DNA from: a virus
Strand: one strand, 5' to 3'
DNA: 64,000 nucleotides
IMG/VR virus record: IMGVR_UViG_3300027710_000025
Span: 7,314 to 71,313 of that record
Shown piece by piece: positions 1 to 64,000 of the stretch (the first letter of the stretch is position 1; the number at the start of each line of letters is the position of its first letter). Made by a program: the position numbers and the translations under genes. Under the pieces are notes generated by a model. The model saw only the letters and a list, made by a program, of their open reading frames with translations, was not told where the DNA came from and did not search any database.

Positions 1-1
1 C

Positions 2-475
2 TTTAGGGAAGCACTCTGCAACCTCAGCCGCTGACATATCACTGTATTCGTAGTAGGAATCGATACCGTCTTCCCAAATGCCAGCAAAGCACATACCGGG
101 CTCATAGTAGTAGAGCTTGACTGTAAAGCCCAGCTCAGTCAATCGCTCCATTGCTGTGATAGGAGGAGCCCAGGCACTGTCAAAGCCCGCGATCATCTTG
201 CCGTCTTCTGTGATAGTAGGAGTACCGTAGTCATCTCCGCCCACATCCCACTTGGTGCCCCAATTGGCTACACAGAAGTCATACCAAGAACTGTATCCAT
301 ACTTCTCCACCAGTAGGGCATTGGTTTCAAAGTTAGCAGTGGCCTCGCTGAGCTCTTTGGGCACTGGAATGAATTCGTGTAGGAACTCTCCGCGAATCAT
401 AGCGGCTTTGGCACGCTCGATCATTGCTGGGTCTTCGTGCTGGAGCTCCAGCGTATTGTTACACCAATTAGGCAT
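2..475 (-). CDS. DUF1281/Api92(YubB)-like ferredoxin-fold protein, runs off the window edge
   Basis: Translated by eye: MPNWCNNTLEL...WYDFCVANWGTKWD...FDSAWAPP...YYEPGMCFAG, the motifs typical of this family. Confidence 0.7.
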   Translation of the reverse strand, partial: MPNWCNNTLELQHEDPAMIERAKAAMIRGEFLHEFIPVPKELSEATANFETNALLVEKYGYSSWYDFCVANWGTKWDVGGDDYGTPTITEDGKMIAGFDSAWAPPITAMERLTELGFTVKLYYYEPGMCFAGIWEDGIDSYYEYSDMSAAEVAECFPK

Positions 476-650
476 TTTCCATCTCCTTGCGTTGAGCCAC
501 TTCGGCAATCAGTTCTGCGTCAGTGAAATTGTGATAACCTTTGAAGCCGTGCCCTAAGTAACTGTCTAACAGTTCAGGACCATTGGCACATTCCATGATG
601 TAGCGGAAGTCGCTGTCAATCAGGAAGTCAACCATTTCTTCTCTATCCAT
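468..650 (-). CDS. hypothetical early protein (60 aa)
   Basis: ATG at 650 preceded by AAGGAGC SD and a sigma70 promoter. Confidence 0.7.
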   Translation of the reverse strand: MDREEMVDFLIDSDFRYIMECANGPELLDSYLGHGFKGYHNFTDAELIAEVAQRKEMENA

Positions 651-675
651 ATCAGCTCCTTGTTGCGATGTATGT

Positions 676-704
676 ATTATGACAGGGAACAGTGTCCCTG
701 TCAA
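676..704 (-). promoter_or_regulatory. sigma70 early promoter
   Basis: TTGACA-17-CATAAT; spacer contains inverted repeat GACAGGGA..TCCCTGTC. Confidence 0.75.
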
Positions 705-708
705 CCGC

Positions 709-975
709 TTAGATAGCCTCGTCGTATTCGTAGAACTTGACCTTAGGGTCCAACGCCTTCAGTTGGATGGCGGCAGTCATCAACTCCTTGTAGCGGCGGT
801 TGACTTCTGCACGGGGCAGTTCGCCATCGCAAGTAAGGTTCTCTGGGCTTAGAGCCGCATCAATCATATCTGCGACACGCTGACGACCTTTGGCAGTTTG
901 AATCTCATACTGCTCGCCTTTGAAGAATGAATTCCAGTGATTCTTCTGCTCAATGAACTTTGCTAGTGCTTTCAT
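709..975 (-). CDS. hypothetical early protein (88 aa)
   Basis: MKALAKF start after AAGGAGC SD. Confidence 0.75.
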   Translation of the reverse strand: MKALAKFIEQKNHWNSFFKGEQYEIQTAKGRQRVADMIDAALSPENLTCDGELPRAEVNRRYKELMTAAIQLKALDPKVKFYEYDEAI

Positions 976-1002
976 ACAGTGCTCCTTAGTGTGTAAGTGT
1001 GT

Positions 1003-1031
1003 ATTATAGCAGGAAAACAGGGGATTGTCAA
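1003..1031 (-). promoter_or_regulatory. sigma70 early promoter
   Basis: perfect TTGACA-17-TATAAT. Confidence 0.85.
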
Positions 1032-1039
1032 CTACCCGT

Positions 1040-1213
1040 CGATCCGTCTTCGACGTTCGGTGTGTCAAACATTACGCCCTAGTGCCCCGTCAGCAACTCG
1101 TGTAAACTTTCGTTTACAACTGCCTTCATGCCCCACAGCAACCTGTCCCCGTCGGAACCTTTCGCTTGCTGTGGGCCCTAACGGACTAGGTAACCCTGTT
1201 TATTTCTTGCTAT
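1040..1213 (-). ncRNA. candidate structured ncRNA, family unknown
   Basis: Own perfect promoter (1220-1248), no SD-led ORF, nested helices: AAACA/UGUUU, CCUAGU/ACUAGG, CCGUUAG/CUGACGG, CCCACAGCAA/UUGCUGUGGG, UGUAAAC-GAAA-GUUUACA. Confidence 0.65.
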
Positions 1214-1219
1214 GTGTCT

Positions 1220-1248
1220 ATTATAATAGGTTTTACCACTCTTGTCAA
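1220..1248 (-). promoter_or_regulatory. sigma70 promoter with TGGTAAAACC spacer box
   Basis: TTGACA-17-TATAAT. Confidence 0.85.
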
Positions 1249-1472
1249 CCAAGTGCTTTGTATAACCCTATGAGCGTTATGGTTACTCCTGTAACGTTAA
1301 CAATGGTCTGTTGTTTATTTGCCACACGCAAACTCCACACCAAGAACAGTGCTCCGCCCATGCATCCGGCAATTAATTGTACAGTGTGCAGTTCTTTAAA
1401 GAAACTCATCGTGGTGTACATGACCATGAAGCAGGCAGTCCCTGCCCACTGTAGTACTTCATTCAACTTCAT
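1245..1472 (-). CDS. small membrane protein (3 hydrophobic segments)
   Basis: 75-aa ORF, ATGA-coupled to the upstream gene. Confidence 0.7.
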   Translation of the reverse strand: MKLNEVLQWAGTACFMVMYTTMSFFKELHTVQLIAGCMGGALFLVWSLRVANKQQTIVNVTGVTITLIGLYKALG

Positions 1473-1843
1473 ACTTCAACACCCTCACGCTCAATAGCTT
1501 CGTTCAACTCTGCGAACTTTCTGTATACACGATAGACCTCTGCTTTGGCTTCTGCCATTGCTTCAAAGATCATGTCCTCTGCCGTACCGTCTTTGAGGCA
1601 CTCCCGTGCATCTTCGTACAGGCAACCACCAAGGTAGGCACTGCCCAACTCAACACCTTCTGCCAGTACACGTACACGCAGCATGAACCAATCGTATGTG
1701 TAGTCGTTGATCTTCTGCAGAATCTCTGCAATGTCTGACTCTTCGAACTGGCCACGTGGGTCCAAGTCCTCATATGTCTTGTCCACAATGATCTCGTAGC
1801 CTTCACGCTCGTATGTTGCCAGGGTATCGTAGTCTCTTTGCAT
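1469..1843 (-). CDS. hypothetical acidic protein
   Basis: 124-aa ORF with AAGGA SD. Confidence 0.75.
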   Translation of the reverse strand: MQRDYDTLATYEREGYEIIVDKTYEDLDPRGQFEESDIAEILQKINDYTYDWFMLRVRVLAEGVELGSAYLGGCLYEDARECLKDGTAEDMIFEAMAEAKAEVYRVYRKFAELNEAIEREGVEV

Positions 1844-1852
1844 GTTCAGTCC

Positions 1853-1999
1853 TTATCGTGTTGCAGGTTTAACAATGATGTCGCAGGGGTAGCCATCGTG
1901 TTCGATCAGCCCTTTGCGTACATACCACAGCTCACAATTGCTGTCATAGAATACAGTGTCAATGACTTTGCCGTTGCGTATAACATCCCATGCTTTCAT
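1853..1999 (-). CDS. hypothetical protein (48 aa, MKAWDVIRNGKVIDTVFY...)
   Basis: Below the ORF-track cutoff; AAGGAGC SD and own promoter. Confidence 0.7.
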   Translation of the reverse strand: MKAWDVIRNGKVIDTVFYDSNCELWYVRKGLIEHDGYPCDIIVKPATR

Positions 2000-2024
2000 A
2001 TCAGCTCCTTGTTAGTGTAAGTGT

Positions 2025-2053
2025 ATTATAACACTGAACAGCCTCAGTGTCAA
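2025..2053 (-). promoter_or_regulatory. sigma70 early promoter
   Basis: TTGACA-17-TATAAT; spacer inverted repeat ACACTGA..TCAGTGT. Confidence 0.85.
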
Positions 2054-2106
2054 CCCCTGCGAAGTGCCCGGGCGAGTTGCGGGGCCTAGTGGCAGGGATT
2101 GGCACT

Positions 2107-2319
2107 TCAGCAATCTGGGTCAAAGTCAGCCCACTCAGTGGCTTCGTCTACATCGTATTCGTCTTCATTATCGTCCTCACCGATCAACAGATCGTTTGCA
2201 AGGCACATGTCTTTGACATCGTCCTCGCTCATGTAGGCCAATGCCATCTCAGCCACTGCCTCTGCAGAGATCAAACCCTCGTCCATCATTGCGATCAGCT
2301 TTGAAGTGTATTCACGCAT
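2107..2319 (-). CDS. very acidic small protein ending EWADFDPDC
   Basis: 70-aa ORF, AAGGAGC SD, own promoter. Confidence 0.75.
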   Translation of the reverse strand: MREYTSKLIAMMDEGLISAEAVAEMALAYMSEDDVKDMCLANDLLIGEDDNEDEYDVDEATEWADFDPDC

Positions 2320-2344
2320 ATCAGCTCCTTGTTAACATGTATGT

Positions 2345-2373
2345 ATTATAACACGGTTTTACCACAATGTCAA
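2345..2373 (-). promoter_or_regulatory. sigma70 promoter with TGGTAAAACC box
   Basis: TTGACA-17-TATAAT, upstream hairpin AGACCC-GAAA-GGGTCT. Confidence 0.85.
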
Positions 2374-2397
2374 CCAAAGACCCTTTCGGGTCTAGGG

Positions 2398-2670
2398 TTA
2401 AGCCGTTTCCAGCATGTTAGCAGGCACTCTCCACAAGCCCTGACCAGTGCGGACTGTGACATACTTAATAGCAATCTTGTCCACAGTGCCCTGATAGGTC
2501 ATGCCGTTCTTAGTACTAGTGAACTTCACAGCGGCACCCAGGCGAAGCGATCGTTTGGTTTGATCAGTAAGGCGTGCCCGGGCAAACTTCACAGCATCAA
2601 TGATTGAGCTGAGTTGTTCGTTAGTGAACTGGCCTGCGAGGATCTCTGCGTTAACAGTTTGAATAGACAT
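2398..2670 (-). CDS. hypothetical protein, possible SH3-like C-terminus
   Basis: 90-aa ORF, AAGGAGC SD. Confidence 0.75.
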   Translation of the reverse strand: MSIQTVNAEILAGQFTNEQLSSIIDAVKFARARLTDQTKRSLRLGAAVKFTSTKNGMTYQGTVDKIAIKYVTVRTGQGLWRVPANMLETA

Positions 2671-2696
2671 CGTTGCTCCTTAGTGTGTAAGCCTTA

Positions 2697-2725
2697 ATTA
2701 TAGCTGGTTTTACCAACCTTGTCAA
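2697..2725 (-). promoter_or_regulatory. sigma70 promoter with TGGTAAAACCA box
   Basis: TTGACA-17-TATAAT. Confidence 0.85.
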
Positions 2726-2871
2726 CCAATGACCCTACTCATCATAGGGTTACTGCGAACCACCTTACGCCAATCCCACAGTGCTTGAACATAGGCACGG
2801 CGGCTCTGTGTAAACTTGGGATCTCGCTTTGCGGCCCAAATGACAAAGTTCATTCGTTCTACATTAGTCAT
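2722..2871 (-). CDS. hypothetical protein (49 aa)
   Basis: TGATG coupling to the upstream ORF. Confidence 0.55.
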   Translation of the reverse strand: MTNVERMNFVIWAAKRDPKFTQSRRAYVQALWDWRKVVRSNPMMSRVIG

Positions 2872-3152
2872 CACATGCTCCAATAGAGTTCGCTTGAAGG
2901 ATCGCAACTGCGGGGAGTGTCATACGGGATCACAACATCAGCCCCAGTCATCAAGTTCTTGACCGTCTTCATCGCAGGGAACCACTCGAAGCGGAAGCCG
3001 TCTTCTGGCCTGTACAAGTCAAACATGTCTGCCACAGTTCGACGCATACCGTTGTCGTCAGTTGCTGTCCAAACTGTAGTTGAGTATAGTCGTTCGCCAG
3101 TCTTACGACGACGATCTGCTTTATAGATATACAGTGTGTAATCTTGTTTCAT
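2871..3152 (-). CDS. hypothetical protein ending DPSSELYWSM
   Basis: 93-aa ORF with GAGGAG SD. Confidence 0.75.
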   Translation of the reverse strand: MKQDYTLYIYKADRRRKTGERLYSTTVWTATDDNGMRRTVADMFDLYRPEDGFRFEWFPAMKTVKNLMTGADVVIPYDTPRSCDPSSELYWSM

Positions 3153-3153
3153 A

Positions 3154-3492
3154 TCAATCTCCTCTAATGTCGCTGTTCAAAGCGGGTTGCAGTTCGCGTC
3201 GTATACGCACTTCTTCTTTGTGTGCAGGGGCCTTGCCGCGTACAACTGCCAGCACACGAACAACGATCTCGCCCTTGTCGTTGAGTTCACGAAGTGCTTC
3301 GCACAAGAGCCAGTCCTTGCCTTCTGTCTTAGCACGATAGAAGTGCTTTGCGGCACGTGTCTTTGCGGACTTCAATGCAGTGCTCTCTGTCTTTGCAGTG
3401 ACGCCAACGTAGGTCAAGCCGTTAACGTTAAGCTCATAGATCACATGATTGCGATCTGCTCTCTTTTTGCGATGTGTAAGTGTCTGTGTCAT
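3154..3492 (-). CDS. GIY-YIG-like nuclease-fold protein, probably leaderless
   Basis: VIY...YVG motif and late E...N; ATG lies at the predicted +1 of promoter 3499-3527. Confidence 0.6.
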   Translation of the reverse strand: MTQTLTHRKKRADRNHVIYELNVNGLTYVGVTAKTESTALKSAKTRAAKHFYRAKTEGKDWLLCEALRELNDKGEIVVRVLAVVRGKAPAHKEEVRIRRELQPALNSDIRGD

Positions 3493-3498
3493 GTATGT

Positions 3499-3527
3499 AT
3501 TATAACAAGGTTTTACCACTCTGTCAA
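3499..3527 (-). promoter_or_regulatory. sigma70 promoter with TGGTAAAACC box
   Basis: TTGACA-17-TATAAT, upstream hairpin AAAGGCCCTA..TAGGGTCTTT. Confidence 0.85.
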
Positions 3528-3568
3528 CCAAAGACCCTACAGTGCATAGGGCCTTTGATTATATAATA

Positions 3569-3712
3569 TTAATCTTCTATATAATAATCGTATGCACTAG
3601 CTAATGCATTAAATGCATCCTGTATGTCGACATTATCCTCATAATCCTCCATGATAATGTCTTGCATTTGCAACATTAAACTAGTAAGTTTCTCTTTAGT
3701 AGTTTCTGACAT
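3569..3712 (-). CDS. small acidic hypothetical protein (47 aa)
   Basis: MSETTKEKL..., AAGGAGC SD. Confidence 0.6.
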   Translation of the reverse strand: MSETTKEKLTSLMLQMQDIIMEDYEDNVDIQDAFNALASAYDYYIED

Positions 3713-3728
3713 AATAGCTCCTTATTAA

Positions 3729-3992
3729 TTAAACAAACTCTACATAATCTGTACGCATAGTCTTTTTAGCTTGTGCTATAATGCGTTCTTTATCTGCTTG
3801 CAGTGTCTCGTAACTAATATCTCCGCTAACATAAGCACATTGTTTTTGTGTAGGGAATATGTGTACAATATCCCCATTATCTTTTTCTTTAATATGCACA
3901 TTAAAAGCAAAGATAATCTTGTAAGTTTCTTTGTCTTTATAATAGATAATTTTAGCTTTTGCAGTGTTTGCAGTATAAACAGCTTTAGACAT
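3729..3992 (-). CDS. hypothetical protein (87 aa), AT-rich
   Basis: MSKAVY start after AAGGAGC SD and promoter. Confidence 0.7.
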   Translation of the reverse strand: MSKAVYTANTAKAKIIYYKDKETYKIIFAFNVHIKEKDNGDIVHIFPTQKQCAYVSGDISYETLQADKERIIAQAKKTMRTDYVEFV

Positions 3993-4016
3993 AGAGCTCC
4001 TTGTTAACATGTGTGT

Positions 4017-4045
4017 ATTATAGCAAGGTTTTACCACTTTGTCAA
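4017..4045 (-). promoter_or_regulatory. sigma70 promoter with TGGTAAAACC box
   Basis: TTGACA-17-TATAAT. Confidence 0.85.
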
Positions 4046-4090
4046 TAACTTTCTTTTTGTAGGGTCTTTCGTTGCGTATCAGCCACACAA

Positions 4091-4336
4091 GAGAAAGCCC
4101 TGGGCCAAATACCTCCCAGGGCCTCCTCAGTACATGCTGGGGCAGGTCTCCCCACATGTCCCCATCCAGTTATTCCTGGGATTTCTCCCGAGCCCTAACA
4201 CGCTTACTGCACGGTTCTGGATTCTCAGCAGTTGCGGCAGTCTACGACCTAGACCTCACCGTACCTACACAGTGCTCCCAGCCAGTAAGAACCTGCACCA
4301 GTTAATACGATTACCCTGCTGTTCTAGGGTTTAAAT
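4091..4336 (-). ncRNA. candidate structured ncRNA co-transcribed behind the tRNA
   Basis: GC-rich, no credible ORF, several helices, ends in hairpin GGCCCUGGG/CCCAGGGCU followed by UUCUCUU. Confidence 0.5.
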
Positions 4337-4414
<78 letters not shown>

Positions 4415-4426
4415 TGTCTATATGTA

Positions 4427-4455
4427 ATTATACAGTCACTTGCCTAAACTTGCAA
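4427..4455 (-). promoter_or_regulatory. sigma70 promoter of the tRNA
   Basis: TTGCAA-17-TATAAT. Confidence 0.7.
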
Positions 4456-5179
4456 CCGGAAAGTACTGCCAGTCTGATAACAGCACGGGAGTTAGATCCA
4501 TCTTTGAGCGGCGGATGAACCACTTGTCACGATGCAGATCCAGGCCGTCCACTAGGTTAGCAAAGCAGCTATCAATTAGATACAGCGACTCTGCACCTTC
4601 TATGACCTTTAGCCAGTCTACAGCATTATCAGTGAGCCCTTCTTGTATGTGTACTACTTGATAGCCCTGCTGTTCAGCATCTGACCAGTCTAGGTTCAAA
4701 CTCTTGTCTGATCCTGCTGTGTGTACAACTATATACTTTGGGTTCTGGACTACTCTGTTATACAGTGATTCTTCTACAACGGGGTCACGTGTAATGCACT
4801 CAGCCAGCCTCTGTTTATGCTTGAAAGGCACCCCCGCCACTGCATACTTGTATTGATCAAACTTCAGTATGGGGAATAGGTCCGGATCTGATAGTTCGGG
4901 CATGTTGCTGAGGAACTGATACAAGCATACGATCTCATCGCACTCTCGGTACTTGAGATTGTTCATAGCATGGAAGTAAAAGAAGCTTCCATCCCGTGTT
5001 GTCTTAAGTGGGATCCAAGTTACCCAGGGAGCACACTGAGTCATTGTTGGGATAAACTCTTCACAGATGGGCCAGAGTACCTCATCATAACCATTTTCCT
5101 TATAGTGTAAGGCAATGGGTAACGCGATGAATAGGTCTCCCAATCCTCGGCTCTGTATAATACCAATTCGTTTAGTCAT
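4436..5179 (-). CDS. GT9/heptosyltransferase-like glycosyltransferase
   Basis: N-terminal RGLGDLFIALP and C-terminal IDSCFANL motifs. Confidence 0.6.
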   Translation of the reverse strand: MTKRIGIIQSRGLGDLFIALPIALHYKENGYDEVLWPICEEFIPTMTQCAPWVTWIPLKTTRDGSFFYFHAMNNLKYRECDEIVCLYQFLSNMPELSDPDLFPILKFDQYKYAVAGVPFKHKQRLAECITRDPVVEESLYNRVVQNPKYIVVHTAGSDKSLNLDWSDAEQQGYQVVHIQEGLTDNAVDWLKVIEGAESLYLIDSCFANLVDGLDLHRDKWFIRRSKMDLTPVLLSDWQYFPVASLGK

Positions 5180-5227
5180 TAGTTCAATCTATTACAACGG
5201 GGTCTTACTGTATATACACAGTGTTGA

Positions 5228-5353
5228 TTACTTGCTGGTGTTACGCATGATCTGCTCTAGTACACGATCACGATCACGCTGCTTATATGCATGTGACTTA
5301 TAGAAGAACACTGCAAAGAAGCCTATGAAGAAGCTCTTAAGTATCTGGCCCAT
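5228..5353 (-). CDS. small protein with hydrophobic N-terminus (41 aa)
   Basis: GAAAGGA SD, promoter at 5392-5420. Confidence 0.5.
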   Translation of the reverse strand: MGQILKSFFIGFFAVFFYKSHAYKQRDRDRVLEQIMRNTSK

Positions 5354-5391
5354 TGTGTTATCCTTTCAAATCTACTTAGTGTATATAGTAT

Positions 5392-5420
5392 ATTATACAA
5401 CGGGGTCTTGGTTTTGTCAA
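5392..5420 (-). promoter_or_regulatory. sigma70 promoter
   Basis: TTGACA-17-TATAAT with the GACCCCGTTG repeat in the spacer. Confidence 0.8.
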
Positions 5421-5853
5421 GAGAATAGTGGTGCAACTGTGGGCATACCGTGGCAGAACCGCAACAGATCGGTGGCAGATCGGTGGTGAAATGGTGAAGA
5501 AATGGTCTGCTTTTGATGCCTTTTTGGTGATTTTCAGGCGGAAAACTATGGTTTTTCCACGGTGATTTAAGCTAGAATTTTTTAGAATGGTGTTGGGGAT
5601 GAGAGGTATAGCTAGAATGGTGCCAACCCATATTTCATCATATTCTTACTGTAGTCCACCTTGCCCCACCTTAGCCACTGCCATCCACTACTCTCTAATA
5701 GAACCCCCACAGTTCTTCCATCGGCCTTTACAACGGGGTCTAGTGTGTATATACTATAGTTGTTATATAGAGTATTCAAGTAGTTGCCAGTGACTAGATC
5801 AGTGTCTTATACACAGTCAGTTATACACTTAATTTACTTAAATATCTGTATAT

Positions 5854-6072
5854 ATGAACAAAGCACAGTTTCAAAAAGAGTTGTTAGCTTATACGCATAG
5901 TCTTTTAATACAGAGTCAATATGCGGATGCTGAACGCTCACAACAGTTATGCTATCAAATGGGCGTTCTTTTGAGTATGTTAACTGACCTAGCTGATGCT
6001 GACTCATACAACTATAAACGGATCTTATACACAGTGTATCCGGAACTTAGACCTCCTGCCAAGCGAGGTTGA
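5854..6072 (+). CDS. hypothetical protein
   Basis: 72-aa ORF downstream of TAAATA. Confidence 0.6.
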   Translation: MNKAQFQKELLAYTHSLLIQSQYADAERSQQLCYQMGVLLSMLTDLADADSYNYKRILYTVYPELRPPAKRG

Positions 6073-6103
6073 TAACTATGAGTTCTTATTGAGAGAACTA
6101 TAT

Positions 6104-6784
6104 ATGAATTTTGTTTTTGATGTTGACGGTACACTGACACCTAGTAGAGCACAGATGGATCCTGAGTTTAAGCAGTGGTTTAAGAATTGGATTAGACACC
6201 GGCCCGTGTATCTGGTCACTGGATCTGATTACGCTAAAACACTGGAACAGGTTGGTCGTGATCTTTGTGAATCAGTAACGGGTGTATATAACTGTGCTGC
6301 CAATCAACTGCATCGAAGTGGTGTTCAAGAGTATTCACAAGAGTTTACCTTATTACCCGAACAGAGAGGGTTCTTAGAAGGCCTATTGGCTGGATCACAA
6401 TGGCCCATACGCACTGGCAATCACATAGAAGATCGAGGTGCTTTGGTTAACTTCAGCACAGTGGGTCGTGGTGCTGATTCGGCACAAAGGGCATTGTATT
6501 CAGCTTGGGATCGTTCTGTACAAGAACGCAGACGTTTAGCAGTGTTAATTGAAACTCGTTATCCCGAACTGAGTGCTACAGTAGCGGGTGAAACGGGCAT
6601 TGACATATACCCACAGGGCCGGGACAAGAGCCAGATCTGTACAGATATTCGGGGCATTGTGTTCTTCGGGGATCAGACACAACCGGGTGGTAATGACTAC
6701 ACTATCAGTCAGCAGGCCCAAACAGTTCACACTGTCTCTTCGTGGTCTGATACTTGGGATATACTTCGAACCCAATATGCCTAA
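6104..6784 (+). CDS. HAD-IIB phosphomannomutase (eukaryotic PMM-like)
   Basis: FDVDGTLT, VTGSD, IEDRGALVNFS, GRDKS, FFGDQTQPGGNDY motifs. Confidence 0.85.
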   Translation: MNFVFDVDGTLTPSRAQMDPEFKQWFKNWIRHRPVYLVTGSDYAKTLEQVGRDLCESVTGVYNCAANQLHRSGVQEYSQEFTLLPEQRGFLEGLLAGSQWPIRTGNHIEDRGALVNFSTVGRGADSAQRALYSAWDRSVQERRRLAVLIETRYPELSATVAGETGIDIYPQGRDKSQICTDIRGIVFFGDQTQPGGNDYTISQQAQTVHTVSSWSDTWDILRTQYA

Positions 6785-8258
6785 AGCAGAGTGTGTGATC
6801 TTATGGAGTGATCAAAGCTGGACAGATCAGTCTAATGAGATCAGCAGATCGCTGAATGCGGGCTATCAAAAGAGCCTGGGTCCCTATTTGATCAGCAGTG
6901 CATTAAGGGATCAGGGCTATGCTACTCAAGTGGTTAATATCAGCTACATGACCTGGGATCAGCTGTGGGCACAGGTAGAACCCCTATTGGATCGAGATAC
7001 ACTGTGGGTAGGAGTCAGCACTACATTTGCCGTTAGAGGCCTGTTTGGGCTGATGACCCTGAAATCGGATTGGCGACAGATCATGCAGTTCATGGCCCGT
7101 GTACGCACAGTGAGTCCCCGGTGTCAGTTTGCCGCTGGTGGCTACTTCTCGGGAGTATGGACTAAATTGGGCTGGTGGGTGTTTAAAAATCACAGTGACG
7201 AAAGCATACTAGCGTGGACAGATCATTTGGCCGGCAAGAACCCCTTATGGACCCATACCAATCGCATCATAGAGGGCAATCATAACGAGTTGTTTAAGAC
7301 TCGTGTACACACATGGCACGATGTAAGTCGGGGTGAAGCCCTGCCCTTGGAGATCAGCAGGGGATGCAGATTCAAGTGTGCGTTCTGTAGGTTTAGCCTA
7401 AATGGCCGGGCCAAGAACGATTATCTACGTGACCCCCAGTGTATTAGGCGAGAGCTGGAGTCAAACTACGCACAATGGGGTACCACACGCTATACCCTAG
7501 CAGATGACACTTTTAACGAAAGCACAGAAAAGCTGGAAGCCATATGGCTAGCAGTAAAAGACCTTGAGTTCAGGGTCAGCTTCTCTGCATACATACGTGC
7601 TGACCTATTGGAAAGCCACCCTGAGCAGATTAGCTTGTTACGTGATCTGGGCATTGAGAACGCTATGTTTGGCATAGAGAGCTTGAACCCCCGCAACGGG
7701 CCCATAATTGGCAAAGCCCGTGACCCCCAGCGTACCATAGACTTTATTGCAGAGCTGAGAACCCAACACTGGCCCGGCGTGGGTCTGCACTCGGGATTCA
7801 TATTGGGACTGCCCTGGGATCGACCTGAGTCCTCGGGTGCTGAGCTAGCAGAATGGGCTGTGAGTGAACAATGCCCCCTGCACAGTGTCAGCATAGAATC
7901 ACTGAACATCATACGTCCCGCATGGCGTAAGTTCTGGAGCGAAAACAACACCCTGAGCCTGTTTGATGCCGATGCCGAGAAGTATGGGTATCTGTGGCTA
8001 GACCCCCGTGAGCAAGAGTGGACTAACAGTAATACGGGTATGAGTTTAACACAGGCCTATTTGGACAGCTACCGTGCTATGGAGAAGATCTACCATCATG
8101 CTGATCAGCATAGGGTAGCGGGTTTTGCATTTAACCGATTCATTAATTTGGGCATACCCGAGTCAGTGTTGACTACCCAGACCATCAAGCAGATCAGCCA
8201 GCAGTGGGATTTACCCGAACTGACTCGGCAGCGTCATTGGCTTTGCTCTAGCTCTTGA
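6777..8258 (+). CDS. B12-binding-domain radical SAM enzyme
   Basis: EISRGCRFKCAFC (CxxxCxxC), DDTFN, FGIES, GFILGLP; N-terminal cobalamin-binding-like domain. Confidence 0.85.
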   Translation: MPKAECVILWSDQSWTDQSNEISRSLNAGYQKSLGPYLISSALRDQGYATQVVNISYMTWDQLWAQVEPLLDRDTLWVGVSTTFAVRGLFGLMTLKSDWRQIMQFMARVRTVSPRCQFAAGGYFSGVWTKLGWWVFKNHSDESILAWTDHLAGKNPLWTHTNRIIEGNHNELFKTRVHTWHDVSRGEALPLEISRGCRFKCAFCRFSLNGRAKNDYLRDPQCIRRELESNYAQWGTTRYTLADDTFNESTEKLEAIWLAVKDLEFRVSFSAYIRADLLESHPEQISLLRDLGIENAMFGIESLNPRNGPIIGKARDPQRTIDFIAELRTQHWPGVGLHSGFILGLPWDRPESSGAELAEWAVSEQCPLHSVSIESLNIIRPAWRKFWSENNTLSLFDADAEKYGYLWLDPREQEWTNSNTGMSLTQAYLDSYRAMEKIYHHADQHRVAGFAFNRFINLGIPESVLTTQTIKQISQQWDLPELTRQRHWLCSSS

Positions 8259-8383
8259 ATAGCCACTTGCAGTTGAAATATGTTGGCCAACAGTTCTGCA
8301 CTGGGCTCTTGATTGTATGCTAATTGCAGTTCGGCTAGATTAGTCTGTAACATCAGTAAATGAGTTTGATTTTTTGTGTCCAT
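8234..8383 (-). CDS. small helical protein (49 aa), probably leaderless
   Basis: TAAATA 5 nt before the ATG. Confidence 0.45.
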   Translation of the reverse strand: MDTKNQTHLLMLQTNLAELQLAYNQEPSAELLANIFQLQVAIQELEQSQ

Positions 8384-8420
8384 GCAGATATTTATTTGGT
8401 AAATACGCAGGGAGATAATA

Positions 8421-8609
8421 ATGGCAGGATTCTTTTCAGGTACAGGTAACACCAGTGAGTTAGGCAGAGTAGCTCGTGCTCTGTATGGCTACGGCTTGGG
8501 CACACAGGTAGGCTTGTACTCGCCCTGCTGGACTTACTACGGGGGCGGGGCCAGTAACGTGCAACTCAGTGCGTCATTCGCTGGACGCTATTATCCCGGT
8601 TCTTACTAA
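8421..8609 (+). CDS. small Gly/Tyr/Ser-rich protein, probably virion-associated
   Basis: 62 aa; TAAATA at 8400 and GGAG SD. Confidence 0.7.
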   Translation: MAGFFSGTGNTSELGRVARALYGYGLGTQVGLYSPCWTYYGGGASNVQLSASFAGRYYPGSY

Positions 8610-8667
8610 TCAAGAACTTATCTAACAGTTAACTTGGGCGTTAAATACACCAAAGGAGACTCTATCC

Positions 8668-9174
8668 ATGGATATGACAATTGTGACTCGACTATTATCG
8701 GGTCAATGCACTAAACAAACTCGCTGGGAATTCGTTAATTTTGTTCTAGAAGAACACGGTGAATTTAAAGGTCGTGCTGCCCAGGCAGTATTAGCACGCC
8801 GCAGACAAATACAAGACCTATTAGAACACACTGCCCAAGCAAGCCTACGTACTGATCTAGTCAATGAAGCTGTTCAGCTAGATGAATGGTTGGATCGGCA
8901 CACTGAACAAGAGCTTGCAGACATGCTGGCCACTATTGAAGATCAGGAAGCTGACTATTGGGCAGAGCGTCTAGGGCGTGAAGCTGCTGTGGATCTAATG
9001 AGCCAGGGCAAAGTCAGCAAAGAAGTTATGAGCCGTGCAGTATTACTCAGCGAAGAAGGCTATCGAAAATTTGCTGAAACTTGCGGCAGTATCAGCTACG
9101 TGATCAGCACTACTTCTAAAGAAGTAGAGATGTCTCAGGGCTATGCCACAATGCCAGAGGGTATGCCAAGATGA
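8668..9174 (+). CDS. hypothetical helical protein
   Basis: 168 aa; TAAATA and AAGGAG SD. Confidence 0.75.
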   Translation: MDMTIVTRLLSGQCTKQTRWEFVNFVLEEHGEFKGRAAQAVLARRRQIQDLLEHTAQASLRTDLVNEAVQLDEWLDRHTEQELADMLATIEDQEADYWAERLGREAAVDLMSQGKVSKEVMSRAVLLSEEGYRKFAETCGSISYVISTTSKEVEMSQGYATMPEGMPR

Positions 9175-9911
9175 GCTTACTTAAGAAAGCACTCAAGACT
9201 CAGTCCCATACACCTGCGGCTGACACAGAACAAACCGCCGCACCTGCGGAAAAACGTGAGTCAAAACCTGTATCAGATAAAGAAATTCGTCTAGCAGTAT
9301 GTGTACCCTGCAGAGAAATGATACATTCAGTGTTCAGCCACAACCTACATAGTCTATTGAACTATAATTGGAACAAGGGCATTGATACCAAAGTGTTTTA
9401 CAATATGGGCACCCTGTTGCAAAATCAACGCGAAAGCCTAGTCAGTGCTGCTCGTAGTTGGGCAGCTACTCATATCTTATGGTTAGACTCAGATATGAGC
9501 TTTCCGTTCTATACAGCCTACAAACTGTTAGATCACGATCAGCCTATTGTGGCGGGCAACTATGTTACTCGTCAGATGCCCTACAAAACTGTGGCCTATA
9601 CTGAAATTGGGGGAAACTGGGATCAGTTCCTCAAACACAACAAAGACACCGCTATCAGCAAAGATCTATTAGAAGTAGAAGCAATGGGCATGGGCTGTAT
9701 GCTGACTGATATCACAGTGTTTGACAAATTGCAGCATCCTTACTTTCCTGTAACTTGGAGCCCGGAGTCACAAGATTATCTAGGTGAAGACATTAATTTC
9801 TGTACTGCTGCTCGTGCAGCTGGTTATAAAATTCAAGTAGATGATATATTAAGTCGCCAGCTAACACATATTGGTGCATTTGCGTTTGGACACGATCTAG
9901 TACAAAATTAA
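9171..9911 (+). CDS. GT-A (GT2-like) glycosyltransferase
   Basis: ILWLDSDM (DxD), GMGCML, GEDINFC motifs. Confidence 0.8.
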   Translation: MSLLKKALKTQSHTPAADTEQTAAPAEKRESKPVSDKEIRLAVCVPCREMIHSVFSHNLHSLLNYNWNKGIDTKVFYNMGTLLQNQRESLVSAARSWAATHILWLDSDMSFPFYTAYKLLDHDQPIVAGNYVTRQMPYKTVAYTEIGGNWDQFLKHNKDTAISKDLLEVEAMGMGCMLTDITVFDKLQHPYFPVTWSPESQDYLGEDINFCTAARAAGYKIQVDDILSRQLTHIGAFAFGHDLVQN

Positions 9912-9951
9912 ATTATAAATAACAAGTTACATTTAATTTAGGAATTTATCT

Positions 9952-10803
9952 ATGGCCGGCTCAGGAGTCTTTCCAAAAACAGCTTCACTTGATATTATAT
10001 ATCAAGGCGACTATAACACTATTCAATCTACCATCAACGGAGTATTGAGTACTTATTATGGGCAGACTCCTCTCAGCAGTCAAATATCGGCTAATCCTGT
10101 GATCGCAGCACCTGCGTGGGATAATCTACGTTTAGATATCAACAAGTGCTACAAACATATCACTAATACAGATAGTACCATTCTTGATGTTGATCCTCAA
10201 GACATTATCCTAGCAGGTGATGCCAACGCTTATAAGGTCGCTGCTGACTATTGTGAAACAAACAAGGCCACTGTGGCTGCTGGGCAATTAACTTCCAATG
10301 TTAACTCAAATTCTAGTAGTGCAACTTGGAACGGAATTCGTATCTTCAAGACAACTTATAGTTGGACTGGTGCAGACGCAGCTAATTATTGGTTCAATTT
10401 GGGTGGCAGTTTTGTAGTGGCCATAGATGGATCAAATGGTCTTGGCACTGCAAAAGATAACATGTGGCTGACTATTATAAACTCAATGCCCGATCAGACT
10501 TACAGTAATACCCAGTGGGATGCAGGTGCAAGCATTGATCTTATTTCTTATGGCACTATCGGATCAGTCTACTCCGAAAACTATGCCAGGATTGAGATTC
10601 AAAAAATCAGTGCTACGCAATTAGATGTAACTGTCACACTCAATGACGCGGATACGGGTGACCAACAAAATGCTAGTCCAACTCCGGGTCTTCCGGTTGA
10701 TGAAAACGTCGATGTTGACGTGTCTGCTAGCGTCACTAGATACAGCAGCTTTGACAGCATTGTTGCACCAGCAGTTACAGTAACTCCTGTTTCTAACTTC
10801 TAA
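9952..10803 (+). CDS. putative virion structural protein
   Basis: S/T/N/G-rich beta protein; TATAAATA at 9914-9921. Confidence 0.6.
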   Translation: MAGSGVFPKTASLDIIYQGDYNTIQSTINGVLSTYYGQTPLSSQISANPVIAAPAWDNLRLDINKCYKHITNTDSTILDVDPQDIILAGDANAYKVAADYCETNKATVAAGQLTSNVNSNSSSATWNGIRIFKTTYSWTGADAANYWFNLGGSFVVAIDGSNGLGTAKDNMWLTIINSMPDQTYSNTQWDAGASIDLISYGTIGSVYSENYARIEIQKISATQLDVTVTLNDADTGDQQNASPTPGLPVDENVDVDVSASVTRYSSFDSIVAPAVTVTPVSNF

Positions 10804-10848
10804 TTCAAGATTAGTTCCCAACAGCTAATTTTTAAGATAATTAGCTGT

Positions 10849-11187
10849 ATGGAAACACTTGATCAACAATTAGAAGCGGCACTGAGTTTTGCCCAATATC
10901 AAACAACTCTTAATCAACAACGTCGGCTGCTAAAAGAACAGTTCGAAACAGACACTGTAGTGGCCTATAATGGTGGACTGTTTAAAGTAACACAAGAATG
11001 GCTAGCTAGCATTGACAAAGAATCAAATTGGATACTAGATATGAATCGTAATCCAGTTATGATTGCCAACCCTAATGAGCTTTATGAACTGGCTCGAACT
11101 GCTTATCAAACAGCACTAGCCGAATATGGCGATGCATATCAGCAACTTCGTCGCCAGCGTAGTGTTAAATCCTTAACTGATCTATGA
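10849..11187 (+). CDS. hypothetical protein
   Basis: 112-aa ORF, first gene of a long coupled operon. Confidence 0.75.
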   Translation: METLDQQLEAALSFAQYQTTLNQQRRLLKEQFETDTVVAYNGGLFKVTQEWLASIDKESNWILDMNRNPVMIANPNELYELARTAYQTALAEYGDAYQQLRRQRSVKSLTDL

Positions 11188-11987
11188 GCAAGGGTGTATT
11201 ACTTTTTGCACACAATAACGAGCAAGTGGACTACGGGCTCATGGCCTATTGGTGTGCTACTAGGGTAACTAAACATTTAGGAGTCGGTGTAACATTAGTT
11301 ACAGACTCGGCCACTGTTGGCGGACTTGATACTAATGTTGTAGGATGGCGTAGTGCTTTTGAATATGTTATCATTCAAGAAAGCCATGCTACACAGACCA
11401 AGCGGTATGGTAGTGTTACTAATCAATTAACATTCCATAACTTAGATCGCATAGATGCTTACTCACTTACTCCTTACGATGAAACAATAGTAATGGATAC
11501 TGATATTGTGATTCAAACCTCCGCATTGTCTAAATTGTGGGGATCTGAGAATGACTTTGTGGTATGTGATTGCAGTACTGACCTGTACGGACAAACAACA
11601 GATGAATTTAAATGGGTAAGTGATCGAAGTATTAAATTCTACTGGGCTACTATATTCTACTTTAAGCGGACTGAATCTGCTGAATTGTTTTTTGATGTTT
11701 GCAAATGGTGTAAGGTAAACTATAGATGGCTCAGTCATGTATACGAACTTCCAGCCGGCCCTATACGGAATGACTTCATTTGGAGCATAGCCTTACATAC
11801 ATTAAATCATTCAGCACCTACAATACCGCACAACCTACTACACAGTAATTTTGAAGATAGATTATTAGATATGTCGGATACCGCTGTTAAATTTTTAACA
11901 CCTACAGGACTATGCAAGGTTAACGCAGATGTACATGTGTTTAACAAATTTGATTTATTAGAACAAATCAACAAGGAGTTAGTATGA
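11184..11987 (+). CDS. GT-A (GT8-like) glycosyltransferase
   Basis: LTPYDETIVMDTD (DxD). Confidence 0.7.
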   Translation: MSKGVLLFAHNNEQVDYGLMAYWCATRVTKHLGVGVTLVTDSATVGGLDTNVVGWRSAFEYVIIQESHATQTKRYGSVTNQLTFHNLDRIDAYSLTPYDETIVMDTDIVIQTSALSKLWGSENDFVVCDCSTDLYGQTTDEFKWVSDRSIKFYWATIFYFKRTESAELFFDVCKWCKVNYRWLSHVYELPAGPIRNDFIWSIALHTLNHSAPTIPHNLLHSNFEDRLLDMSDTAVKFLTPTGLCKVNADVHVFNKFDLLEQINKELV

Positions 11988-12760
11988 CTAAAGGTTATCT
12001 AGTTATGGCCCAAGGCGAACAGTATGCTAGACAAGCAGAAGCATTAGCGAAGAGTATATCGTCTACACAGTCTTGCATTAGTCGTCTAAGTGTTATTACT
12101 GATCAAGAAGTTGATCATAGTTTATTTGATCAAGTAATCGCATTGCCTGTTGACCTTGCACCTGATGCTAAATGGAAAATTGAAAACCGTGTTCAGTTTT
12201 ATGATCTAACTCCGTATGATGAAACAGTCATATTAGACAGTGATATGCTATTCTTATCGGACGTTAGTCATTGGTGGACACATTTAGACAAGTACGAATT
12301 ATTATTAACTGACAAGGTAAAAACATATAGGGGAGAATGGGTGGGTGCAAATAATCCTTATCGATTTGCTTTTACAATTCACAAGCTGCCTAATGTATAT
12401 TCTGCATTCACTTACTTTAAAAAGACCCAGTTGACTGCTGAGTTCTTTACATTAATAAAACAGATTGTACTAAATTGGGATACATGGATTTATAGATACA
12501 CTCCAGATTATATACAAAAGTCTCCTTCTATTGATCTTGCAATGGCTATTGCAGTTGACATCATGGGAATAAATGAAGAAGTTATTAGCAAAGAACAATT
12601 TCCTACATTTACCCACATGAAAGGAAAAATACAAGGATGGAGAAGTGGAGTCGACGATTGGACTGCTGTCGTCGATACTTACTATTCAGAAGACGGATTA
12701 CGATTAAACTCTCACCTCCAGACTGGAATACTACATTATGTTAAGAAAGATTTTGTATGA
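11984..12760 (+). CDS. GT-A (GT8-like) glycosyltransferase, paralog of the upstream gene
   Basis: LTPYDETVILDSD, FTHMK, LHYVKK. Confidence 0.7.
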   Translation: MTKGYLVMAQGEQYARQAEALAKSISSTQSCISRLSVITDQEVDHSLFDQVIALPVDLAPDAKWKIENRVQFYDLTPYDETVILDSDMLFLSDVSHWWTHLDKYELLLTDKVKTYRGEWVGANNPYRFAFTIHKLPNVYSAFTYFKKTQLTAEFFTLIKQIVLNWDTWIYRYTPDYIQKSPSIDLAMAIAVDIMGINEEVISKEQFPTFTHMKGKIQGWRSGVDDWTAVVDTYYSEDGLRLNSHLQTGILHYVKKDFV

Positions 12761-13302
12761 TTGTATATTATGATCCAGAGAATGGAAATCTATTAGGAAT
12801 GTCTTATAAGATTGATCCTGCAAAAACACAACACCATTTTGAAACGTTTGATCCTATTGCAGAAAAGATATTTCTAGGACAAGAAAAAATAACAAGATAT
12901 TATGCAGTTGTTAAATCGGGACCTTCTCGGCAAGGTTTTTTAAAATTAAAACACTCTAACAATTCTAATATCAATAATAATAAAAATAGAATTGTTAAAA
13001 TTAAACAAAATTTAGATTCTGCTGAACTAACTGTTGCTCAAGATACTGTGACAAAAACAGTAACGCTGAGTATCCTACCATCTACTCTGGCATGGTGGGA
13101 ATTAGACCAGTTTTACTCTAAGAAAAAATGTATAATAGTTGCATGTGCGTTGAATAATCCGTTTGTGCCTTATTGGTCTAAATCTTTTAGCTATACAGAC
13201 TTTGAGACTGATATTGTTATTCCGTATACGGGCTCTGATAACATAACTTTTTATACCACTAGACTATTTGATTCATATAAACATGAAGTTAAACCTATCT
13301 GA
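12757..13302 (+). CDS. hypothetical protein
   Basis: 181 aa, translationally coupled. Confidence 0.7.
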   Translation: MIVYYDPENGNLLGMSYKIDPAKTQHHFETFDPIAEKIFLGQEKITRYYAVVKSGPSRQGFLKLKHSNNSNINNNKNRIVKIKQNLDSAELTVAQDTVTKTVTLSILPSTLAWWELDQFYSKKKCIIVACALNNPFVPYWSKSFSYTDFETDIVIPYTGSDNITFYTTRLFDSYKHEVKPI

Positions 13303-14206
13303 AATAGACTGCATCTTTCTAAGCTACGATGAACCAAATGCTGATAAGAACTGGGCAGACTTATTAAACAAAGCACCTTGGGCTAAACGTGTTCACGGAG
13401 TTAAAGGCAGCGATGCTGCTCACAAAGCCTGTGCCGCATTAAGCGAAACAGATCAGTTTATTACGGTAGATGCAGACAACATTGTTGATGCAGAATTCTT
13501 TAACATATCAATTGATACAGATAAGTTACCTAAAAAAGAGCAGACACAATTAAGTTGGGCAGGCCGTAATACTATCAATGGATTAGTCTATGGCAATGGT
13601 GGATTGAAATGCTGGACTAAGGACTTCGTGTTGAATATGCGAACACACGAAGATGCAGACACAGGCACTAACCAAGTAGACTTCTGCTGGCAAGACAATT
13701 ATGTGCAAATGGCTGACTGCTATTCTACTGTGCATAATAATGCCAGCTCATTACAAGCATGGCGTGCAGGTTTCCGTGAAGGAGTTAAGATGACACTTAA
13801 TCGAGGACTACGACAAGAGCTGTTACATCCAAAACGTCAACTAGGAGATAGAAACTATCGTAGATTGATAATGTGGTGTTCGGTAGGACAAGATGTAGCA
13901 AACGGAATTTGGGCTATTCACGGTGCAAGACTAGGCTGCTATATGACCAATTGCACTGATTGGGACTATATACAGGTTAGAGATTTTGAATACCTAACAG
14001 AATACTTTAATAATAATGTTGCTAATTTGTCTGAGGAGATGTTACAATCTAGTAGTGTCACTCTCGGCAACGACTTACGATCTAAATTGAATTTACCAGT
14101 TGCAGACTTAGATGCTACGCAGAGCAAGTTCTTTAAGGAAGTTTGGATCAATCCCTCTAGGACAAACACCGCACTTACCGAACGAGAAGTTACCTGGGAT
14201 TTATGA
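13283..14206 (+). CDS. GT-A-like putative glycosyltransferase
   Basis: FLSYDEPNA..RVHGVKG..AHKA..TVDADN (DxD)..AWRAGFRE. Confidence 0.65.
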   Translation: MKLNLSEIDCIFLSYDEPNADKNWADLLNKAPWAKRVHGVKGSDAAHKACAALSETDQFITVDADNIVDAEFFNISIDTDKLPKKEQTQLSWAGRNTINGLVYGNGGLKCWTKDFVLNMRTHEDADTGTNQVDFCWQDNYVQMADCYSTVHNNASSLQAWRAGFREGVKMTLNRGLRQELLHPKRQLGDRNYRRLIMWCSVGQDVANGIWAIHGARLGCYMTNCTDWDYIQVRDFEYLTEYFNNNVANLSEEMLQSSSVTLGNDLRSKLNLPVADLDATQSKFFKEVWINPSRTNTALTEREVTWDL

Positions 14207-15387
14207 TTATAATAGACAAAGATAAAGTACAGTCAGTTGCATGGAAGGATGATCCTGCCACTTATGATCAACGACTGCATCAACTAGGCCAGGGATTTGA
14301 TGAATTTATTATTGTCAATCCTATATTTGATGATTGGATACTAGACTATGTCAATACTGACTTATCGGCAGATCATTGTATCATGTGGACCAAGAAGGAC
14401 AAATGGATTGCTAAAAAGTTTAAAGGCACATGGACTCCTGCTGATGGATGGCGGGTAATTGAGTGTGACTTTAAAGTTGCAAAGGTAAATGAGTTCGATC
14501 TAGCAGAAGAGTTTAATCCTGACATTCCCGCCAACTTGTTCAAACCAATTACACAATCAATTGAACCAGAGGATTATAATTTAGAGCATGTGTGGTATCT
14601 AGATCCTAAGTACTTTCCCGGAGATAAGATTTGGGTTAAGAAAATACGTGCGTGTGAGCATCCTATGGGCATTAAGGATATGGGATATGTTACTCCCGAG
14701 ATACTTGACGAACTTGATGTAGTGTTTATAAGCTATGACGAATCTAACGCAGATGCTAATTGGAATAAAGTATTAAATCGAGTTCCTTTTGCACAACGAG
14801 TACACGGAGTCAAGGGAATATTTGAAGCACACAAGGCAGCAGCCGAACTAGCACAGACTGATATGTTTTGGGTAGTAGACGGTGATGCAGATTTGTTAGA
14901 TGATTGGCATTTCAATTATCAGCCAAACATATTCAATAGAGAGTGTGTGCATGTTTGGCCTAGCCGTAACGCAGTTAACGGTTTAGAATACGGATATGGG
15001 GGTGTAAAATTATTTCCTAGAAAACTATTGCTAGATGCACAGACATGGAATGTTGACTTGACTACTGGATTAGGTACAAAATTAAAAGTGATGAAACGAG
15101 TTAGCAACATTACTGCATTCAACACTGATCCTTTTAGCACATGGCGTAGTGCATTTAGAGAATGTGCTAAACTTGCCGCCGGCACTATTAAGAATCAGAT
15201 AGATGATGAAACTACGCTTAGATTAGACACTTGGTGCAGTGTGGCGTCGGGAGACTTTGGCGAGTTTGCAATCCTTGGAGCAACAGCAGGTAAACAATAC
15301 GGAGAAGAGCATAGATCAAACTCTACTGCGTTACGATTAATAAACAACCGTACATGGTTGAAAGAGAAATTCAATGAACAAATTTGA
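14203..15387 (+). CDS. GT-A-like putative glycosyltransferase with extra N-terminal domain
   Basis: C-terminal half is paralogous to the upstream gene (FISYDESNA..RVHGVKG..VVDGDA..WRSAFRE). Confidence 0.65.
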   Translation: MIIIDKDKVQSVAWKDDPATYDQRLHQLGQGFDEFIIVNPIFDDWILDYVNTDLSADHCIMWTKKDKWIAKKFKGTWTPADGWRVIECDFKVAKVNEFDLAEEFNPDIPANLFKPITQSIEPEDYNLEHVWYLDPKYFPGDKIWVKKIRACEHPMGIKDMGYVTPEILDELDVVFISYDESNADANWNKVLNRVPFAQRVHGVKGIFEAHKAAAELAQTDMFWVVDGDADLLDDWHFNYQPNIFNRECVHVWPSRNAVNGLEYGYGGVKLFPRKLLLDAQTWNVDLTTGLGTKLKVMKRVSNITAFNTDPFSTWRSAFRECAKLAAGTIKNQIDDETTLRLDTWCSVASGDFGEFAILGATAGKQYGEEHRSNSTALRLINNRTWLKEKFNEQI

Positions 15388-16693
15388 AAAAGATATAGAG
15401 CAGATAATGCCTACCTTCTGTGCTATACCCTTTGTTAGTATGGTAGTTAATACAGACGCAACCGTACAGCCCTGCTGTCTTATGCAACGCAATACACACA
15501 GGCTAAAAGATGCTAACGGAAAAGTACTTACCATAAATGAAAAATTGTCTGATTCATGGAATTCTAATGAAATGAAGTTTATTAGAACAGAGATGATATC
15601 TGGCAATAAATTAGTAGGATGTAATGTCTGCTACTTACAAGAAAGCAGTGGCCGCACCAGCAACCGTCAGTATGCTAATTCTGAATGGAGTAACAAACTA
15701 GGAGATAAGCATATGTTTGATCTAGTTGACAAAGCAGTGTTAACTGGTGGCGAACTTGATTACAGTCTTGCTTACTTAGATTTACGACTAGGTAATTTGT
15801 GTAATCTAAAATGTAGAATGTGTAGTCCTTTCAACAGTAGTCAGATTGCTAAAGAGCATATAGAATTAGAAAAGAAAGATCCGGAATATAAAGCAGTATG
15901 GGCAAAGAGTTTTGGTTTCTTTGACAAACGAATTAATGAAGTTCAATCCTGGTTTGAAAGAGATTTCTTGTGGGATCAAATCATTGATCTTATTCCTTCT
16001 TTAAAGAAAGTTTACATGACTGGAGGAGAGCCTACACTCATTCAGAACAACTTTAAATTTATGGAAGAATGTATCCGTAAAGGTCGCAGAGACATTGTAT
16101 TGTTCTTTAACACTAACTGCACTAATGTAAACAAGAAGTTCACTAGTCTAATCGGACAGTTTGGCAGAGTTAATATCAATGCCAGCATTGACGGTGTAGG
16201 TAGTGTGAACGATTATATTAGGAGTCCTAGCCATTGGGAACAGATTAATGGGAATGTAGAAACATTAGCACAAATGCCTAATGTTCATTTAGGAATAACT
16301 CCCACAGTACAGGTGTATAATGTGTTTAATCTTGTTGATACATTAAAATGGGTTGATCAGCTTAATTCCAAATATAAGAAAAGTATATTCGTTGACTTCT
16401 TAATAAATGTACATCCTGTTCATCTGTCTGTAACAATTCTACCAGACAGCATTAGGAACAAGGTAGCAAATGATTTAATAGAATACAAAAATACTTACTT
16501 AAACTCTCGTAGCCCTGAGTTAACAGTTAACAGTGTTAACGGCATTATAGGTTTATTGCAAAAACCAAGAGCAGCTGACTGGCAAGAGCAGCTGTCTCGA
16601 TTTAAAACTTATACACACTCATTAGATGTTGAAAGAGGTCAAAGCCTTAGATCTATCAGTGCAGAACTAGCGGACTTAATCAATGAAGAGTAA
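15374..16693 (+). CDS. radical SAM protein with N-terminal SPASM/twitch-like Cys domain
   Basis: CNLKCRMC, TGGEP, NTN, SIDG; N-terminal C..CC..CxxC. Confidence 0.88.
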   Translation: MNKFEKDIEQIMPTFCAIPFVSMVVNTDATVQPCCLMQRNTHRLKDANGKVLTINEKLSDSWNSNEMKFIRTEMISGNKLVGCNVCYLQESSGRTSNRQYANSEWSNKLGDKHMFDLVDKAVLTGGELDYSLAYLDLRLGNLCNLKCRMCSPFNSSQIAKEHIELEKKDPEYKAVWAKSFGFFDKRINEVQSWFERDFLWDQIIDLIPSLKKVYMTGGEPTLIQNNFKFMEECIRKGRRDIVLFFNTNCTNVNKKFTSLIGQFGRVNINASIDGVGSVNDYIRSPSHWEQINGNVETLAQMPNVHLGITPTVQVYNVFNLVDTLKWVDQLNSKYKKSIFVDFLINVHPVHLSVTILPDSIRNKVANDLIEYKNTYLNSRSPELTVNSVNGIIGLLQKPRAADWQEQLSRFKTYTHSLDVERGQSLRSISAELADLINEE

Positions 16694-17918
16694 AACATTT
16701 TGTATCTTACCCTGGACACACATTGCTACCTACACCGATGGCAGTGCATTACTATGCTGTGTGTCTGGAAGCGAACCTAACCTAAATCTAAACAAACTGT
16801 CTTTGCAAGAAGTTTGGAACAGTGATCACTTTAAGTCAGCAAGGAAGAATATGTTGCAGGGTATCCCTGTTAAGAACTGTTCAGCCTGTTATAAAGAAGA
16901 ACAGGTAGGAATACACAGTCATCGACAGATTGAAAATCACATATGGAAAGGTAAGCTAGGGGAAGACTACATCAACGAGCTTGTGGCCAGTACTAACGAA
17001 GACGGCTCCCTAGACAGAGATTGGATCACACTTGATCTAAGACTAGGTAATACCTGTAATCTACAATGTGTTATGTGCCGACCTATTGACTCTAGTAAAT
17101 GGGTAAAACATGCAACCATTCTAAAACAAGAACTTACTACAGAAGCCAAATGGGATTGGAAACACAAAGTTGATAACTATTCTACAAATAACTTTGAATG
17201 GTACAAAGACGATAAGTTCTTAGAAGACTTTTACAGTGCTGCAACAGACATTAAACATATTATATTTGGTGGGGGCGAACCTTTGTATATTAAAGAGCAC
17301 AAGGAGATACTGACTAGATTAGTAGAGTCTGGTGCAAGTAAAAACATTGACTTGCGTTATCACACCAACGGTACTATCTACGATAAAGAAGTAGTTGAGT
17401 TATGGACTAAGTTTAAGTATGTAGACATTATGATCAGCATTGATGGCGGCAAAGAGATCAATGACTATATTAGATATCCTGCCGACTGGGACACAATTGA
17501 ACGTAATCTACATCTGTATGACAACACTCCTGCTAACATTGATATTAAAATACTATGTACAGTACAGGCATTAAACATTTATTATCTACCTGAGTTTGCT
17601 GATTGGTTGCTGATGCAGAACTATAAAAAGATCAGCAAACCTAGACTGGATGGTATTTTTCATACCGGCACACTGCATTATCCTCAGTACCTATGCACTA
17701 AGGTATTGCCTAAACACACAAAGGCCAAAGTTGCTGAAAAGATATATCGATATGCGGAACAGCACACAGACAATCCTGCTATTCAACGATTAACAAAAAT
17801 GATAGACTTTATGAACAGTGAAGACTGGAGCAGTAAATTAGATCAAACTGTTGAATACATTAATAAGTTAGATTCCCTACGATCTACTAACAGCGAGTTT
17901 TTTAAGAAGTTACTATGA
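16683..17918 (+). CDS. radical SAM protein with N-terminal SPASM/twitch-like Cys domain
   Basis: CNLQCVMC, GGGEP, HTNG, SIDG; tandem paralog. Confidence 0.88.
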   Translation: MKSKTFCILPWTHIATYTDGSALLCCVSGSEPNLNLNKLSLQEVWNSDHFKSARKNMLQGIPVKNCSACYKEEQVGIHSHRQIENHIWKGKLGEDYINELVASTNEDGSLDRDWITLDLRLGNTCNLQCVMCRPIDSSKWVKHATILKQELTTEAKWDWKHKVDNYSTNNFEWYKDDKFLEDFYSAATDIKHIIFGGGEPLYIKEHKEILTRLVESGASKNIDLRYHTNGTIYDKEVVELWTKFKYVDIMISIDGGKEINDYIRYPADWDTIERNLHLYDNTPANIDIKILCTVQALNIYYLPEFADWLLMQNYKKISKPRLDGIFHTGTLHYPQYLCTKVLPKHTKAKVAEKIYRYAEQHTDNPAIQRLTKMIDFMNSEDWSSKLDQTVEYINKLDSLRSTNSEFFKKLL

Positions 17919-18865
17919 AAGATACATTTTTAGAAGTTAAGATTAAAGATAAGTTTGATCAATATCATTATATAACATATAAGATTCAAAAATCGCACCT
18001 TGCAGCCCGATGGTTAGGTTTAACAAATTTAAATTTAAATAATCCTAAATATTCTCTTACCAGTGTGCTTAATAATAGGACCGTGTTAGATGTTCCTGAA
18101 ATAACACAGCAAATTAACAATATTGTTTTAAAAATAAATCAGCTCTACGACAAGGTACTTCCTACCTATGAAGTAATTGATAATCCTAAATTAAATTACC
18201 TCCATGAAGAGTTTGAAATATTTGGAGAACGATACGATGAATTAAAAATGTCTAGAAAGTTTAGTTACGAACTTGAACAGACTTTTTTTGCATTAAATGA
18301 ACATATTCATATGTGCGAAGATGCTATGATTACTGAACCTACCTCATGGGGAGGTTTCGGAATACTGTATGATATATTACCACTTGGTATGCATCTTAAT
18401 ATAATAGAGTCAGATAGGTTATTGCTTGAAACTGGTTTCACTTGGGGAAGATTATATCTAGGATATAATACATTAGGCAAAGATTGGTTAACGGTGTGTA
18501 AAGATAATGATGTAGAGGTGATTGTAAGAGATATGGTCAAGCCTCAAAAACGTTTTGCAGCCGAAGCTTGGTTAAACTTTAATATTGACCAACAAGAACA
18601 TAATAGAGTATCGTCATTTATTAATTGGTGCAACTCTTTGCCATTTGATGTACGCAAGAAAGTTCCTTTTAACAGTTTAAATCAATTATCATTAGGAAGA
18701 TTTCCTATAGGTGATATTGTCATTGACGATGCGTTTTTAAAGATTGATTCTAATCCCGACCACTGGAAAAGTTATAGACACAAATGTAAGCAAGAATGGA
18801 ATCATAAAGTTCTAACTACATTTAGATCTGTTGAAGATATTAGAATATATGAACAAGACGATTGA
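17915..18865 (+). CDS. hypothetical protein
   Basis: 316 aa; LNYLHEEFE..LNEHIHMCE possible metal ligands. Confidence 0.7.
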   Translation: MKDTFLEVKIKDKFDQYHYITYKIQKSHLAARWLGLTNLNLNNPKYSLTSVLNNRTVLDVPEITQQINNIVLKINQLYDKVLPTYEVIDNPKLNYLHEEFEIFGERYDELKMSRKFSYELEQTFFALNEHIHMCEDAMITEPTSWGGFGILYDILPLGMHLNIIESDRLLLETGFTWGRLYLGYNTLGKDWLTVCKDNDVEVIVRDMVKPQKRFAAEAWLNFNIDQQEHNRVSSFINWCNSLPFDVRKKVPFNSLNQLSLGRFPIGDIVIDDAFLKIDSNPDHWKSYRHKCKQEWNHKVLTTFRSVEDIRIYEQDD

Positions 18866-19520
18866 AACATTTTTATTAGAGCACGAACACAAGACGTGGC
18901 GGCCAACTGATGAGCTTCCTATTAATATATGGAATAGCGATTGGCCGTGGGCTCCTATTTTTGCAACCGTGGATCAACAAACGATTAATGAAGAGTTAAG
19001 AAAAGTAGAGCACTTCTTTGTTCCGCATAGAGATAAAGATAAAATTAACAGTTACGGACATGAAGGTTGGTCTGCATTAACTCTGCATGGTTTAGATTAT
19101 GACAAGACAGAAAACTACGATAGATACGGACACACTGATGAAAGCAAATATAGATGGACAGAAGTTTGCGACTACTGCCCTTATATTGTTAATTTAATAA
19201 AGGGCTTGCCGTTTTTAAGTTACGGACGAGTTCGTATTATGAAGTTATCAGCAGGTGGATATATAATGCCACATGTAGACGGTCCTGGAAGAATATTTGG
19301 TCCTTTAAATTTTGCATTAACACAGCCCGAGGGATGCAGATTTGTTTTTAAAGATATCGGTACTGTGCCTTTTAAAGTAGGCAGAGGTTTTATGTTAGAT
19401 ATTGGTCGAGAGCATATTGTTATTAACGAATCTAGTGAAGATAGATATCACATTATTATTCATGGCAGACCTACTGCGGCAATAACTAATTTGATAGCAG
19501 AATCAATTAAACAGTTATGA
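18849..19520 (+). CDS. Asp/Asn beta-hydroxylase-like 2OG-Fe(II) oxygenase
   Basis: RVRIMKL..IMPHVD..EHIVIN..RYHII. Confidence 0.8.
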   Translation: MNKTIETFLLEHEHKTWRPTDELPINIWNSDWPWAPIFATVDQQTINEELRKVEHFFVPHRDKDKINSYGHEGWSALTLHGLDYDKTENYDRYGHTDESKYRWTEVCDYCPYIVNLIKGLPFLSYGRVRIMKLSAGGYIMPHVDGPGRIFGPLNFALTQPEGCRFVFKDIGTVPFKVGRGFMLDIGREHIVINESSEDRYHIIIHGRPTAAITNLIAESIKQL

Positions 19521-20872
19521 ACATAGTACAGGGCAGATTTGAAAATAACATAGACCTTGCAGTCTGTATATTTCCATCTGACATGTTAAAACATGATCAG
19601 TTAAAAGATACCATGACTGATTATACTACATTTTATGCACATCGATTAGAACAGATAAGTTCTAAGTTAGATATCGTATATGCAGACAGTATTGATCAAG
19701 GCTTAACAAACTATAGTCAATATAAACATATCTTGTTTATGGCAGCAGGAGTTAGGATATACGATGCAAGTATTATCTTAGAGATTGTTGAAGAAATTGA
19801 AAAACATCCTAACTATCTAGCCGCAGCACATATATTAGAATGGAAAGAAAATTGGTACGAACTGCATCATCAATTTGTATTAGTTAATACAGATAATTGG
19901 AATAAGATAGGCAAACCTGCATTTGGCAACTGGCAATCTAATACAGAAGAATTAGTAGTAGTTGAACGTAGCGTAGAAAACTTTCACGACGATTATACTC
20001 CGTTATGGATCAAAGATACTGGTCGCAGACATCTCCAACATCATAATAAGCAAGGATGGAACTTTATTGATAAAGGCCTACGTGCAGGTTTAGATATAAT
20101 TAACTGGAATCAAAGTATTAGAAACAAGCGGACTTATTACTATCCAGAAACCAACAGTACAGCATTTTTTAAATCATACAAGACTAAAACATTAGATCCT
20201 ACTGTGATTAATTTTAATCAGAAAAGATTAATTAGTGAAATGTCTGCCGGTGTTAGTAATCAAATATGGGCAATTAATAGTGAACATATGTATATCCGAA
20301 ATGCTGGCAAGACTTACGATATTGTAGCATTGCCTGCCAGCGGATTTAAGTATCTAGATATCTTTAAATCAAAAGCATTATCTCCATCAGGCGAGATAAT
20401 CATTTATGATTACAATCAGTTATCTCTCAATTGGATCTACCATATATACAGTTCTAGTTCAATGGACATTAAGGAATTAGTTACTACCTTTCCTCATCGT
20501 AAACATTTAAAATGGTTTGGGTATAACAATACAAACATAATTGTCAACGGAGAATTAGCAGACGGATTCGTTGAAAGTTTTAAAGTAACTAAAGATTATT
20601 TTAATGGCAAGTTTGATCAGTATCTAACACAGTTTAGAAACAGCCCTGTTAGGTTTATCAAAACTGATTTGATATACAATTATCTTAATCTATTAAATGA
20701 AATAGGAGATAGTCGTTGCTTATTTCATATTTCTAATATCTATGCTACTGACTTTCTAGTCAGTACAATAGGTCTAAAAAATGCAGACAGGTTATTTGAT
20801 CGATTCACAGCTATCTTGCATCCTAACACAAAGATAGTAGGACATACTCCTAAAGGAAAGTTTTTAACATGA
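19517..20872 (+). CDS. hypothetical protein
   Basis: 451 aa, coupled. Confidence 0.7.
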   Translation: MNIVQGRFENNIDLAVCIFPSDMLKHDQLKDTMTDYTTFYAHRLEQISSKLDIVYADSIDQGLTNYSQYKHILFMAAGVRIYDASIILEIVEEIEKHPNYLAAAHILEWKENWYELHHQFVLVNTDNWNKIGKPAFGNWQSNTEELVVVERSVENFHDDYTPLWIKDTGRRHLQHHNKQGWNFIDKGLRAGLDIINWNQSIRNKRTYYYPETNSTAFFKSYKTKTLDPTVINFNQKRLISEMSAGVSNQIWAINSEHMYIRNAGKTYDIVALPASGFKYLDIFKSKALSPSGEIIIYDYNQLSLNWIYHIYSSSSMDIKELVTTFPHRKHLKWFGYNNTNIIVNGELADGFVESFKVTKDYFNGKFDQYLTQFRNSPVRFIKTDLIYNYLNLLNEIGDSRCLFHISNIYATDFLVSTIGLKNADRLFDRFTAILHPNTKIVGHTPKGKFLT

Positions 20873-21414
20873 ATATAGACAAGGACGCATTCAGTAGCGG
20901 ACAGATTGGCAGCAAGATTTGGTTATGTGAAGAATTAGAAAAGACAGGGTGGCAGTCTGACTTTACTTACATATACGGAGGCTGGCACGGTATTACTGCA
21001 TTCTTGTTATTAAGCAGGGGTAAATTTGAAGTTAATAGAATACGCAGTATTGATATTGATCCTAATGCAGAACCTATTGCCGATATGATTAATGAAAACT
21101 GGGTATGGCAGGAGTGGAAGTTTAAAGCATTCACTAACGATTGTAATAACTTTGAACCTATATATGGAGACCTAGTTATTAACACTAGCACAGAGCATTT
21201 TGATAACATGACTTGGTTTGATCGAATTCCTAAAGGTACTCGAGTGGTACTGCAAGGAAATAATATGCCGCATGAGGATCATGTGATACATACAGAAACG
21301 TTATCGGACTTTATTGAACATTACCCGCTATCAGAATCTGTGTTTACAGGAGAAAAAGAATTTGTATATCCTACTTGGAAGTTTTCTCGCTACATGATCA
21401 TAGGTGTTAAATAA
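20869..21414 (+). CDS. class I SAM-dependent methyltransferase-like protein
   Basis: YGGWHG, SIDIDP, INTSTEH. Confidence 0.7.
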   Translation: MNIDKDAFSSGQIGSKIWLCEELEKTGWQSDFTYIYGGWHGITAFLLLSRGKFEVNRIRSIDIDPNAEPIADMINENWVWQEWKFKAFTNDCNNFEPIYGDLVINTSTEHFDNMTWFDRIPKGTRVVLQGNNMPHEDHVIHTETLSDFIEHYPLSESVFTGEKEFVYPTWKFSRYMIIGVK

Positions 21415-21417
21415 ATT

Positions 21418-21957
21418 ATGTTTATTAAAAAACTTGAATTAACTGCTGACAGTGATCTAATGCGTAGCGGGTTAGATAGTGTGTTAACTATGACACAATG
21501 GGGAACTGAAAATCAAATTGGACTTTCCCATCGCCCGGGTGCTAACAATTTATGGAAAGATTGTGTAGGCAGTTTATACGACAGAGAAACAGGACTTGAT
21601 ATTGCAAACGAGCAAGAATTTACAGAGTTAAATTCAAATGTTCCAGAGTACATACAATCTAAATTAGAAGAGCTCGCAACACTTGAAAACATAAAATTGG
21701 GTAGAATAAGAATTATGCGTCTTATGCCCAAGACCGGGCTATCAGTTCATGCAGATACTTCAGTTAGATATCATTATGTACTGCAAACTAATCCACATGC
21801 GTATATTGCACATACTTTTCATGCAGGCAATGTTAGTGCATTGTGTTTTCACATTCCAGCAGATAACAACTTTTATAAAGTCGATACTACTAAGCATCAT
21901 TTTGTATACAACGGAGGGCAAGAGCCCAGAATTCATCTAGTAGTTTGCCCTATTTAA
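21418..21957 (+). CDS. Asp/Asn beta-hydroxylase-like 2OG-Fe(II) oxygenase
   Basis: RIRIMRL..VHAD..HHFVYN..RIHLV. Confidence 0.75.
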   Translation: MFIKKLELTADSDLMRSGLDSVLTMTQWGTENQIGLSHRPGANNLWKDCVGSLYDRETGLDIANEQEFTELNSNVPEYIQSKLEELATLENIKLGRIRIMRLMPKTGLSVHADTSVRYHYVLQTNPHAYIAHTFHAGNVSALCFHIPADNNFYKVDTTKHHFVYNGGQEPRIHLVVCPI

Positions 21958-21974
21958 CTACGATAAATATACAC

Positions 21975-22463
21975 ATGAATATCTACATAGTTGTTAAGAA
22001 ATATACCCTGTCTGAATTTGCAGATGCCACATATTGGGGGCAATTTAATTTATTAACTGGGCTCCCGTTATCTGACGATCAATTTTTAAAGTTGATTAAC
22101 TTCTATTCTACAATAGATAGTTACCGAAATTTTGTAATGAATAGTTTGTCTTTTGCTGACGGACAAGGCTATAAGTTTGTGTCTACCGCAAACTCTTCAG
22201 TAGTCTATTCTTACTTTGCAGTGTTAGATTTAGCAGCAATACCAAATATTGTAAAAAATGGATTAGAATACGAAACATTTGCCACAGCACGAGATTCGCT
22301 ATTTGCAGAGTTAGGATGGACTAGCCTACAAGAACGTGTAACAACCGCAGAAGTGACCTTTGATAAAACTACTAATCAATTCGTAGGTATTCCCAGTAGC
22401 TATGAAGAAATTGCTCAGTTATACGAGATTTCTACAGAATTAGAAACAACCCTAGGAACTTGA
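21975..22463 (+). CDS. hypothetical protein
   Basis: ATG 5 nt after TAAATA. Confidence 0.65.
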   Translation: MNIYIVVKKYTLSEFADATYWGQFNLLTGLPLSDDQFLKLINFYSTIDSYRNFVMNSLSFADGQGYKFVSTANSSVVYSYFAVLDLAAIPNIVKNGLEYETFATARDSLFAELGWTSLQERVTTAEVTFDKTTNQFVGIPSSYEEIAQLYEISTELETTLGT

Positions 22464-22464
22464 A

Positions 22465-23142
22465 ATGAGCGACCCAATTTATTTTATATGTGCTACTCCG
22501 GGCAGTTCTGGAAATTCTTTAGTCAGAATGTTTAGAACAGTTATTGAAACAACATCGGCACTGACTCCTACTACATTTTTACAGACGCCTGTTAGTCCCA
22601 TGACTCCCGAATTTTGGTTTGATAATGTTGACCCGGGCACAAACCAAGTAGTATATGTTCCGTATCGCCCAAACTATGCAAAACTCAGAGAGAGATTCCC
22701 AGGATGCAAAATTGTAGTAATGACACATTTGCTAACTGAGTGTAACAGTCTTGCGTTAAGCCTTTGGGAAGGCTTTTATAAGAACGCATACGAATTTGGT
22801 GCAGAACCATTTTTTAGACAAATATTAGAAACACACAGTCACTTATTTTCTAGCACCACATTAACGCCCGATCAGCTATCCAATAAAGAAATTAACACCT
22901 TTGTAAAGATAGTTGCATACGAAAAATTGTTAGATGGATTTCATTGTTTAACAATCCCCAACGATCCTGACGTTATTGAAATTAGCCACAAAGATTTCTA
23001 TTACAATAGACCGCAAGTAAGAAGTCAAATAGAAGCTTTTACAGGCTCAGCGTTTCGTCAAGCAGAAATTGATGTATATGATCAGATAGCAGAGGCACAC
23101 ATCAATAGTTTCTTTAAAACTTCCTCGCTATTCTTGCGATAA
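22465..23142 (+). CDS. hypothetical protein, possible sulfotransferase/P-loop-like fold
   Basis: N-terminal ATPGSSGNSL; weak. Confidence 0.4.
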   Translation: MSDPIYFICATPGSSGNSLVRMFRTVIETTSALTPTTFLQTPVSPMTPEFWFDNVDPGTNQVVYVPYRPNYAKLRERFPGCKIVVMTHLLTECNSLALSLWEGFYKNAYEFGAEPFFRQILETHSHLFSSTTLTPDQLSNKEINTFVKIVAYEKLLDGFHCLTIPNDPDVIEISHKDFYYNRPQVRSQIEAFTGSAFRQAEIDVYDQIAEAHINSFFKTSSLFLR

Positions 23143-23181
23143 ACCGGTTTTACCATAAAAATCTGTCAAAATCACCAGATC

Positions 23182-23211
23182 TTGACAGTGTTCTAGCCTT
23201 TGTGCTATAAT
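23182..23211 (+). promoter_or_regulatory. sigma70 promoter
   Basis: TTGACA-18-TATAAT. Confidence 0.7.
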
Positions 23212-23245
23212 TATTCTTACAACTTTAAAAAAGGAGGGCATACCA

Positions 23246-23848
23246 ATGTCTAAACTACTAAACCTAGTAGCTACAACAGTAATAGGCCTGATGTTTTTAT
23301 CAAGTAGCGTAGCGGCTGCAGACGATATTAGCACCAGCAAATTGGATCAGAAAGAACTTATGTGTCTAGCACGTAACATCTTTTATGAATCCGGCAGTGA
23401 ATCAGAGAAGGGCAAAATTGCCGTTGGAATGGTTACACTAAACAGAACCGAGCATCCTGCGTTTCCCCGCACAGTATGCGAAGTAGTTAAACAGAAAACA
23501 GTTTTTGAAAAACCTAGACAGATTAAGACTATTCGAGAAGTCACTACTGGCTGGGGCATATGGAAGAAAACTGAACAACACACAGAAGTCCAAACGGTGG
23601 TAGACAAACGAGTTGTTTGCCAGTTTAGTTGGGTATGTGCAATTACTAAGCGTATCAAAGATACTGATCAACGATGGATTGAGAGTTTAGCAGTAGCACG
23701 TAGTTTACTCACAGGTGAATACGAGCATTATAAGCAGGAAATGGGCGACTGGCTATATTTTCATTCAACTTACGTAAATCCAAGATGGCATAACTTAAAG
23801 AGAGAAGCTAGAGTCGGAGGACATATCTTCTACGTTGAGAAACGATAA
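23246..23848 (+). CDS. SleB-like cell wall hydrolase (Hydrolase_2) with signal peptide
   Basis: CLARNIFYES..GKIAV..VTLNR..FPRTVCEVV..CQFSW..LYFH..GGHIFY. Confidence 0.9.
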   Translation: MSKLLNLVATTVIGLMFLSSSVAAADDISTSKLDQKELMCLARNIFYESGSESEKGKIAVGMVTLNRTEHPAFPRTVCEVVKQKTVFEKPRQIKTIREVTTGWGIWKKTEQHTEVQTVVDKRVVCQFSWVCAITKRIKDTDQRWIESLAVARSLLTGEYEHYKQEMGDWLYFHSTYVNPRWHNLKREARVGGHIFYVEKR

Positions 23849-23856
23849 ATAAGTTG

Positions 23857-24081
23857 ATGCGAGCATTTGAATTTATAACTGAGAAAACAGACCCTAAAGT
23901 GTGTCGTAGTCCTAAAAGACTAGGCAGGAGTGATCATAACTCTTGTGTTAGTCAGGGACTACGCCCACATCAAAGTAAAGGGAAAGGCCATACTGATGGC
24001 CACGGTAACTATCTAAAAGGCCGTAAAGCTAAGTCAGTGCAATACGGCGGTGCTGTAAAAGATTACGACGGTAAATCTTGA
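23857..24081 (+). CDS. small basic protein, putative internal head protein
   Basis: starts MRAFEFITE; ATG 5 nt after TAAATA. Confidence 0.65.
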   Translation: MRAFEFITEKTDPKVCRSPKRLGRSDHNSCVSQGLRPHQSKGKGHTDGHGNYLKGRKAKSVQYGGAVKDYDGKS

Positions 24082-24326
24082 GCAGTTTCTTTTCTAATAA
24101 GCTCGGCTAGCACAGTTACTGCATCTCCGACTTTAGTGAACTTCAACAGTTCTCTATCTTTAACTTCAATTTTGTAAGTATCTTCGATATTGATAACCAT
24201 TTCAAAAATACTAAGACTGTCGACTCCTAAGTCTTTTTCCAATTCGACATGATCTTCTAATCTTGCTCGATCCATTAAAAAAGACTTGGCCATAATGTCT
24301 TTGATTTGTTCTTCTAAATTTTCCAT
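24063..24326 (-). CDS. acpP: acyl carrier protein
   Basis: DLGVDSL phosphopantetheine site, acidic 87 aa. Confidence 0.85.
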   Translation of the reverse strand: MENLEEQIKDIMAKSFLMDRARLEDHVELEKDLGVDSLSIFEMVINIEDTYKIEVKDRELLKFTKVGDAVTVLAELIRKETAQDLPS

Positions 24327-24327
24327 A

Positions 24328-24654
24328 TTATATCCTAAATGATTCTCCGCATCCACAACGATCTCGTTCGTTTGGATTTCTAAATTCAAATCCTTCGTTC
24401 AATCCGTTACGTACATAATCTACAGTCATATTCTGCATATACGGCAGATGCTGTTGACTGACTAATACTACAAAGTCTTTTTGAGCAAAGTTGATTACAC
24501 CCACTTCGTGAACGTATTCGTCTACATATTCTAACACATATGCCAGTCCAGAGCAACCAGTTGTCTTTACACCAATTCGAATCCCGACACCCTTGCCACG
24601 CTTTTTGAGCTGGGTTGTTACTTTGTTAATAGCCGGTTCTGTGAAGGTGATCAT
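24328..24654 (-). CDS. iscA: A-type Fe-S carrier IscA
   Basis: GVKTTGCSGLAY...CGCGESF. Confidence 0.92.
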   Translation of the reverse strand: MITFTEPAINKVTTQLKKRGKGVGIRIGVKTTGCSGLAYVLEYVDEYVHEVGVINFAQKDFVVLVSQQHLPYMQNMTVDYVRNGLNEGFEFRNPNERDRCGCGESFRI

Positions 24655-24692
24655 GTTGTGTACTTAAATAAAACACTATTTACAGATTACAA

Positions 24693-25859
24693 GTGTTCGA
24701 CAAAAATATTGCAACTAAATTCGGGCATTGGTCAGTGGGCGACAACAACTTTAATGATAAGTTTGAAGCCGCTATCTTTGCATCAAAGAATAAACAAAAG
24801 CTCAACTTTGAATTTAATAATAACATTTGGGATCAGTTTGACCTCAGTATGTTGGGCAAACTTGATCTAAAGACTCTTTATAAATTACGAGCACAACAGA
24901 TACGGGACAAATATGATCGTGTGGTATTATATTTTTCCGGTGGCTCGGACAGTACAAATATACTCGATACATTTATAGACAACAATATTAAATTAGATTG
25001 CATATATGTCAGATGGCCGTTTGAAGTATTAGATACTAGTCTACATCAAGCCAACACTCGAGATAAGTCTGCATTCAATTTTAACAGCGAATGGGACTTT
25101 GCAGTCAAGCCAAAGTTAGACTGGATAGCCAAACATAGACCAGATATAAAAATAGAATTAAAAAAGTTCTCGGGACTTACTGATCATTTGAATTTTCAAG
25201 ATAGGGGATTTGAAGGGATCAACAGCCATTATAGTCCAGTTAATATTATTAGAAAAACCACATACAGCGAGTTTGAAAGAGACAGTATTGATAAAGGATT
25301 TACAGTTGCACAAGTATCTGGTATAGATAAACCTATGTTGCATCAGGACATTAACGGCAACGTTACTATGCGATTTGTAGATGACTTCTTTCACACTATG
25401 ACAGCATCACCTTTTAATCCCTACGGTGTTGAATTCTTTTATTGGACAGTTGACATGCCCGAATTAGCTTATGAAATGGCCTATAGGGTGTTCCAATATT
25501 ATCAAGTTAATCGAGATAAGCGACATGTAGTACCCGGAGTATTATATCAACAAATGAGCAAAGAAATTAAACATGCCTGTAGAGAAATATTCTTTCAGGA
25601 TGTAAAATTAATATGTTATCCTTCCTGGGACCCTAGCACATTTCAAACTGAAAAACCAAAGCACCCTTTTAGAATAGATAAAGACTTTTGGTTTTTTAAA
25701 AGTTCAGAATTTGAAAAGACTAAAACCGTATGGGATTATCATTATGCTTCAAGACTAAATGAAGTAACTGATTCACTTTGCGAGTTTGACCCTACAGGTA
25801 AAAAAACAGGTCTAATGACAACAACAACTAAATCTTTTAAATTAGGCAAATGGCAATGA
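24693..25859 (+). CDS. PP-loop (adenine nucleotide alpha-hydrolase-like) protein
   Basis: LYFSGGSDS motif. Confidence 0.55.
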   Translation: MFDKNIATKFGHWSVGDNNFNDKFEAAIFASKNKQKLNFEFNNNIWDQFDLSMLGKLDLKTLYKLRAQQIRDKYDRVVLYFSGGSDSTNILDTFIDNNIKLDCIYVRWPFEVLDTSLHQANTRDKSAFNFNSEWDFAVKPKLDWIAKHRPDIKIELKKFSGLTDHLNFQDRGFEGINSHYSPVNIIRKTTYSEFERDSIDKGFTVAQVSGIDKPMLHQDINGNVTMRFVDDFFHTMTASPFNPYGVEFFYWTVDMPELAYEMAYRVFQYYQVNRDKRHVVPGVLYQQMSKEIKHACREIFFQDVKLICYPSWDPSTFQTEKPKHPFRIDKDFWFFKSSEFEKTKTVWDYHYASRLNEVTDSLCEFDPTGKKTGLMTTTTKSFKLGKWQ

Positions 25860-26638
25860 AACAATTTTTATTATTATGTATTTTTATGTTCTGTAATTCA
25901 GTAATGGCACAGTGGCAACCTGCCAGCACTGTTAAAGTTATTGTGCCTTTCCCTCCGGGTGGGGGTGTAGATGCTACCTATAGAAAAATAGAAAAGTATG
26001 CACAGCAACAGGGTGTTAATATGATCCCTGAATACCATCCCGGTGCAGAGGGTGTAGTAGGAATGAACGCAGCCGCAACTCAGTCAAAAGATGGCAACGT
26101 ATTAATAATTACCACTACCGAAGTTGCCGCATCCAAAGACAGCACTGCTAAAAGGTTTAATTCTCTAACTGACTTTGAATATATTACAGGAATAAGATCC
26201 AGTATATTTTATCTAGTATCAAACTCTAGTGATAAACATATATTCGGTTTTAATGCACCTACACAAAAAGAATTAATACTGCAATATATAGAAGAAAATA
26301 AAATTAAGGATTATCTATTGGTACCCTATAAAAGTGCAGGACAAATGACAGTGGATATCATTAACGGAAGCATTTCTAGAATCATAGTTCCCGGAGTAAT
26401 TATTAATCAGCAGGTAGAATCTGATAAAGTTAAATTACTTAAAAAGATAATCGGACCTGGGGAGTTTATAGTTATCGCACCTAGTGGAATAAACAGTGAA
26501 TCAAAAAAGTACTGGGATAATTTTTTCAAGGGATATTTAAACAGTGAACAGGCAAGGAAAGATGCAGAAGCTGACCTAACCATTCTTAGAACATTTAGCT
26601 CTGATCGAATTAAAAATAATGTAGCAAAACAATTATGA
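25850..26638 (+). CDS. Bug/TctC tripartite tricarboxylate transporter substrate-binding-like protein
   Basis: signal peptide, VIVPFPPGGGVD, PGAEG, VPYKSAG. Confidence 0.8.
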   Translation: MAMKQFLLLCIFMFCNSVMAQWQPASTVKVIVPFPPGGGVDATYRKIEKYAQQQGVNMIPEYHPGAEGVVGMNAAATQSKDGNVLIITTTEVAASKDSTAKRFNSLTDFEYITGIRSSIFYLVSNSSDKHIFGFNAPTQKELILQYIEENKIKDYLLVPYKSAGQMTVDIINGSISRIIVPGVIINQQVESDKVKLLKKIIGPGEFIVIAPSGINSESKKYWDNFFKGYLNSEQARKDAEADLTILRTFSSDRIKNNVAKQL

Positions 26639-26880
26639 AATATATTGCACTCAAACACAAAACTGTAAATTTACCAGCCAAAGGGCAATTTGAAATTGAT
26701 GCCGAGAGCGACAGCATCATTTTAGTACCAGAAGAGGGTAGTAAGATTTACTTACATTGGAAAACAGATACAGGTAAGTTAGCGGCCACTTACACAATGA
26801 CCTTTCCAACCAAAATTGAGGGCAAGGTCACAATGATCAACGCATTAGACAAGCCTACTACAGTTAAAACTATTTGGTAA
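26635..26880 (+). CDS. hypothetical protein
   Basis: 81 aa, coupled. Confidence 0.6.
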   Translation: MKYIALKHKTVNLPAKGQFEIDAESDSIILVPEEGSKIYLHWKTDTGKLAATYTMTFPTKIEGKVTMINALDKPTTVKTIW

Positions 26881-26888
26881 AATCATAC

Positions 26889-26917
26889 TTGACAAACATA
26901 CAAAATGGCTGTATAAT
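26889..26917 (+). promoter_or_regulatory. sigma70 promoter
   Basis: TTGACA-17-TATAAT, TGGTAAAATC just upstream. Confidence 0.85.
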
Positions 26918-26947
26918 TAACACATTAAACAGCACAGAAAGCCGTTA

Positions 26948-27274
26948 ATGGAAGCACTTAAAGAAGTCACAGATTGGGGTTCGAGCACTGCCTGCAACCA
27001 CACATACCTGCTTGACGGCACTAATCTAGTTGCCTACATCAAATATGGTGACCGAGCACCTTTCTACTTTAAGAATCCAATCAAAGGATTCGACAAGCGT
27101 GGCCGCAAGTTTGAAGCAGTTAAACCTAATCCATTTACTGTAAAGAAACAGTCCAATACAATTGCTGTGCAAGGCAGCAAAGGTCAAACCTATTATGTAG
27201 ATCCAGAAGCAAAGACATGTACTTGCTCTGGCTTTCAATTCCGTGCAAAATGTAAACATTTGGAGACAGTATGA
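26948..27274 (+). CDS. SWIM zinc-finger protein
   Basis: CTCSGFQFRAKCKH. Confidence 0.8.
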   Translation: MEALKEVTDWGSSTACNHTYLLDGTNLVAYIKYGDRAPFYFKNPIKGFDKRGRKFEAVKPNPFTVKKQSNTIAVQGSKGQTYYVDPEAKTCTCSGFQFRAKCKHLETV

Positions 27275-28563
27275 GTAATTGCGATCGAGTAATCCGTAGC
27301 TTAGAAGAACATCCAAGCCGCCTAAACAAAGAAGCAATCATTGAAGCTGAACGAGGTAACACTGAACTGCTTGAAGGCTTCCAATTGGCCTTAAGTCCAT
27401 TTATCACCTTTGGTGTTAAGAAGGTACCTAGCCACAGTGGTCCAGATGGACAAGGCTTACCGTGGGTAGCTTTTAAAGAGCTGTGCGAATTGTTACGCAC
27501 ACGACAACTTACCGGCGATGACGCACGTTCTGCAATTGAACTAGCATTAAGTGCAAGCACACAGACACAATGGAATGATTGGTATCGTCGTATCCTTATT
27601 AAGGATCTTCGTTGTGGAGTCAGTGAAAAGACCATTAACAAAGTTGTTAAGAATGCCGTGCCACTGTTTGAGTGCATGTTGGCACACGATGGTGCCAATC
27701 ACGAAAGCAAAGTCTCCGGCAAGAAATTGCTAGAGCCAAAGTTAGATGGTGTTCGTGTACTGACTATTGTAGACTGTGAAGCTCGTACAGTTGTGCAATA
27801 CAGCCGCAATGGTAAAGAATTAGTTAACTTTCCGCACATCACTGAAGGACTGCTAGCACACATTGACGACTTTGATCGTAGCTTTGTGTTGGACGGTGAG
27901 ATCATCAGCACTAGTTTTCAAGCATTGATGAAGCAGGTACATCGTAAGAGTGATGCCGATGCCAGCGATGCTGTGTTGATGTTGTTTGACATGCTGCCTC
28001 TTAGCGAATTCAAAGCAGGAAAGAGTACACTTGGACAGAAGCGTAGGACTGCTTTCTTAAAACAGTTCAAAGCTACATTTGACAAAGTTGGCAACGTTGG
28101 TCTTGTTCCGCAAGTTGAAGTAGACTTAGATACTGCAATAGGCGAAATGCAGTTTGTTGCCTTTAATAAAGAAGCACTTAAGAACAACTACGAAGGCATT
28201 ATGATTAAAGATCTTGATGCCAAATATGTATGCAAACGTCATGTAGCTTGGCTCAAACAAAAACCATTTATCGAAGTATCCCTGGAGGTTACAAATGTTG
28301 AAGAAGGTACTGGCCGCAATGAAGGTCGACTGGGAGCGTTGGTCTGTTCCGGTATTGACGACGGAAAGACGATTGTCGTCAATGTTGGTAGTGGCTTTAG
28401 CGATAGTGATCGAATTGAGTTTTGGGCTGATCGTGATAGCGTCATTGGTCAAATTGTAGAAGTTCGAGCAGATGCTATTACACAAAATCAAGACGGCACA
28501 TACAGTTTGCGGTTCCCTCGCTTCCTGCGATTCCGTGGATTTAAAGCAGGAGAAAAGATTTGA
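27271..28563 (+). CDS. lig: ATP-dependent DNA ligase
   Basis: EPKLDGVR, LDGE, FD, EGIMIK, WLKQK, LRFPRF. Confidence 0.95.
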   Translation: MSNCDRVIRSLEEHPSRLNKEAIIEAERGNTELLEGFQLALSPFITFGVKKVPSHSGPDGQGLPWVAFKELCELLRTRQLTGDDARSAIELALSASTQTQWNDWYRRILIKDLRCGVSEKTINKVVKNAVPLFECMLAHDGANHESKVSGKKLLEPKLDGVRVLTIVDCEARTVVQYSRNGKELVNFPHITEGLLAHIDDFDRSFVLDGEIISTSFQALMKQVHRKSDADASDAVLMLFDMLPLSEFKAGKSTLGQKRRTAFLKQFKATFDKVGNVGLVPQVEVDLDTAIGEMQFVAFNKEALKNNYEGIMIKDLDAKYVCKRHVAWLKQKPFIEVSLEVTNVEEGTGRNEGRLGALVCSGIDDGKTIVVNVGSGFSDSDRIEFWADRDSVIGQIVEVRADAITQNQDGTYSLRFPRFLRFRGFKAGEKI

Positions 28564-28808
28564 CTCTGCCAGACGAACGCTATCGGGCAGTAGTTCAGAC
28601 TCAACGATTCCTATTAAGGTTGTTGACTACTCCTAGAATTCCTAAGGCTGTCAAAGATGAGGCTCGATGGTGTTTGCGGCATTACCCTAGCGAATATGAT
28701 ATGAAACAGGCGGCCGAAAATTGCCCCAGTGTATTTCAGGAACGGATGGAGCCATTGTACCGTATGGTTAAACAGTACGATCAAGATAAGGAAAATACAG
28801 ATGATTAA
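28560..28808 (+). CDS. hypothetical protein
   Basis: MTLPDERYRA..CLRHYP. Confidence 0.7.
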   Translation: MTLPDERYRAVVQTQRFLLRLLTTPRIPKAVKDEARWCLRHYPSEYDMKQAAENCPSVFQERMEPLYRMVKQYDQDKENTDD

Positions 28809-28989
28809 AGATGGAAGTAAGTGGGGTGATGGAATCGACAAGGTGTTCATTGTGCTTCATAGCGTAGAACAAAATGGACACACGTGGATCCACTATCGTT
28901 CCGAAAAAGTTGACGAAACAGGCACTCCAAAAGAATATAGCTGTTATCAAGAAAGTTTTCTAAGCCGCTTTAGGCCTTTACCAGAATGA
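28801..28989 (+). CDS. hypothetical protein
   Basis: 62 aa, AAGGA SD. Confidence 0.6.
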   Translation: MIKDGSKWGDGIDKVFIVLHSVEQNGHTWIHYRSEKVDETGTPKEYSCYQESFLSRFRPLPE

Positions 28990-29210
28990 CCTATCACTCG
29001 TATAAACATGATGTTAAAACAATTAGGCCCGGAGATCCTTTGTGGCATATAAAATCCAAATTAGTTATTACGCCCAGAGCTGGATTCGAAATATCCGAGA
29101 AGTGCCCGGCAGAGTACAGGGCTATTTTGAACACCTGTATGTCAAACGGTTGGTTAAAACCCGTGGCGTACTTAAAAGGATCAGAAGCAACAATGGAGTA
29201 CCTAAAATGA
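28986..29210 (+). CDS. hypothetical protein
   Basis: 74 aa, ATGA-coupled. Confidence 0.65.
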   Translation: MTYHSYKHDVKTIRPGDPLWHIKSKLVITPRAGFEISEKCPAEYRAILNTCMSNGWLKPVAYLKGSEATMEYLK

Positions 29211-29452
29211 TAGAAAAAGCAGCAGTCAAAGATCTATTCTATGGCGGAGTTATGGAAATTTTAAGTAATCGACATTACTACTATCACAGCAGTATTGGAT
29301 CTGAATACAGCCATTTTACTGATGTAGGCAAAGAAGCTATGGAAGTTTATTTGAACAATATGGCAGGGCTTATGTTCAAGGCCGAGGAAGCTAGCTTAAA
29401 TAAGCGAGCTAAAGATCTAGTGATCAACGGCCTAAAAGGAGAGAAAGTTTAA
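29207..29452 (+). CDS. hypothetical protein
   Basis: 81 aa, GGAG SD. Confidence 0.65.
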
Positions 29453-29454
29453 TC

Positions 29455-29673
29455 GTGGCAAAAGAAGACCAAATTAGCATGATGGGCAAAGTAGAAGAAG
29501 TTCTGCCCAATGCTATGTTTAGAATTAAGTTAGAAAACGACCATACGGTCCTTGGACACATCTCGGGCAAGATGCGTCAACACAAAATCCAAATCCTACT
29601 TGGTGACACAGTTAGAGTCGAAATGAGCCCATATGACTTAACTCGTGCTCGTATTGCATATCGAGAGCGATAA
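29455..29673 (+). CDS. infA: translation initiation factor IF-1
   Basis: [49 protein letters not shown]. Confidence 0.96.
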
Positions 29674-29696
29674 TGCAGTCTTAAAACACAGCCAAT

Positions 29697-29721
29697 AAAA
29701 AAGGCCCCGGAGGGCCTTTTT
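29697..29721. terminator. bidirectional intrinsic terminator
   Basis: AAAAAAGGCCC-CGGA-GGGCCTTTTT between convergent genes. Confidence 0.85.
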
Positions 29722-30241
29722 ATTCTTGTATACCTAAGTATATCTTCCAGTCGTCGTGCTTGACGTCGAATGGCATTTTCCTACGGCGGTCCACAAGTTC
29801 CCAGTAAGTGGGCTTGTGAGGCTTATGCTTGGGCACAATCTTCTTGTTGTTACCTTTGTTAGCATTGCAAGTACCACAGGCACAGACTGTATTTTCAAAC
29901 GTAGTCTTACCACCGTGCGAAGTTGGCAACACGTGGTCCAAAGTAGCTGTTCGCTTGTTCACTTCTGTTCCACAATATTGGCAAGAATAGCCGTCACGCA
30001 AGAACACGTTCTGCTTGGAATAGCGAATAGTGCTCTTAGGTTTCATATACTCAGTCAGCATTAGTACCGAGGGAACTTTAGTTTCCCAATTTGCAGAGTG
30101 AACAACCCAATCGTCATACCAGCTCAATACAACGGCCTTTTCCAAAACCATGTATCGAATCGCATCTTGCCAGTTGATAATGCTAACTGGCAATAGGCAG
30201 ACTGGCTGTGCGTCAGAGTTTAAAAGTAGTACATCGCTCAT
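29720..30241 (-). CDS. HNH endonuclease (McrA-like)
   Basis: RDGYSCQYCG..TLDHVLP..GG..N.VCAC..CN. Confidence 0.92.
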   Translation of the reverse strand: MSDVLLLNSDAQPVCLLPVSIINWQDAIRYMVLEKAVVLSWYDDWVVHSANWETKVPSVLMLTEYMKPKSTIRYSKQNVFLRDGYSCQYCGTEVNKRTATLDHVLPTSHGGKTTFENTVCACGTCNANKGNNKKIVPKHKPHKPTYWELVDRRRKMPFDVKHDDWKIYLGIQE

Positions 30242-30303
30242 AATGAGTATTTATTGTGGTTTACATAGCATATATTATAACATTGATTGGTAAAAAATGC
30301 AAC

Positions 30304-30591
30304 CTATATCTTGCTGACATTTATGTCGCTATCCGCTGACAGTTTCCAAATTTGTCTACGCTCCACACCTCTCTTTTGTGCAAACTGTTTTGGATTGCAA
30401 TTTGAACAGACATGGTAATAGTCATTGCTAGTTCTTTTCTTACTCATCTTTCCTTGATCTCTTTCAAACAAGGACTGGCAGTTGTCGCATTGAATTACTA
30501 ATATTGTTTTTGTTCTAGTATATGCATGTGACTTATTATGCTTACTGGGCCTAGTATATTCTGTGGAAATTTTTTTAGTTTGTATCAGCAT
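30304..30591 (-). CDS. basic zinc-finger-like protein
   Basis: CDNC...CSNC. Confidence 0.6.
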   Translation of the reverse strand: MLIQTKKISTEYTRPSKHNKSHAYTRTKTILVIQCDNCQSLFERDQGKMSKKRTSNDYYHVCSNCNPKQFAQKRGVERRQIWKLSADSDINVSKI

Positions 30592-30668
30592 TGAATATTT
30601 ACATTTGGATTATAAAAATCCAAACTAAATACCAGTATAACTAGCTAAGACGCTAACCTGGACAAAAA

Positions 30669-32750
30669 ATGAGCAATATATTCAATTCATTCGGTGCTGT
30701 ATCCACATTAACTGATGCAACAGTGTTTCCCGTAGTGCAAAACGGGCAGACTAAGAAAGCCACAGGTGCCGACCTAAAGAGTTTTATCGGGTCTATTGGT
30801 GCAAGTGGTGCTGGCAGTATTGGTGCAACAGGTGCAACTGGTCCTGCAGGAGTTGACGGTGCAACAGGTGCTGCGGGTGTAAATGGTGCAACAGGTGCAA
30901 CTGGTCCTGCAGGAGTTGACGGTGCAACAGGTGCTGCGGGTACAAATGGATCTACAGGTGCAACAGGTGCTCAAGGGGCCACTGGGCCAGCAGGCCCAAC
31001 AAATACAGCAACTACTGCCACTTTAGGTGGAATTATTGTTGGCCATAATCTTTCTGTAACTACAGCAGGTACATTAAGTGCTATTACCAGTGTTGTAGGA
31101 GATGTTGCTCCTGCTAACCCAGTAGAAGGTGATATGTGGTGGGATAGCGTTTTGGGACGCAGCTTTACATACTTTGACGGGCTTTGGGTTGAATCAAGCC
31201 CTAACTTAGGTGCGGTAGGCCCTGCAGGTGCAACAGGTGCCGGAGCTACGGGTGCAACAGGTCCTGCAGGAGTAGATGGTGCAACTGGTGCAACAGGTTT
31301 ACTAGGAAGCACCGGTGCAACTGGGCTAGTTGGTTCTACAGGTATTCAAGGTGCTACAGGTATTCAAGGTGCTACAGGACAATCTGGCAGCACAGGTGCT
31401 ACAGGTTATCAGGGAACCACAGGTGCTACAGGCCCGCAAGGTATTAGCATAGTATTGATTGGTAGCACAGATACTGTTACTACAGCCACAGTTGGCCTAG
31501 GAGAAATAGGTCAAGGGTGGATTAACACTACAGACGGTGATGTTTATTTTTGGAATACATTAACCACACTTTGGGAAAACATTGGACCTATTGTTGGGCC
31601 ACAAGGTGGCCCTGGCCCGTTAGGTGCAACTGGTATGGAAGGTGCTACTGGTGCTACAGGACCTGCCGGAGAAGTTGGTGCAACCGGGTTAGATGGTGCA
31701 ACTGGTTTTACAGGTAATAATGGTGCTACTGGTGCTACTGGTCCTGCTGGAGAAGTCGGTGCTACAGGCCTTACAGGACCGGACACATACACTCCACTTA
31801 CTCCAACAGATTGGCAAGGTAGTCCAACAGTAGCAACATTTACAGCAGGTCTAGACGAACTAGCTAGCAGAACAGTATCACTTGAAGACAGCAAGGATAG
31901 ACTAACCACAGGTAGTTACAGCGTAGTTTTAGGTGCAGATGGTGTACTGACATTACCTGGCGGCAATACTCGTATTGGTGATGTTTATGGTGCTGGTAAT
32001 GATGTTATTGCAGGCAGTACCGGCACCGCAGTAGGCGTTCTTACCCAAGGCACGGGCGGATATGCTGCCTTACAATGGATAGGTGACACTACTACATCAA
32101 CTACCAACGCAGCAGCGGTGATTGTTAATAGTCCTTTCTCAGCAAGTAGCGGCACTGTACAAATAGCAACAGGAGCAGTTAATGGACCAGTAACAGATAA
32201 TATTTGGGAATTTGGTTCAACTGGAACATTAACCGCTCCGGGACATATCCTACCCAGCACTGACCTGGCCTATGACTTAGGTAGTACTAGCAGTCAGTGG
32301 CGTAGTATCCATGTGGGTACAGGCACAATTTACATTGGTGGCGTAGCACTTGGAGTTAACCAAGACAACTATGTCACAGTTGACGGCAATCCTATTATCA
32401 CGGTAACTACTAGCGGTAGTATATCTGTACAAGGTGACACTAACCTCATCTTGGGCAGTGTAGTAATAAGTGACACAGCACCAGACGCAACTACACCTGG
32501 ATCACAATGGTTCAATACCGTGGAAGCCCGTACTTATGTGGCCTACAACGAACAGTGGGTTGATAGCAGTCCTACTGTATTAGCACCGCCAGACACCAAT
32601 CCTACGCTTGAATCAGTGACATTCAACGATGCTACTGTACAGACCACAGCTTGGACAGGTACTTATAGTTACGACGACTTAACAGACAAGCCTGTTGCTC
32701 CTACATTTGTAGGCGGCGGTGGTGCTAACACTTGGCTAACAGCAGAGTAA
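30669..32750 (+). CDS. collagen-like tail fibre/virion protein
   Basis: three G-X-Y tracts dominated by GAT triplets, with WWDS/WFNT fibre knots. Confidence 0.85.
30822..30941 (+). repeat. 63-bp-period tandem duplication in the collagen tract
   Basis: identical 57-nt blocks start at 30822 and 30885. Confidence 0.85.
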
Positions 32751-32757
32751 GGTAAAT

Positions 32758-32964
32758 ATGACTATGGCAATAATATTTCCCACAGATCCCGCTCTAGGGC
32801 AGGAATTCCTAGCAGACAACGGTGTTACATACAATTGGATGGGCACACATTGGTCAAATAAAATACCAACGGCAGCAGGAACAGCACACTATACAGCAGT
32901 TGGCGGATTTGCCAACACTGAAACTTTTAACAGCACCCTAGACGGTGGTAACGGAGCACAATAA
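32758..32964 (+). CDS. small virion/fibre-associated protein
   Basis: MAIIFP.DP..G...GVTY.W.G..W motif shared with the N-terminus of 38813. Confidence 0.65.
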   Translation: MTMAIIFPTDPALGQEFLADNGVTYNWMGTHWSNKIPTAAGTAHYTAVGGFANTETFNSTLDGGNGAQ

Positions 32965-32966
32965 AA

Positions 32967-35900
32967 ATGACAACAAGAATCAAACTACGCAGAGACACAG
33001 CCGCTAACTGGCTTGACTCAAACCCAATTTTAGCCGCAGGTGAGCCTGGCTTAGAAACAGACACTGGCAAAGTCAAATACGGTGACGGCGTCTCGGCCTG
33101 GGCACTGCTACCACATGCCGGTAGTGATACCCTTGACGATCAAGGCAATGTCGTAATCACAGCAGGTAGCACAGAGCATTGGATTGCTACACAGCGTAGA
33201 GAAGATTATAACACTGAACCACGCGGTCAGCGTTATGACAGCCAGGGCAATCTATATGCGTTGACTAAATCTGAGGCTGGTCAAGGATTTTCAGTTGCAG
33301 TTATTACCAAATACACAGCCACTGGTTCAGTTGCTTGGCAAAAGTCCTTTACTGATGTTTTTCCAACAGCATTGGCAGTAGACAGCAGTGACAGTGCTTA
33401 TATTACTCTAGGAAGATCAGAAGCACCGGTAGTTGCAGTGGTCAAGTTCAGTACCGCAGGTGCTATACAGTGGCAAAAAAACTACGACATTGGTCCGGTT
33501 ATGTCATTCGATGCCTACTTAGAAGAAAAGAGTTCTAGTACAATGGCCCTGGCAGTTACAGGAGTAACAGGAGAAATTCCAGCACCAAATCTTGTTTTGG
33601 TAATGGAGATCAGTAGCACAGATGGGTCGGTACAAATCAAGAAACAACTGGCACTTGCTGAAGAAGATCAGGTAGTAGCAGTTACAGGCATCGATGTTGA
33701 CGGCGACCAAAATGTCTATGTCACTGGTTATTATTATGATGCTGTCAATGACGGTAAGAACAAGATGTTCATTGAAAAACTAGATGAAGATCTAGATCGC
33801 ATATGGTCAAAGAGTCTAGAAACTGATAACAGTTATGATATGGCGGGCGGTGACTGTGCCAGTGACGCACTGGGCAATGTCTATGCTGTGGGCACATACC
33901 TAGTTGATACGGTCAATAGTGTCAACGGAACTAGCGATAGAACCGCAGCCGTATTAGTTAAATTAAACTCCAGCGGTGTTGTACAGTGGACTCGTAGGAT
34001 TTCAGGACCCTGCAACAATATTGTTGCAGGCCTAACAGCCACTGCCACTGGCGATGTTTATCTATCTTCTGTGACATTTGTTGTTAATGCTACCGGAAAC
34101 CTTGCTCAAGAAAGTGAACTTGAGCAAGAAGGATATGGCAGCAGAAAAATACTTGTGGCACGCTATAACACCCAAGGTGCTGTTATTTGGCAACGCTATG
34201 TTGATGTAGCACAGATAGACGAAGAGGACTTTGACGGTGGCGATTATGGCATTGGACAGGCTGTGGCAGTATTTGGTGACAAGTTTGCGGTCAGCGGTTA
34301 TGGCCGTAGTACAAATAGTGGTCCAACAGCCTATGGCGGTTCAGCAGATCAAGAAGCAGATTATTTTATAGTACAGTTGCCCACAGATGGAACAGAACTG
34401 ACCATAGGTGATCTATCATTTACCGAAAGCCGTATTCCTGGACGCTTTGTCACACACGAAGCATCTAACAGTCCTTTGGTCATTGCCAACTACTCTGAAA
34501 CAATTCTAGCAGAAGACGCTGAACTAACAACAGACACTAACGCTCGGGTGTCCAACCGTATTGTCAACAGCGAGTCCTATCAGTATAAGTTTGGTGCTGA
34601 TGGCACATTGACTGTGCCCAACGATGGCGACATTAAGTTGACACAGTCGCAGGTAGGCTACTTTATGGCTGTGGGCAAGACCTACAACGATGACAACGAC
34701 ATTATGGCTCGTGCTACCGCAGTGGACTCGTTTGGTAATCTGTATCTTGCTGGTCAAGACAGTGATCGAGATCAACCATTTGTAATGAAGATCTCGCCAG
34801 AAGGCGACAGACTGTGGAGTGTTACCATTGAGGATGATGATGATGGTGACGGTGGTTGGGCTTGGGCCGTTAGCGTACATCCTACCACCGGTAATATCAT
34901 GGTCTTGGCTGAAATGTATGGCGAATACGACTATAGTATTTTAGTCACCGTGGATCAGGACACTGGTCGTATTTTAGATCACGAAAAGTTTAGCGATTCT
35001 ACTGCTGATGTTACGCTACATGACATGGCCTGGACCAGTACTGGAACTTATGTGTTGGCAGGAGAAAAACAAGGTGAGTTCGCTGACGAACTTGAGGTAG
35101 TTCCGCAATCTGGCAGTACCACAGGCACAATCCTTATATTAAGAAGTGCTGTTGATGTTGAGCCAAGCACTAGTTGGCAGATTGGCGGTACAGGATTTAG
35201 CGTATTTGAAAGTATTGCTAACATTGAACGCTACACAGGTCTAACTGGTACTACACAAGAAGGTAGTGGTGCCACATTTGACATCATTAACAACGGCAAT
35301 GGAACTTATAGTGCTAGTGTTGTTAATGGTGGCTCTAACTATCTACCAGGACACAAGATCAAGATTTTAGGTACAAGTTTAACAGGTGCTGAAAATACTA
35401 GCACATTTACTAGTGGTGCTGAATATACAGCTGGACAAGTAAATTTTGCTGGTACCGGTGGTATTTTTGCTCCTTGGTATGTTGGCGTTAACTCCGCACT
35501 TACAAGTATTACATCATTAATAACCACAGGAACAACGCTTACACTTACAGTCGGTGGTGCGACTACATCAACTAGTGTGGTTACTGTTGGAGAATTTGAA
35601 GGGAACGCACTGTATGAAGTTGGTGATCTTAGTTTCTTTGGAACTAGCGGTACAAGCATTGACAGTATTACTGTAGGCAATGGTACTTACGGTACTGGAG
35701 CAACACCTGCTAACGACATCATCCTCACAGTGGCTGCTGCGGATGCGGGTGTTATTACTCTTGTAACTAACAGCGGAACAGCCGCAGGAACTTTTGGTGC
35801 TACTGCTACTGCGGTAACAGGTACTAACTACGAAGTAGGTAGTGGATTTGAACTTACATTTGAAAGTTCAAGATACAGTAACCTTTACACTGACTACAAC

Positions 35901-37430
35901 TACTCCAATATCACTAACCAAGGTTCTAACTATGTAGAAAATGATATCATTGTTATCGCAGGAACAAGCCTAGGCGGAACAAGCCCAGCAAACGATCTAA
36001 CTGTGAGAGTATATGCGTCAGGTGGCACAGTTGGATATGTTAACGAATTCTCAGGTACCAGCCAATCAACAACTTGGAAGTTTGAAACAACTACACAGGT
36101 TGATTTTGCTGGCACAGGTACCTGGAATATTACCTATCCATTGAGCGAAGAATCTGTGTTGATTACTCCTTCATGGCAGCGTACTTTTGGTACATTGGTC
36201 AACTACTCAGATAGAATCGGTTCTGTAGCATTAGACACTGGTAACAACATCATTGCTGTGGGTATGGCTGCTGGTGAAATATCGACCAGTACTACTACTA
36301 TTCGAGATCTTGCCGTAGTCTATAAGTTTAACAGCGAAGGTACTCTACTGTGGACTCGTCAACTCAACGAAGTCAACGACGATTGCTATGCTAGAAGTGT
36401 GGTAACCATCGGTACAGACATCTATGTCACACACTTTAGTACTGATGACGGAGACACAGTAGTTACTAAACTAGATGCCAGTGGTAACATCAAATGGCAG
36501 CGTATAACCAACAGCGATGACGACACCTGTATTGCTCGCACAGCCGACGGTGATCTGATAGTAATCTCTGAAGCCTACTACAATTTTGCCGACGATGATG
36601 GTATTAAAATAATCAGATTCAGTCCTAATGGCGAAGTTGTTTACAAGCGTTGGTTAACGGCCACTACCAATGACGATACCTGGTTGGCCACACCTCGTGG
36701 ATTGACTACAGATGCCCACAGTTTCTATATTGGTGCGTATTTTAGTACTGACGACTATGAATCAGGATTAGCAGTTCGACTACCCCTAGACGGTTCAGGC
36801 ACAGGCGAACACGGTTCATTCAGTTATGTCGATGTCAATAACGAAACCAGTAACTGGCTGTCAACTGGCATTGAAGACGAAAACTTTACTGTTGGAGAAC
36901 TTGATCTAGAATCCGAAAACAACTATGCCGGTCCGTTGGCCGACGGCAACCATCCCTACATCAACACTGGAACCACAGTCACAGTGAGCATGGGTGATTT
37001 CTATGTTGACAGTTACTACCCAGGGTTGACTGTGGAACCTGTTCGTGATACAGATGGTGGCAGTATTGTGTTTGCCGATGGCTCAAAGCAGAGCACCAGT
37101 GCTACAGACATTCCGCAACGCATTTATACTGGACAGCGTTATACATTGAGTATGAAAGATCGCGGACATCACATCCTATGCGACAGATCCGACGACAATA
37201 TTGTAATCCCTTACAACGCTCGTGTTCCTTTTCCTATAGGCACTGTGATTACCATTGTTAATAGAAGCAGCGATACTATCAACATTAGTAAAGAAGGCGG
37301 TAGTATTGAAGTAATGTTGGCCGGTGATGGGTTCTATAGTTATTTCGACCTAGCACCATACGGTGTTGCTACACTGCTAAAGATCGGCATTGAGTCTTGG
37401 ATGATTTCCGGCAATGTTAGCCCAGACTAA
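32967..37430 (+). CDS. large tail fibre/receptor-binding protein (Mtd_N plus beta-propeller repeats)
   Basis: IKLRRDTAANW..NPILAAGEPGLETDTGKVKYGDG; repeated K.nssG...W blades. Confidence 0.85.
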   Translation: MTTRIKLRRDTAANWLDSNPILAAGEPGLETDTGKVKYGDGVSAWALLPHAGSDTLDDQGNVVITAGSTEHWIATQRREDYNTEPRGQRYDSQGNLYALTKSEAGQGFSVAVITKYTATGSVAWQKSFTDVFPTALAVDSSDSAYITLGRSEAPVVAVVKFSTAGAIQWQKNYDIGPVMSFDAYLEEKSSSTMALAVTGVTGEIPAPNLVLVMEISSTDGSVQIKKQLALAEEDQVVAVTGIDVDGDQNVYVTGYYYDAVNDGKNKMFIEKLDEDLDRIWSKSLETDNSYDMAGGDCASDALGNVYAVGTYLVDTVNSVNGTSDRTAAVLVKLNSSGVVQWTRRISGPCNNIVAGLTATATGDVYLSSVTFVVNATGNLAQESELEQEGYGSRKILVARYNTQGAVIWQRYVDVAQIDEEDFDGGDYGIGQAVAVFGDKFAVSGYGRSTNSGPTAYGGSADQEADYFIVQLPTDGTELTIGDLSFTESRIPGRFVTHEASNSPLVIANYSETILAEDAELTTDTNARVSNRIVNSESYQYKFGADGTLTVPNDGDIKLTQSQVGYFMAVGKTYNDDNDIMARATAVDSFGNLYLAGQDSDRDQPFVMKISPEGDRLWSVTIEDDDDGDGGWAWAVSVHPTTGNIMVLAEMYGEYDYSILVTVDQDTGRILDHEKFSDSTADVTLHDMAWTSTGTYVLAGEKQGEFADELEVVPQSGSTTGTILILRSAVDVEPSTSWQIGGTGFSVFESIANIERYTGLTGTTQEGSGATFDIINNGNGTYSASVVNGGSNYLPGHKIKILGTSLTGAENTSTFTSGAEYTAGQVNFAGTGGIFAPWYVGVNSALTSITSLITTGTTLTLTVGGATTSTSVVTVGEFEGNALYEVGDLSFFGTSGTSIDSITVGNGTYGTGATPANDIILTVAAADAGVITLVTNSGTAAGTFGATATAVTGTNYEVGSGFELTFESSRYSNLYTDYNYSNITNQGSNYVENDIIVIAGTSLGGTSPANDLTVRVYASGGTVGYVNEFSGTSQSTTWKFETTTQVDFAGTGTWNITYPLSEESVLITPSWQRTFGTLVNYSDRIGSVALDTGNNIIAVGMAAGEISTSTTTIRDLAVVYKFNSEGTLLWTRQLNEVNDDCYARSVVTIGTDIYVTHFSTDDGDTVVTKLDASGNIKWQRITNSDDDTCIARTADGDLIVISEAYYNFADDDGIKIIRFSPNGEVVYKRWLTATTNDDTWLATPRGLTTDAHSFYIGAYFSTDDYESGLAVRLPLDGSGTGEHGSFSYVDVNNETSNWLSTGIEDENFTVGELDLESENNYAGPLADGNHPYINTGTTVTVSMGDFYVDSYYPGLTVEPVRDTDGGSIVFADGSKQSTSATDIPQRIYTGQRYTLSMKDRGHHILCDRSDDNIVIPYNARVPFPIGTVITIVNRSSDTINISKEGGSIEVMLAGDGFYSYFDLAPYGVATLLKIGIESWMISGNVSPD

Positions 37431-37439
37431 GGAGACACT

Positions 37440-38363
37440 ATGCCTATATCACAGATATTAATGACAGCAGGCTCCGCCGGTGGCGGTAGTCCTCCAGCAG
37501 ACTTCACTGTCGAATGGTGGCAGAAGGTTGAAAACAACAACAACAATCCGCGTCCTTGGTCAGTGGGTCTATATCCTACACAACAGTTGGCTATAAGTTA
37601 CGAAAGTGGTCTCAATGACTACTTTTGGGTTAATGACAATTCTGTCAACAATACTGCACAGAGTCACATTGGAGCAGGGTGGCGTCATATAGCCTATGTG
37701 CGTAGTAGCGGTGTGATCCGAGGCTACATCAACGGCACACAATATACTCCAGACTTTGTCAGCACCGAACGGATAACTGGAACCAATGTACCATTATATG
37801 TGGGTACCGGTGAAACAGGTGCGGGCACCTACAAGGGCTATATTACCAATCTACACATTATGAAAGGTGTGGCCAAATACACCAGTCAATTTACACCATC
37901 AACAACGCCTGTACAACTTGCTACGGGTTCGGTGTTCTTACTGCCCGCATTGAATCAAAATAGTGAGTTTTATAATAGTGCCGAAACAGCAGTAGGATTT
38001 GAAACAGGATCGGTAACTTGGAGCAGTGACACACCATTTACTACGACAGAAGGTCCTTACATACAACTAAGCAATCAGTCGTCTACTAATATGATTGATT
38101 TCTCCGGCAGCAACTACAACAGTGATCTATTAAATGTCAAGGCAGGGTGGACAGTCAGCGACGGTGCTGGCCAAACAGGCACAGTGACCAGTGATGCCGT
38201 TGATATAGGCAACTACATTAGAATTGGTGTAAGTTTTACTCCAGCCGCTGGTATCTATACTTGGACATTTACACAGCCATCACCGGGTGGCAGTTTATAT
38301 TTTGACGGCTCTAGTTATCTCAACTATGGTGCTAGTGCGTACTGGGCAATAGATGCTCCGTGA
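37440..38363 (+). CDS. LamG/concanavalin A-like virion protein
   Basis: DFTVEWW..WRHIAYVRSSG..YING..GYITNL.I.KGVAKY. Confidence 0.8.
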   Translation: MPISQILMTAGSAGGGSPPADFTVEWWQKVENNNNNPRPWSVGLYPTQQLAISYESGLNDYFWVNDNSVNNTAQSHIGAGWRHIAYVRSSGVIRGYINGTQYTPDFVSTERITGTNVPLYVGTGETGAGTYKGYITNLHIMKGVAKYTSQFTPSTTPVQLATGSVFLLPALNQNSEFYNSAETAVGFETGSVTWSSDTPFTTTEGPYIQLSNQSSTNMIDFSGSNYNSDLLNVKAGWTVSDGAGQTGTVTSDAVDIGNYIRIGVSFTPAAGIYTWTFTQPSPGGSLYFDGSSYLNYGASAYWAIDAP

Positions 38364-38785
38364 TGCTAGACCTACCTAGAGATCTTGCTGAACAGATACA
38401 ACATCGGCGTGATCTAGATCCCCGTGATAGAGGAACGAGAGGCTGGCAGAGTAAACCTTACACTGACCAGCCTTTTCCATGGTTTGACAGTGTATATAGG
38501 GCTGTGGAAGCACAGGAAGGCCCAATAGATAGTTGGTGGTTTAATGTAAACACACCGGGCGAATATACAGGTTGGCACAGTCACAGTCGTTGGGCACGAG
38601 TAGGTGTACTGTATGTACAGGTTCCTGCGGGTGATATAGAGTTTAAGCAGGGTGGAGCATATTGGACAGAAACTCCTAAACCTGGTGATTTACTAGTATT
38701 TCCCGGAGATTTAGAGCATAGAGTTAAACCTAACACTAGCACTGACATAAGAATTAGTGTAGCATTCAACTTTAAGAAACGGTAA
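38363..38785 (+). CDS. putative 2OG-Fe(II) oxygenase
   Basis: WFNVN..WHSH..GVLY..PGDLLVFPGDLEHRV..RISVAFN. Confidence 0.85.
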   Translation: MLDLPRDLAEQIQHRRDLDPRDRGTRGWQSKPYTDQPFPWFDSVYRAVEAQEGPIDSWWFNVNTPGEYTGWHSHSRWARVGVLYVQVPAGDIEFKQGGAYWTETPKPGDLLVFPGDLEHRVKPNTSTDIRISVAFNFKKR

Positions 38786-38812
38786 ATACAGCAATAATTT
38801 CAGGATACAAAC

Positions 38813-39994
38813 ATGGCTTTAAGTTTTCCACCAAATCCCCAACCGGGCGATACCTACGTAGCTCCTAACGGCTATACTTATACATGGGACGGTACTAAGT
38901 GGTACGTATCTAGTAGCGGAACAAGTAGTGGCGGATCTGGTCCTTTTGTTGTCAAAGACGAAGGCAATATTGTAAACACAACCACTACAATACTTAATTT
39001 TGTGGGTAATGCAATTACTGCAACCAGCACAGGATCACAGGTTAACATCACAGTTTCTGCACAGGATTTAACAACTGCAACTACTGCAACATTAGGCGGC
39101 GTTAAGATCGGAACAGGAATTAGTATTACCAGTAGCGGAACTATCAGCGTAAGAGAAGGACTGCAATATTGGACAGAAAGTAAAACTGTAGTAGACAGCA
39201 GTCAAACAGCAGTGGTCAGCCTAATTGTTACCGGTACACAGACTAATATAGATGCAGTATTAAAAGCACAAGGATTAGGGGCTGTAGCCAACGACGACAC
39301 AGGAAATAAGCGTGGCGAATACGCAGTTGACTGGCAGAGAATTAGAAGCACAACAGATCAAGTAGCTAGTGGCAATTTTTCTGTTATTGGTGGCGGCAGC
39401 TTTAATCAGGCCACAGGATTACACAGCGTAGTCGTTGGGGGCAATAATAATACAGCTGATGCAGACTATGCATTGGTATTAGGCGGAGTTAACGGTAATG
39501 CTAGAGGCATTAAAGGTGCTGTGATTGTACCTCACTATGCCACAGGCGGACAGAGCAATTCAAGCGGTAAGATTCAAACAGGTCATTACCTACTAGGTGG
39601 CAATACTGTATTAAGTGCTAGCCCAGTAGACTTGACCACAGACGGTTCGGGTAACATAGATGCAACTAATCAGATCACACTGGTTGACAATTCGGCAATC
39701 TACTTCTCGGGCACAATTATTGCAAAAGAATTGTATCCTACAGCAAATCCAGAAATTGTAGTTTGGGATCTAAAAGGCACAGTGTATAGAAATGCAGGCA
39801 ATAGCACTACTAACTTATTGTCAATTGTGAACCCAACAGTGGTTAACGGCAATACTGCAACCACATGGCAAGTCAGTGTTACTACCGAAAACAATATTGG
39901 ATGCTTATTAGTACAGGTACAGGGGCCTAGCGACAAACAAATTCGTTGGGTAGCCAAGATAGAAACAATTGAACTAGCTGATGCAGGAATGTAA
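38813..39994 (+). CDS. tail fibre-like protein
   Basis: [33 protein letters not shown] repeats. Confidence 0.75.
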   Translation: MALSFPPNPQPGDTYVAPNGYTYTWDGTKWYVSSSGTSSGGSGPFVVKDEGNIVNTTTTILNFVGNAITATSTGSQVNITVSAQDLTTATTATLGGVKIGTGISITSSGTISVREGLQYWTESKTVVDSSQTAVVSLIVTGTQTNIDAVLKAQGLGAVANDDTGNKRGEYAVDWQRIRSTTDQVASGNFSVIGGGSFNQATGLHSVVVGGNNNTADADYALVLGGVNGNARGIKGAVIVPHYATGGQSNSSGKIQTGHYLLGGNTVLSASPVDLTTDGSGNIDATNQITLVDNSAIYFSGTIIAKELYPTANPEIVVWDLKGTVYRNAGNSTTNLLSIVNPTVVNGNTATTWQVSVTTENNIGCLLVQVQGPSDKQIRWVAKIETIELADAGM

Positions 39995-40002
39995 ATAACA
40001 CT

Positions 40003-40374
40003 ATGGAATTCTTAAAATCTCTAACTAAAAAACCTGTGGTACGTGAAAGCATCAGCTACGAAGATGCACTGTTAGCACGTTTGGAAAAAGAAGCTGACCG
40101 TGCAGCCAACATTGATAAAGTTGACACTGTTACTATGGACGTTCCGTTATTAATTCGTGTGTTTGAACTGGTTCGTGAAGATGTAAAAACAGACATGGAC
40201 CTGCATAATCTTGTTGAAAGGCTGTTATCCATTAAAGACAAAGGCACACTCACAATGGCAGATTACGAAACAGTCAGTGCTGCCCAAAGTAGCCCAGATT
40301 CGGGTCAGATGCCCAAGCAAGACGAAAGTGTTGACGTGAGCATGTTAAAAATGTTAGCAGGGATTAAACGATGA
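40003..40374 (+). CDS. hypothetical late protein
   Basis: ATG 5 nt after TAAATA; ends MLKMLAGIK. Confidence 0.75.
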   Translation: MEFLKSLTKKPVVRESISYEDALLARLEKEADRAANIDKVDTVTMDVPLLIRVFELVREDVKTDMDLHNLVERLLSIKDKGTLTMADYETVSAAQSSPDSGQMPKQDESVDVSMLKMLAGIKR

Positions 40375-40694
40375 AAGCTAGCGATATCATTAGAGAATTA
40401 TTATGTCTTATTGATATAATTGACGGAAAACAACAAGTTTCAGTAGCACCTGCACCTGAAATAACAGCAGTAGATCTAACACCTGCTACTGAACTAGACG
40501 ATGGGCCTCGTAGATTTAAACAGATCTTCGACATCCTGTCCGCTGAACGTAGTCAACAATACGACAACAGCCCTGCAGAAGTAATTGCAGGTATTGCCAG
40601 TGTAACAACTGACGCAGGCGGCAACGTCAAACACCCAGCTGATCTAAGAGTAAAAGATCCCAGCATGTATCCAAATTATCAAGGACCAAATTAA
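40371..40694 (+). CDS. hypothetical late protein
   Basis: starts MKASDIIRE. Confidence 0.7.
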   Translation: MKASDIIRELLCLIDIIDGKQQVSVAPAPEITAVDLTPATELDDGPRRFKQIFDILSAERSQQYDNSPAEVIAGIASVTTDAGGNVKHPADLRVKDPSMYPNYQGPN

Positions 40695-41002
40695 TGAGCC
40701 AATATTTTACACCGTTTCGTATCGACGAAGCCAGCACCGCAACAAACACAGTCAAGTATCAGACTGTTACATTAACAGCAGGTGCAGTCAGTACCAGTAC
40801 CGCAATTACATCTAGACGTATTGCTATCTCCAACGGAGCAAGCCCTGCGTTTATAGCATTTGGTGCAACACCAGTAGTCAGCACCAGCACAGGATTGCTA
40901 GTTCCTGCTAATACTTGTTTAACATTTAACTTCAAGAGCGGCGATAAAGTTGCGTTAATATCTGCATCAAACTCTGCCGTTAGCATTATTGATCTAGATT
41001 AA
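40694..41002 (+). CDS. small beta-rich virion-like protein
   Basis: 102 aa, TAATG coupled. Confidence 0.65.
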   Translation: MSQYFTPFRIDEASTATNTVKYQTVTLTAGAVSTSTAITSRRIAISNGASPAFIAFGATPVVSTSTGLLVPANTCLTFNFKSGDKVALISASNSAVSIIDLD

Positions 41003-41835
41003 TGGCACAAGAGATTCGTCAGAATACCACTAACTACCAGCATCCCCACGAACCTAACCTATTGAACGTCCATAAGGCTATGGACTATAACACTGACGGT
41101 AAGCCTGAACTGCGTGTTACTAACAGTTTAAGTTTAACCAGTGCTCCATGGTACTTACAAGTATCAAGAGGATTAGTTACTGGTGCTCGAAATGTATTCA
41201 AAGCAGGATACAATCCTAGTATTGCTAACAACACAGAAGAAAGCATATGGAGTCATAGTGTTGCTTATCCTTGGGCGTCCTGGGGAGCAGGTGGCACACT
41301 AAGTTGTGTTAGTTCCAGTGCTAGTGATACTGGAACATTATACATTACAGGATTAAAAGCCAGCGACTGGACTGAAGTAACAGAACTAGTAACAATGACA
41401 GGAACGACTCCTGTAGTTACTACTAATAGTTTTATACGTATCAACAGTTTGTCCTACAGTGGAAGTGATACCAACGTTGGTGAGATACACACATATAGAA
41501 ACGGCGGAGTAGTAGGCTATGTCGGAGCGGGTGAAGGGCAAGGCCAAATGGCTCAGTACACTGTACCTGCTGGATATACCGCATACTTGTTAAATGGTAG
41601 TACTAACATAGGCAAAGGTAACGACGGCTTTGGTAAGTTCAAGTATCGTATATACGGCGGATCATTCCAAACAGCCATAACATTCCTACTGTTTCAATCT
41701 ACGTTTGATTATACATTTGACGCACCATTAGCCCTGCCAGAAAAGACTGACTTAGATGTTACATTACTAGCAAGTGTATCTGGTACTGCCGCCGGTTGTG
41801 CTTACAGTTTAATTTTGATACAGAACGTACTATAA
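41002..41835 (+). CDS. putative virion structural protein
   Basis: 277 aa S/T/G-rich, YTVPAGYTAYL. Confidence 0.65.
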   Translation: MAQEIRQNTTNYQHPHEPNLLNVHKAMDYNTDGKPELRVTNSLSLTSAPWYLQVSRGLVTGARNVFKAGYNPSIANNTEESIWSHSVAYPWASWGAGGTLSCVSSSASDTGTLYITGLKASDWTEVTELVTMTGTTPVVTTNSFIRINSLSYSGSDTNVGEIHTYRNGGVVGYVGAGEGQGQMAQYTVPAGYTAYLLNGSTNIGKGNDGFGKFKYRIYGGSFQTAITFLLFQSTFDYTFDAPLALPEKTDLDVTLLASVSGTAAGCAYSLILIQNVL

Positions 41836-41864
41836 ATATTAGCACTTAATAAAAGGTATTTAAA

Positions 41865-42311
41865 ATGAAGAAATTATTAGCATTATTATTGTTAGTCCCA
41901 GTACTAGCATTTGCACAAAAAACACCAAAGGGTGTTACGTATGACGCACAGATTTTAAGAGTAAGCGATGGCGACACAGTTGTTATCGCAGCACCCTTTC
42001 TACCTGCACCGCTCAAGCCAGAATTGGCTGTCAGAGTCTTTGGGGTTGACACACCCGAAAAAGGATTCCGTGCTCAGTGCCCTTCAGAAGCACAGCGTGG
42101 GGAAGCAGCATCCGCTTTCACTAAAAATGCAATTGCCCAAGCAGCCGCACAAGGCGGAAAGTTTCAAGCAACACTTTATGGATGGGATAAGTTTGGTGGT
42201 CGTGTACTCGGTGACATTTTAATTAACGGACAAAGTCTACGTGCTGGATTAATTGCCAACGGCTTTGCACGTGAATACTACGGCGAAGCTAAACAAAGCT
42301 GGTGCCAATGA
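41865..42311 (+). CDS. thermonuclease (SNase-like) with signal peptide
   Basis: DGDT, RVFGVDTPE, DKFGGRVLG. Confidence 0.9.
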   Translation: MKKLLALLLLVPVLAFAQKTPKGVTYDAQILRVSDGDTVVIAAPFLPAPLKPELAVRVFGVDTPEKGFRAQCPSEAQRGEAASAFTKNAIAQAAAQGGKFQATLYGWDKFGGRVLGDILINGQSLRAGLIANGFAREYYGEAKQSWCQ

Positions 42312-42395
42312 AACAATTCCTAAATGATATCATTGAAGGGCTAGCAAGGTTCGGATGCGGACTAGCCGGACTTCCTTATCCAGCGGATTATCCTG

Positions 42396-42584
42396 ATGAG
42401 TAATGGCTATTACAATTTTTGGAAAGTAAAGAAAGAGCAGCCTAAATTCAGTGAAATGGAATTAGCACTGATGGAGGGCGGGCACAGCATAGAAAAACCT
42501 AAGAAAGAGACTTACTCATTTATCAAGTCTCTTACTGGTAAAGAACCCACCTTAGGGCCCGTTGTCGTAACGGTTAAGGCTTAG
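42396..42584 (+). CDS. hypothetical protein
   Basis: 62 aa, ELALMEGGHS. Confidence 0.55.
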   Translation: MSNGYYNFWKVKKEQPKFSEMELALMEGGHSIEKPKKETYSFIKSLTGKEPTLGPVVVTVKA

Positions 42585-42683
42585 GCCTAGGCGTCCGGAT
42601 GAATAAGACTGTACCCCGTCAGTGTACGCTGGAGAAAGTAACCAGCAATAATACGCTAACTGTAATTGTGAGATAACTACACT

Positions 42684-43427
42684 ATGTTCACATTAACTAG
42701 AAATTCACTAATAGTATTTCAAATACTAGCACACCTTTCATTTTTTATACTGCTTTACTACGGTACACTAGCACAATGGGCTATTGCGGCAGGATTGTAT
42801 CTTTTCTTTGCTACCATCGGCGGCACAGTAACTTACCATAGATTACTAACTCACAGATCGTTTAAAGCACCTAAGTGGTTTGAGTATTTTGGTACAGTAG
42901 TTGGATCCATTGGCGGCGGCGGATCCAGTTTAGGATGGGTAGCTGTGCATAGAGAGCACCACAAATTCACTGATCAAGAAAAAGACCCTCATAGCCCCTG
43001 GATTAAAGGATTTTTTAGAGTCCAATTCCTAAGCATGTTTGAGGTTCCTAATATTCGATATGTTCCTGATCTGTTGCGTTCTAAATTCCACATGTGGATG
43101 CATCATTACTACTGGCTAGTAAATTTAATTTATATCACCGTCATCTGCCTAATTGATCCGTTTGCTATTATCTATGCATACTTTGTTCCTACATTATTTG
43201 TATGGCATGCCGGCAGCTTTACCAATACAGTAAATCATTCTCTAGGATATCAAAATTTTGACACAGGTGATCGCAGCACTAATAATCTTATCACAGGATA
43301 TCTAATTGCCGGAGAAGGTTGGCATAACAATCATCATGCTCGTGCAAGCGATCCGCAGTTCGGCAAGAAGTGGTGGGAATTTGATTTAGGTTGGCAAGTA
43401 ATTAAGCTCGTGAAAAAGGACTCCTAG
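42684..43427 (+). CDS. membrane acyl-CoA/acyl-lipid (delta-9-type) desaturase
   Basis: His boxes HRLLTH, HREHH, HNNHH; DPHSP. Confidence 0.92.
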   Translation: MFTLTRNSLIVFQILAHLSFFILLYYGTLAQWAIAAGLYLFFATIGGTVTYHRLLTHRSFKAPKWFEYFGTVVGSIGGGGSSLGWVAVHREHHKFTDQEKDPHSPWIKGFFRVQFLSMFEVPNIRYVPDLLRSKFHMWMHHYYWLVNLIYITVICLIDPFAIIYAYFVPTLFVWHAGSFTNTVNHSLGYQNFDTGDRSTNNLITGYLIAGEGWHNNHHARASDPQFGKKWWEFDLGWQVIKLVKKDS

Positions 43428-43438
43428 GAGTCCTTTTT
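43413..43438. terminator. bidirectional terminator (perfect 26-bp palindrome)
   Basis: AAAAAGGACTCCTAGGAGTCCTTTTT. Confidence 0.85.
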
Positions 43439-43473
43439 ACATCTAAAATTATTTTTGGCTATGCCTTAATATA

Positions 43474-43749
43474 TTATTTTTTATTAGATGCACCTGCATT
43501 GACAAAACTATACATTTTTTCAGCAGTTTCTAAAACTTTTTCAAGTCCTGGATAACTTGGCATTTCTACCTTGCTAACGATTTGACCAGTCTTCTCATCG
43601 CGAGTAGCAGTCATTTCCCAGCCTTGGAATTTAGCATGGAAGTCTTCTTGTACTAGGCTTTTTGCCATGCCCAAGATGTCTGTACGGATTTCATAACCGT
43701 TCTTGTTGAATTTAACTTCTGGTAGCTTTGGGGTTTCAAAATTTGACAT
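43474..43749 (-). CDS. hypothetical protein
   Basis: 91 aa, AAGGAG SD, KNGYEIR motif. Confidence 0.75.
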   Translation of the reverse strand: MSNFETPKLPEVKFNKNGYEIRTDILGMAKSLVQEDFHAKFQGWEMTATRDEKTGQIVSKVEMPSYPGLEKVLETAEKMYSFVNAGASNKK

Positions 43750-43841
43750 ATTATTCTCCTTGTGTGTAATGTCTGTGTAAACAGCAACTTTGCTGTCTAT
43801 ATATTTATTATACATAGACTGCCTATGTATAGCAAATGATT

Positions 43842-44411
43842 TTAGAACTTTTTTGTTCGTTCCTGAATGATAGTAATTGCTTGTTCGCTGAGAACCACTT
43901 CATAATGATTATATTCTATTTCTATTAGTTCCATATCAGCGTGATGGCGTTGGCTAGCAATACTAACAACACCGTCATTGGGCTCTGTCATGAAAGCACT
44001 TTGACCCTTTACAGTGACTATGTTAGTCCATGGATGTTGAATCTTAATTTTGTTAGCCTGCTTCATTACCCAACTGCTAGGACCAATGTCACGCATTAGT
44101 CTGCTGAATGGCAAGAAATACTTTGCATAATCAGCTACTTCTGCCCCACCATACGGAGTACTGATAGTAACAGCACCTAATACTTGTTTGGGTATAGCAT
44201 TGGCAATATGTAGGGCATATATTCCGCCTAGACTATGTGCAACAAATGCAATATCTTTAACATTTTTTAGTTCTGACAACATGTCTTTGAGATTGTTTTC
44301 AAAACCGTTGCGGCTGTCGTAGTTGATATCTATACCGCTACCAATTTTATTTCTAATATAGTTGAAGCTTTCGCTAGTGGCATTGGCCCCGTGAATATAC
44401 ACCAAGTTCAT
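43842..44411 (-). CDS. alpha/beta hydrolase (lipase/esterase-like)
   Basis: IHG, AHSLGG, STPYGG, NDGVV, NH. Confidence 0.88.
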   Translation of the reverse strand: MNLVYIHGANATSESFNYIRNKIGSGIDINYDSRNGFENNLKDMLSELKNVKDIAFVAHSLGGIYALHIANAIPKQVLGAVTISTPYGGAEVADYAKYFLPFSRLMRDIGPSSWVMKQANKIKIQHPWTNIVTVKGQSAFMTEPNDGVVSIASQRHHADMELIEIEYNHYEVVLSEQAITIIQERTKKF

Positions 44412-44422
44412 GCCAATATTTA

Positions 44423-44542
44423 TTAGTTTCCGTATATGGCTTTAGCTTCTTCGATTTTACCTTGACGAGCAAGAATGGAGGCAGCACGAGCTTGACCAAT
44501 GCTTAGGCAAATTTCGTATAATGTGTTTAAAAAGTTTTTCAT
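44423..44542 (-). CDS. small hypothetical protein (39 aa)
   Basis: MKNFLNTLYE..., AAGGA SD, ATGA-coupled. Confidence 0.55.
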   Translation of the reverse strand: MKNFLNTLYEICLSIGQARAASILARQGKIEEAKAIYGN

Positions 44543-44715
44543 AGGTAAGATTCCTTTTGGGAGTTAAATTGTCGGATATAGTTTTCCAACTGTGCGGCAT
44601 CGGTAATGCCTTTGGTACTTAGATATTGATCTAAGCGAGTTTGATAGCTAGACCCTGGGAACATTTCGGATAGACGTTCCAACATGGCTAGCATTTTTTC
44701 TGATATGTACTTCAT
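44539..44715 (-). CDS. small protein, DUF3563-like
   Basis: 58 aa; RLDQYLSTKGITDAAQLENYIRQF; AGGA SD; family match from memory. Confidence 0.5.
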   Translation of the reverse strand: MKYISEKMLAMLERLSEMFPGSSYQTRLDQYLSTKGITDAAQLENYIRQFNSQKESYL

Positions 44716-44869
44716 ATTTTTCCTGTGTGTTAATGTGTAGTACTCATGGTTTCTACTGAGTATTTAGTAAGTATATGCTGCGACCGCACAAATTACAAGG
44801 TTTTAATACACCAATAAGTGTGCTATACTTGTTAACACATACGCTAAATATTAAAAAGGATTTACCACT

Positions 44870-45166
44870 GTGAAGAGAAACACTCGTAGTCTACTAGAAG
44901 AACTAAACGATATTGCAGTTAAAAAAGATACTGAAGCAGTTATCGAAAGTCGTGCCACACATGTGATAGACAGTGCTATCAATTTGATTCAGTCTATCAA
45001 AGAAAACTTTGATCCCGAAACTGCATACGAACTAGAGCGTAGACTGTTAAACAGTATCAAAGCCGCAGATCCTGCTAAATTTACACGTGGTATACGCAAA
45101 CTACGTGACAGTAAAGAAACAGCCAAGACTCTGAAGCTAGTCGAAGGCGATGTCAAAGATGACTGA
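44870..45166 (+). CDS. hypothetical late protein
   Basis: GTG start, AAGGA SD, upstream TAAATA. Confidence 0.75.
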   Translation: MKRNTRSLLEELNDIAVKKDTEAVIESRATHVIDSAINLIQSIKENFDPETAYELERRLLNSIKAADPAKFTRGIRKLRDSKETAKTLKLVEGDVKDD

Positions 45167-45259
45167 TTTTTGGGCATATCAGGCGTTTTTTTTAAATCGG
45201 ACTAAATAAAATTACAATGCTCCTGAGCGGAGCTTGGCATTACGATTAAGGAGATTATT

Positions 45260-45643
45260 ATGCCTGGTATTAATAGAATTCACGGTGGAGTTACAGCAGA
45301 ATTTCTGATGAGTGCTTACCAACAAACATTTATCAAGATCACTGGAACTGGTATTGGTACAGCTGACAGCGTAAACGGTACAACTGGTGCTATCACTGAT
45401 GGGAACTTCAGCAAGTCCATCCGTGCTATCCAAACTATCGCTACAACAAGCTGGATTGGCCCACGTGCTGATAACGGTTTTGTAATTATGGTTGACGGTG
45501 CAACAGCTCAGCCTACTGGTCCAGCTTATGACACAGACAGCAGCCCAACATTTGCTGAACGTCTAGCAGCAGTGCTAGATGCAGCTACTGGCGTAACAAC
45601 TACTGTTGTTGTTCCTGGTATGTTAGCAGCTAACGTATCTTAA
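45260..45643 (+). CDS. putative abundant virion protein
   Basis: TAAATA at 45203, AAGGAG SD, strongly biased codons, own terminator. Confidence 0.65.
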   Translation: MPGINRIHGGVTAEFLMSAYQQTFIKITGTGIGTADSVNGTTGAITDGNFSKSIRAIQTIATTSWIGPRADNGFVIMVDGATAQPTGPAYDTDSSPTFAERLAAVLDAATGVTTTVVVPGMLAANVS

Positions 45644-45663
45644 TTCGTTAAGTTACACGAGAC

Positions 45664-45690
45664 AAGGGAGTTTTTACTCCCTTTTCTTTT
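45664..45690 (+). terminator. intrinsic terminator
   Basis: AAGGGAG..CTCCCTT followed by a T tract. Confidence 0.8.
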
Positions 45691-45722
45691 GACTATAAAT
45701 ATCTACATAAAGTAGGTACATA

Positions 45723-46145
45723 ATGCAAGTAATTGAAATAAAAACTCTAATCGATATCACCGATACAGGAGTACGCAGACCTAGTCAAGGAACACAGCAA
45801 CAAGGCGATCAATTTAAAAATTGGATCACATTAAAGCAGTGCGTGGAATTACGCAGCGTAGTAGAGTACGACCAAGTACCAACAGTTGACACTGTGGATA
45901 TTAAGGGCCTGGGATTTGGCAGAGTATACAAAGGTAAGCACTCTGTATGGACATGGAGACTGCGACCAGACCGCGACGGCATTTATGCAGACTCAACTGG
46001 TCCAATTGGCAGCTTACTTGGAGATATCGACCAAGTGCCAATTATTCAAAAGTTAACCGAAACTATAAATATAGACAAGCCGGTTTTTGATCTAACGGAT
46101 CCGGAGTTTAAAAATACAACTATCAAATTGCTAGGTAGTGATTAA
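45723..46145 (+). CDS. hypothetical late protein
   Basis: TATAAATA at 45694-45701. Confidence 0.75.
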   Translation: MQVIEIKTLIDITDTGVRRPSQGTQQQGDQFKNWITLKQCVELRSVVEYDQVPTVDTVDIKGLGFGRVYKGKHSVWTWRLRPDRDGIYADSTGPIGSLLGDIDQVPIIQKLTETINIDKPVFDLTDPEFKNTTIKLLGSD

Positions 46146-46169
46146 ACAATTTAGATAGGAAAATCAACA

Positions 46170-46547
46170 ATGGGGAAAGTTATTAACATGCCTACTCAAG
46201 CAGAAAGACTGAGCGTAGTCGAAACAAAGGTGCACCATGTGAACGAAAAGCTCGACGATTTAAAAGTAGACGTAAAGGAAATGCACGACTGCCTTGACAA
46301 TACTCGAGATACAGTACTTGCACAGTTAAATGTGATGACTGATGAGTATCGTACTAATGCCTCTAAATATTATGAACACGCTAATCAGCTGAACGATAAA
46401 CAATCTGCACAGCACGAAGAGCTGGCCGGTAAGATTGATGAATTAGAAAAATTTAAAAACAAATGGACATATATGTTACTAGGCGGTGCAGCCGTGCTAG
46501 GTTGGGTAACTGGCCATATAGATAAAATTGCGAGCTTCGTAAAATGA
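46170..46547 (+). CDS. coiled-coil protein with C-terminal TM helix (holin-like?)
   Basis: heptads followed by WTYMLLGGAAVLGWV. Confidence 0.55.
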   Translation: MGKVINMPTQAERLSVVETKVHHVNEKLDDLKVDVKEMHDCLDNTRDTVLAQLNVMTDEYRTNASKYYEHANQLNDKQSAQHEELAGKIDELEKFKNKWTYMLLGGAAVLGWVTGHIDKIASFVK

Positions 46548-47110
46548 GAGCTAGAGAATTCCTACTCAAAGAAGCAGAGCCCACATTGGCAGATGCATTA
46601 AGAGCTGCCGCTGCACAGCAACAGGCAGCACAGCAGCCTAAACTAGGACAGCCTACAGATCCTAATGCAGTTAAACAAGGAGTAGGAGCACAGCCCGCAC
46701 AAGGTTCTGCTAGTCCAACTCAGGTTACTCCGGGCGGTACACAACCTGCTGCAAAGAAACCAATGGGCATCGGACAGTCGTTTATTTCCGGATTAACCAA
46801 AGGCAAAGCTGATAGTTTAGGAGGTGTTGCTAGCATGGCAAAGCAGGGTATTAAAAATGCGGCTGCAAATCAACTAGGACTTAGGGGTACTGTAAACGCA
46901 ATGGGTGGTCAACAAGCAGCAGCACCTATGCAAAAGCCAGAAGATTTAGGAATGGCACTAAAGCCGGGACAGACTATAGACTTACCTAATGTGGGCAAAA
47001 TTAAAGTAACTAAGAGTGGACCGCAGGGTATTGAACTGGATACTAGTCAAGCAACCAGCATCGGAGTACCTAAGTTGACATTGAATCCTAAAGACTTACT
47101 ACAAAAATGA
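46544..47110 (+). CDS. Q/A/G/P-rich putative internal head protein
   Basis: starts MRAREFLLKE. Confidence 0.6.
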   Translation: MRAREFLLKEAEPTLADALRAAAAQQQAAQQPKLGQPTDPNAVKQGVGAQPAQGSASPTQVTPGGTQPAAKKPMGIGQSFISGLTKGKADSLGGVASMAKQGIKNAAANQLGLRGTVNAMGGQQAAAPMQKPEDLGMALKPGQTIDLPNVGKIKVTKSGPQGIELDTSQATSIGVPKLTLNPKDLLQK

Positions 47111-47313
47111 AAATAGTTCAACTTTTAGATGTTGCCATGCCACTTACTAACGAAGAACATAACTTCTTAGAAAACCACACAGGTAAAATTAGAATTACAG
47201 GTCTAACAGAACGTGATCAGGTTGTTGCCAGAAATCTAGTGCGTAAAGGAATTTACGAAATAAGTAACGATAATGAACACATTTTCAAAACGTCAAATGA
47301 AAAAAATTCCTGA
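47107..47313 (+). CDS. hypothetical protein
   Basis: 68 aa, coupled. Confidence 0.65.
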   Translation: MKIVQLLDVAMPLTNEEHNFLENHTGKIRITGLTERDQVVARNLVRKGIYEISNDNEHIFKTSNEKNS

Positions 47314-47758
47314 TAGAGTATTCAGCAAGTTTGAAACTCTGGCCAAACGTGTGCTACACGATCTCAAAGCCAAAGGGCATATTATCCCAATACAACAAGC
47401 TGACGGATCTATTAAATTTGAAAAATTTCTTGTAACAAAGAACAAAGACGGACTGTATTCTGTGTCTGGCAGCAATATTGTTTACCGAGAAAATCTTAAT
47501 CTCCCACAATCTGCTGCACTAATCGCAAACGATCTAGCATTGGGCAGAATACAAGATACTAAGATTATAGAATTAGACCGAGATTACGGATTTAAGCTGT
47601 TCGAAGAAGAGCTATATCAGCAGGCTAGCAAGCGTAAGAAGATTACACTGGACCAGTCAATTTTTTACGAAACACGATGCAGTATTGCAAAAACACAAAA
47701 AGATGCCCTAAAAACCCGCATCTTAAGATCCTTTAAGAAATTAATTGATATCACATAA
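47297..47758 (+). CDS. hypothetical protein
   Basis: 153 aa. Confidence 0.65.
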   Translation: MKKIPDRVFSKFETLAKRVLHDLKAKGHIIPIQQADGSIKFEKFLVTKNKDGLYSVSGSNIVYRENLNLPQSAALIANDLALGRIQDTKIIELDRDYGFKLFEEELYQQASKRKKITLDQSIFYETRCSIAKTQKDALKTRILRSFKKLIDIT

Positions 47759-47787
47759 ATAATAGATATAACTTTTTTGGAAATGCC

Positions 47788-49353
47788 ATGAAGACAACCG
47801 ATTTTAATCAACACACCAGTTCTCATAAATTGAATGAGAACCTATACAAAAAGTTCGGCGTAAAAGTCGACTTTAACAAGTATAGCAGAGAGCAATTAGA
47901 AGATGCTCGTAATAAAATTCGTACTGAAATTCATCAGTTAGAAGCTAAGAGCAATTTTAATGATCTTTTAACTAATGAAACTTATCAGAAGAACAAACAA
48001 CTAGTGGGACTGCTAAACACTCGCATTAAAGAAATGCTAGGTGAAAGTATTAGAGTTATGGAACGTAAGTTGTCTGGTGTAGAAAAGAAAGTAGCTGAAA
48101 AGTTTGATCCATTGAAGCATGTCAAGAATCCTACTAAAGGTGAGAAGGATGCTGCTAAGGATGTCAAGCGTGGTAGCTATGCAGATCGTGCAGCTATGCT
48201 AAGGTCAGCAGAAGCTGATGGTCGTTTAAAAGACCAAAAAGTTAAAGAAGGCGAAAAAACAGAAGGCAACGCATTTGGTGCAGCAGTTCGTAAAGCCAAG
48301 TCAGACGGTATTCAAAAGGGCGAAAAAGTTAAAGTCGGCGGAAAAGAATACGCAGTTAAAGAAGGCGACAAACAAACAATGAGTCGTGCAGCTAAAGGGC
48401 ACGAAAAATACGGTAAAGACGGCATGGCAGCATTAGCCAAGGCCGGCAAAGAAGGCAAGGATCTTGACAAGATCCGTAATAAGTATGACAAGTATGATGA
48501 AGCAGTTGAGGAAGGTTTCCCAACTGTAGCAGATGCTAAAGCTCGTGCAGAAAAAGAAAAGACTACTGGCAAGTTTGACAAGAAGCAGACTAGCACAGGC
48601 ACAGTCTACACTCGCAAGTCTAATACATTCACTGATGGCGGAGATGACAGCGATGTCAAGAAAGCCAAAAAGTCCGCTAAGGTCAAAGAAGGTTCTAAGA
48701 ATCTTCCAGGCAATCAAGAAAAGATTGATGCCGATCACGATGGTAAGATTGAAAAGAGCGACTTAGCTAAATTACGTGCAGGAAAGAAAAAGATGAAAGA
48801 AAGCCAACATAGAAAAAACGTTAAACTAGTTAACGAAAGTATTCGTAGATTAATCAACGAAGACGAAGAAGGTAAAGCCAAAGCTATTACAGCCGGCACC
48901 GATATGGTCAACGACTTTACCAGTTGGATGACTCGTGTGGGTCAATATCAGACAAAGAGCATGATTGAGTTAGCTGACGCTATCCGTGCTAACATGGGTC
49001 AAGAGCAAGCTGAAACATTTAAGGGTGCAGTTGCTCCTGCTTTAGAAACAGCTCTAAACACATTAACACAAGCACGTGAGCAACTAAGCAATGCAGTTGC
49101 TGTGTTAGCAGGCGAGTCAAGCCCAATGGATACAATGGGTGCAGAGATGGGTGGCGACATGGGCGGTGCAGAAGCTGGCATGGACAGTATGAATGCAGGT
49201 AACGAAGAAGTTCCAATGGATGACGAATTCGGTGCAGCAGATGCAGCATCGGGTGGTGCAGAAATGGCCGGCCGTGAAATGCGTGAAAGCCGCAGATTGT
49301 TTGCTGCCAAACTAAACGAAGCACACAGCATCATTGCAAGACTATCTAAATGA
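47788..49353 (+). CDS. putative prohead core/internal protein
   Basis: highly charged, many (L/V/I/M)xE-(G/S) sites, EF-hand-like DADHDGKIEKSD; upstream TAAATA. Confidence 0.6.
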   Translation: MKTTDFNQHTSSHKLNENLYKKFGVKVDFNKYSREQLEDARNKIRTEIHQLEAKSNFNDLLTNETYQKNKQLVGLLNTRIKEMLGESIRVMERKLSGVEKKVAEKFDPLKHVKNPTKGEKDAAKDVKRGSYADRAAMLRSAEADGRLKDQKVKEGEKTEGNAFGAAVRKAKSDGIQKGEKVKVGGKEYAVKEGDKQTMSRAAKGHEKYGKDGMAALAKAGKEGKDLDKIRNKYDKYDEAVEEGFPTVADAKARAEKEKTTGKFDKKQTSTGTVYTRKSNTFTDGGDDSDVKKAKKSAKVKEGSKNLPGNQEKIDADHDGKIEKSDLAKLRAGKKKMKESQHRKNVKLVNESIRRLINEDEEGKAKAITAGTDMVNDFTSWMTRVGQYQTKSMIELADAIRANMGQEQAETFKGAVAPALETALNTLTQAREQLSNAVAVLAGESSPMDTMGAEMGGDMGGAEAGMDSMNAGNEEVPMDDEFGAADAASGGAEMAGREMRESRRLFAAKLNEAHSIIARLSK

Positions 49354-49715
49354 GATTGTTTGAAGTTGCGGACTCGTTTGCTAGTGATCTAGAAATGGTC
49401 TTAAGGAATCAAATGGGGCGTAGTGATTCAAAGAATTCTACGCTTAAACTCACTTGGCCTGCTTTGTCAAACATGATGAAGAACATGGGTTACGGTGAAA
49501 TTGATTCAAAAGGATTCCAGAAAATATTCGACGGTAATCCTTCGCTACAGGCCATTGTTCGCAACTTTAATGATACTGGAATCATTGTGTCGACTAAAGT
49601 CGACAATCCAGATGCTGAAGCCCAAGGTGGCGAAACGCCTGAACCAGGTGGCCAGACAGTTGATCAAATGGCCAGCTCCGCAGCCAATCAATTCCTTAAC
49701 AGTCCGCTTTCTTAA
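49350..49715 (+). CDS. hypothetical late protein
   Basis: starts MRLFEV. Confidence 0.7.
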   Translation: MRLFEVADSFASDLEMVLRNQMGRSDSKNSTLKLTWPALSNMMKNMGYGEIDSKGFQKIFDGNPSLQAIVRNFNDTGIIVSTKVDNPDAEAQGGETPEPGGQTVDQMASSAANQFLNSPLS

Positions 49716-50244
49716 TCAACAGGCTGTCTAGTACAGTTTGATAATCATGATCGAGCCATTGGTAAGAAAAGAATTTTCTAATTTTTAATTTAGGCTTATG
49801 AACACTGTGCGGTCTACTTACATTTAATAAGTAGGCCGTATTTTTTTCTGCACTAAATCTACAACGTTCAGTAAGCTGGTCTAAGTGAAAGACGTTTTCC
49901 CCTTGTTCTTTAATGTTGCTTAGATGTTGCGTCTTGTCTGTTTCGTCGAAGAACACAGTAGAAGACTCGTCCGTTTGAAAATACCAATTCAAGTTGCAGC
50001 CTACTCCTAAATCTTTATGAGGTTGTAAATACCCTCTCCCAACAATTTCAGAATAGAATACTCGAGTAGGCGGTATACTCGATATTGGAGTTGAGTGTAG
50101 ACTTTTAAATAATTCTATGTTATTAATTTTGTAAAGAAAAATAATAACATCTGGATAGCCATATTGGAATGCTAGCGGTCCTTTTAATTGCTCGTAGTCG
50201 AATGGTTTGAGTTCAAACTCGAATTTTTGAAAATAGTCTTGCAT
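49696..50244 (-). CDS. cupin/2OG-Fe(II) oxygenase-like protein
   Basis: PHKD..LLNVSRPHSV..R; ATG 7 nt after TATAAATA. Confidence 0.6.
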   Translation of the reverse strand: MQDYFQKFEFELKPFDYEQLKGPLAFQYGYPDVIIFLYKINNIELFKSLHSTPISSIPPTRVFYSEIVGRGYLQPHKDLGVGCNLNWYFQTDESSTVFFDETDKTQHLSNIKEQGENVFHLDQLTERCRFSAEKNTAYLLNVSRPHSVHKPKLKIRKFFSYQWLDHDYQTVLDSLLIKKADC

Positions 50245-50304
50245 TGGCAAATATTTATAGTCCTTTATTTGCGTTATGATAAAAACTGTTGTATAATTAA
50301 TACT

Positions 50305-51003
50305 ATGATTTATACTCCACCACCTTTTGTAGAACACGTACAATATAAACCTTGCCAACAAATAAATGACCCTGTAACCCGTAAGAGAGTTTACCTAACA
50401 CCTGACGGAGAAAAAACACCAAGTGTTACAACGATCCTTAGTGCTACTAAAGATCAAACGCATTTAATTGAATGGCGTAAGAGAGTTGGTGAAGAAAATG
50501 CTGCACAGATAACTAAAGAAGCTTCTGGGATCGGTACAGCTATGCATAATAACTTAGAAAGATTCCTTGCTGGACTAGAGCGTCAGCCGGGCAACAATCT
50601 GGTGCATGTACAGGCCAATAAGATGGCCAATGTTATCATTGAGCAGGGATTAAAAGATGTTAACGAAGTTTGGGCAATGGAGCAGAGTCTGTACTTCCCG
50701 GGACTATATTCGGGTACTACTGACCTAGTAGCAGTGTACAAAGGTAATCCTAGTGTATGTGACTATAAACAGACTAACAAACCTAAGAAAGCAGAATGGG
50801 TTGAAGATTACTTCTTGCAGCTAATGGCTTATATTTTAGCACATAACGAAGTCTATGGGACAGACATTCGTGAAGGGCATGTATTCATGTGCAGTCGCGA
50901 TCTACAATATCAACAATTCGATCTAACACCAGATAACTTTAACAAATACCAAGACATGTGGCTAGCTAAAGTTGAAGACTACTACGTTAATTACTACAAG
51001 TGA
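50305..51003 (+). CDS. PD-(D/E)XK exonuclease
   Basis: PSVTTIL, GTAMH, E, GTTD, DYK, QL.AY; promoter TTGCGT-17-TATAAT at 50269-50297. Confidence 0.88.
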   Translation: MIYTPPPFVEHVQYKPCQQINDPVTRKRVYLTPDGEKTPSVTTILSATKDQTHLIEWRKRVGEENAAQITKEASGIGTAMHNNLERFLAGLERQPGNNLVHVQANKMANVIIEQGLKDVNEVWAMEQSLYFPGLYSGTTDLVAVYKGNPSVCDYKQTNKPKKAEWVEDYFLQLMAYILAHNEVYGTDIREGHVFMCSRDLQYQQFDLTPDNFNKYQDMWLAKVEDYYVNYYK

Positions 51004-51725
51004 AAGCCGAAGACATCGTCTATACTCCGTTAGATTTACCCTGTTGTCCAGAAATTGATCTAGACAGGCTAACGGCATGGATGACACAGGTATACCCGCA
51101 GAAACATCTACTGCAACAAACTGGAAACTATCTCATTGCAGGTATTAATGAAAAAGATGTATTCCCTTGGGAAGTAGTATGGGCAAAAGCATTAGATTGG
51201 CAGTCTAATTTTGATAAAGAATTTCCTGAGTTAGTAAATTATATTGTTAACGATTGGGGCATCCCTGAAAACGAAATAGTTGCAATGACACTGTTACCTA
51301 AACGTGCAAGTGCTGTGTCAAAGGAGTTTTGGCACAGCGATCTTGATAAGCTAGGACTACGCTTCTATATAAGTTTTGAAAATAGAGAACAGGACAAGTT
51401 GTTGTTCAAAAAGACATTAAGCAGCGAATGCAAAGAAGAAAATCTATTTAGAACATTTCAAACAGATGCAGGTCTTGAACATACTGTACATACTGCACAT
51501 ATACTAGGCGATCGTCAACCTTATTATTTGAATAACTATCTAGCAGCACACAACGTAAAGAATACCAGTGCTGATAGACGAATAGCTGTGATTGTTGCAA
51601 CTTCCTACGAAGTTAACCAACAGAGCAAATTAAAATCTAAAATAAATGATTTAATAGTAGCAAGTGCTCAAAAATATCACCAGCAGGCTATATTTTGGCA
51701 TGACTGGTCTGATGCAATTTCTTGA
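51000..51725 (+). CDS. cupin/2OG-oxygenase-like hypothetical protein
   Basis: WHSD..LNN..AHNV..RI. Confidence 0.45.
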   Translation: MKAEDIVYTPLDLPCCPEIDLDRLTAWMTQVYPQKHLLQQTGNYLIAGINEKDVFPWEVVWAKALDWQSNFDKEFPELVNYIVNDWGIPENEIVAMTLLPKRASAVSKEFWHSDLDKLGLRFYISFENREQDKLLFKKTLSSECKEENLFRTFQTDAGLEHTVHTAHILGDRQPYYLNNYLAAHNVKNTSADRRIAVIVATSYEVNQQSKLKSKINDLIVASAQKYHQQAIFWHDWSDAIS

Positions 51726-52153
51726 CCATTAAGCCACATTCTTTTTACTTTGGCAAAGTCTAATTCAGTATCTGTACTGTCACATACTCGAAGTTGATCA
51801 GTAGTCCAATCCATAATATCAGTACAGGTTAACAGTTGAGCAGACATTGCTCTGTACTCGTTGCTGAATATAACTTTTTCTAAAAACTCATATATGTCAG
51901 TAGATCCTACACATACAAAACCTTCAAGAGATTGATCATTTTCCACAAAAAATGTCATGGGATAGACATCGTTTTCGTCAAAATTTGTCAAAATTCTATA
52001 TCTAACCTGCTGACTAACTGTCAAGTAGTTACGCAGTAGCTCTTGCTCATTGTCAGTTAAAGATAGTTCTAAAAATTTAGTAGGATTGCTAAAATAGCTA
52101 GAATCTACCCTAGGGCTAAAGTTGATGCGTCTTATAAAGTAAAACATTATCAT
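51677..52153 (-). CDS. hypothetical protein
   Basis: 158 aa, TAAATA immediately upstream. Confidence 0.55.
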   Translation of the reverse strand: MIMFYFIRRINFSPRVDSSYFSNPTKFLELSLTDNEQELLRNYLTVSQQVRYRILTNFDENDVYPMTFFVENDQSLEGFVCVGSTDIYEFLEKVIFSNEYRAMSAQLLTCTDIMDWTTDQLRVCDSTDTELDFAKVKRMWLNGQEIASDQSCQNIACW

Positions 52154-52221
52154 AGTATTTATTTCCCAGGGTAGTCAAACCTAAACGACATGATAAATAC
52201 CCTTATACTAGGAATGTTACC

Positions 52222-53853
52222 ATGGCTGTTATTCAGATTTCAAAAATTCAATTACGTAGAGGGCAGACTGCTGAGCAGGGCATGCCTCAGCTAGCCAGCG
52301 GAGAAATGGGCTGGTCAGTTGACGAGCAGCGACTATTCATTGGCAACGGCAGTGTTGCAGAAGGTGCTCCTGCGGTAGGCAATACAGAAGTTCTTACTGA
52401 AGCAAGAATGTTTGATTTATTGAGCACGGGCAAGTTTACAGCAACTAACTATACCTATGTTGGCCACACTATTACTGCAACTATCACAGGAGTTTTAGGG
52501 GCAAACTTTCCAGTAGTGCGTACACTGCAAGAAAAACTAGACGACTCTGTTAGTATGTTTGATTTTGGCGTAGCAGATAAAACTGACTGCACAGCCAAGT
52601 TCCAAAAAGCAATTGATGAAATTTATTTAAGGTCCTTTGATAAGACATTACCGAAGAGTCGTGTTCCTGTTAATGTTCCTGCAGGTACTTACTATGTAAC
52701 CGGTACAGTGTATTTGCCACCGTATGTAACTCTAGTAGGTGCAGGTATTGATAAGACTGTGATTCGTTCCATCGGTACAGGTAACACAACTATTTTTGAA
52801 ACTATCGGCGGCGACAGTACTCCAAGTGTGCGAGTCACGGGAACAAATATTGTTTCTCCTAACAATCCAAGACAAATTAAAATTTCTGGAATGACCTTGG
52901 AACATACTGGCACAATGTTGACTACTCAGACAACTCCTATGATTGTGTTAAACTATGCAGCAGACACAACAATCTCTGATATTAAATTCTTAGGTACATA
53001 TGTATCTGGTGCTACTGCAACCACAGTTAATTCTGCGATCGAGTTAGGATATCTCAGCAAAGACTTAACTATCGAACACTGCCATTTTGAAGATTTATCT
53101 TACCCTGTTATTTCTAATTGGAATGTGAGCGATGTTAAGATCGTGAACAATACTTTTGATACCTTGTATCAAGGTATCACACTGTCCAATGCATTAACAA
53201 CATCCAGTGGAAGGAACATTGGACCGATTCGTGTAGATATTCAAGAAAACAAATTTATCAACATTGAACGTCAAGGTATCTTTGTAGGTGCAAACACTTC
53301 AACCAACAATCAGATCAACAGTGAAAATAATCACTTTATTAATGTTGGTAACAACGGCAACGGAGATGCTGACCCTGCACACCCAATCATTACTTTTGCC
53401 AGCCATGGCAATAGTTCAACCAATGACAACTTTGAGCGTCTATGGTACATGCAGACCACAGTATTAGACACTCCTCAATACGAGATCATTGAAGGTACTG
53501 CCCAGGTCAGATTAAAGTTCACAGACAGACAACCTTTACCAGAAAGCACCAGTACTCAAACTTTATTGAAGATACCTTACAATTCCACAGTTACCAGTGT
53601 GACTATTGATTACACTTTGGAAAAAGCTGGATTGGCAAGAAAAGGCACATTAAGCGTAGTGGCCAGTGATGTGGGCGTTTCTTATAAAGACTCATATGCT
53701 GTAGCGGGCAGCAGTGACGGCGATGTGGTATTCTCCGCTGCCTTTTTGGATCACGGACCGGTTGATCGCAACGATACATTGACTGTACAATATACTAATC
53801 CTGTTGCTGCTGGCACAGGTACTGTAATTTTTAACGTAGCGTATTACCGATAA
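52222..53853 (+). CDS. virion protein with Mtd_N-like N-terminus and pectate-lyase-like beta-helix
   Basis: IQLRRG..LASGEMGW; V.DFG..D.T..FQKAID..VPAGTY..GAG. Confidence 0.75.
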   Translation: MAVIQISKIQLRRGQTAEQGMPQLASGEMGWSVDEQRLFIGNGSVAEGAPAVGNTEVLTEARMFDLLSTGKFTATNYTYVGHTITATITGVLGANFPVVRTLQEKLDDSVSMFDFGVADKTDCTAKFQKAIDEIYLRSFDKTLPKSRVPVNVPAGTYYVTGTVYLPPYVTLVGAGIDKTVIRSIGTGNTTIFETIGGDSTPSVRVTGTNIVSPNNPRQIKISGMTLEHTGTMLTTQTTPMIVLNYAADTTISDIKFLGTYVSGATATTVNSAIELGYLSKDLTIEHCHFEDLSYPVISNWNVSDVKIVNNTFDTLYQGITLSNALTTSSGRNIGPIRVDIQENKFINIERQGIFVGANTSTNNQINSENNHFINVGNNGNGDADPAHPIITFASHGNSSTNDNFERLWYMQTTVLDTPQYEIIEGTAQVRLKFTDRQPLPESTSTQTLLKIPYNSTVTSVTIDYTLEKAGLARKGTLSVVASDVGVSYKDSYAVAGSSDGDVVFSAAFLDHGPVDRNDTLTVQYTNPVAAGTGTVIFNVAYYR

Positions 53854-53856
53854 TTT

Positions 53857-54291
53857 ATGTTCAACCTATCTCCGGATGAGAGATTGAGTGCCTGGGCCGA
53901 TCACAGGCACAGTCTCGACTCTTCAGAAAATCCCTTAGAAACACTAATTGAGTTTTGGGATCACCCTCCATATGTTCCTTTCAATAGGAATGTAGATCCG
54001 TATAATCAACGTAGCTGGCCTACTCCTTGGGAAATCCTTATTGAAAACAAATATGACGATTTTACCAAAGTATTAATGATAGCCTGGACATTAAAGTTAA
54101 CTGCCACGTTTAAAGACAGCAAGATAGAGATAAAAACATATACAGATGCACACAGATCCAGGCAGTACAATCTAGTGTTCATCAATGATGAGTTTGTTAT
54201 TAACTACACAGATAATGGTATAAACACACCTAGCGACATCCCCGAGTCATTTCAACTAGAAAATCTAATTGAAGTACAGAGGCCTAGGTAA
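53857..54291 (+). CDS. hypothetical protein
   Basis: WPTPWEIL motif, 144 aa. Confidence 0.7.
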   Translation: MFNLSPDERLSAWADHRHSLDSSENPLETLIEFWDHPPYVPFNRNVDPYNQRSWPTPWEILIENKYDDFTKVLMIAWTLKLTATFKDSKIEIKTYTDAHRSRQYNLVFINDEFVINYTDNGINTPSDIPESFQLENLIEVQRPR

Positions 54292-54358
54292 ATATCACTC
54301 TAAGTAGAAAAAAGAAAAGCGGGCTCTCGGGCCACAAAATAAAAACAACAGGTGGACA

Positions 54359-56704
54359 ATGACTATTCAAGTAGTTAAACGTAGTGGACAGCGAGTTCCA
54401 CTAGATATTTCAAAAATACAAAGACAAGTAGCATTTAGCTGCCACGGAATAGATGGTGTAAGTCCGTCTATGATCGAGATCAAAGCACAATTAGAATTCC
54501 ACGATGGCATGACCACCAATACAATTGACGAATTGCTGTTAAAGGCAATGGTTGATCTAATTGATGAATCTGAGAATCCGGAAATAAATCATACCAACTA
54601 TCAATACGTAGCAGGACGCCAGCGTCTAAGTATGTTGCGTAAAGAAGTATACGGTGATTACGAGCCACCTAAATTATTCAACATCGTTAAGAAGAATGTT
54701 GAGTTAGGCATGTACACTAGCGAACTGCTAGATTGGTACACAGAAGACGAATGGAACATTATTGATCTATTCATTGACCATGCAAAAGACGAACAGTACA
54801 CATTTGCTGCCATTGCACAGTTAGCTGAAAAGTATCTAGTACAGAATCGTGCCACTAACACAATATACGAAACGCCACAAGTACGTTATGCAGTTGCCGC
54901 CGCCACAGCATTCCATTCCGAACCTAAAGATGTTAGACTAAAGTGGGTAAAAGAATACTACGAATGTGCCAGGGACGGCCACTTTACGCTAGCCACACCT
55001 GTTCTCGCCGGTCTAGGCACAACCACTAAACAGTTTAGTAGTTGTGTTCTTATCAGCACTGACGATACACTGGACAGTATCTTCGCATCAGGCGAAATGA
55101 TGGCCAAATATGCTTCAAAACGAGCCGGTATTGGTCTCGAAATTGGCAGAATCAGACCGTTAGGTGCTCCTATTCGCAACGGTGAGATCAAGCATACTGG
55201 AATGATTCCTTTCTTGAAGAAATGGTTCGCAGATTTACGTTCATGCTCACAAGGCGGTATCCGCAATGCCAGTTGCACAGTGACATATCCTATTTGGCAC
55301 GCTCAGTTTGAAGATCTTATTGTACTAAAGAATAATCAAGGTACTGAAGAAAATCGTGTGCGTCAAATGGATTACTCAGTTGTAGTTAACAAGATGTTTT
55401 GGAATCGCTACAAGCACAACGAAAACATTACATTCTTTGATCCTAACGAAGTTCCTGACCTACATCGAGCATTTTATCGCGACTCTACAGAGTTTGAGAA
55501 GTTATACTTACAGTATGAACAAGATAAGACAAAAAAGAAAAAAGTCCTACCCGCCGCAGAAGTGTTTAAAAACGGCATACTTAAAGAGCGTACGGATACT
55601 GGAAGAATCTACTTTGTCAACATTGACAACGTCATCAACCAAGGCCCGTTCGATACAACTCTTGACCCGATATATCAATCAAATCTCTGCCAAGAAATTC
55701 TCTTGCCCACCCGACCTTTTCAACGCATTGAAGACCCGGAGGGCAGAATTGCTCTTTGCACTCTTGGATCAATAAACTGGGGTGCATTCCGTAACCCGCA
55801 AGATATGCGTAAGGCCTGCAGGGTATTGGTACGTAGTCTAAGCAACTTACTAAACTATCAAGACTTCCTAAGTATTCAAAGCAAGTTAGCCAACACAGAC
55901 TTTGAACCATTAGGTGTTGGTATTACTAACTTAGCCTACTGGCATGCCAAGCGTAGTTTCAAATATGGTGAAGCTGAAGCACTAGCAGAAGTCAAACGTT
56001 GGATGGAACATCAAGCATACTATCTTACTGAAACAAGTGTCGAGCTTGCCCAAGAGCGTGGGCCATGCGGACGTAGTCAGCACACTTATTACGGTAAGGG
56101 AGTGTTTCCTTGGGAACGTAGAAATCCGGGAGTTAACGAACTAACAGACTTTACTCCCAGTATGGATTGGGAGCCGTTACGTGAACGTATGAAAAAATAT
56201 GGTATTCGTAATGCTACCTTGATGGCCGTGGCACCGGTTGAGTCCAGCTCAGTTGTGTTAAACTCCACCAACGGAATTGAAATGCCGATGGAATTGATTT
56301 CTGTAAAGGAATCGAAAGCTGGATCGTTTGTACAGGTCGTGCCAGAGTACAGACGTTTAAAGAATCGTTATCAGATGATGTGGGAACAGACCGACTGTGT
56401 TGATTACCTGAAGACAGCCGCAGTATTAGCAGCTTACATTGATCAATCATTGAGCACTAACACATTCTATAATCCAGCACACTTTGCTAACGGTAAAGTT
56501 CCTGCTACATTGATTGCTAAGAACTTGATGCTTGCATACAAGTGGGGCATTAAGACCATTTATTATAGTCTAATTAATAAGGTAGGTGCCAAGACTAACG
56601 TCACTGCAACTACACAGGTTAATGGTATAAACGGATTTGCAATTAATGCAGCAGACAATGTTATCATTTATGATGACGCCGATTGCGAGGCATGCAAGCT
56701 ATAA
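54359..56704 (+). CDS. nrdA: class Ia ribonucleotide reductase alpha subunit with ATP cone
   Basis: VVKRSG, FSSC, SNLCQEI, KTIYY, C-terminal CEAC. Confidence 0.97.
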
Positions 56705-57033
56705 TGGATCAAGTAACTATATCAGAATCAGCTGTTGTTAAAATTACAGACCTATTAGCAGAGGAGAATAATCCTAAGTTGAAACTTAGGACATTTGTTC
56801 AAGGCGGAGGCTGTTCTGGATTCCAGTATGGATTTACATTTGATGAAGAACAACACGAAGACGATTTTGTTGTAGAGAAACAAGGTGTAAAGATATTAAT
56901 CGATGCAATGAGTATGCAGTATCTTAGTGGTGCTGTAATTGATTACAAAGAAGATTTACACGGTAGTCAATTTAGTATTCAAAATCCCAATGCACAATCT
57001 ACATGTGGTTGTGGCAGTAGTTTTTCAGTATAA
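56704..57033 (+). CDS. erpA: A-type Fe-S insertion protein ErpA
   Basis: [17 protein letters not shown]...CGCGSSF. Confidence 0.92.
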
Positions 57034-57042
57034 GGATACAAT

Positions 57043-57417
57043 ATGGCATACTCGGACAAAGTAATCGATCATTACGAGAATCCTCGAAATGTGGGTAAGT
57101 TTGAAATTGACGACACAGTTGGCACCGGCATGGTCGGAGCACCGGCCTGCGGCGATGTGATGAAGTTACAGATAAAGGTAGACTCAGATGGTATTATTAG
57201 AGATGCTCGTTTTAAGACATATGGATGCGGTTCAGCAATCGCCAGTTCGTCGTTGGTTACAGAGTGGGTTAAGGGTATGCATATTGATGATGCTGTTAAC
57301 CTTAAAAATTCCCAAATCGCCGAAGAACTAGCCCTACCTCCAGTTAAGATACATTGTAGTATTCTAGCAGAGGATGCTATCAAAGCCGCAGTAGAAGATT
57401 ATAGAAAGAAACATTAA
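57043..57417 (+). CDS. iscU: Fe-S scaffold IscU
   Basis: DHYENPRNVG, GAPACGD, GCGSA, LPPVKIHC. Confidence 0.96.
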   Translation: MAYSDKVIDHYENPRNVGKFEIDDTVGTGMVGAPACGDVMKLQIKVDSDGIIRDARFKTYGCGSAIASSSLVTEWVKGMHIDDAVNLKNSQIAEELALPPVKIHCSILAEDAIKAAVEDYRKKH

Positions 57418-58073
57418 TGTTAGAAACAATATGTGACATAATGGTTGACGCTTACAAGCGTAACTGGATTACTAGTCGTGATGGTAATGTCTCAATACGT
57501 CATCATGACCGTGACCATTTTTATATTACACCAAGTGGTGTACGAAAGCAAACACTGCAACCTGATCAGTTTAAAAAGATCAGTATTGATAAAAGTATTC
57601 ATAGTGGTTATGGTAGTGCTGCTTTTAACTATAGTTGGAGAGACTTACCGTACTCGGACATAAGTAAGAATCTAGTACCTAGTGGAGAGATTTCATTACA
57701 CTTCGGACTACAGAAAGAAATGGGACAACACAAGGATGATGTTCGTGTAGTAGTTCATGTGCATCCTACGTATTGTATTGCTGCCATGCATGCCGGAATT
57801 GATTTGAGTACAGTCAGTGCAGCATTTCCAGAACTTAATCGCTACACCAAAGTAGCACCTAATGTAGGAGACGTACCTCCTATCAGTCAAGAGCTTGCTG
57901 ACCAGTGCCACAAACAGTTACAATTAGATCGTGATGGAAACATTGCCTATGACATTGTAGGTATTAAAGGACATGGAGTAGTAGCTATTGACACAAGCCC
58001 GTGGCGTGCATACGAACACATTGAGAGACTAGAACATATTTGCAAGATCGTACTTGCATCAGGAAATTATTAA
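57417..58073 (+). CDS. class II aldolase/adducin family protein
   Basis: GNVS, ITPSG, PSGE..H, VHVHP, GHG. Confidence 0.88.
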   Translation: MLETICDIMVDAYKRNWITSRDGNVSIRHHDRDHFYITPSGVRKQTLQPDQFKKISIDKSIHSGYGSAAFNYSWRDLPYSDISKNLVPSGEISLHFGLQKEMGQHKDDVRVVVHVHPTYCIAAMHAGIDLSTVSAAFPELNRYTKVAPNVGDVPPISQELADQCHKQLQLDRDGNIAYDIVGIKGHGVVAIDTSPWRAYEHIERLEHICKIVLASGNY

Positions 58074-58074
58074 A

Positions 58075-59175
58075 ATGAGCAAAGAACAATATAACTTATC
58101 AAAACAAACAAACTACTTAAAGCGTACAATGTTTTTGGATCCTGCTGGTCCAGTTACTGTACAGCGTTTCGAAGAAGTCAAATATCCTAAGATTGCCAAG
58201 TACGAAGAATTAGCACGTGGCTTCTTTTGGGTACCAGAAGAAATCAGTCTTACTAAAGACAAGATGGATCACAAGGAAGCTAGTGATGCAGTCAAGCATA
58301 TCTTTACCAGTAACCTACTAAGGCAGACAGCATTGGACAGTATTCAAGGTCGTGCTCCTAATCAAGTGTTCCAACCTGTAATTAGTTTGCCAGAACTAGA
58401 AGCATTAGTCAGCAACTGGAGTTTCTTTGAAACAAATATTCACTCAAAGAGCTACAGTCATATTATTAGGAACGTATATGGAGTACCTAAAGACGAGTTT
58501 AACAAAATTCACGACACAGCTGAAATTGTTGGCATGGCTGCTAACATTGGTCGTTACTATGAGGATCTTCATCAGCTTAACTGCCGTAAAGAGTTGGGAG
58601 AGACAATTGACACTATGGTGCATAAACGAGCCATATGGATGGCACTACACGCAAGCTATGCACTGGAGGCTCTACGCTTCATGGTGAGTTTTGCCACTAG
58701 CCTGGCAATGGTAGAAAACAAAATCTACATCGGCAACGGCAACATCATCAGCTTGATCCTACAAGACGAGCTATTGCACACAGAGTGGACTGCTTGGTTG
58801 ATCAACAATGTGACCAAAGATGATCCCGACTTTGTCAAACTAGAACAAGAATGTGCGGCCGAAGTGTATGCATTGTACTTAGAAGTTATTCGTGAAGAAA
58901 AAGAATGGGCTGAGTTCTTATTCAAGAAAGGTGTGGTTATCGGATTGAACGCTAACATCTTAAAAGACTTTGTGGACTACACAGCATTTACCCGTCTAAA
59001 AGAAATTGGTATCAAGTACTTAGAGGATCATCCTAAGTTCAGTCCTATTCCTTGGTTTAACAAACATGTGAACATCAATAAGAAGCAGACTGCACTACAG
59101 GAAAATGAATCAACTAACTATGTCATCGGCGTAATGTCAGACACAGTTGAGTACGAAGAACTACCTGATCTTTAA
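58075..59175 (+). CDS. nrdB: class Ia ribonucleotide reductase beta subunit
   Basis: FWVPEE, LDSIQ, ETNIHSKSY, EALRF, DELLH. Confidence 0.96.
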   Translation: MSKEQYNLSKQTNYLKRTMFLDPAGPVTVQRFEEVKYPKIAKYEELARGFFWVPEEISLTKDKMDHKEASDAVKHIFTSNLLRQTALDSIQGRAPNQVFQPVISLPELEALVSNWSFFETNIHSKSYSHIIRNVYGVPKDEFNKIHDTAEIVGMAANIGRYYEDLHQLNCRKELGETIDTMVHKRAIWMALHASYALEALRFMVSFATSLAMVENKIYIGNGNIISLILQDELLHTEWTAWLINNVTKDDPDFVKLEQECAAEVYALYLEVIREEKEWAEFLFKKGVVIGLNANILKDFVDYTAFTRLKEIGIKYLEDHPKFSPIPWFNKHVNINKKQTALQENESTNYVIGVMSDTVEYEELPDL

Positions 59176-59190
59176 TTTCACCAAAACACA

Positions 59191-59218
59191 AAAAGGCCTT
59201 GACTATGGGGCCTTTTTT
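59191..59218 (+). terminator. intrinsic terminator
   Basis: AGGCCTT..GGGGCCT followed by a T tract. Confidence 0.8.
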
Positions 59219-59249
59219 CGTCTAAACTTAACACAAAGGAACTATAACT

Positions 59250-59486
59250 ATGAAAGTAACCGTATGGAGTAAAACACCCTGTCCTATTTGTGACCAGGCT
59301 AAAGCATTGTTAAAACAGCGTGGCATTGACTACGAAGAACGCAATATTACTGAAGGTACATGGACTAAAGAACAACTACTAGAAGCTGTACCTAACGCAA
59401 GAACTGTGCCACAGATTTTTATTAACGAACAACTAGTAGGCGGATTTAATGAGCTCAGAAACCATCTCCAAAATCAAACCAGTTGA
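59250..59486 (+). CDS. glutaredoxin
   Basis: CPIC, TVPQIF, VGG. Confidence 0.93.
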   Translation: MKVTVWSKTPCPICDQAKALLKQRGIDYEERNITEGTWTKEQLLEAVPNARTVPQIFINEQLVGGFNELRNHLQNQTS

Positions 59487-59913
59487 GTATCAATGGGGTG
59501 GTGATGATCTAACTATGAACGTTGGATTTTCTGCACAAGAAATTGACGATTTGTTAAAAACAACAATGACTTCTTCAATAGGAGCCCAAGGCTCACAGTA
59601 TACAATATCTACCGGTGCAGGTGCTAATGGGACTTGGAACGCCAGTCCCTATATCTACACTACTAACAACACAAGTGCAGTAAACGTTTCGAGTGCAGGA
59701 TTACACGTTACCAGTGATGCCGAGTTTGACGGAGATATCAAATGGAAGGGGCGTAGTCTCGGAGACTTGCTAACTACTATCGAAAAAAGACTATCTATCC
59801 TAACTCCAGATCCTGCTAAACTAGAACACTTTGAAGCACTGCAAAAAGCATACAAGCACTACAAGACTCTAGAAGCCCTGTGCGAACTACCAACTAAGAA
59901 AGAAGAAAAATGA
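59449..59913 (+). CDS. hypothetical protein
   Basis: 154 aa; start uncertain. Confidence 0.65.
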   Translation: MSSETISKIKPVEYQWGGDDLTMNVGFSAQEIDDLLKTTMTSSIGAQGSQYTISTGAGANGTWNASPYIYTTNNTSAVNVSSAGLHVTSDAEFDGDIKWKGRSLGDLLTTIEKRLSILTPDPAKLEHFEALQKAYKHYKTLEALCELPTKKEEK

Positions 59914-60581
59914 AAGTTAAATTAGTATCATCTAGCAGACCAAGTCGTGGGATGTATGACGAAGGATTGACAGATGTTCAGGAGCTCATTGCCTTTTGTG
60001 CTCGTGTTAGCAATCCTGCTAATCAATACAATATGGACACAGCTGACAAGCTGATCCGGTATCTAGTCAAGCACAAACATTGGAGCCCACTTGAAATGGT
60101 ATCGGCTTGTCTTGAGATTGAAACTACTCGCGATATTGCTCGTCAAATCCTACGTCATCGTAGTTTCAGCTTTCAAGAGTTTAGTCAACGTTACGCCGAT
60201 CCTACAAAGGACTTAGACTTTGTTCTTCGCGATGCTCGCCTGCAAGATACAAAGAATCGTCAAAACAGTGTGCTGACTGATAATCGTGAATTGATTATTG
60301 AATGGAATCGTAGACAACAGGCAGTGATTGATTTAGTCAAGGAAAATTATGCTTGGGCTATTGAGAACGGCATTGCCAAAGAGCAGGCTCGTGCAATCCT
60401 CCCAGAAGGTAACACAGTTAGCCGTTTGTATATGAATGGTACCCTGCGTAGTTGGGTACACTTTATTGAACTGCGTAGCGGAAACGGAACTCAGTTAGAA
60501 CATATGGAAGTTGCTCGCGAGTGTGCTAAAGTTATCTCCGAGATATTCCCAATGGTGACAGAATATGTCCAGTCCCAGTGA
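59910..60581 (+). CDS. thyX: FAD-dependent thymidylate synthase
   Basis: HWSPLE, RHRSFSFQEFSQRY. Confidence 0.96.
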   Translation: MKVKLVSSSRPSRGMYDEGLTDVQELIAFCARVSNPANQYNMDTADKLIRYLVKHKHWSPLEMVSACLEIETTRDIARQILRHRSFSFQEFSQRYADPTKDLDFVLRDARLQDTKNRQNSVLTDNRELIIEWNRRQQAVIDLVKENYAWAIENGIAKEQARAILPEGNTVSRLYMNGTLRSWVHFIELRSGNGTQLEHMEVARECAKVISEIFPMVTEYVQSQ

Positions 60582-60957
60582 CACACTGAAAAAGTTTGCA
60601 GCTGAACACAACATTCGAGTCATCGACTCGAATAAACGTGCCTACAAACATACTCGTGCCAATGTAAACCTATTTCATTATGAGACTGACTATAATAAGT
60701 TTTATCAAGAGCATATAACTTTTGAAACTGAAACTCTTTACACAGTTGAGATCAGTGAAAGTGAATTAGAACGCATTGCTGAGTTTGAAAGCCAGGTGTT
60801 CAACAATATGAAAAGTAAGGGTCATTATAATATGTTTGAAACCCTTATGGAACAGAAAGAACGTGAGCGAGCACTGCGTGATACATATCCAGCAGTTCGT
60901 AAAGCGTACGAACAATATAGTCTAATGTTAAAATTAGCACAATCAGGAGAAATATAA
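60565..60957 (+). CDS. hypothetical protein
   Basis: 130 aa. Confidence 0.7.
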   Translation: MSSPSDTLKKFAAEHNIRVIDSNKRAYKHTRANVNLFHYETDYNKFYQEHITFETETLYTVEISESELERIAEFESQVFNNMKSKGHYNMFETLMEQKERERALRDTYPAVRKAYEQYSLMLKLAQSGEI

Positions 60958-61245
60958 ATGTTAATCGAAAAACCAATGTCCGAAGGGGACGTAGTCAGTA
61001 TTAAGTTAATCAACGGTGATGAACTAATTGCACGTTTAGAAAAGGATGATCATCAAGGTTATACTATCAATAGACCGCTAGCACTCACAATGAGCGGTGG
61101 TGGCCTGGGTATGATTCCTTGGGTATTCCTTGGTGCTAAAGAAACAATGACTCTAAAAAGGGAACATGTGTTTATTGTGATGACCGCTAAGAAAGAAGCA
61201 GCAGATCAGTATATGCAAGGAACTACCGGTATTGCATTGGTGTAA
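60958..61245 (+). CDS. small Sm-like-fold hypothetical protein
   Basis: GDVVSIKLINGDELIARL; AGGAG SD. Confidence 0.55.
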   Translation: MLIEKPMSEGDVVSIKLINGDELIARLEKDDHQGYTINRPLALTMSGGGLGMIPWVFLGAKETMTLKREHVFIVMTAKKEAADQYMQGTTGIALV

Positions 61246-61266
61246 ATAATAGTTTAGGATATTATT

Positions 61267-62088
61267 ATGCCATATGTACCAGGTGCAGGAGTCCACGGAG
61301 TAGTACACGTTGCTGACGTGTATCGTAGCCCTAATGTTTTTACAAATAATGTTGCAACAGCGTTATGGCTAGAAGCTGGGACCAGTGCAGGATTCGTTGG
61401 TATTACTATCAATGCACCTCCGGCATTAGATCCAGCAGAAGCTGCTGCGGCGGTTGATCTTACCACTGCCTATACCAGCAACCCTGACAGCTTCTATAAT
61501 GCAGAAGCAGCTAATTCTGGAGTGAAGGGCAACTATCCAGGTACTCCAGAAGATACTACTACTTCTACTGGAATTACAGATGTTGCTACTGCTTCGGGCA
61601 TTGTGCCTTTCTTAGCTGCAACTTTAGAAGAAGCAGGTCGAGGTATGTGGCGTGAGTCGGGGCAAAGTGGTGGCACCAGCAACAAAAACATTCTTAAAGT
61701 TTGGCAAGCACTGGGCTTTACTGGAAGTCCCTGGAACACTGATCAAACAGCATGGTGTATGGGATTTGTTAACTTTGCATTAAAGTGCTCAGGCAAGAAG
61801 TATGTTCAAACAGCCAGTGCTAAAGCAATTAAACAAAATCCCGAACGGTGGGGTGCAGTACAGGTTACGCCAGCAACTGCACAACCGGGAGATATTGTGC
61901 TTTGGAAATTCAGTCATGTTAATTTTATCTACACCCTGAACAACGGCAAAGCAACCTTTGTGGGAGGTAATCAAACTCCTTCATCTGGTAAGAACAATAA
62001 TCCTAGTGACGGCGACGTTACTATTAGTTGGCCAGCAGGAACTCCATTAACTAATTCATCAATTGACAGTATCTGGCGAGTAGCCTAA
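61267..62088 (+). CDS. CHAP/NlpC-P60-like (TIGR02594-type) peptidoglycan hydrolase, probably virion-associated
   Basis: AWCMGFV..PGDIV..SHV.F..GGNQ; TAAATA upstream. Confidence 0.8.
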   Translation: MPYVPGAGVHGVVHVADVYRSPNVFTNNVATALWLEAGTSAGFVGITINAPPALDPAEAAAAVDLTTAYTSNPDSFYNAEAANSGVKGNYPGTPEDTTTSTGITDVATASGIVPFLAATLEEAGRGMWRESGQSGGTSNKNILKVWQALGFTGSPWNTDQTAWCMGFVNFALKCSGKKYVQTASAKAIKQNPERWGAVQVTPATAQPGDIVLWKFSHVNFIYTLNNGKATFVGGNQTPSSGKNNNPSDGDVTISWPAGTPLTNSSIDSIWRVA

Positions 62089-62594
62089 TGAAACAAAAAT
62101 TTATCGATATGTACATGGACTGGGCAGATCGTACTGCTCAACTTAGTCACGCTAAGAGATTGCAAGTAGGTGCAGTCATTGTAAAAGATGACTCAGTTAT
62201 CAGCTACGGCTACAATGGTATGCCCGCAGGTTGGGACAATGACTGCGAAAACCGTGTATGGGACAAGGGTGCAGGCGGTTGGCTAAGTCCAGAAGAGTTT
62301 GAAGAACAGTATCCTTATGAAGGATGGCACGAGGGTGCTCAACGCAATGTACGTTACGGACTAAAAACTAAACCAGAGGTACTACATGCTGAATCCAATG
62401 CAGTTGCGAAGTTGGCCAAGTCAAGCCAAAGCGGCAGTGATGCTAGTATTTTTATCACTCATGCTCCTTGTTTGGATTGTGCCAAACTTATATACCAAGG
62501 CGGCATATCTAGCGTATACTATCGCAATAGTTATAGGGACATGGCCGGAGTCGAGTTCCTAGAAAAATCCGGCGTCGACGTAAAGAAAATATAA
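62088..62594 (+). CDS. dCMP deaminase
   Basis: GYNG, HAESNA, PCLDC. Confidence 0.93.
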   Translation: MKQKFIDMYMDWADRTAQLSHAKRLQVGAVIVKDDSVISYGYNGMPAGWDNDCENRVWDKGAGGWLSPEEFEEQYPYEGWHEGAQRNVRYGLKTKPEVLHAESNAVAKLAKSSQSGSDASIFITHAPCLDCAKLIYQGGISSVYYRNSYRDMAGVEFLEKSGVDVKKI

Positions 62595-63830
62595 ATGAAG
62601 AAAATTTTAGTAGTCGGCGTCGGCACGGCTGGTATTATAACTCTAGGTCAGATGGCTTCCTCCCTAGATGACAATTGGGAAATACATTCTGTGTATGATC
62701 CTAATATCCCAATTTTAGGGGTAGGAGAAGCAACTAGCACTAATGCACCGTTAGCATTCTTTAAAGGCCTAGGATTTAACATGGCCTATGACGCAGAGAG
62801 ATTAAGTGCAACATTCAAGTACGGTGTTCGGTATACCAACTGGAGAGAGCACACTTTTGATAGCTTAATCTTACCGCCAAACTATGCTATACATTTTGAT
62901 AATACAAAATTGAAAGAAGTTGGGTTCGAACGATTAAAAGAACGTTACCCAAATAAATTTAAATCGTTTGAAGGTACAGTTGAGTACATGAAGAACATAG
63001 ACAACGGTGTTGAAGTTAAGATCAACAATAGTATTCATGTGTATGATTATGTAGTTGATTGTGGAGGGTTTCCTAAAGACTACACAGGCTACACTATGGT
63101 AGACCTTCCTATTAATCATGCATTAGTTGCAGCAGTACATAAAGAAGGTGACTGGAACTATACACATCATTGGGCACATCGGAATGGCTGGATGTTTGGC
63201 ATTCCTTTACAACATCGTCAGGGGTGGGGATATCTTTATAATGATACTATTACTTCTAAGGAAGATGCACTAGCGGACATGGCCAGTATTATTAAAGTTC
63301 CAAAAGAAGATATAAAGTTTAGAGAATATACTTTTAAACCATATCATGCATCTGAAAACTTAATAGATGGTCGAATTCTTAAAAACGGTAATAGGTACAT
63401 GTTCTTTGAGCCAATGGAAGCATTGTCCATGGAATATTATGTGAGATTGAATGTAGAGTACATTAAACTTATAAATGGGGAAACTAGTAGACAGAAGATT
63501 ATTAATAATACTCTTTTTGAAGTCAACGGATTAATTTCATTCTACAGATATATGTATCACGGCGGTTCGATCTACGATACAGACTTTTGGAGAATAACAA
63601 AAGAAAATACTCGAAATCATTTATTAGCTGATAAACAATTTCTAAAGATGTTGGCATTTTATAATGATAATGCACACAGACCTGATGTTTCGACTGCAAT
63701 GACTATTCAACCGTTCTTTGCTTATACATGGGAACAGTTTGATAAAAATTTAGGTTATAATTATTTCAAACAGGTAAAGAAAGAAATTACTAAACCAAAA
63801 GTAAAAATACCCGGGTTACTATTTGGTTGA
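62595..63830 (+). CDS. tryptophan-halogenase-like flavoprotein
   Basis: GVGTAG, GVGEAT, ATFK, WMFGIP, FFEPMEA. Confidence 0.8.
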   Translation: MKKILVVGVGTAGIITLGQMASSLDDNWEIHSVYDPNIPILGVGEATSTNAPLAFFKGLGFNMAYDAERLSATFKYGVRYTNWREHTFDSLILPPNYAIHFDNTKLKEVGFERLKERYPNKFKSFEGTVEYMKNIDNGVEVKINNSIHVYDYVVDCGGFPKDYTGYTMVDLPINHALVAAVHKEGDWNYTHHWAHRNGWMFGIPLQHRQGWGYLYNDTITSKEDALADMASIIKVPKEDIKFREYTFKPYHASENLIDGRILKNGNRYMFFEPMEALSMEYYVRLNVEYIKLINGETSRQKIINNTLFEVNGLISFYRYMYHGGSIYDTDFWRITKENTRNHLLADKQFLKMLAFYNDNAHRPDVSTAMTIQPFFAYTWEQFDKNLGYNYFKQVKKEITKPKVKIPGLLFG

Positions 63831-63896
63831 CCATAAATAATATTGCCTGTTAAGCATCTGGACATAGTCCAGCTAGACATGTTAGGCGAGGACTTC

Positions 63897-63925
63897 TTGA
63901 CAGCCTCGTCAAAATGCAGTATAAT
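63897..63925 (+). promoter_or_regulatory. sigma70 promoter
   Basis: TTGACA-17-TATAAT. Confidence 0.85.
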
Positions 63926-63931
63926 TTAAGT

Positions 63932-63996
63932 TAAGATTGTATGAAGTAGATTGAAAAGGATTCAAGACGCGGGGGCAGTGCCCGCCAGGTCCACCA
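63932..63996 (+). ncRNA. ssrA: acceptor piece of a probable permuted (two-piece) tmRNA
   Basis: GAC-GCGGG-GGCAGTG-CCCGC-CAGGTCC-ACCA: T-arm, acceptor 3' strand with U70 and A73, CCA; no matching 5' strand upstream. Confidence 0.7.
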
Positions 63997-64000
63997 AAAG

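What the first reader, a model, noticed from the sequence alone, without database searches (positions are those of the whole stretch)
4091..4336. About 245-nt structured RNA directly behind tRNA-Ile(CAU)
Seen: after the tRNA CCA the minus-strand transcript continues through a GC-rich, ORF-free stretch. Helices include ACCCU/AGGGU, UGCA-GGUUCU/AGAACC-G-UGCA (alternative CUUACUG/CAGUAAG, a possible switch or pseudoknot), GUCUA/UAGAC, GGGA-GAAA-UCCC and ACAUG-UGGGG/CCCCA-G-CAUGU, then a terminator-like GGCCCUGGG/CCCAGGGCU. Known: large phage ncRNAs such as GOLLD and ROOL often sit beside tRNAs, but are longer. Inference: a second new ncRNA released by tRNA 3' processing.
Basis: partly seen in the sequence, partly recalled or inferred. 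Interest (0 to 1): 0.7.

Follow-up and report, generated by a model that had tools for sequence, protein, structure and literature searches.

The report
New structured phage RNA behind tRNA
Right behind a phage tRNA gene lies the gene of a compactly folded non-coding RNA of about 215 bases that matches no described RNA family, recurs in dozens of related uncultured large phages, and has no known function.

Summary
Window 4336-4124 (minus strand) encodes a conserved, highly structured non-coding RNA. It directly follows tRNA(CAU) (4414-4337) and is followed by a terminator-like hairpin and U-tract (4123-4088).

I found 44 distinct variants in viral and metagenome contigs. There were none among 42 pattern hits in bacterial and archaeal genomes, and none in GenBank phages.

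On 40 distinct sequences, 96.4% of pair cells form standard pairs, against 34-42% when the partners are slid. The fold has:
- helices P1 to P7;
- a 7-bp loop-loop (kissing) helix in which all 7 pairs covary;
- a 3-bp pseudoknot that docks the 3' hairpin loop onto the core.

Its "alternative" helix CUUACUG/CAGUAAG is the real kissing helix.

No Rfam family matches. T4 rnaC/rnaD and HDV-like theta ribozymes share the position next to a tRNA, but not sequence or fold.

32 of 40 assessable variants follow a tRNA(CAU). The other 8 have no tRNA nearby and 7 of them show a promoter-like site, so release by tRNA processing is plausible for the window but is not the rule for the family.

Function is unknown. 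The closest kind is the tRNA-linked "ornate" phage RNAs GOLLD and ROOL. Expression was not shown.

The parts
4427..4455 (-). sigma-70-type promoter-like site (TTGCAA, 17 nt, TATAAT). Its -10 hexamer ends 12 nt before the tRNA 5' end.
   Evidence: 10 of 12 matches; sequence. Function is inferred.
4337..4414 (-). tRNA with CAU anticodon and encoded CCA, most likely tRNA-Ile2 type
   Evidence: The full-length E. coli matches are annotated tRNA-Ile in all 8 rows shown.
4124..4336 (-). core of the conserved structured ncRNA (P1-P7, kissing loop, pseudoknot, 3' motif ACUGAGGA)
   Evidence: Covariance-model matches at 4085-4336 (R1, 226 bits) and 4081-4336 (R2, 185.5 bits). Pair counts. Element map.
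4161..4329 (-). P1: CCC 4327-4329 pairs with GGG 4161-4163 and closes the multi-helix core
   Evidence: 100% paired. The third pair is GC in 20, CG in 18 and UA in 1 sequence.
4259..4310 (-). P2 arm: P2' 4306-4310/4259-4263, P2 4295-4299/4271-4275, P2b 4291-4293/4280-4282. It closes an 8-nt loop.
   Evidence: helices 2 and 3: 95.8% and 99% paired, 10 of 10 pairs with changes on both sides. (P2b 100% paired, 2 of 3 pairs with changes on both sides).
4283..4289 (-). kissing-loop 5' strand CUUACUG (loop of P2b)
   Evidence: Pairs with 4203-4209. helix 4: 7 of 7 pairs covary and 100% of cells are paired. This helix was not part of either covariance model.
4203..4209 (-). kissing-loop 3' strand CAGUAAG (loop of P5)
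4233..4258 (-). P3 (UGAGGU/GCCGCA), enclosing hairpin P3a GGUC-GUA-GACU (4239-4249)
   Evidence: helix 5 (83.5% paired); an N-U-A triloop hairpin of 3 bp or more in 26 of 27 distinct loop sequences.
4165..4221 (-). P4 (UCCAG 4217-4221 / CUGGA 4165-4169), enclosing P5 (4212-4216/4197-4202), junction UAGGG, P6 hairpin (4175-4192) and junction AGGAAUAA
   Evidence: helices 6, 7 and 9 (100%, 91% and 97% paired).
4144..4196 (-). pseudoknot PK2: AGG 4194-4196 (junction between P5 and P6) pairs with CCU 4144-4146 (loop of P7)
   Evidence: helix 8: 100% paired. The middle pair is GC in 21, AU in 18 and GU in 1 sequence. It was not part of the covariance models.
4132..4159 (-). P7 hairpin with conserved loop AGACCUG
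   Evidence: helix 10: 10 of 10 pairs with changes on both sides, 97.8% paired.
4088..4123 (-). intrinsic-terminator-like hairpin (9 bp, 10-nt loop) followed by UUCUCUUG
   Evidence: Sequence. Missed by the scan; its rule allows loops of 3-8. In the alignment rows most homologues show a different hairpin plus T-run at this position (read by eye, not counted).

Best explanation
Window 4336-4088 (minus strand) is the gene of a member of an undescribed family of compactly folded phage non-coding RNAs. The core is about 213 nt and is followed by a terminator hairpin of about 35 nt.

Transcription and ends (inferred): the promoter-like site at 4455-4427 drives one transcript, made of a short leader, tRNA(CAU), the RNA and the terminator. 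RNase P and the host's tRNA 3'-end endonucleases would separate the tRNA from the RNA. The RNA's 3' end would be set and protected by the terminator hairpin.

Fold (shown by covariation): P1 closes a multi-helix core. A 7-bp loop-loop helix ties the P2 arm to P5. A 3-bp pseudoknot docks the loop of the 3' hairpin P7 onto the junction between P5 and P6.

Mode of action (inferred): it acts in trans as a stable, pre-organised RNA particle, either a scaffold for a partner or an RNA-only assembly. It would work the way the tRNA-linked ornate phage RNAs GOLLD and ROOL and the T4 stable RNAs C and D are thought to. It is not a cis regulator of a neighbouring gene. The biochemical function is not known.
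For: Conservation and distribution:
- 44 distinct variants were found.
- A context-free DNA pattern gave 18 viral loci. 10 of these lie on new contigs and all 10 match the covariance model. The other 8 lie on contigs already known to hold the RNA.
- The same pattern gave 36 model-positive loci among 80 listed metagenome loci.

Structure:
- On 40 distinct sequences, 96.4% of 2172 cells are paired, against 34-42% for slid partners.
- 45 of 55 pairs show changes on both sides, and 0 of 500 shuffles reach the covariation score.
- The kissing helix and PK2 were not in the covariance models, so the alignment was not fitted to them. Both are 100% paired.

Not coding: no frame stays open across 19 homologues.

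Transcription unit:
- A promoter-like site lies upstream of the tRNA and the gap between CCA and the RNA is 0 nt.
- In the alignment rows most homologues show a hairpin plus T-run after the conserved ACUGA motif (read by eye, not counted).

Not a cis leader:
- A separate 12-of-12 promoter (4045-4017) serves the next gene.
- The sequence downstream differs between loci.

Precedents:
- T4 has tRNA-Arg, then rnaD 1 nt later, then rnaC, both annotated 'small, stable RNA'.
- GOLLD and ROOL are encoded in phages 'often near tRNA islands', and GOLLD env-38 lies 'downstream of Met-tRNA' (PMC12286853, passages).
Against: - No expression data. The four metatranscriptome runs laid on the window gave no contig over 4085-4336, which proves nothing either way.
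- The RNA's ends are inferred, not mapped.
- The terminator fails the consensus scan.
- Two nearly complete related genomes (331 kb and 353 kb) and one 54% complete record (194 kb) gave no match to model R1. Several relatives have the tRNA without this RNA. The RNA is therefore accessory.
- No partner protein is identified. The most constant neighbour, a 112-aa GIY-YIG-like gene in 35 of 43 loci, also occurs next to the tRNA where the RNA is absent.
- 8 of 40 variants lack a tRNA, so tRNA-linked release is not general.
Confidence: 0.6

Rival explanations
1. It is a self-cleaving ribozyme that cuts at or near its own 5' end and so matures the tRNA 3' end in cis. The much smaller HDV-like theta ribozymes of gut phages are proposed to do this.
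For: - The RNA abuts the CCA in the window. The gap is 0-4 nt in 13 of 32 tRNA-linked variants.
- The fold has two pseudoknots and many invariant junction nucleotides.
- Theta ribozymes sit with their cleavage site next to phage tRNAs, and over 70% are associated with tRNA-Met, suppressor tRNA or tRNA-Leu (PMC10879173, passages).
Against: - 19 of 32 tRNA-linked variants have 12-59 nt of unconserved spacer, and 8 of 40 variants have no tRNA.
- No HDV-like or other ribozyme family of Rfam matches at E up to 10 in the window or up to 1 in 15 related loci.
- At about 213 nt the core is far larger than the small ribozymes (under 200 nt) that the theta-ribozyme paper describes; that minimal HDV-like ribozymes are well under 100 nt is recalled.
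- The helix order does not fit the nested double pseudoknot of HDV-like ribozymes. That topology is recalled, not tested by a tool.
Confidence: 0.12
2. It is a riboswitch-like ligand sensor. Its terminator is conditional and tunes read-through from the tRNA unit into the downstream small genes.
For: - Its size and architecture resemble large aptamers: a multi-way junction closed by P1, a loop-loop contact, and a terminator directly after it.
- Downstream genes are on the same strand in most loci. The GIY-YIG-like gene is on the same strand in 35 of 35 loci that have it.
Against: - The next gene has its own 12-of-12 promoter.
- The first downstream gene differs between loci, and in L004 the sequence read suggests a gene on the opposite strand.
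- I saw no conserved pairing between core and terminator stem. The terminator sequences are unrelated between homologues.
- No Rfam riboswitch family matches.
Confidence: 0.08
3. The trailer is a passive, G+C-rich 3' extension that only stabilises or terminates the tRNA transcript and is degraded after processing. It has no function of its own.
For: - No expression or stability data exist.
- The RNA is missing from some relatives that keep the tRNA.
Against: - A passive trailer would not keep 55 base pairs through compensatory changes in sequences only 41-60% identical across subgroups.
- It would not keep about 60 near-invariant unpaired nucleotides.
- It would not occur without any tRNA nearby in 8 of 40 variants, 7 of them with a promoter-like site upstream.
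Confidence: 0.03

Closest known systems
GOLLD and ROOL, large 'ornate' phage and prophage RNAs
   Same: They are encoded by phages and are often near tRNA islands; GOLLD env-38 lies downstream of a Met-tRNA. They are complex pseudoknotted folds with covarying loop-loop pairs, have no known protein partner and no known function (PMC12286853, passages read).
   Different: GOLLD members often exceed 800 nt; ROOL's length of roughly 500-600 nt is recalled. This core is about 213 nt. No Rfam family, which as far as I recall includes GOLLD and ROOL, matches the window at E up to 10 or 15 related loci at E up to 1. Oligomerisation is untested here.
T4 stable RNAs rnaC and rnaD (species 1 and 2)
   Same: They are small stable RNAs of unknown function. 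[quoted passage not shown]
   Different: They are 119 and 139 nt long. Model R2 scores the T4 locus only at noise level: 9.5 bits over rnaD, while four unrelated places score 10.1-10.4 bits. There is no evidence of homology.
Theta (minimal HDV-like) ribozymes next to phage tRNAs
   Same: They are structured RNAs immediately 3' of phage tRNAs, mostly tRNA-Met, suppressor tRNA or tRNA-Leu, and are proposed to process the tRNA 3' trailer (PMC10879173, passages).
   Different: They are minimal HDV-like ribozymes with a nested double pseudoknot, defined by a cleavage site within 5 nt of the tRNA end. Here the core is about 213 nt with a different helix order, the spacing is 0-59 nt, 8 of 40 variants lack a tRNA, and no ribozyme family matches.
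phi29 pRNA and large junction riboswitches (lysine, cobalamin); features recalled, not tested
   Same: They have covarying loop-loop (kissing) pairs as a key architectural element. In pRNA these pairs are intermolecular.
   Different: They have other sequences, other genomic contexts and known functions (DNA packaging, cis regulation). Rfam gave no match for any family.

Membership tests
Any Rfam 15 family (including GOLLD, ROOL, HDV-like ribozymes, riboswitches, RNase P, tmRNA, 6S) | Covariance-model match at or near the family's gathering score | tested here: not met
   The whole window at gathering score gives only the tRNA. Positions 3900-4600 at E up to 10 give the tRNA and an antisense-of-tRNA hit. 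15 related loci at E up to 1 give the same two kinds of hit only.
T4 rnaC/rnaD-type stable RNAs | Gene directly abuts a tRNA 3' end inside a phage tRNA transcription unit | tested here: met
   Window gap is 0 nt. In T4 rnaD starts 1 nt after tRNA-Arg.
T4 rnaC/rnaD-type stable RNAs | Sequence or structure homology to rnaC or rnaD | tested here: not met
   R2 on the T4 locus with filters off: the best scores are about 10 bits and scattered over coding sequence. rnaD scores 9.5 bits, within that noise.
Theta / HDV-like ribozymes | Ribozyme 5' end (cleavage site) within 5 nt of the tRNA 3' end | tested here: inconclusive
   Met in the window (gap 0) and in 13 of 32 tRNA-linked variants. Not met in 19 of 32 (gap 12-59 nt), and 8 of 40 variants have no tRNA.
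Theta / HDV-like ribozymes | Nested double-pseudoknot HDV fold, and self-scission | tested here: not met
   No HDV-type Rfam match. The helix order found differs from the HDV topology, which I recall rather than tested. Self-scission cannot be tested with these tools.
GOLLD/ROOL-type ornate RNAs (as a kind) | Phage-encoded, near tRNAs, multi-pseudoknot fold conserved by covariation | tested here: met
   The description of the kind comes from PMC12286853.
GOLLD/ROOL-type ornate RNAs (as a kind) | Homo-oligomeric RNA-only assembly through intermolecular kissing loops | not testable with these tools
   Covariation cannot tell intramolecular from intermolecular pairing.
Cis-acting riboswitch | Lies in the leader of a conserved regulated gene, with mutually exclusive aptamer and terminator pairings | tested here: not met
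   The downstream gene has its own promoter. Downstream content varies. No conserved alternative pairing is seen in the alignment.
tRNA-Ile2 (CAU, lysidine type), for the upstream tRNA | CAU anticodon and a body closer to tRNA-Ile(CAU) than to tRNA-Met | tested here: met
   Anticodon CAT. Full-length E. coli matches at 78.8% identity are annotated tRNA-Ile in all 8 rows shown of 5120 records. Lysidine modification cannot be tested.

The most novel reading that the evidence does not exclude
This is the smallest member so far of the 'ornate' tRNA-linked phage RNAs. Its perfectly covarying 7-bp loop-loop helix, and perhaps the 3-bp pseudoknot, would be intermolecular, so that the 215-nt RNA assembles into an RNA-only homo-oligomer during infection. 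Covariation-predicted kissing loops of GOLLD and ROOL turned out to be intermolecular in this way (PMC12286853). Alternatively, it is a new class of ribozyme acting on the tRNA precursor.
Probability: 0.2. Interest if true: 0.85.

Novelty: new variant of a known kind. Interest (0 to 1): 0.62.

Why it matters
New complex-folded RNA classes are rare. A fold with seven helices, a kissing loop and a pseudoknot, held by covariation across 40 distinct sequences, is such a case.

Past examples turned out to be ribozymes, riboswitches, guide RNAs or self-assembling RNA cages. This one is short enough (about 215 nt) for direct synthesis, chemical probing, crystallography or cryo-EM.

It also extends an old, unexplained pattern in which phages place stable RNAs of unknown function next to their tRNA genes: T4 RNAs C and D, GOLLD and ROOL. 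If a function is found here, it could shed light on that whole group.

The family is restricted to an uncultured clade of large phages. The window's record is estimated at 20% complete at 71 kb, and related contigs reach 331-353 kb.

Tried and rejected
Expression:
- One search for RNA runs gave 5 metatranscriptomes holding 5-11% of the sampled words.
- Laying 4 of them gave contigs only over the conserved tRNA core and parts of the flanking ORFs, and none over 4085-4336.
- This is no evidence for or against expression, and none for habitat.
- One 128-nt contig of run X1 continues from the tRNA 3' end into an A+T-rich stretch that reads AAACCC on the RNA strand. It looks like a relative's tRNA-spacer-RNA junction. 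DNA carry-over cannot be excluded.

Cultured phages:
- blastn of the tRNA plus RNA, of the core alone and of a divergent variant, and tblastn of the upstream 247-aa protein, found only tRNA matches or nothing in GenBank phages.

Bacterial and archaeal genomes:
- 42 pattern hits, none model-positive. The pattern catches only 7 of the 10 variants it was designed on, so divergent forms could be missed.

Unifying the divergent trailers:
- Models R1 and R2 find in group B (L022, L024, L025, L026) only the P7, ACUGAGAA and terminator module, at 10-22 bits.
- They find nothing in group C.
- A group-B-specific pattern found only the four known contigs.

Other attempts:
- A sequence-only profile (nhmmer) found no members beyond the input.
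- I looked for an RNA-binding partner among neighbours. The window's large ORFs gave DNA ligase, ribonucleotide reductase, radical SAM and tail-fibre-type domains.
- By eye I considered and dropped RNase P-like (AGGAAUAAGU resembling a conserved RNase P motif), T-box-like and B12-box-like resemblances. All were recalled motifs, none had an Rfam hit, and the helix order differed.
- Relatives cannot be drawn for a virus record.

Full report
**1. What is at the coordinates**

The window is part of a 71-kb viral record that CheckV rates at 20% complete. ARAGORN and Rfam find one tRNA, with anticodon CAT, at 4337-4414 on the minus strand.

- Upstream lies a promoter-like site: TTGCAA, 17 nt, TATAAT, at 4455-4427, matching 10 of 12 positions.
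- Directly after the encoded CCA the minus strand runs through 250 bases with G+C of 0.53-0.59, between flanks of 0.26-0.38.
- The stretch ends in a 9-bp G+C-rich hairpin with a 10-nt loop followed by UUCUCUUG (4123-4088). The consensus scan reports 0 terminators; its rule allows loops of 3-8.
- 43 bases further on there is a perfect 12-of-12 promoter (4045-4017), then a Shine-Dalgarno-like AAGGAG and an 87-codon ORF starting at 3992.

Mechanical ORFs overlap the stretch on both strands. In 19 homologues the longest open stretch jumps between frames and strands, so nothing is conserved as coding.

**2. Is it more than chance?**

The single-sequence fold is only mildly unusual: z = -2.31, and 5 of 200 shuffles fold as well. 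The decisive evidence is comparative.

How the homologues were found:
- The upstream 247-aa gene led to 26 related viral loci, and then 80 with a protein profile. Many of them carry a tRNA(CAT) followed by a homologous trailer.
- A first four-sequence alignment already gave 30 of 48 predicted pairs with compensatory changes.
- I then searched independently of gene context with a degenerate DNA pattern taken from three conserved motifs:
  - Viral contigs: 18 loci. The 10 on new contigs all match the covariance model at 74-176 bits. The other 8 lie on contigs already known to hold the RNA.
  - Metagenome contigs: 117 stretches. Of the 80 loci listed, 36 are model-positive, with 37 hits.
  - One genome for each of 185,579 prokaryote species: 42 loci, none model-positive.

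In all there are 44 distinct variants. One search lists 45 strings, but two of them are the window's own RNA cut at different ends.

**3. The fold**

On the 41-row alignment (40 distinct sequences; identities down to 41-60% between subgroups in the 19-sequence matrix), my structure of 55 pairs gives the following:
- 96.4% of 2172 cells form standard pairs. The shuffled mean is 66.0%, and slid partners give 34-42%.
- 45 pairs show changes on both sides.
- The covariation score is 0.793, against 0.205 for shuffles. None of 500 shuffles reaches it.
- One measure is weaker: the count of further pair types is reached by 6 of 500 shuffles.

The nested helices come from an alignment fitted to the model, which favours them. 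Two elements were never in either model, so the alignment could not have been fitted to them:
- **Kissing helix.** A 7-bp helix joins the 8-nt loop of the P2 arm to the loop of P5 (window CUUACUG 4283-4289 with CAGUAAG 4203-4209). It is 100% paired and all 7 pairs covary.
- **PK2.** A 3-bp pseudoknot joins AGG in the junction between P5 and P6 to CCU in the P7 loop (4194-4196 with 4144-4146). It is 100% paired, and the middle pair is GC in 21, AU in 18 and GU in 1 sequence.

Further details:
- P2b, which closes the kissing loop, is 100% paired with two covarying pairs.
- P3 encloses a small hairpin with an N-U-A triloop in 26 of 27 distinct loop sequences, with 20 different stems.
- About 60 unpaired positions are nearly invariant. 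They include AAACC at the 5' end, GAUAUA, AGG...CUGGGAG around the kissing loop, UGAGG, GGCUC, AGGAAYAA, the P7 loop GA.AC.UGC, and ACUGA before the terminator.

The GUCUA/UAGAC site holds in a shifted register. ACCCU/AGGGU and UGCAGGUUCU/AGAACCGUGCA are paired in only 44-57% of cells and are window-specific.

**4. Context**

Of the 40 variants whose upstream sequence can be assessed:

| Upstream context | Variants |
|---|---|
| tRNA(CAT) on the same strand, gap 0-4 nt | 13 |
| tRNA on the same strand, gap 12-59 nt of unconserved A+T-rich spacer (two of these have tRNA-Leu(UAA) in between) | 19 |
| No tRNA within 400 nt | 8 |

- Of the 8 variants without a tRNA, 7 show a promoter-like site. 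In four, TTGCCC-N17/18-TATACT or TATAAT has its -10 ending 9-16 nt before the RNA start. In three, the site lies 52-96 nt upstream. The eighth was listed with only 73 nt upstream and was not scanned. A near-identical sequence (L126) has such a site.
- The tRNA body can differ while the RNA is kept, as in L030.
- Some relatives keep the tRNA but lack the RNA (L009, L018, L097).
- Two nearly complete relatives of 331 and 353 kb, and a 194-kb record rated 54% complete, have no R1 match.
- The window's own record has one copy.

The RNA is therefore a self-contained, accessory gene that usually rides in a tRNA transcription unit.

The tRNA is probably of the tRNA-Ile2 type. Its full-length E. coli matches, at 78.8% identity, are annotated tRNA-Ile in all 8 rows shown of 5120 records.

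**5. What it is not**

- No Rfam family matches, at gathering score or permissively. The only extra hit is an Rfam family matching the antisense strand of the tRNA.
- It is not a leader. The next gene has its own promoter, and the downstream content varies.
- It does not match T4 rnaC or rnaD, where model R2 scores only noise. The layout, however, is strikingly alike: T4 has tRNA-Arg, then rnaD 1 nt later, then rnaC, with the GIY-YIG gene segB in the cluster (PMC2330249, passages).
- It does not fit theta/HDV-like ribozymes, which are minimal and defined by a cleavage site within 5 nt of the tRNA end (PMC10879173, passages).

**6. How it most likely works**

Shown: the fold, the conservation, the restriction to phages, the linkage to a tRNA, and the absence of coding potential.

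Inferred: in the window the promoter-like site at 4455-4427 would drive one transcript. RNase P and the host's tRNA 3'-end nucleases would release the tRNA, leaving the RNA with a 5' end near 4336-4330. The terminator hairpin would form the 3' end.

The density of invariant junction nucleotides and the two long-range contacts point to a rigid, pre-organised particle acting in trans. It could bind a partner or assemble with itself.

The closest kind is GOLLD and ROOL. These are phage RNAs near tRNA islands (GOLLD env-38 lies downstream of a Met-tRNA), of unknown function. Their covariation-predicted kissing loops proved to be intermolecular bridges of RNA-only cages (PMC12286853, passages). Covariation here cannot tell pairing in cis from pairing in trans. 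That leaves open the bolder reading that this 215-nt RNA oligomerises.

The rivals rank lower, for the reasons given under each: self-cleaving ribozyme (0.12), riboswitch (0.08) and passive trailer (0.03).

**7. Novelty, and its limits**

I found no description of this RNA in four full-text searches, in Rfam 15, or in GenBank phages.

For the papers listed, I saw only search listings and abstracts, except for passages of PMC2330249, PMC10879173 and PMC12286853. Supplementary tables were closed. Motif catalogues such as PMC5737381, PMC8040213 and the 2026 bioRxiv preprint on intergenic features, and the list of 1753 theta ribozymes, could hold this motif under another name.

I class it as a new variant of a known kind: the tRNA-linked, complex-folded phage RNAs of unknown function. 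Expression and function remain untested.

Noticed in passing
window 3157-3492 (-): A 112-aa gene is the most constant neighbour of the RNA, downstream on the same strand in 35 of 43 loci. It has no significant Pfam or PDB sequence hit. Its AlphaFold model (pLDDT 86.6) is most like GIY-YIG nuclease domains: the I-TevI catalytic domain (prob 0.99, TM 0.57-0.68) and the UvrC N-terminal domain (E 0.06) (weak E-values). By eye it carries IYEL...YIGVT motifs. It also occurs next to the tRNA in relatives that lack the RNA (L018). This recalls segB in the T4 tRNA cluster.
   Followed up: partly
window 2355-2373, 3509-3527, 4027-4045 (all -): A promoter motif TTGACA-NNN-TGGTAAAACC is repeated 3 times, against 0.08 expected. 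By my reading of the ORF list each copy sits in front of a small minus-strand gene, and the same motif recurs in related loci. At 3492 the ATG follows the -10 hexamer by only 6 bases (read from the ORF translation), which suggests a leaderless or very short-leader mRNA.
   Followed up: partly
L012:5097-5385, L013:5119-5365, L017:5043-5340, L020:4966-5215, L089:2515-2775: More distant relatives carry a different ORF-poor trailer of 250-300 nt behind the same kind of tRNA(CAT). It has its own covarying structure: 31 of 50 predicted pairs have compensatory changes in 5 sequences. It shares with the window's family a CUA-triloop hairpin and a CCGUAAC motif, but models R1 and R2 do not match it. 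It may be a third architectural type of the same superfamily.
   Followed up: partly
L022:1957-2250, L024:5068-5365, L025:5049-5330, L026:4275-4560: The 'group B' trailers start with the same UUAAACC, contain GUCAUAGAC, and end with the same P7-like hairpin (loop GGACCUYAGC), ACUGAGAA and terminator. Their core is different and larger. The models match only the 3' module.
   Followed up: partly
L249 (2.5-kb metagenome contig) against window 3559-5837: The contig is 99.7% identical to the window over 2279 bases, but it diverges at window position 3559. There it carries a second, divergent copy of the RNA on the opposite strand, convergent with the first. This is either a strain variant or an assembly chimera. 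The window's own record has only one copy.
   Followed up: partly
window 5194-5206, 5397-5409 (-), 3531-3543 (+); region 5180-5780: In the 800-bp stretch between the divergent genes at 5179 and 5996, the motif ACAACGGGGTCTT (AAGACCCCGTTGT on the other strand) is repeated next to TATATAC-rich stretches. The degenerate pattern has 3 matches against 0.15 expected. The region also has a strong G/C skew.
   Followed up: no
window 4339-4414 (+) and tRNAs of L030, L101 and others: The Rfam family Plastid-ycf2 5'UTR matches the antisense strand of these tRNAs, below its gathering score: 27.5 bits in the window and 54.6 bits in L030. My reading, from recalled plastid gene order, is that the family overlaps the complement of plastid trnI-CAU. 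That would fit a tRNA-Ile(CAU) identity.
   Followed up: no
window 6588-8258, 15374-16693, 16683-17918 (+): There are three radical-SAM proteins, two of them with SPASM domains. The window also encodes a phosphomannomutase-like protein (5996-6784), a tryptophan-halogenase-like protein (62595-63830), an ATP-dependent DNA ligase, both subunits of ribonucleotide reductase, and Mtd_N tail-fibre proteins.
   Followed up: no
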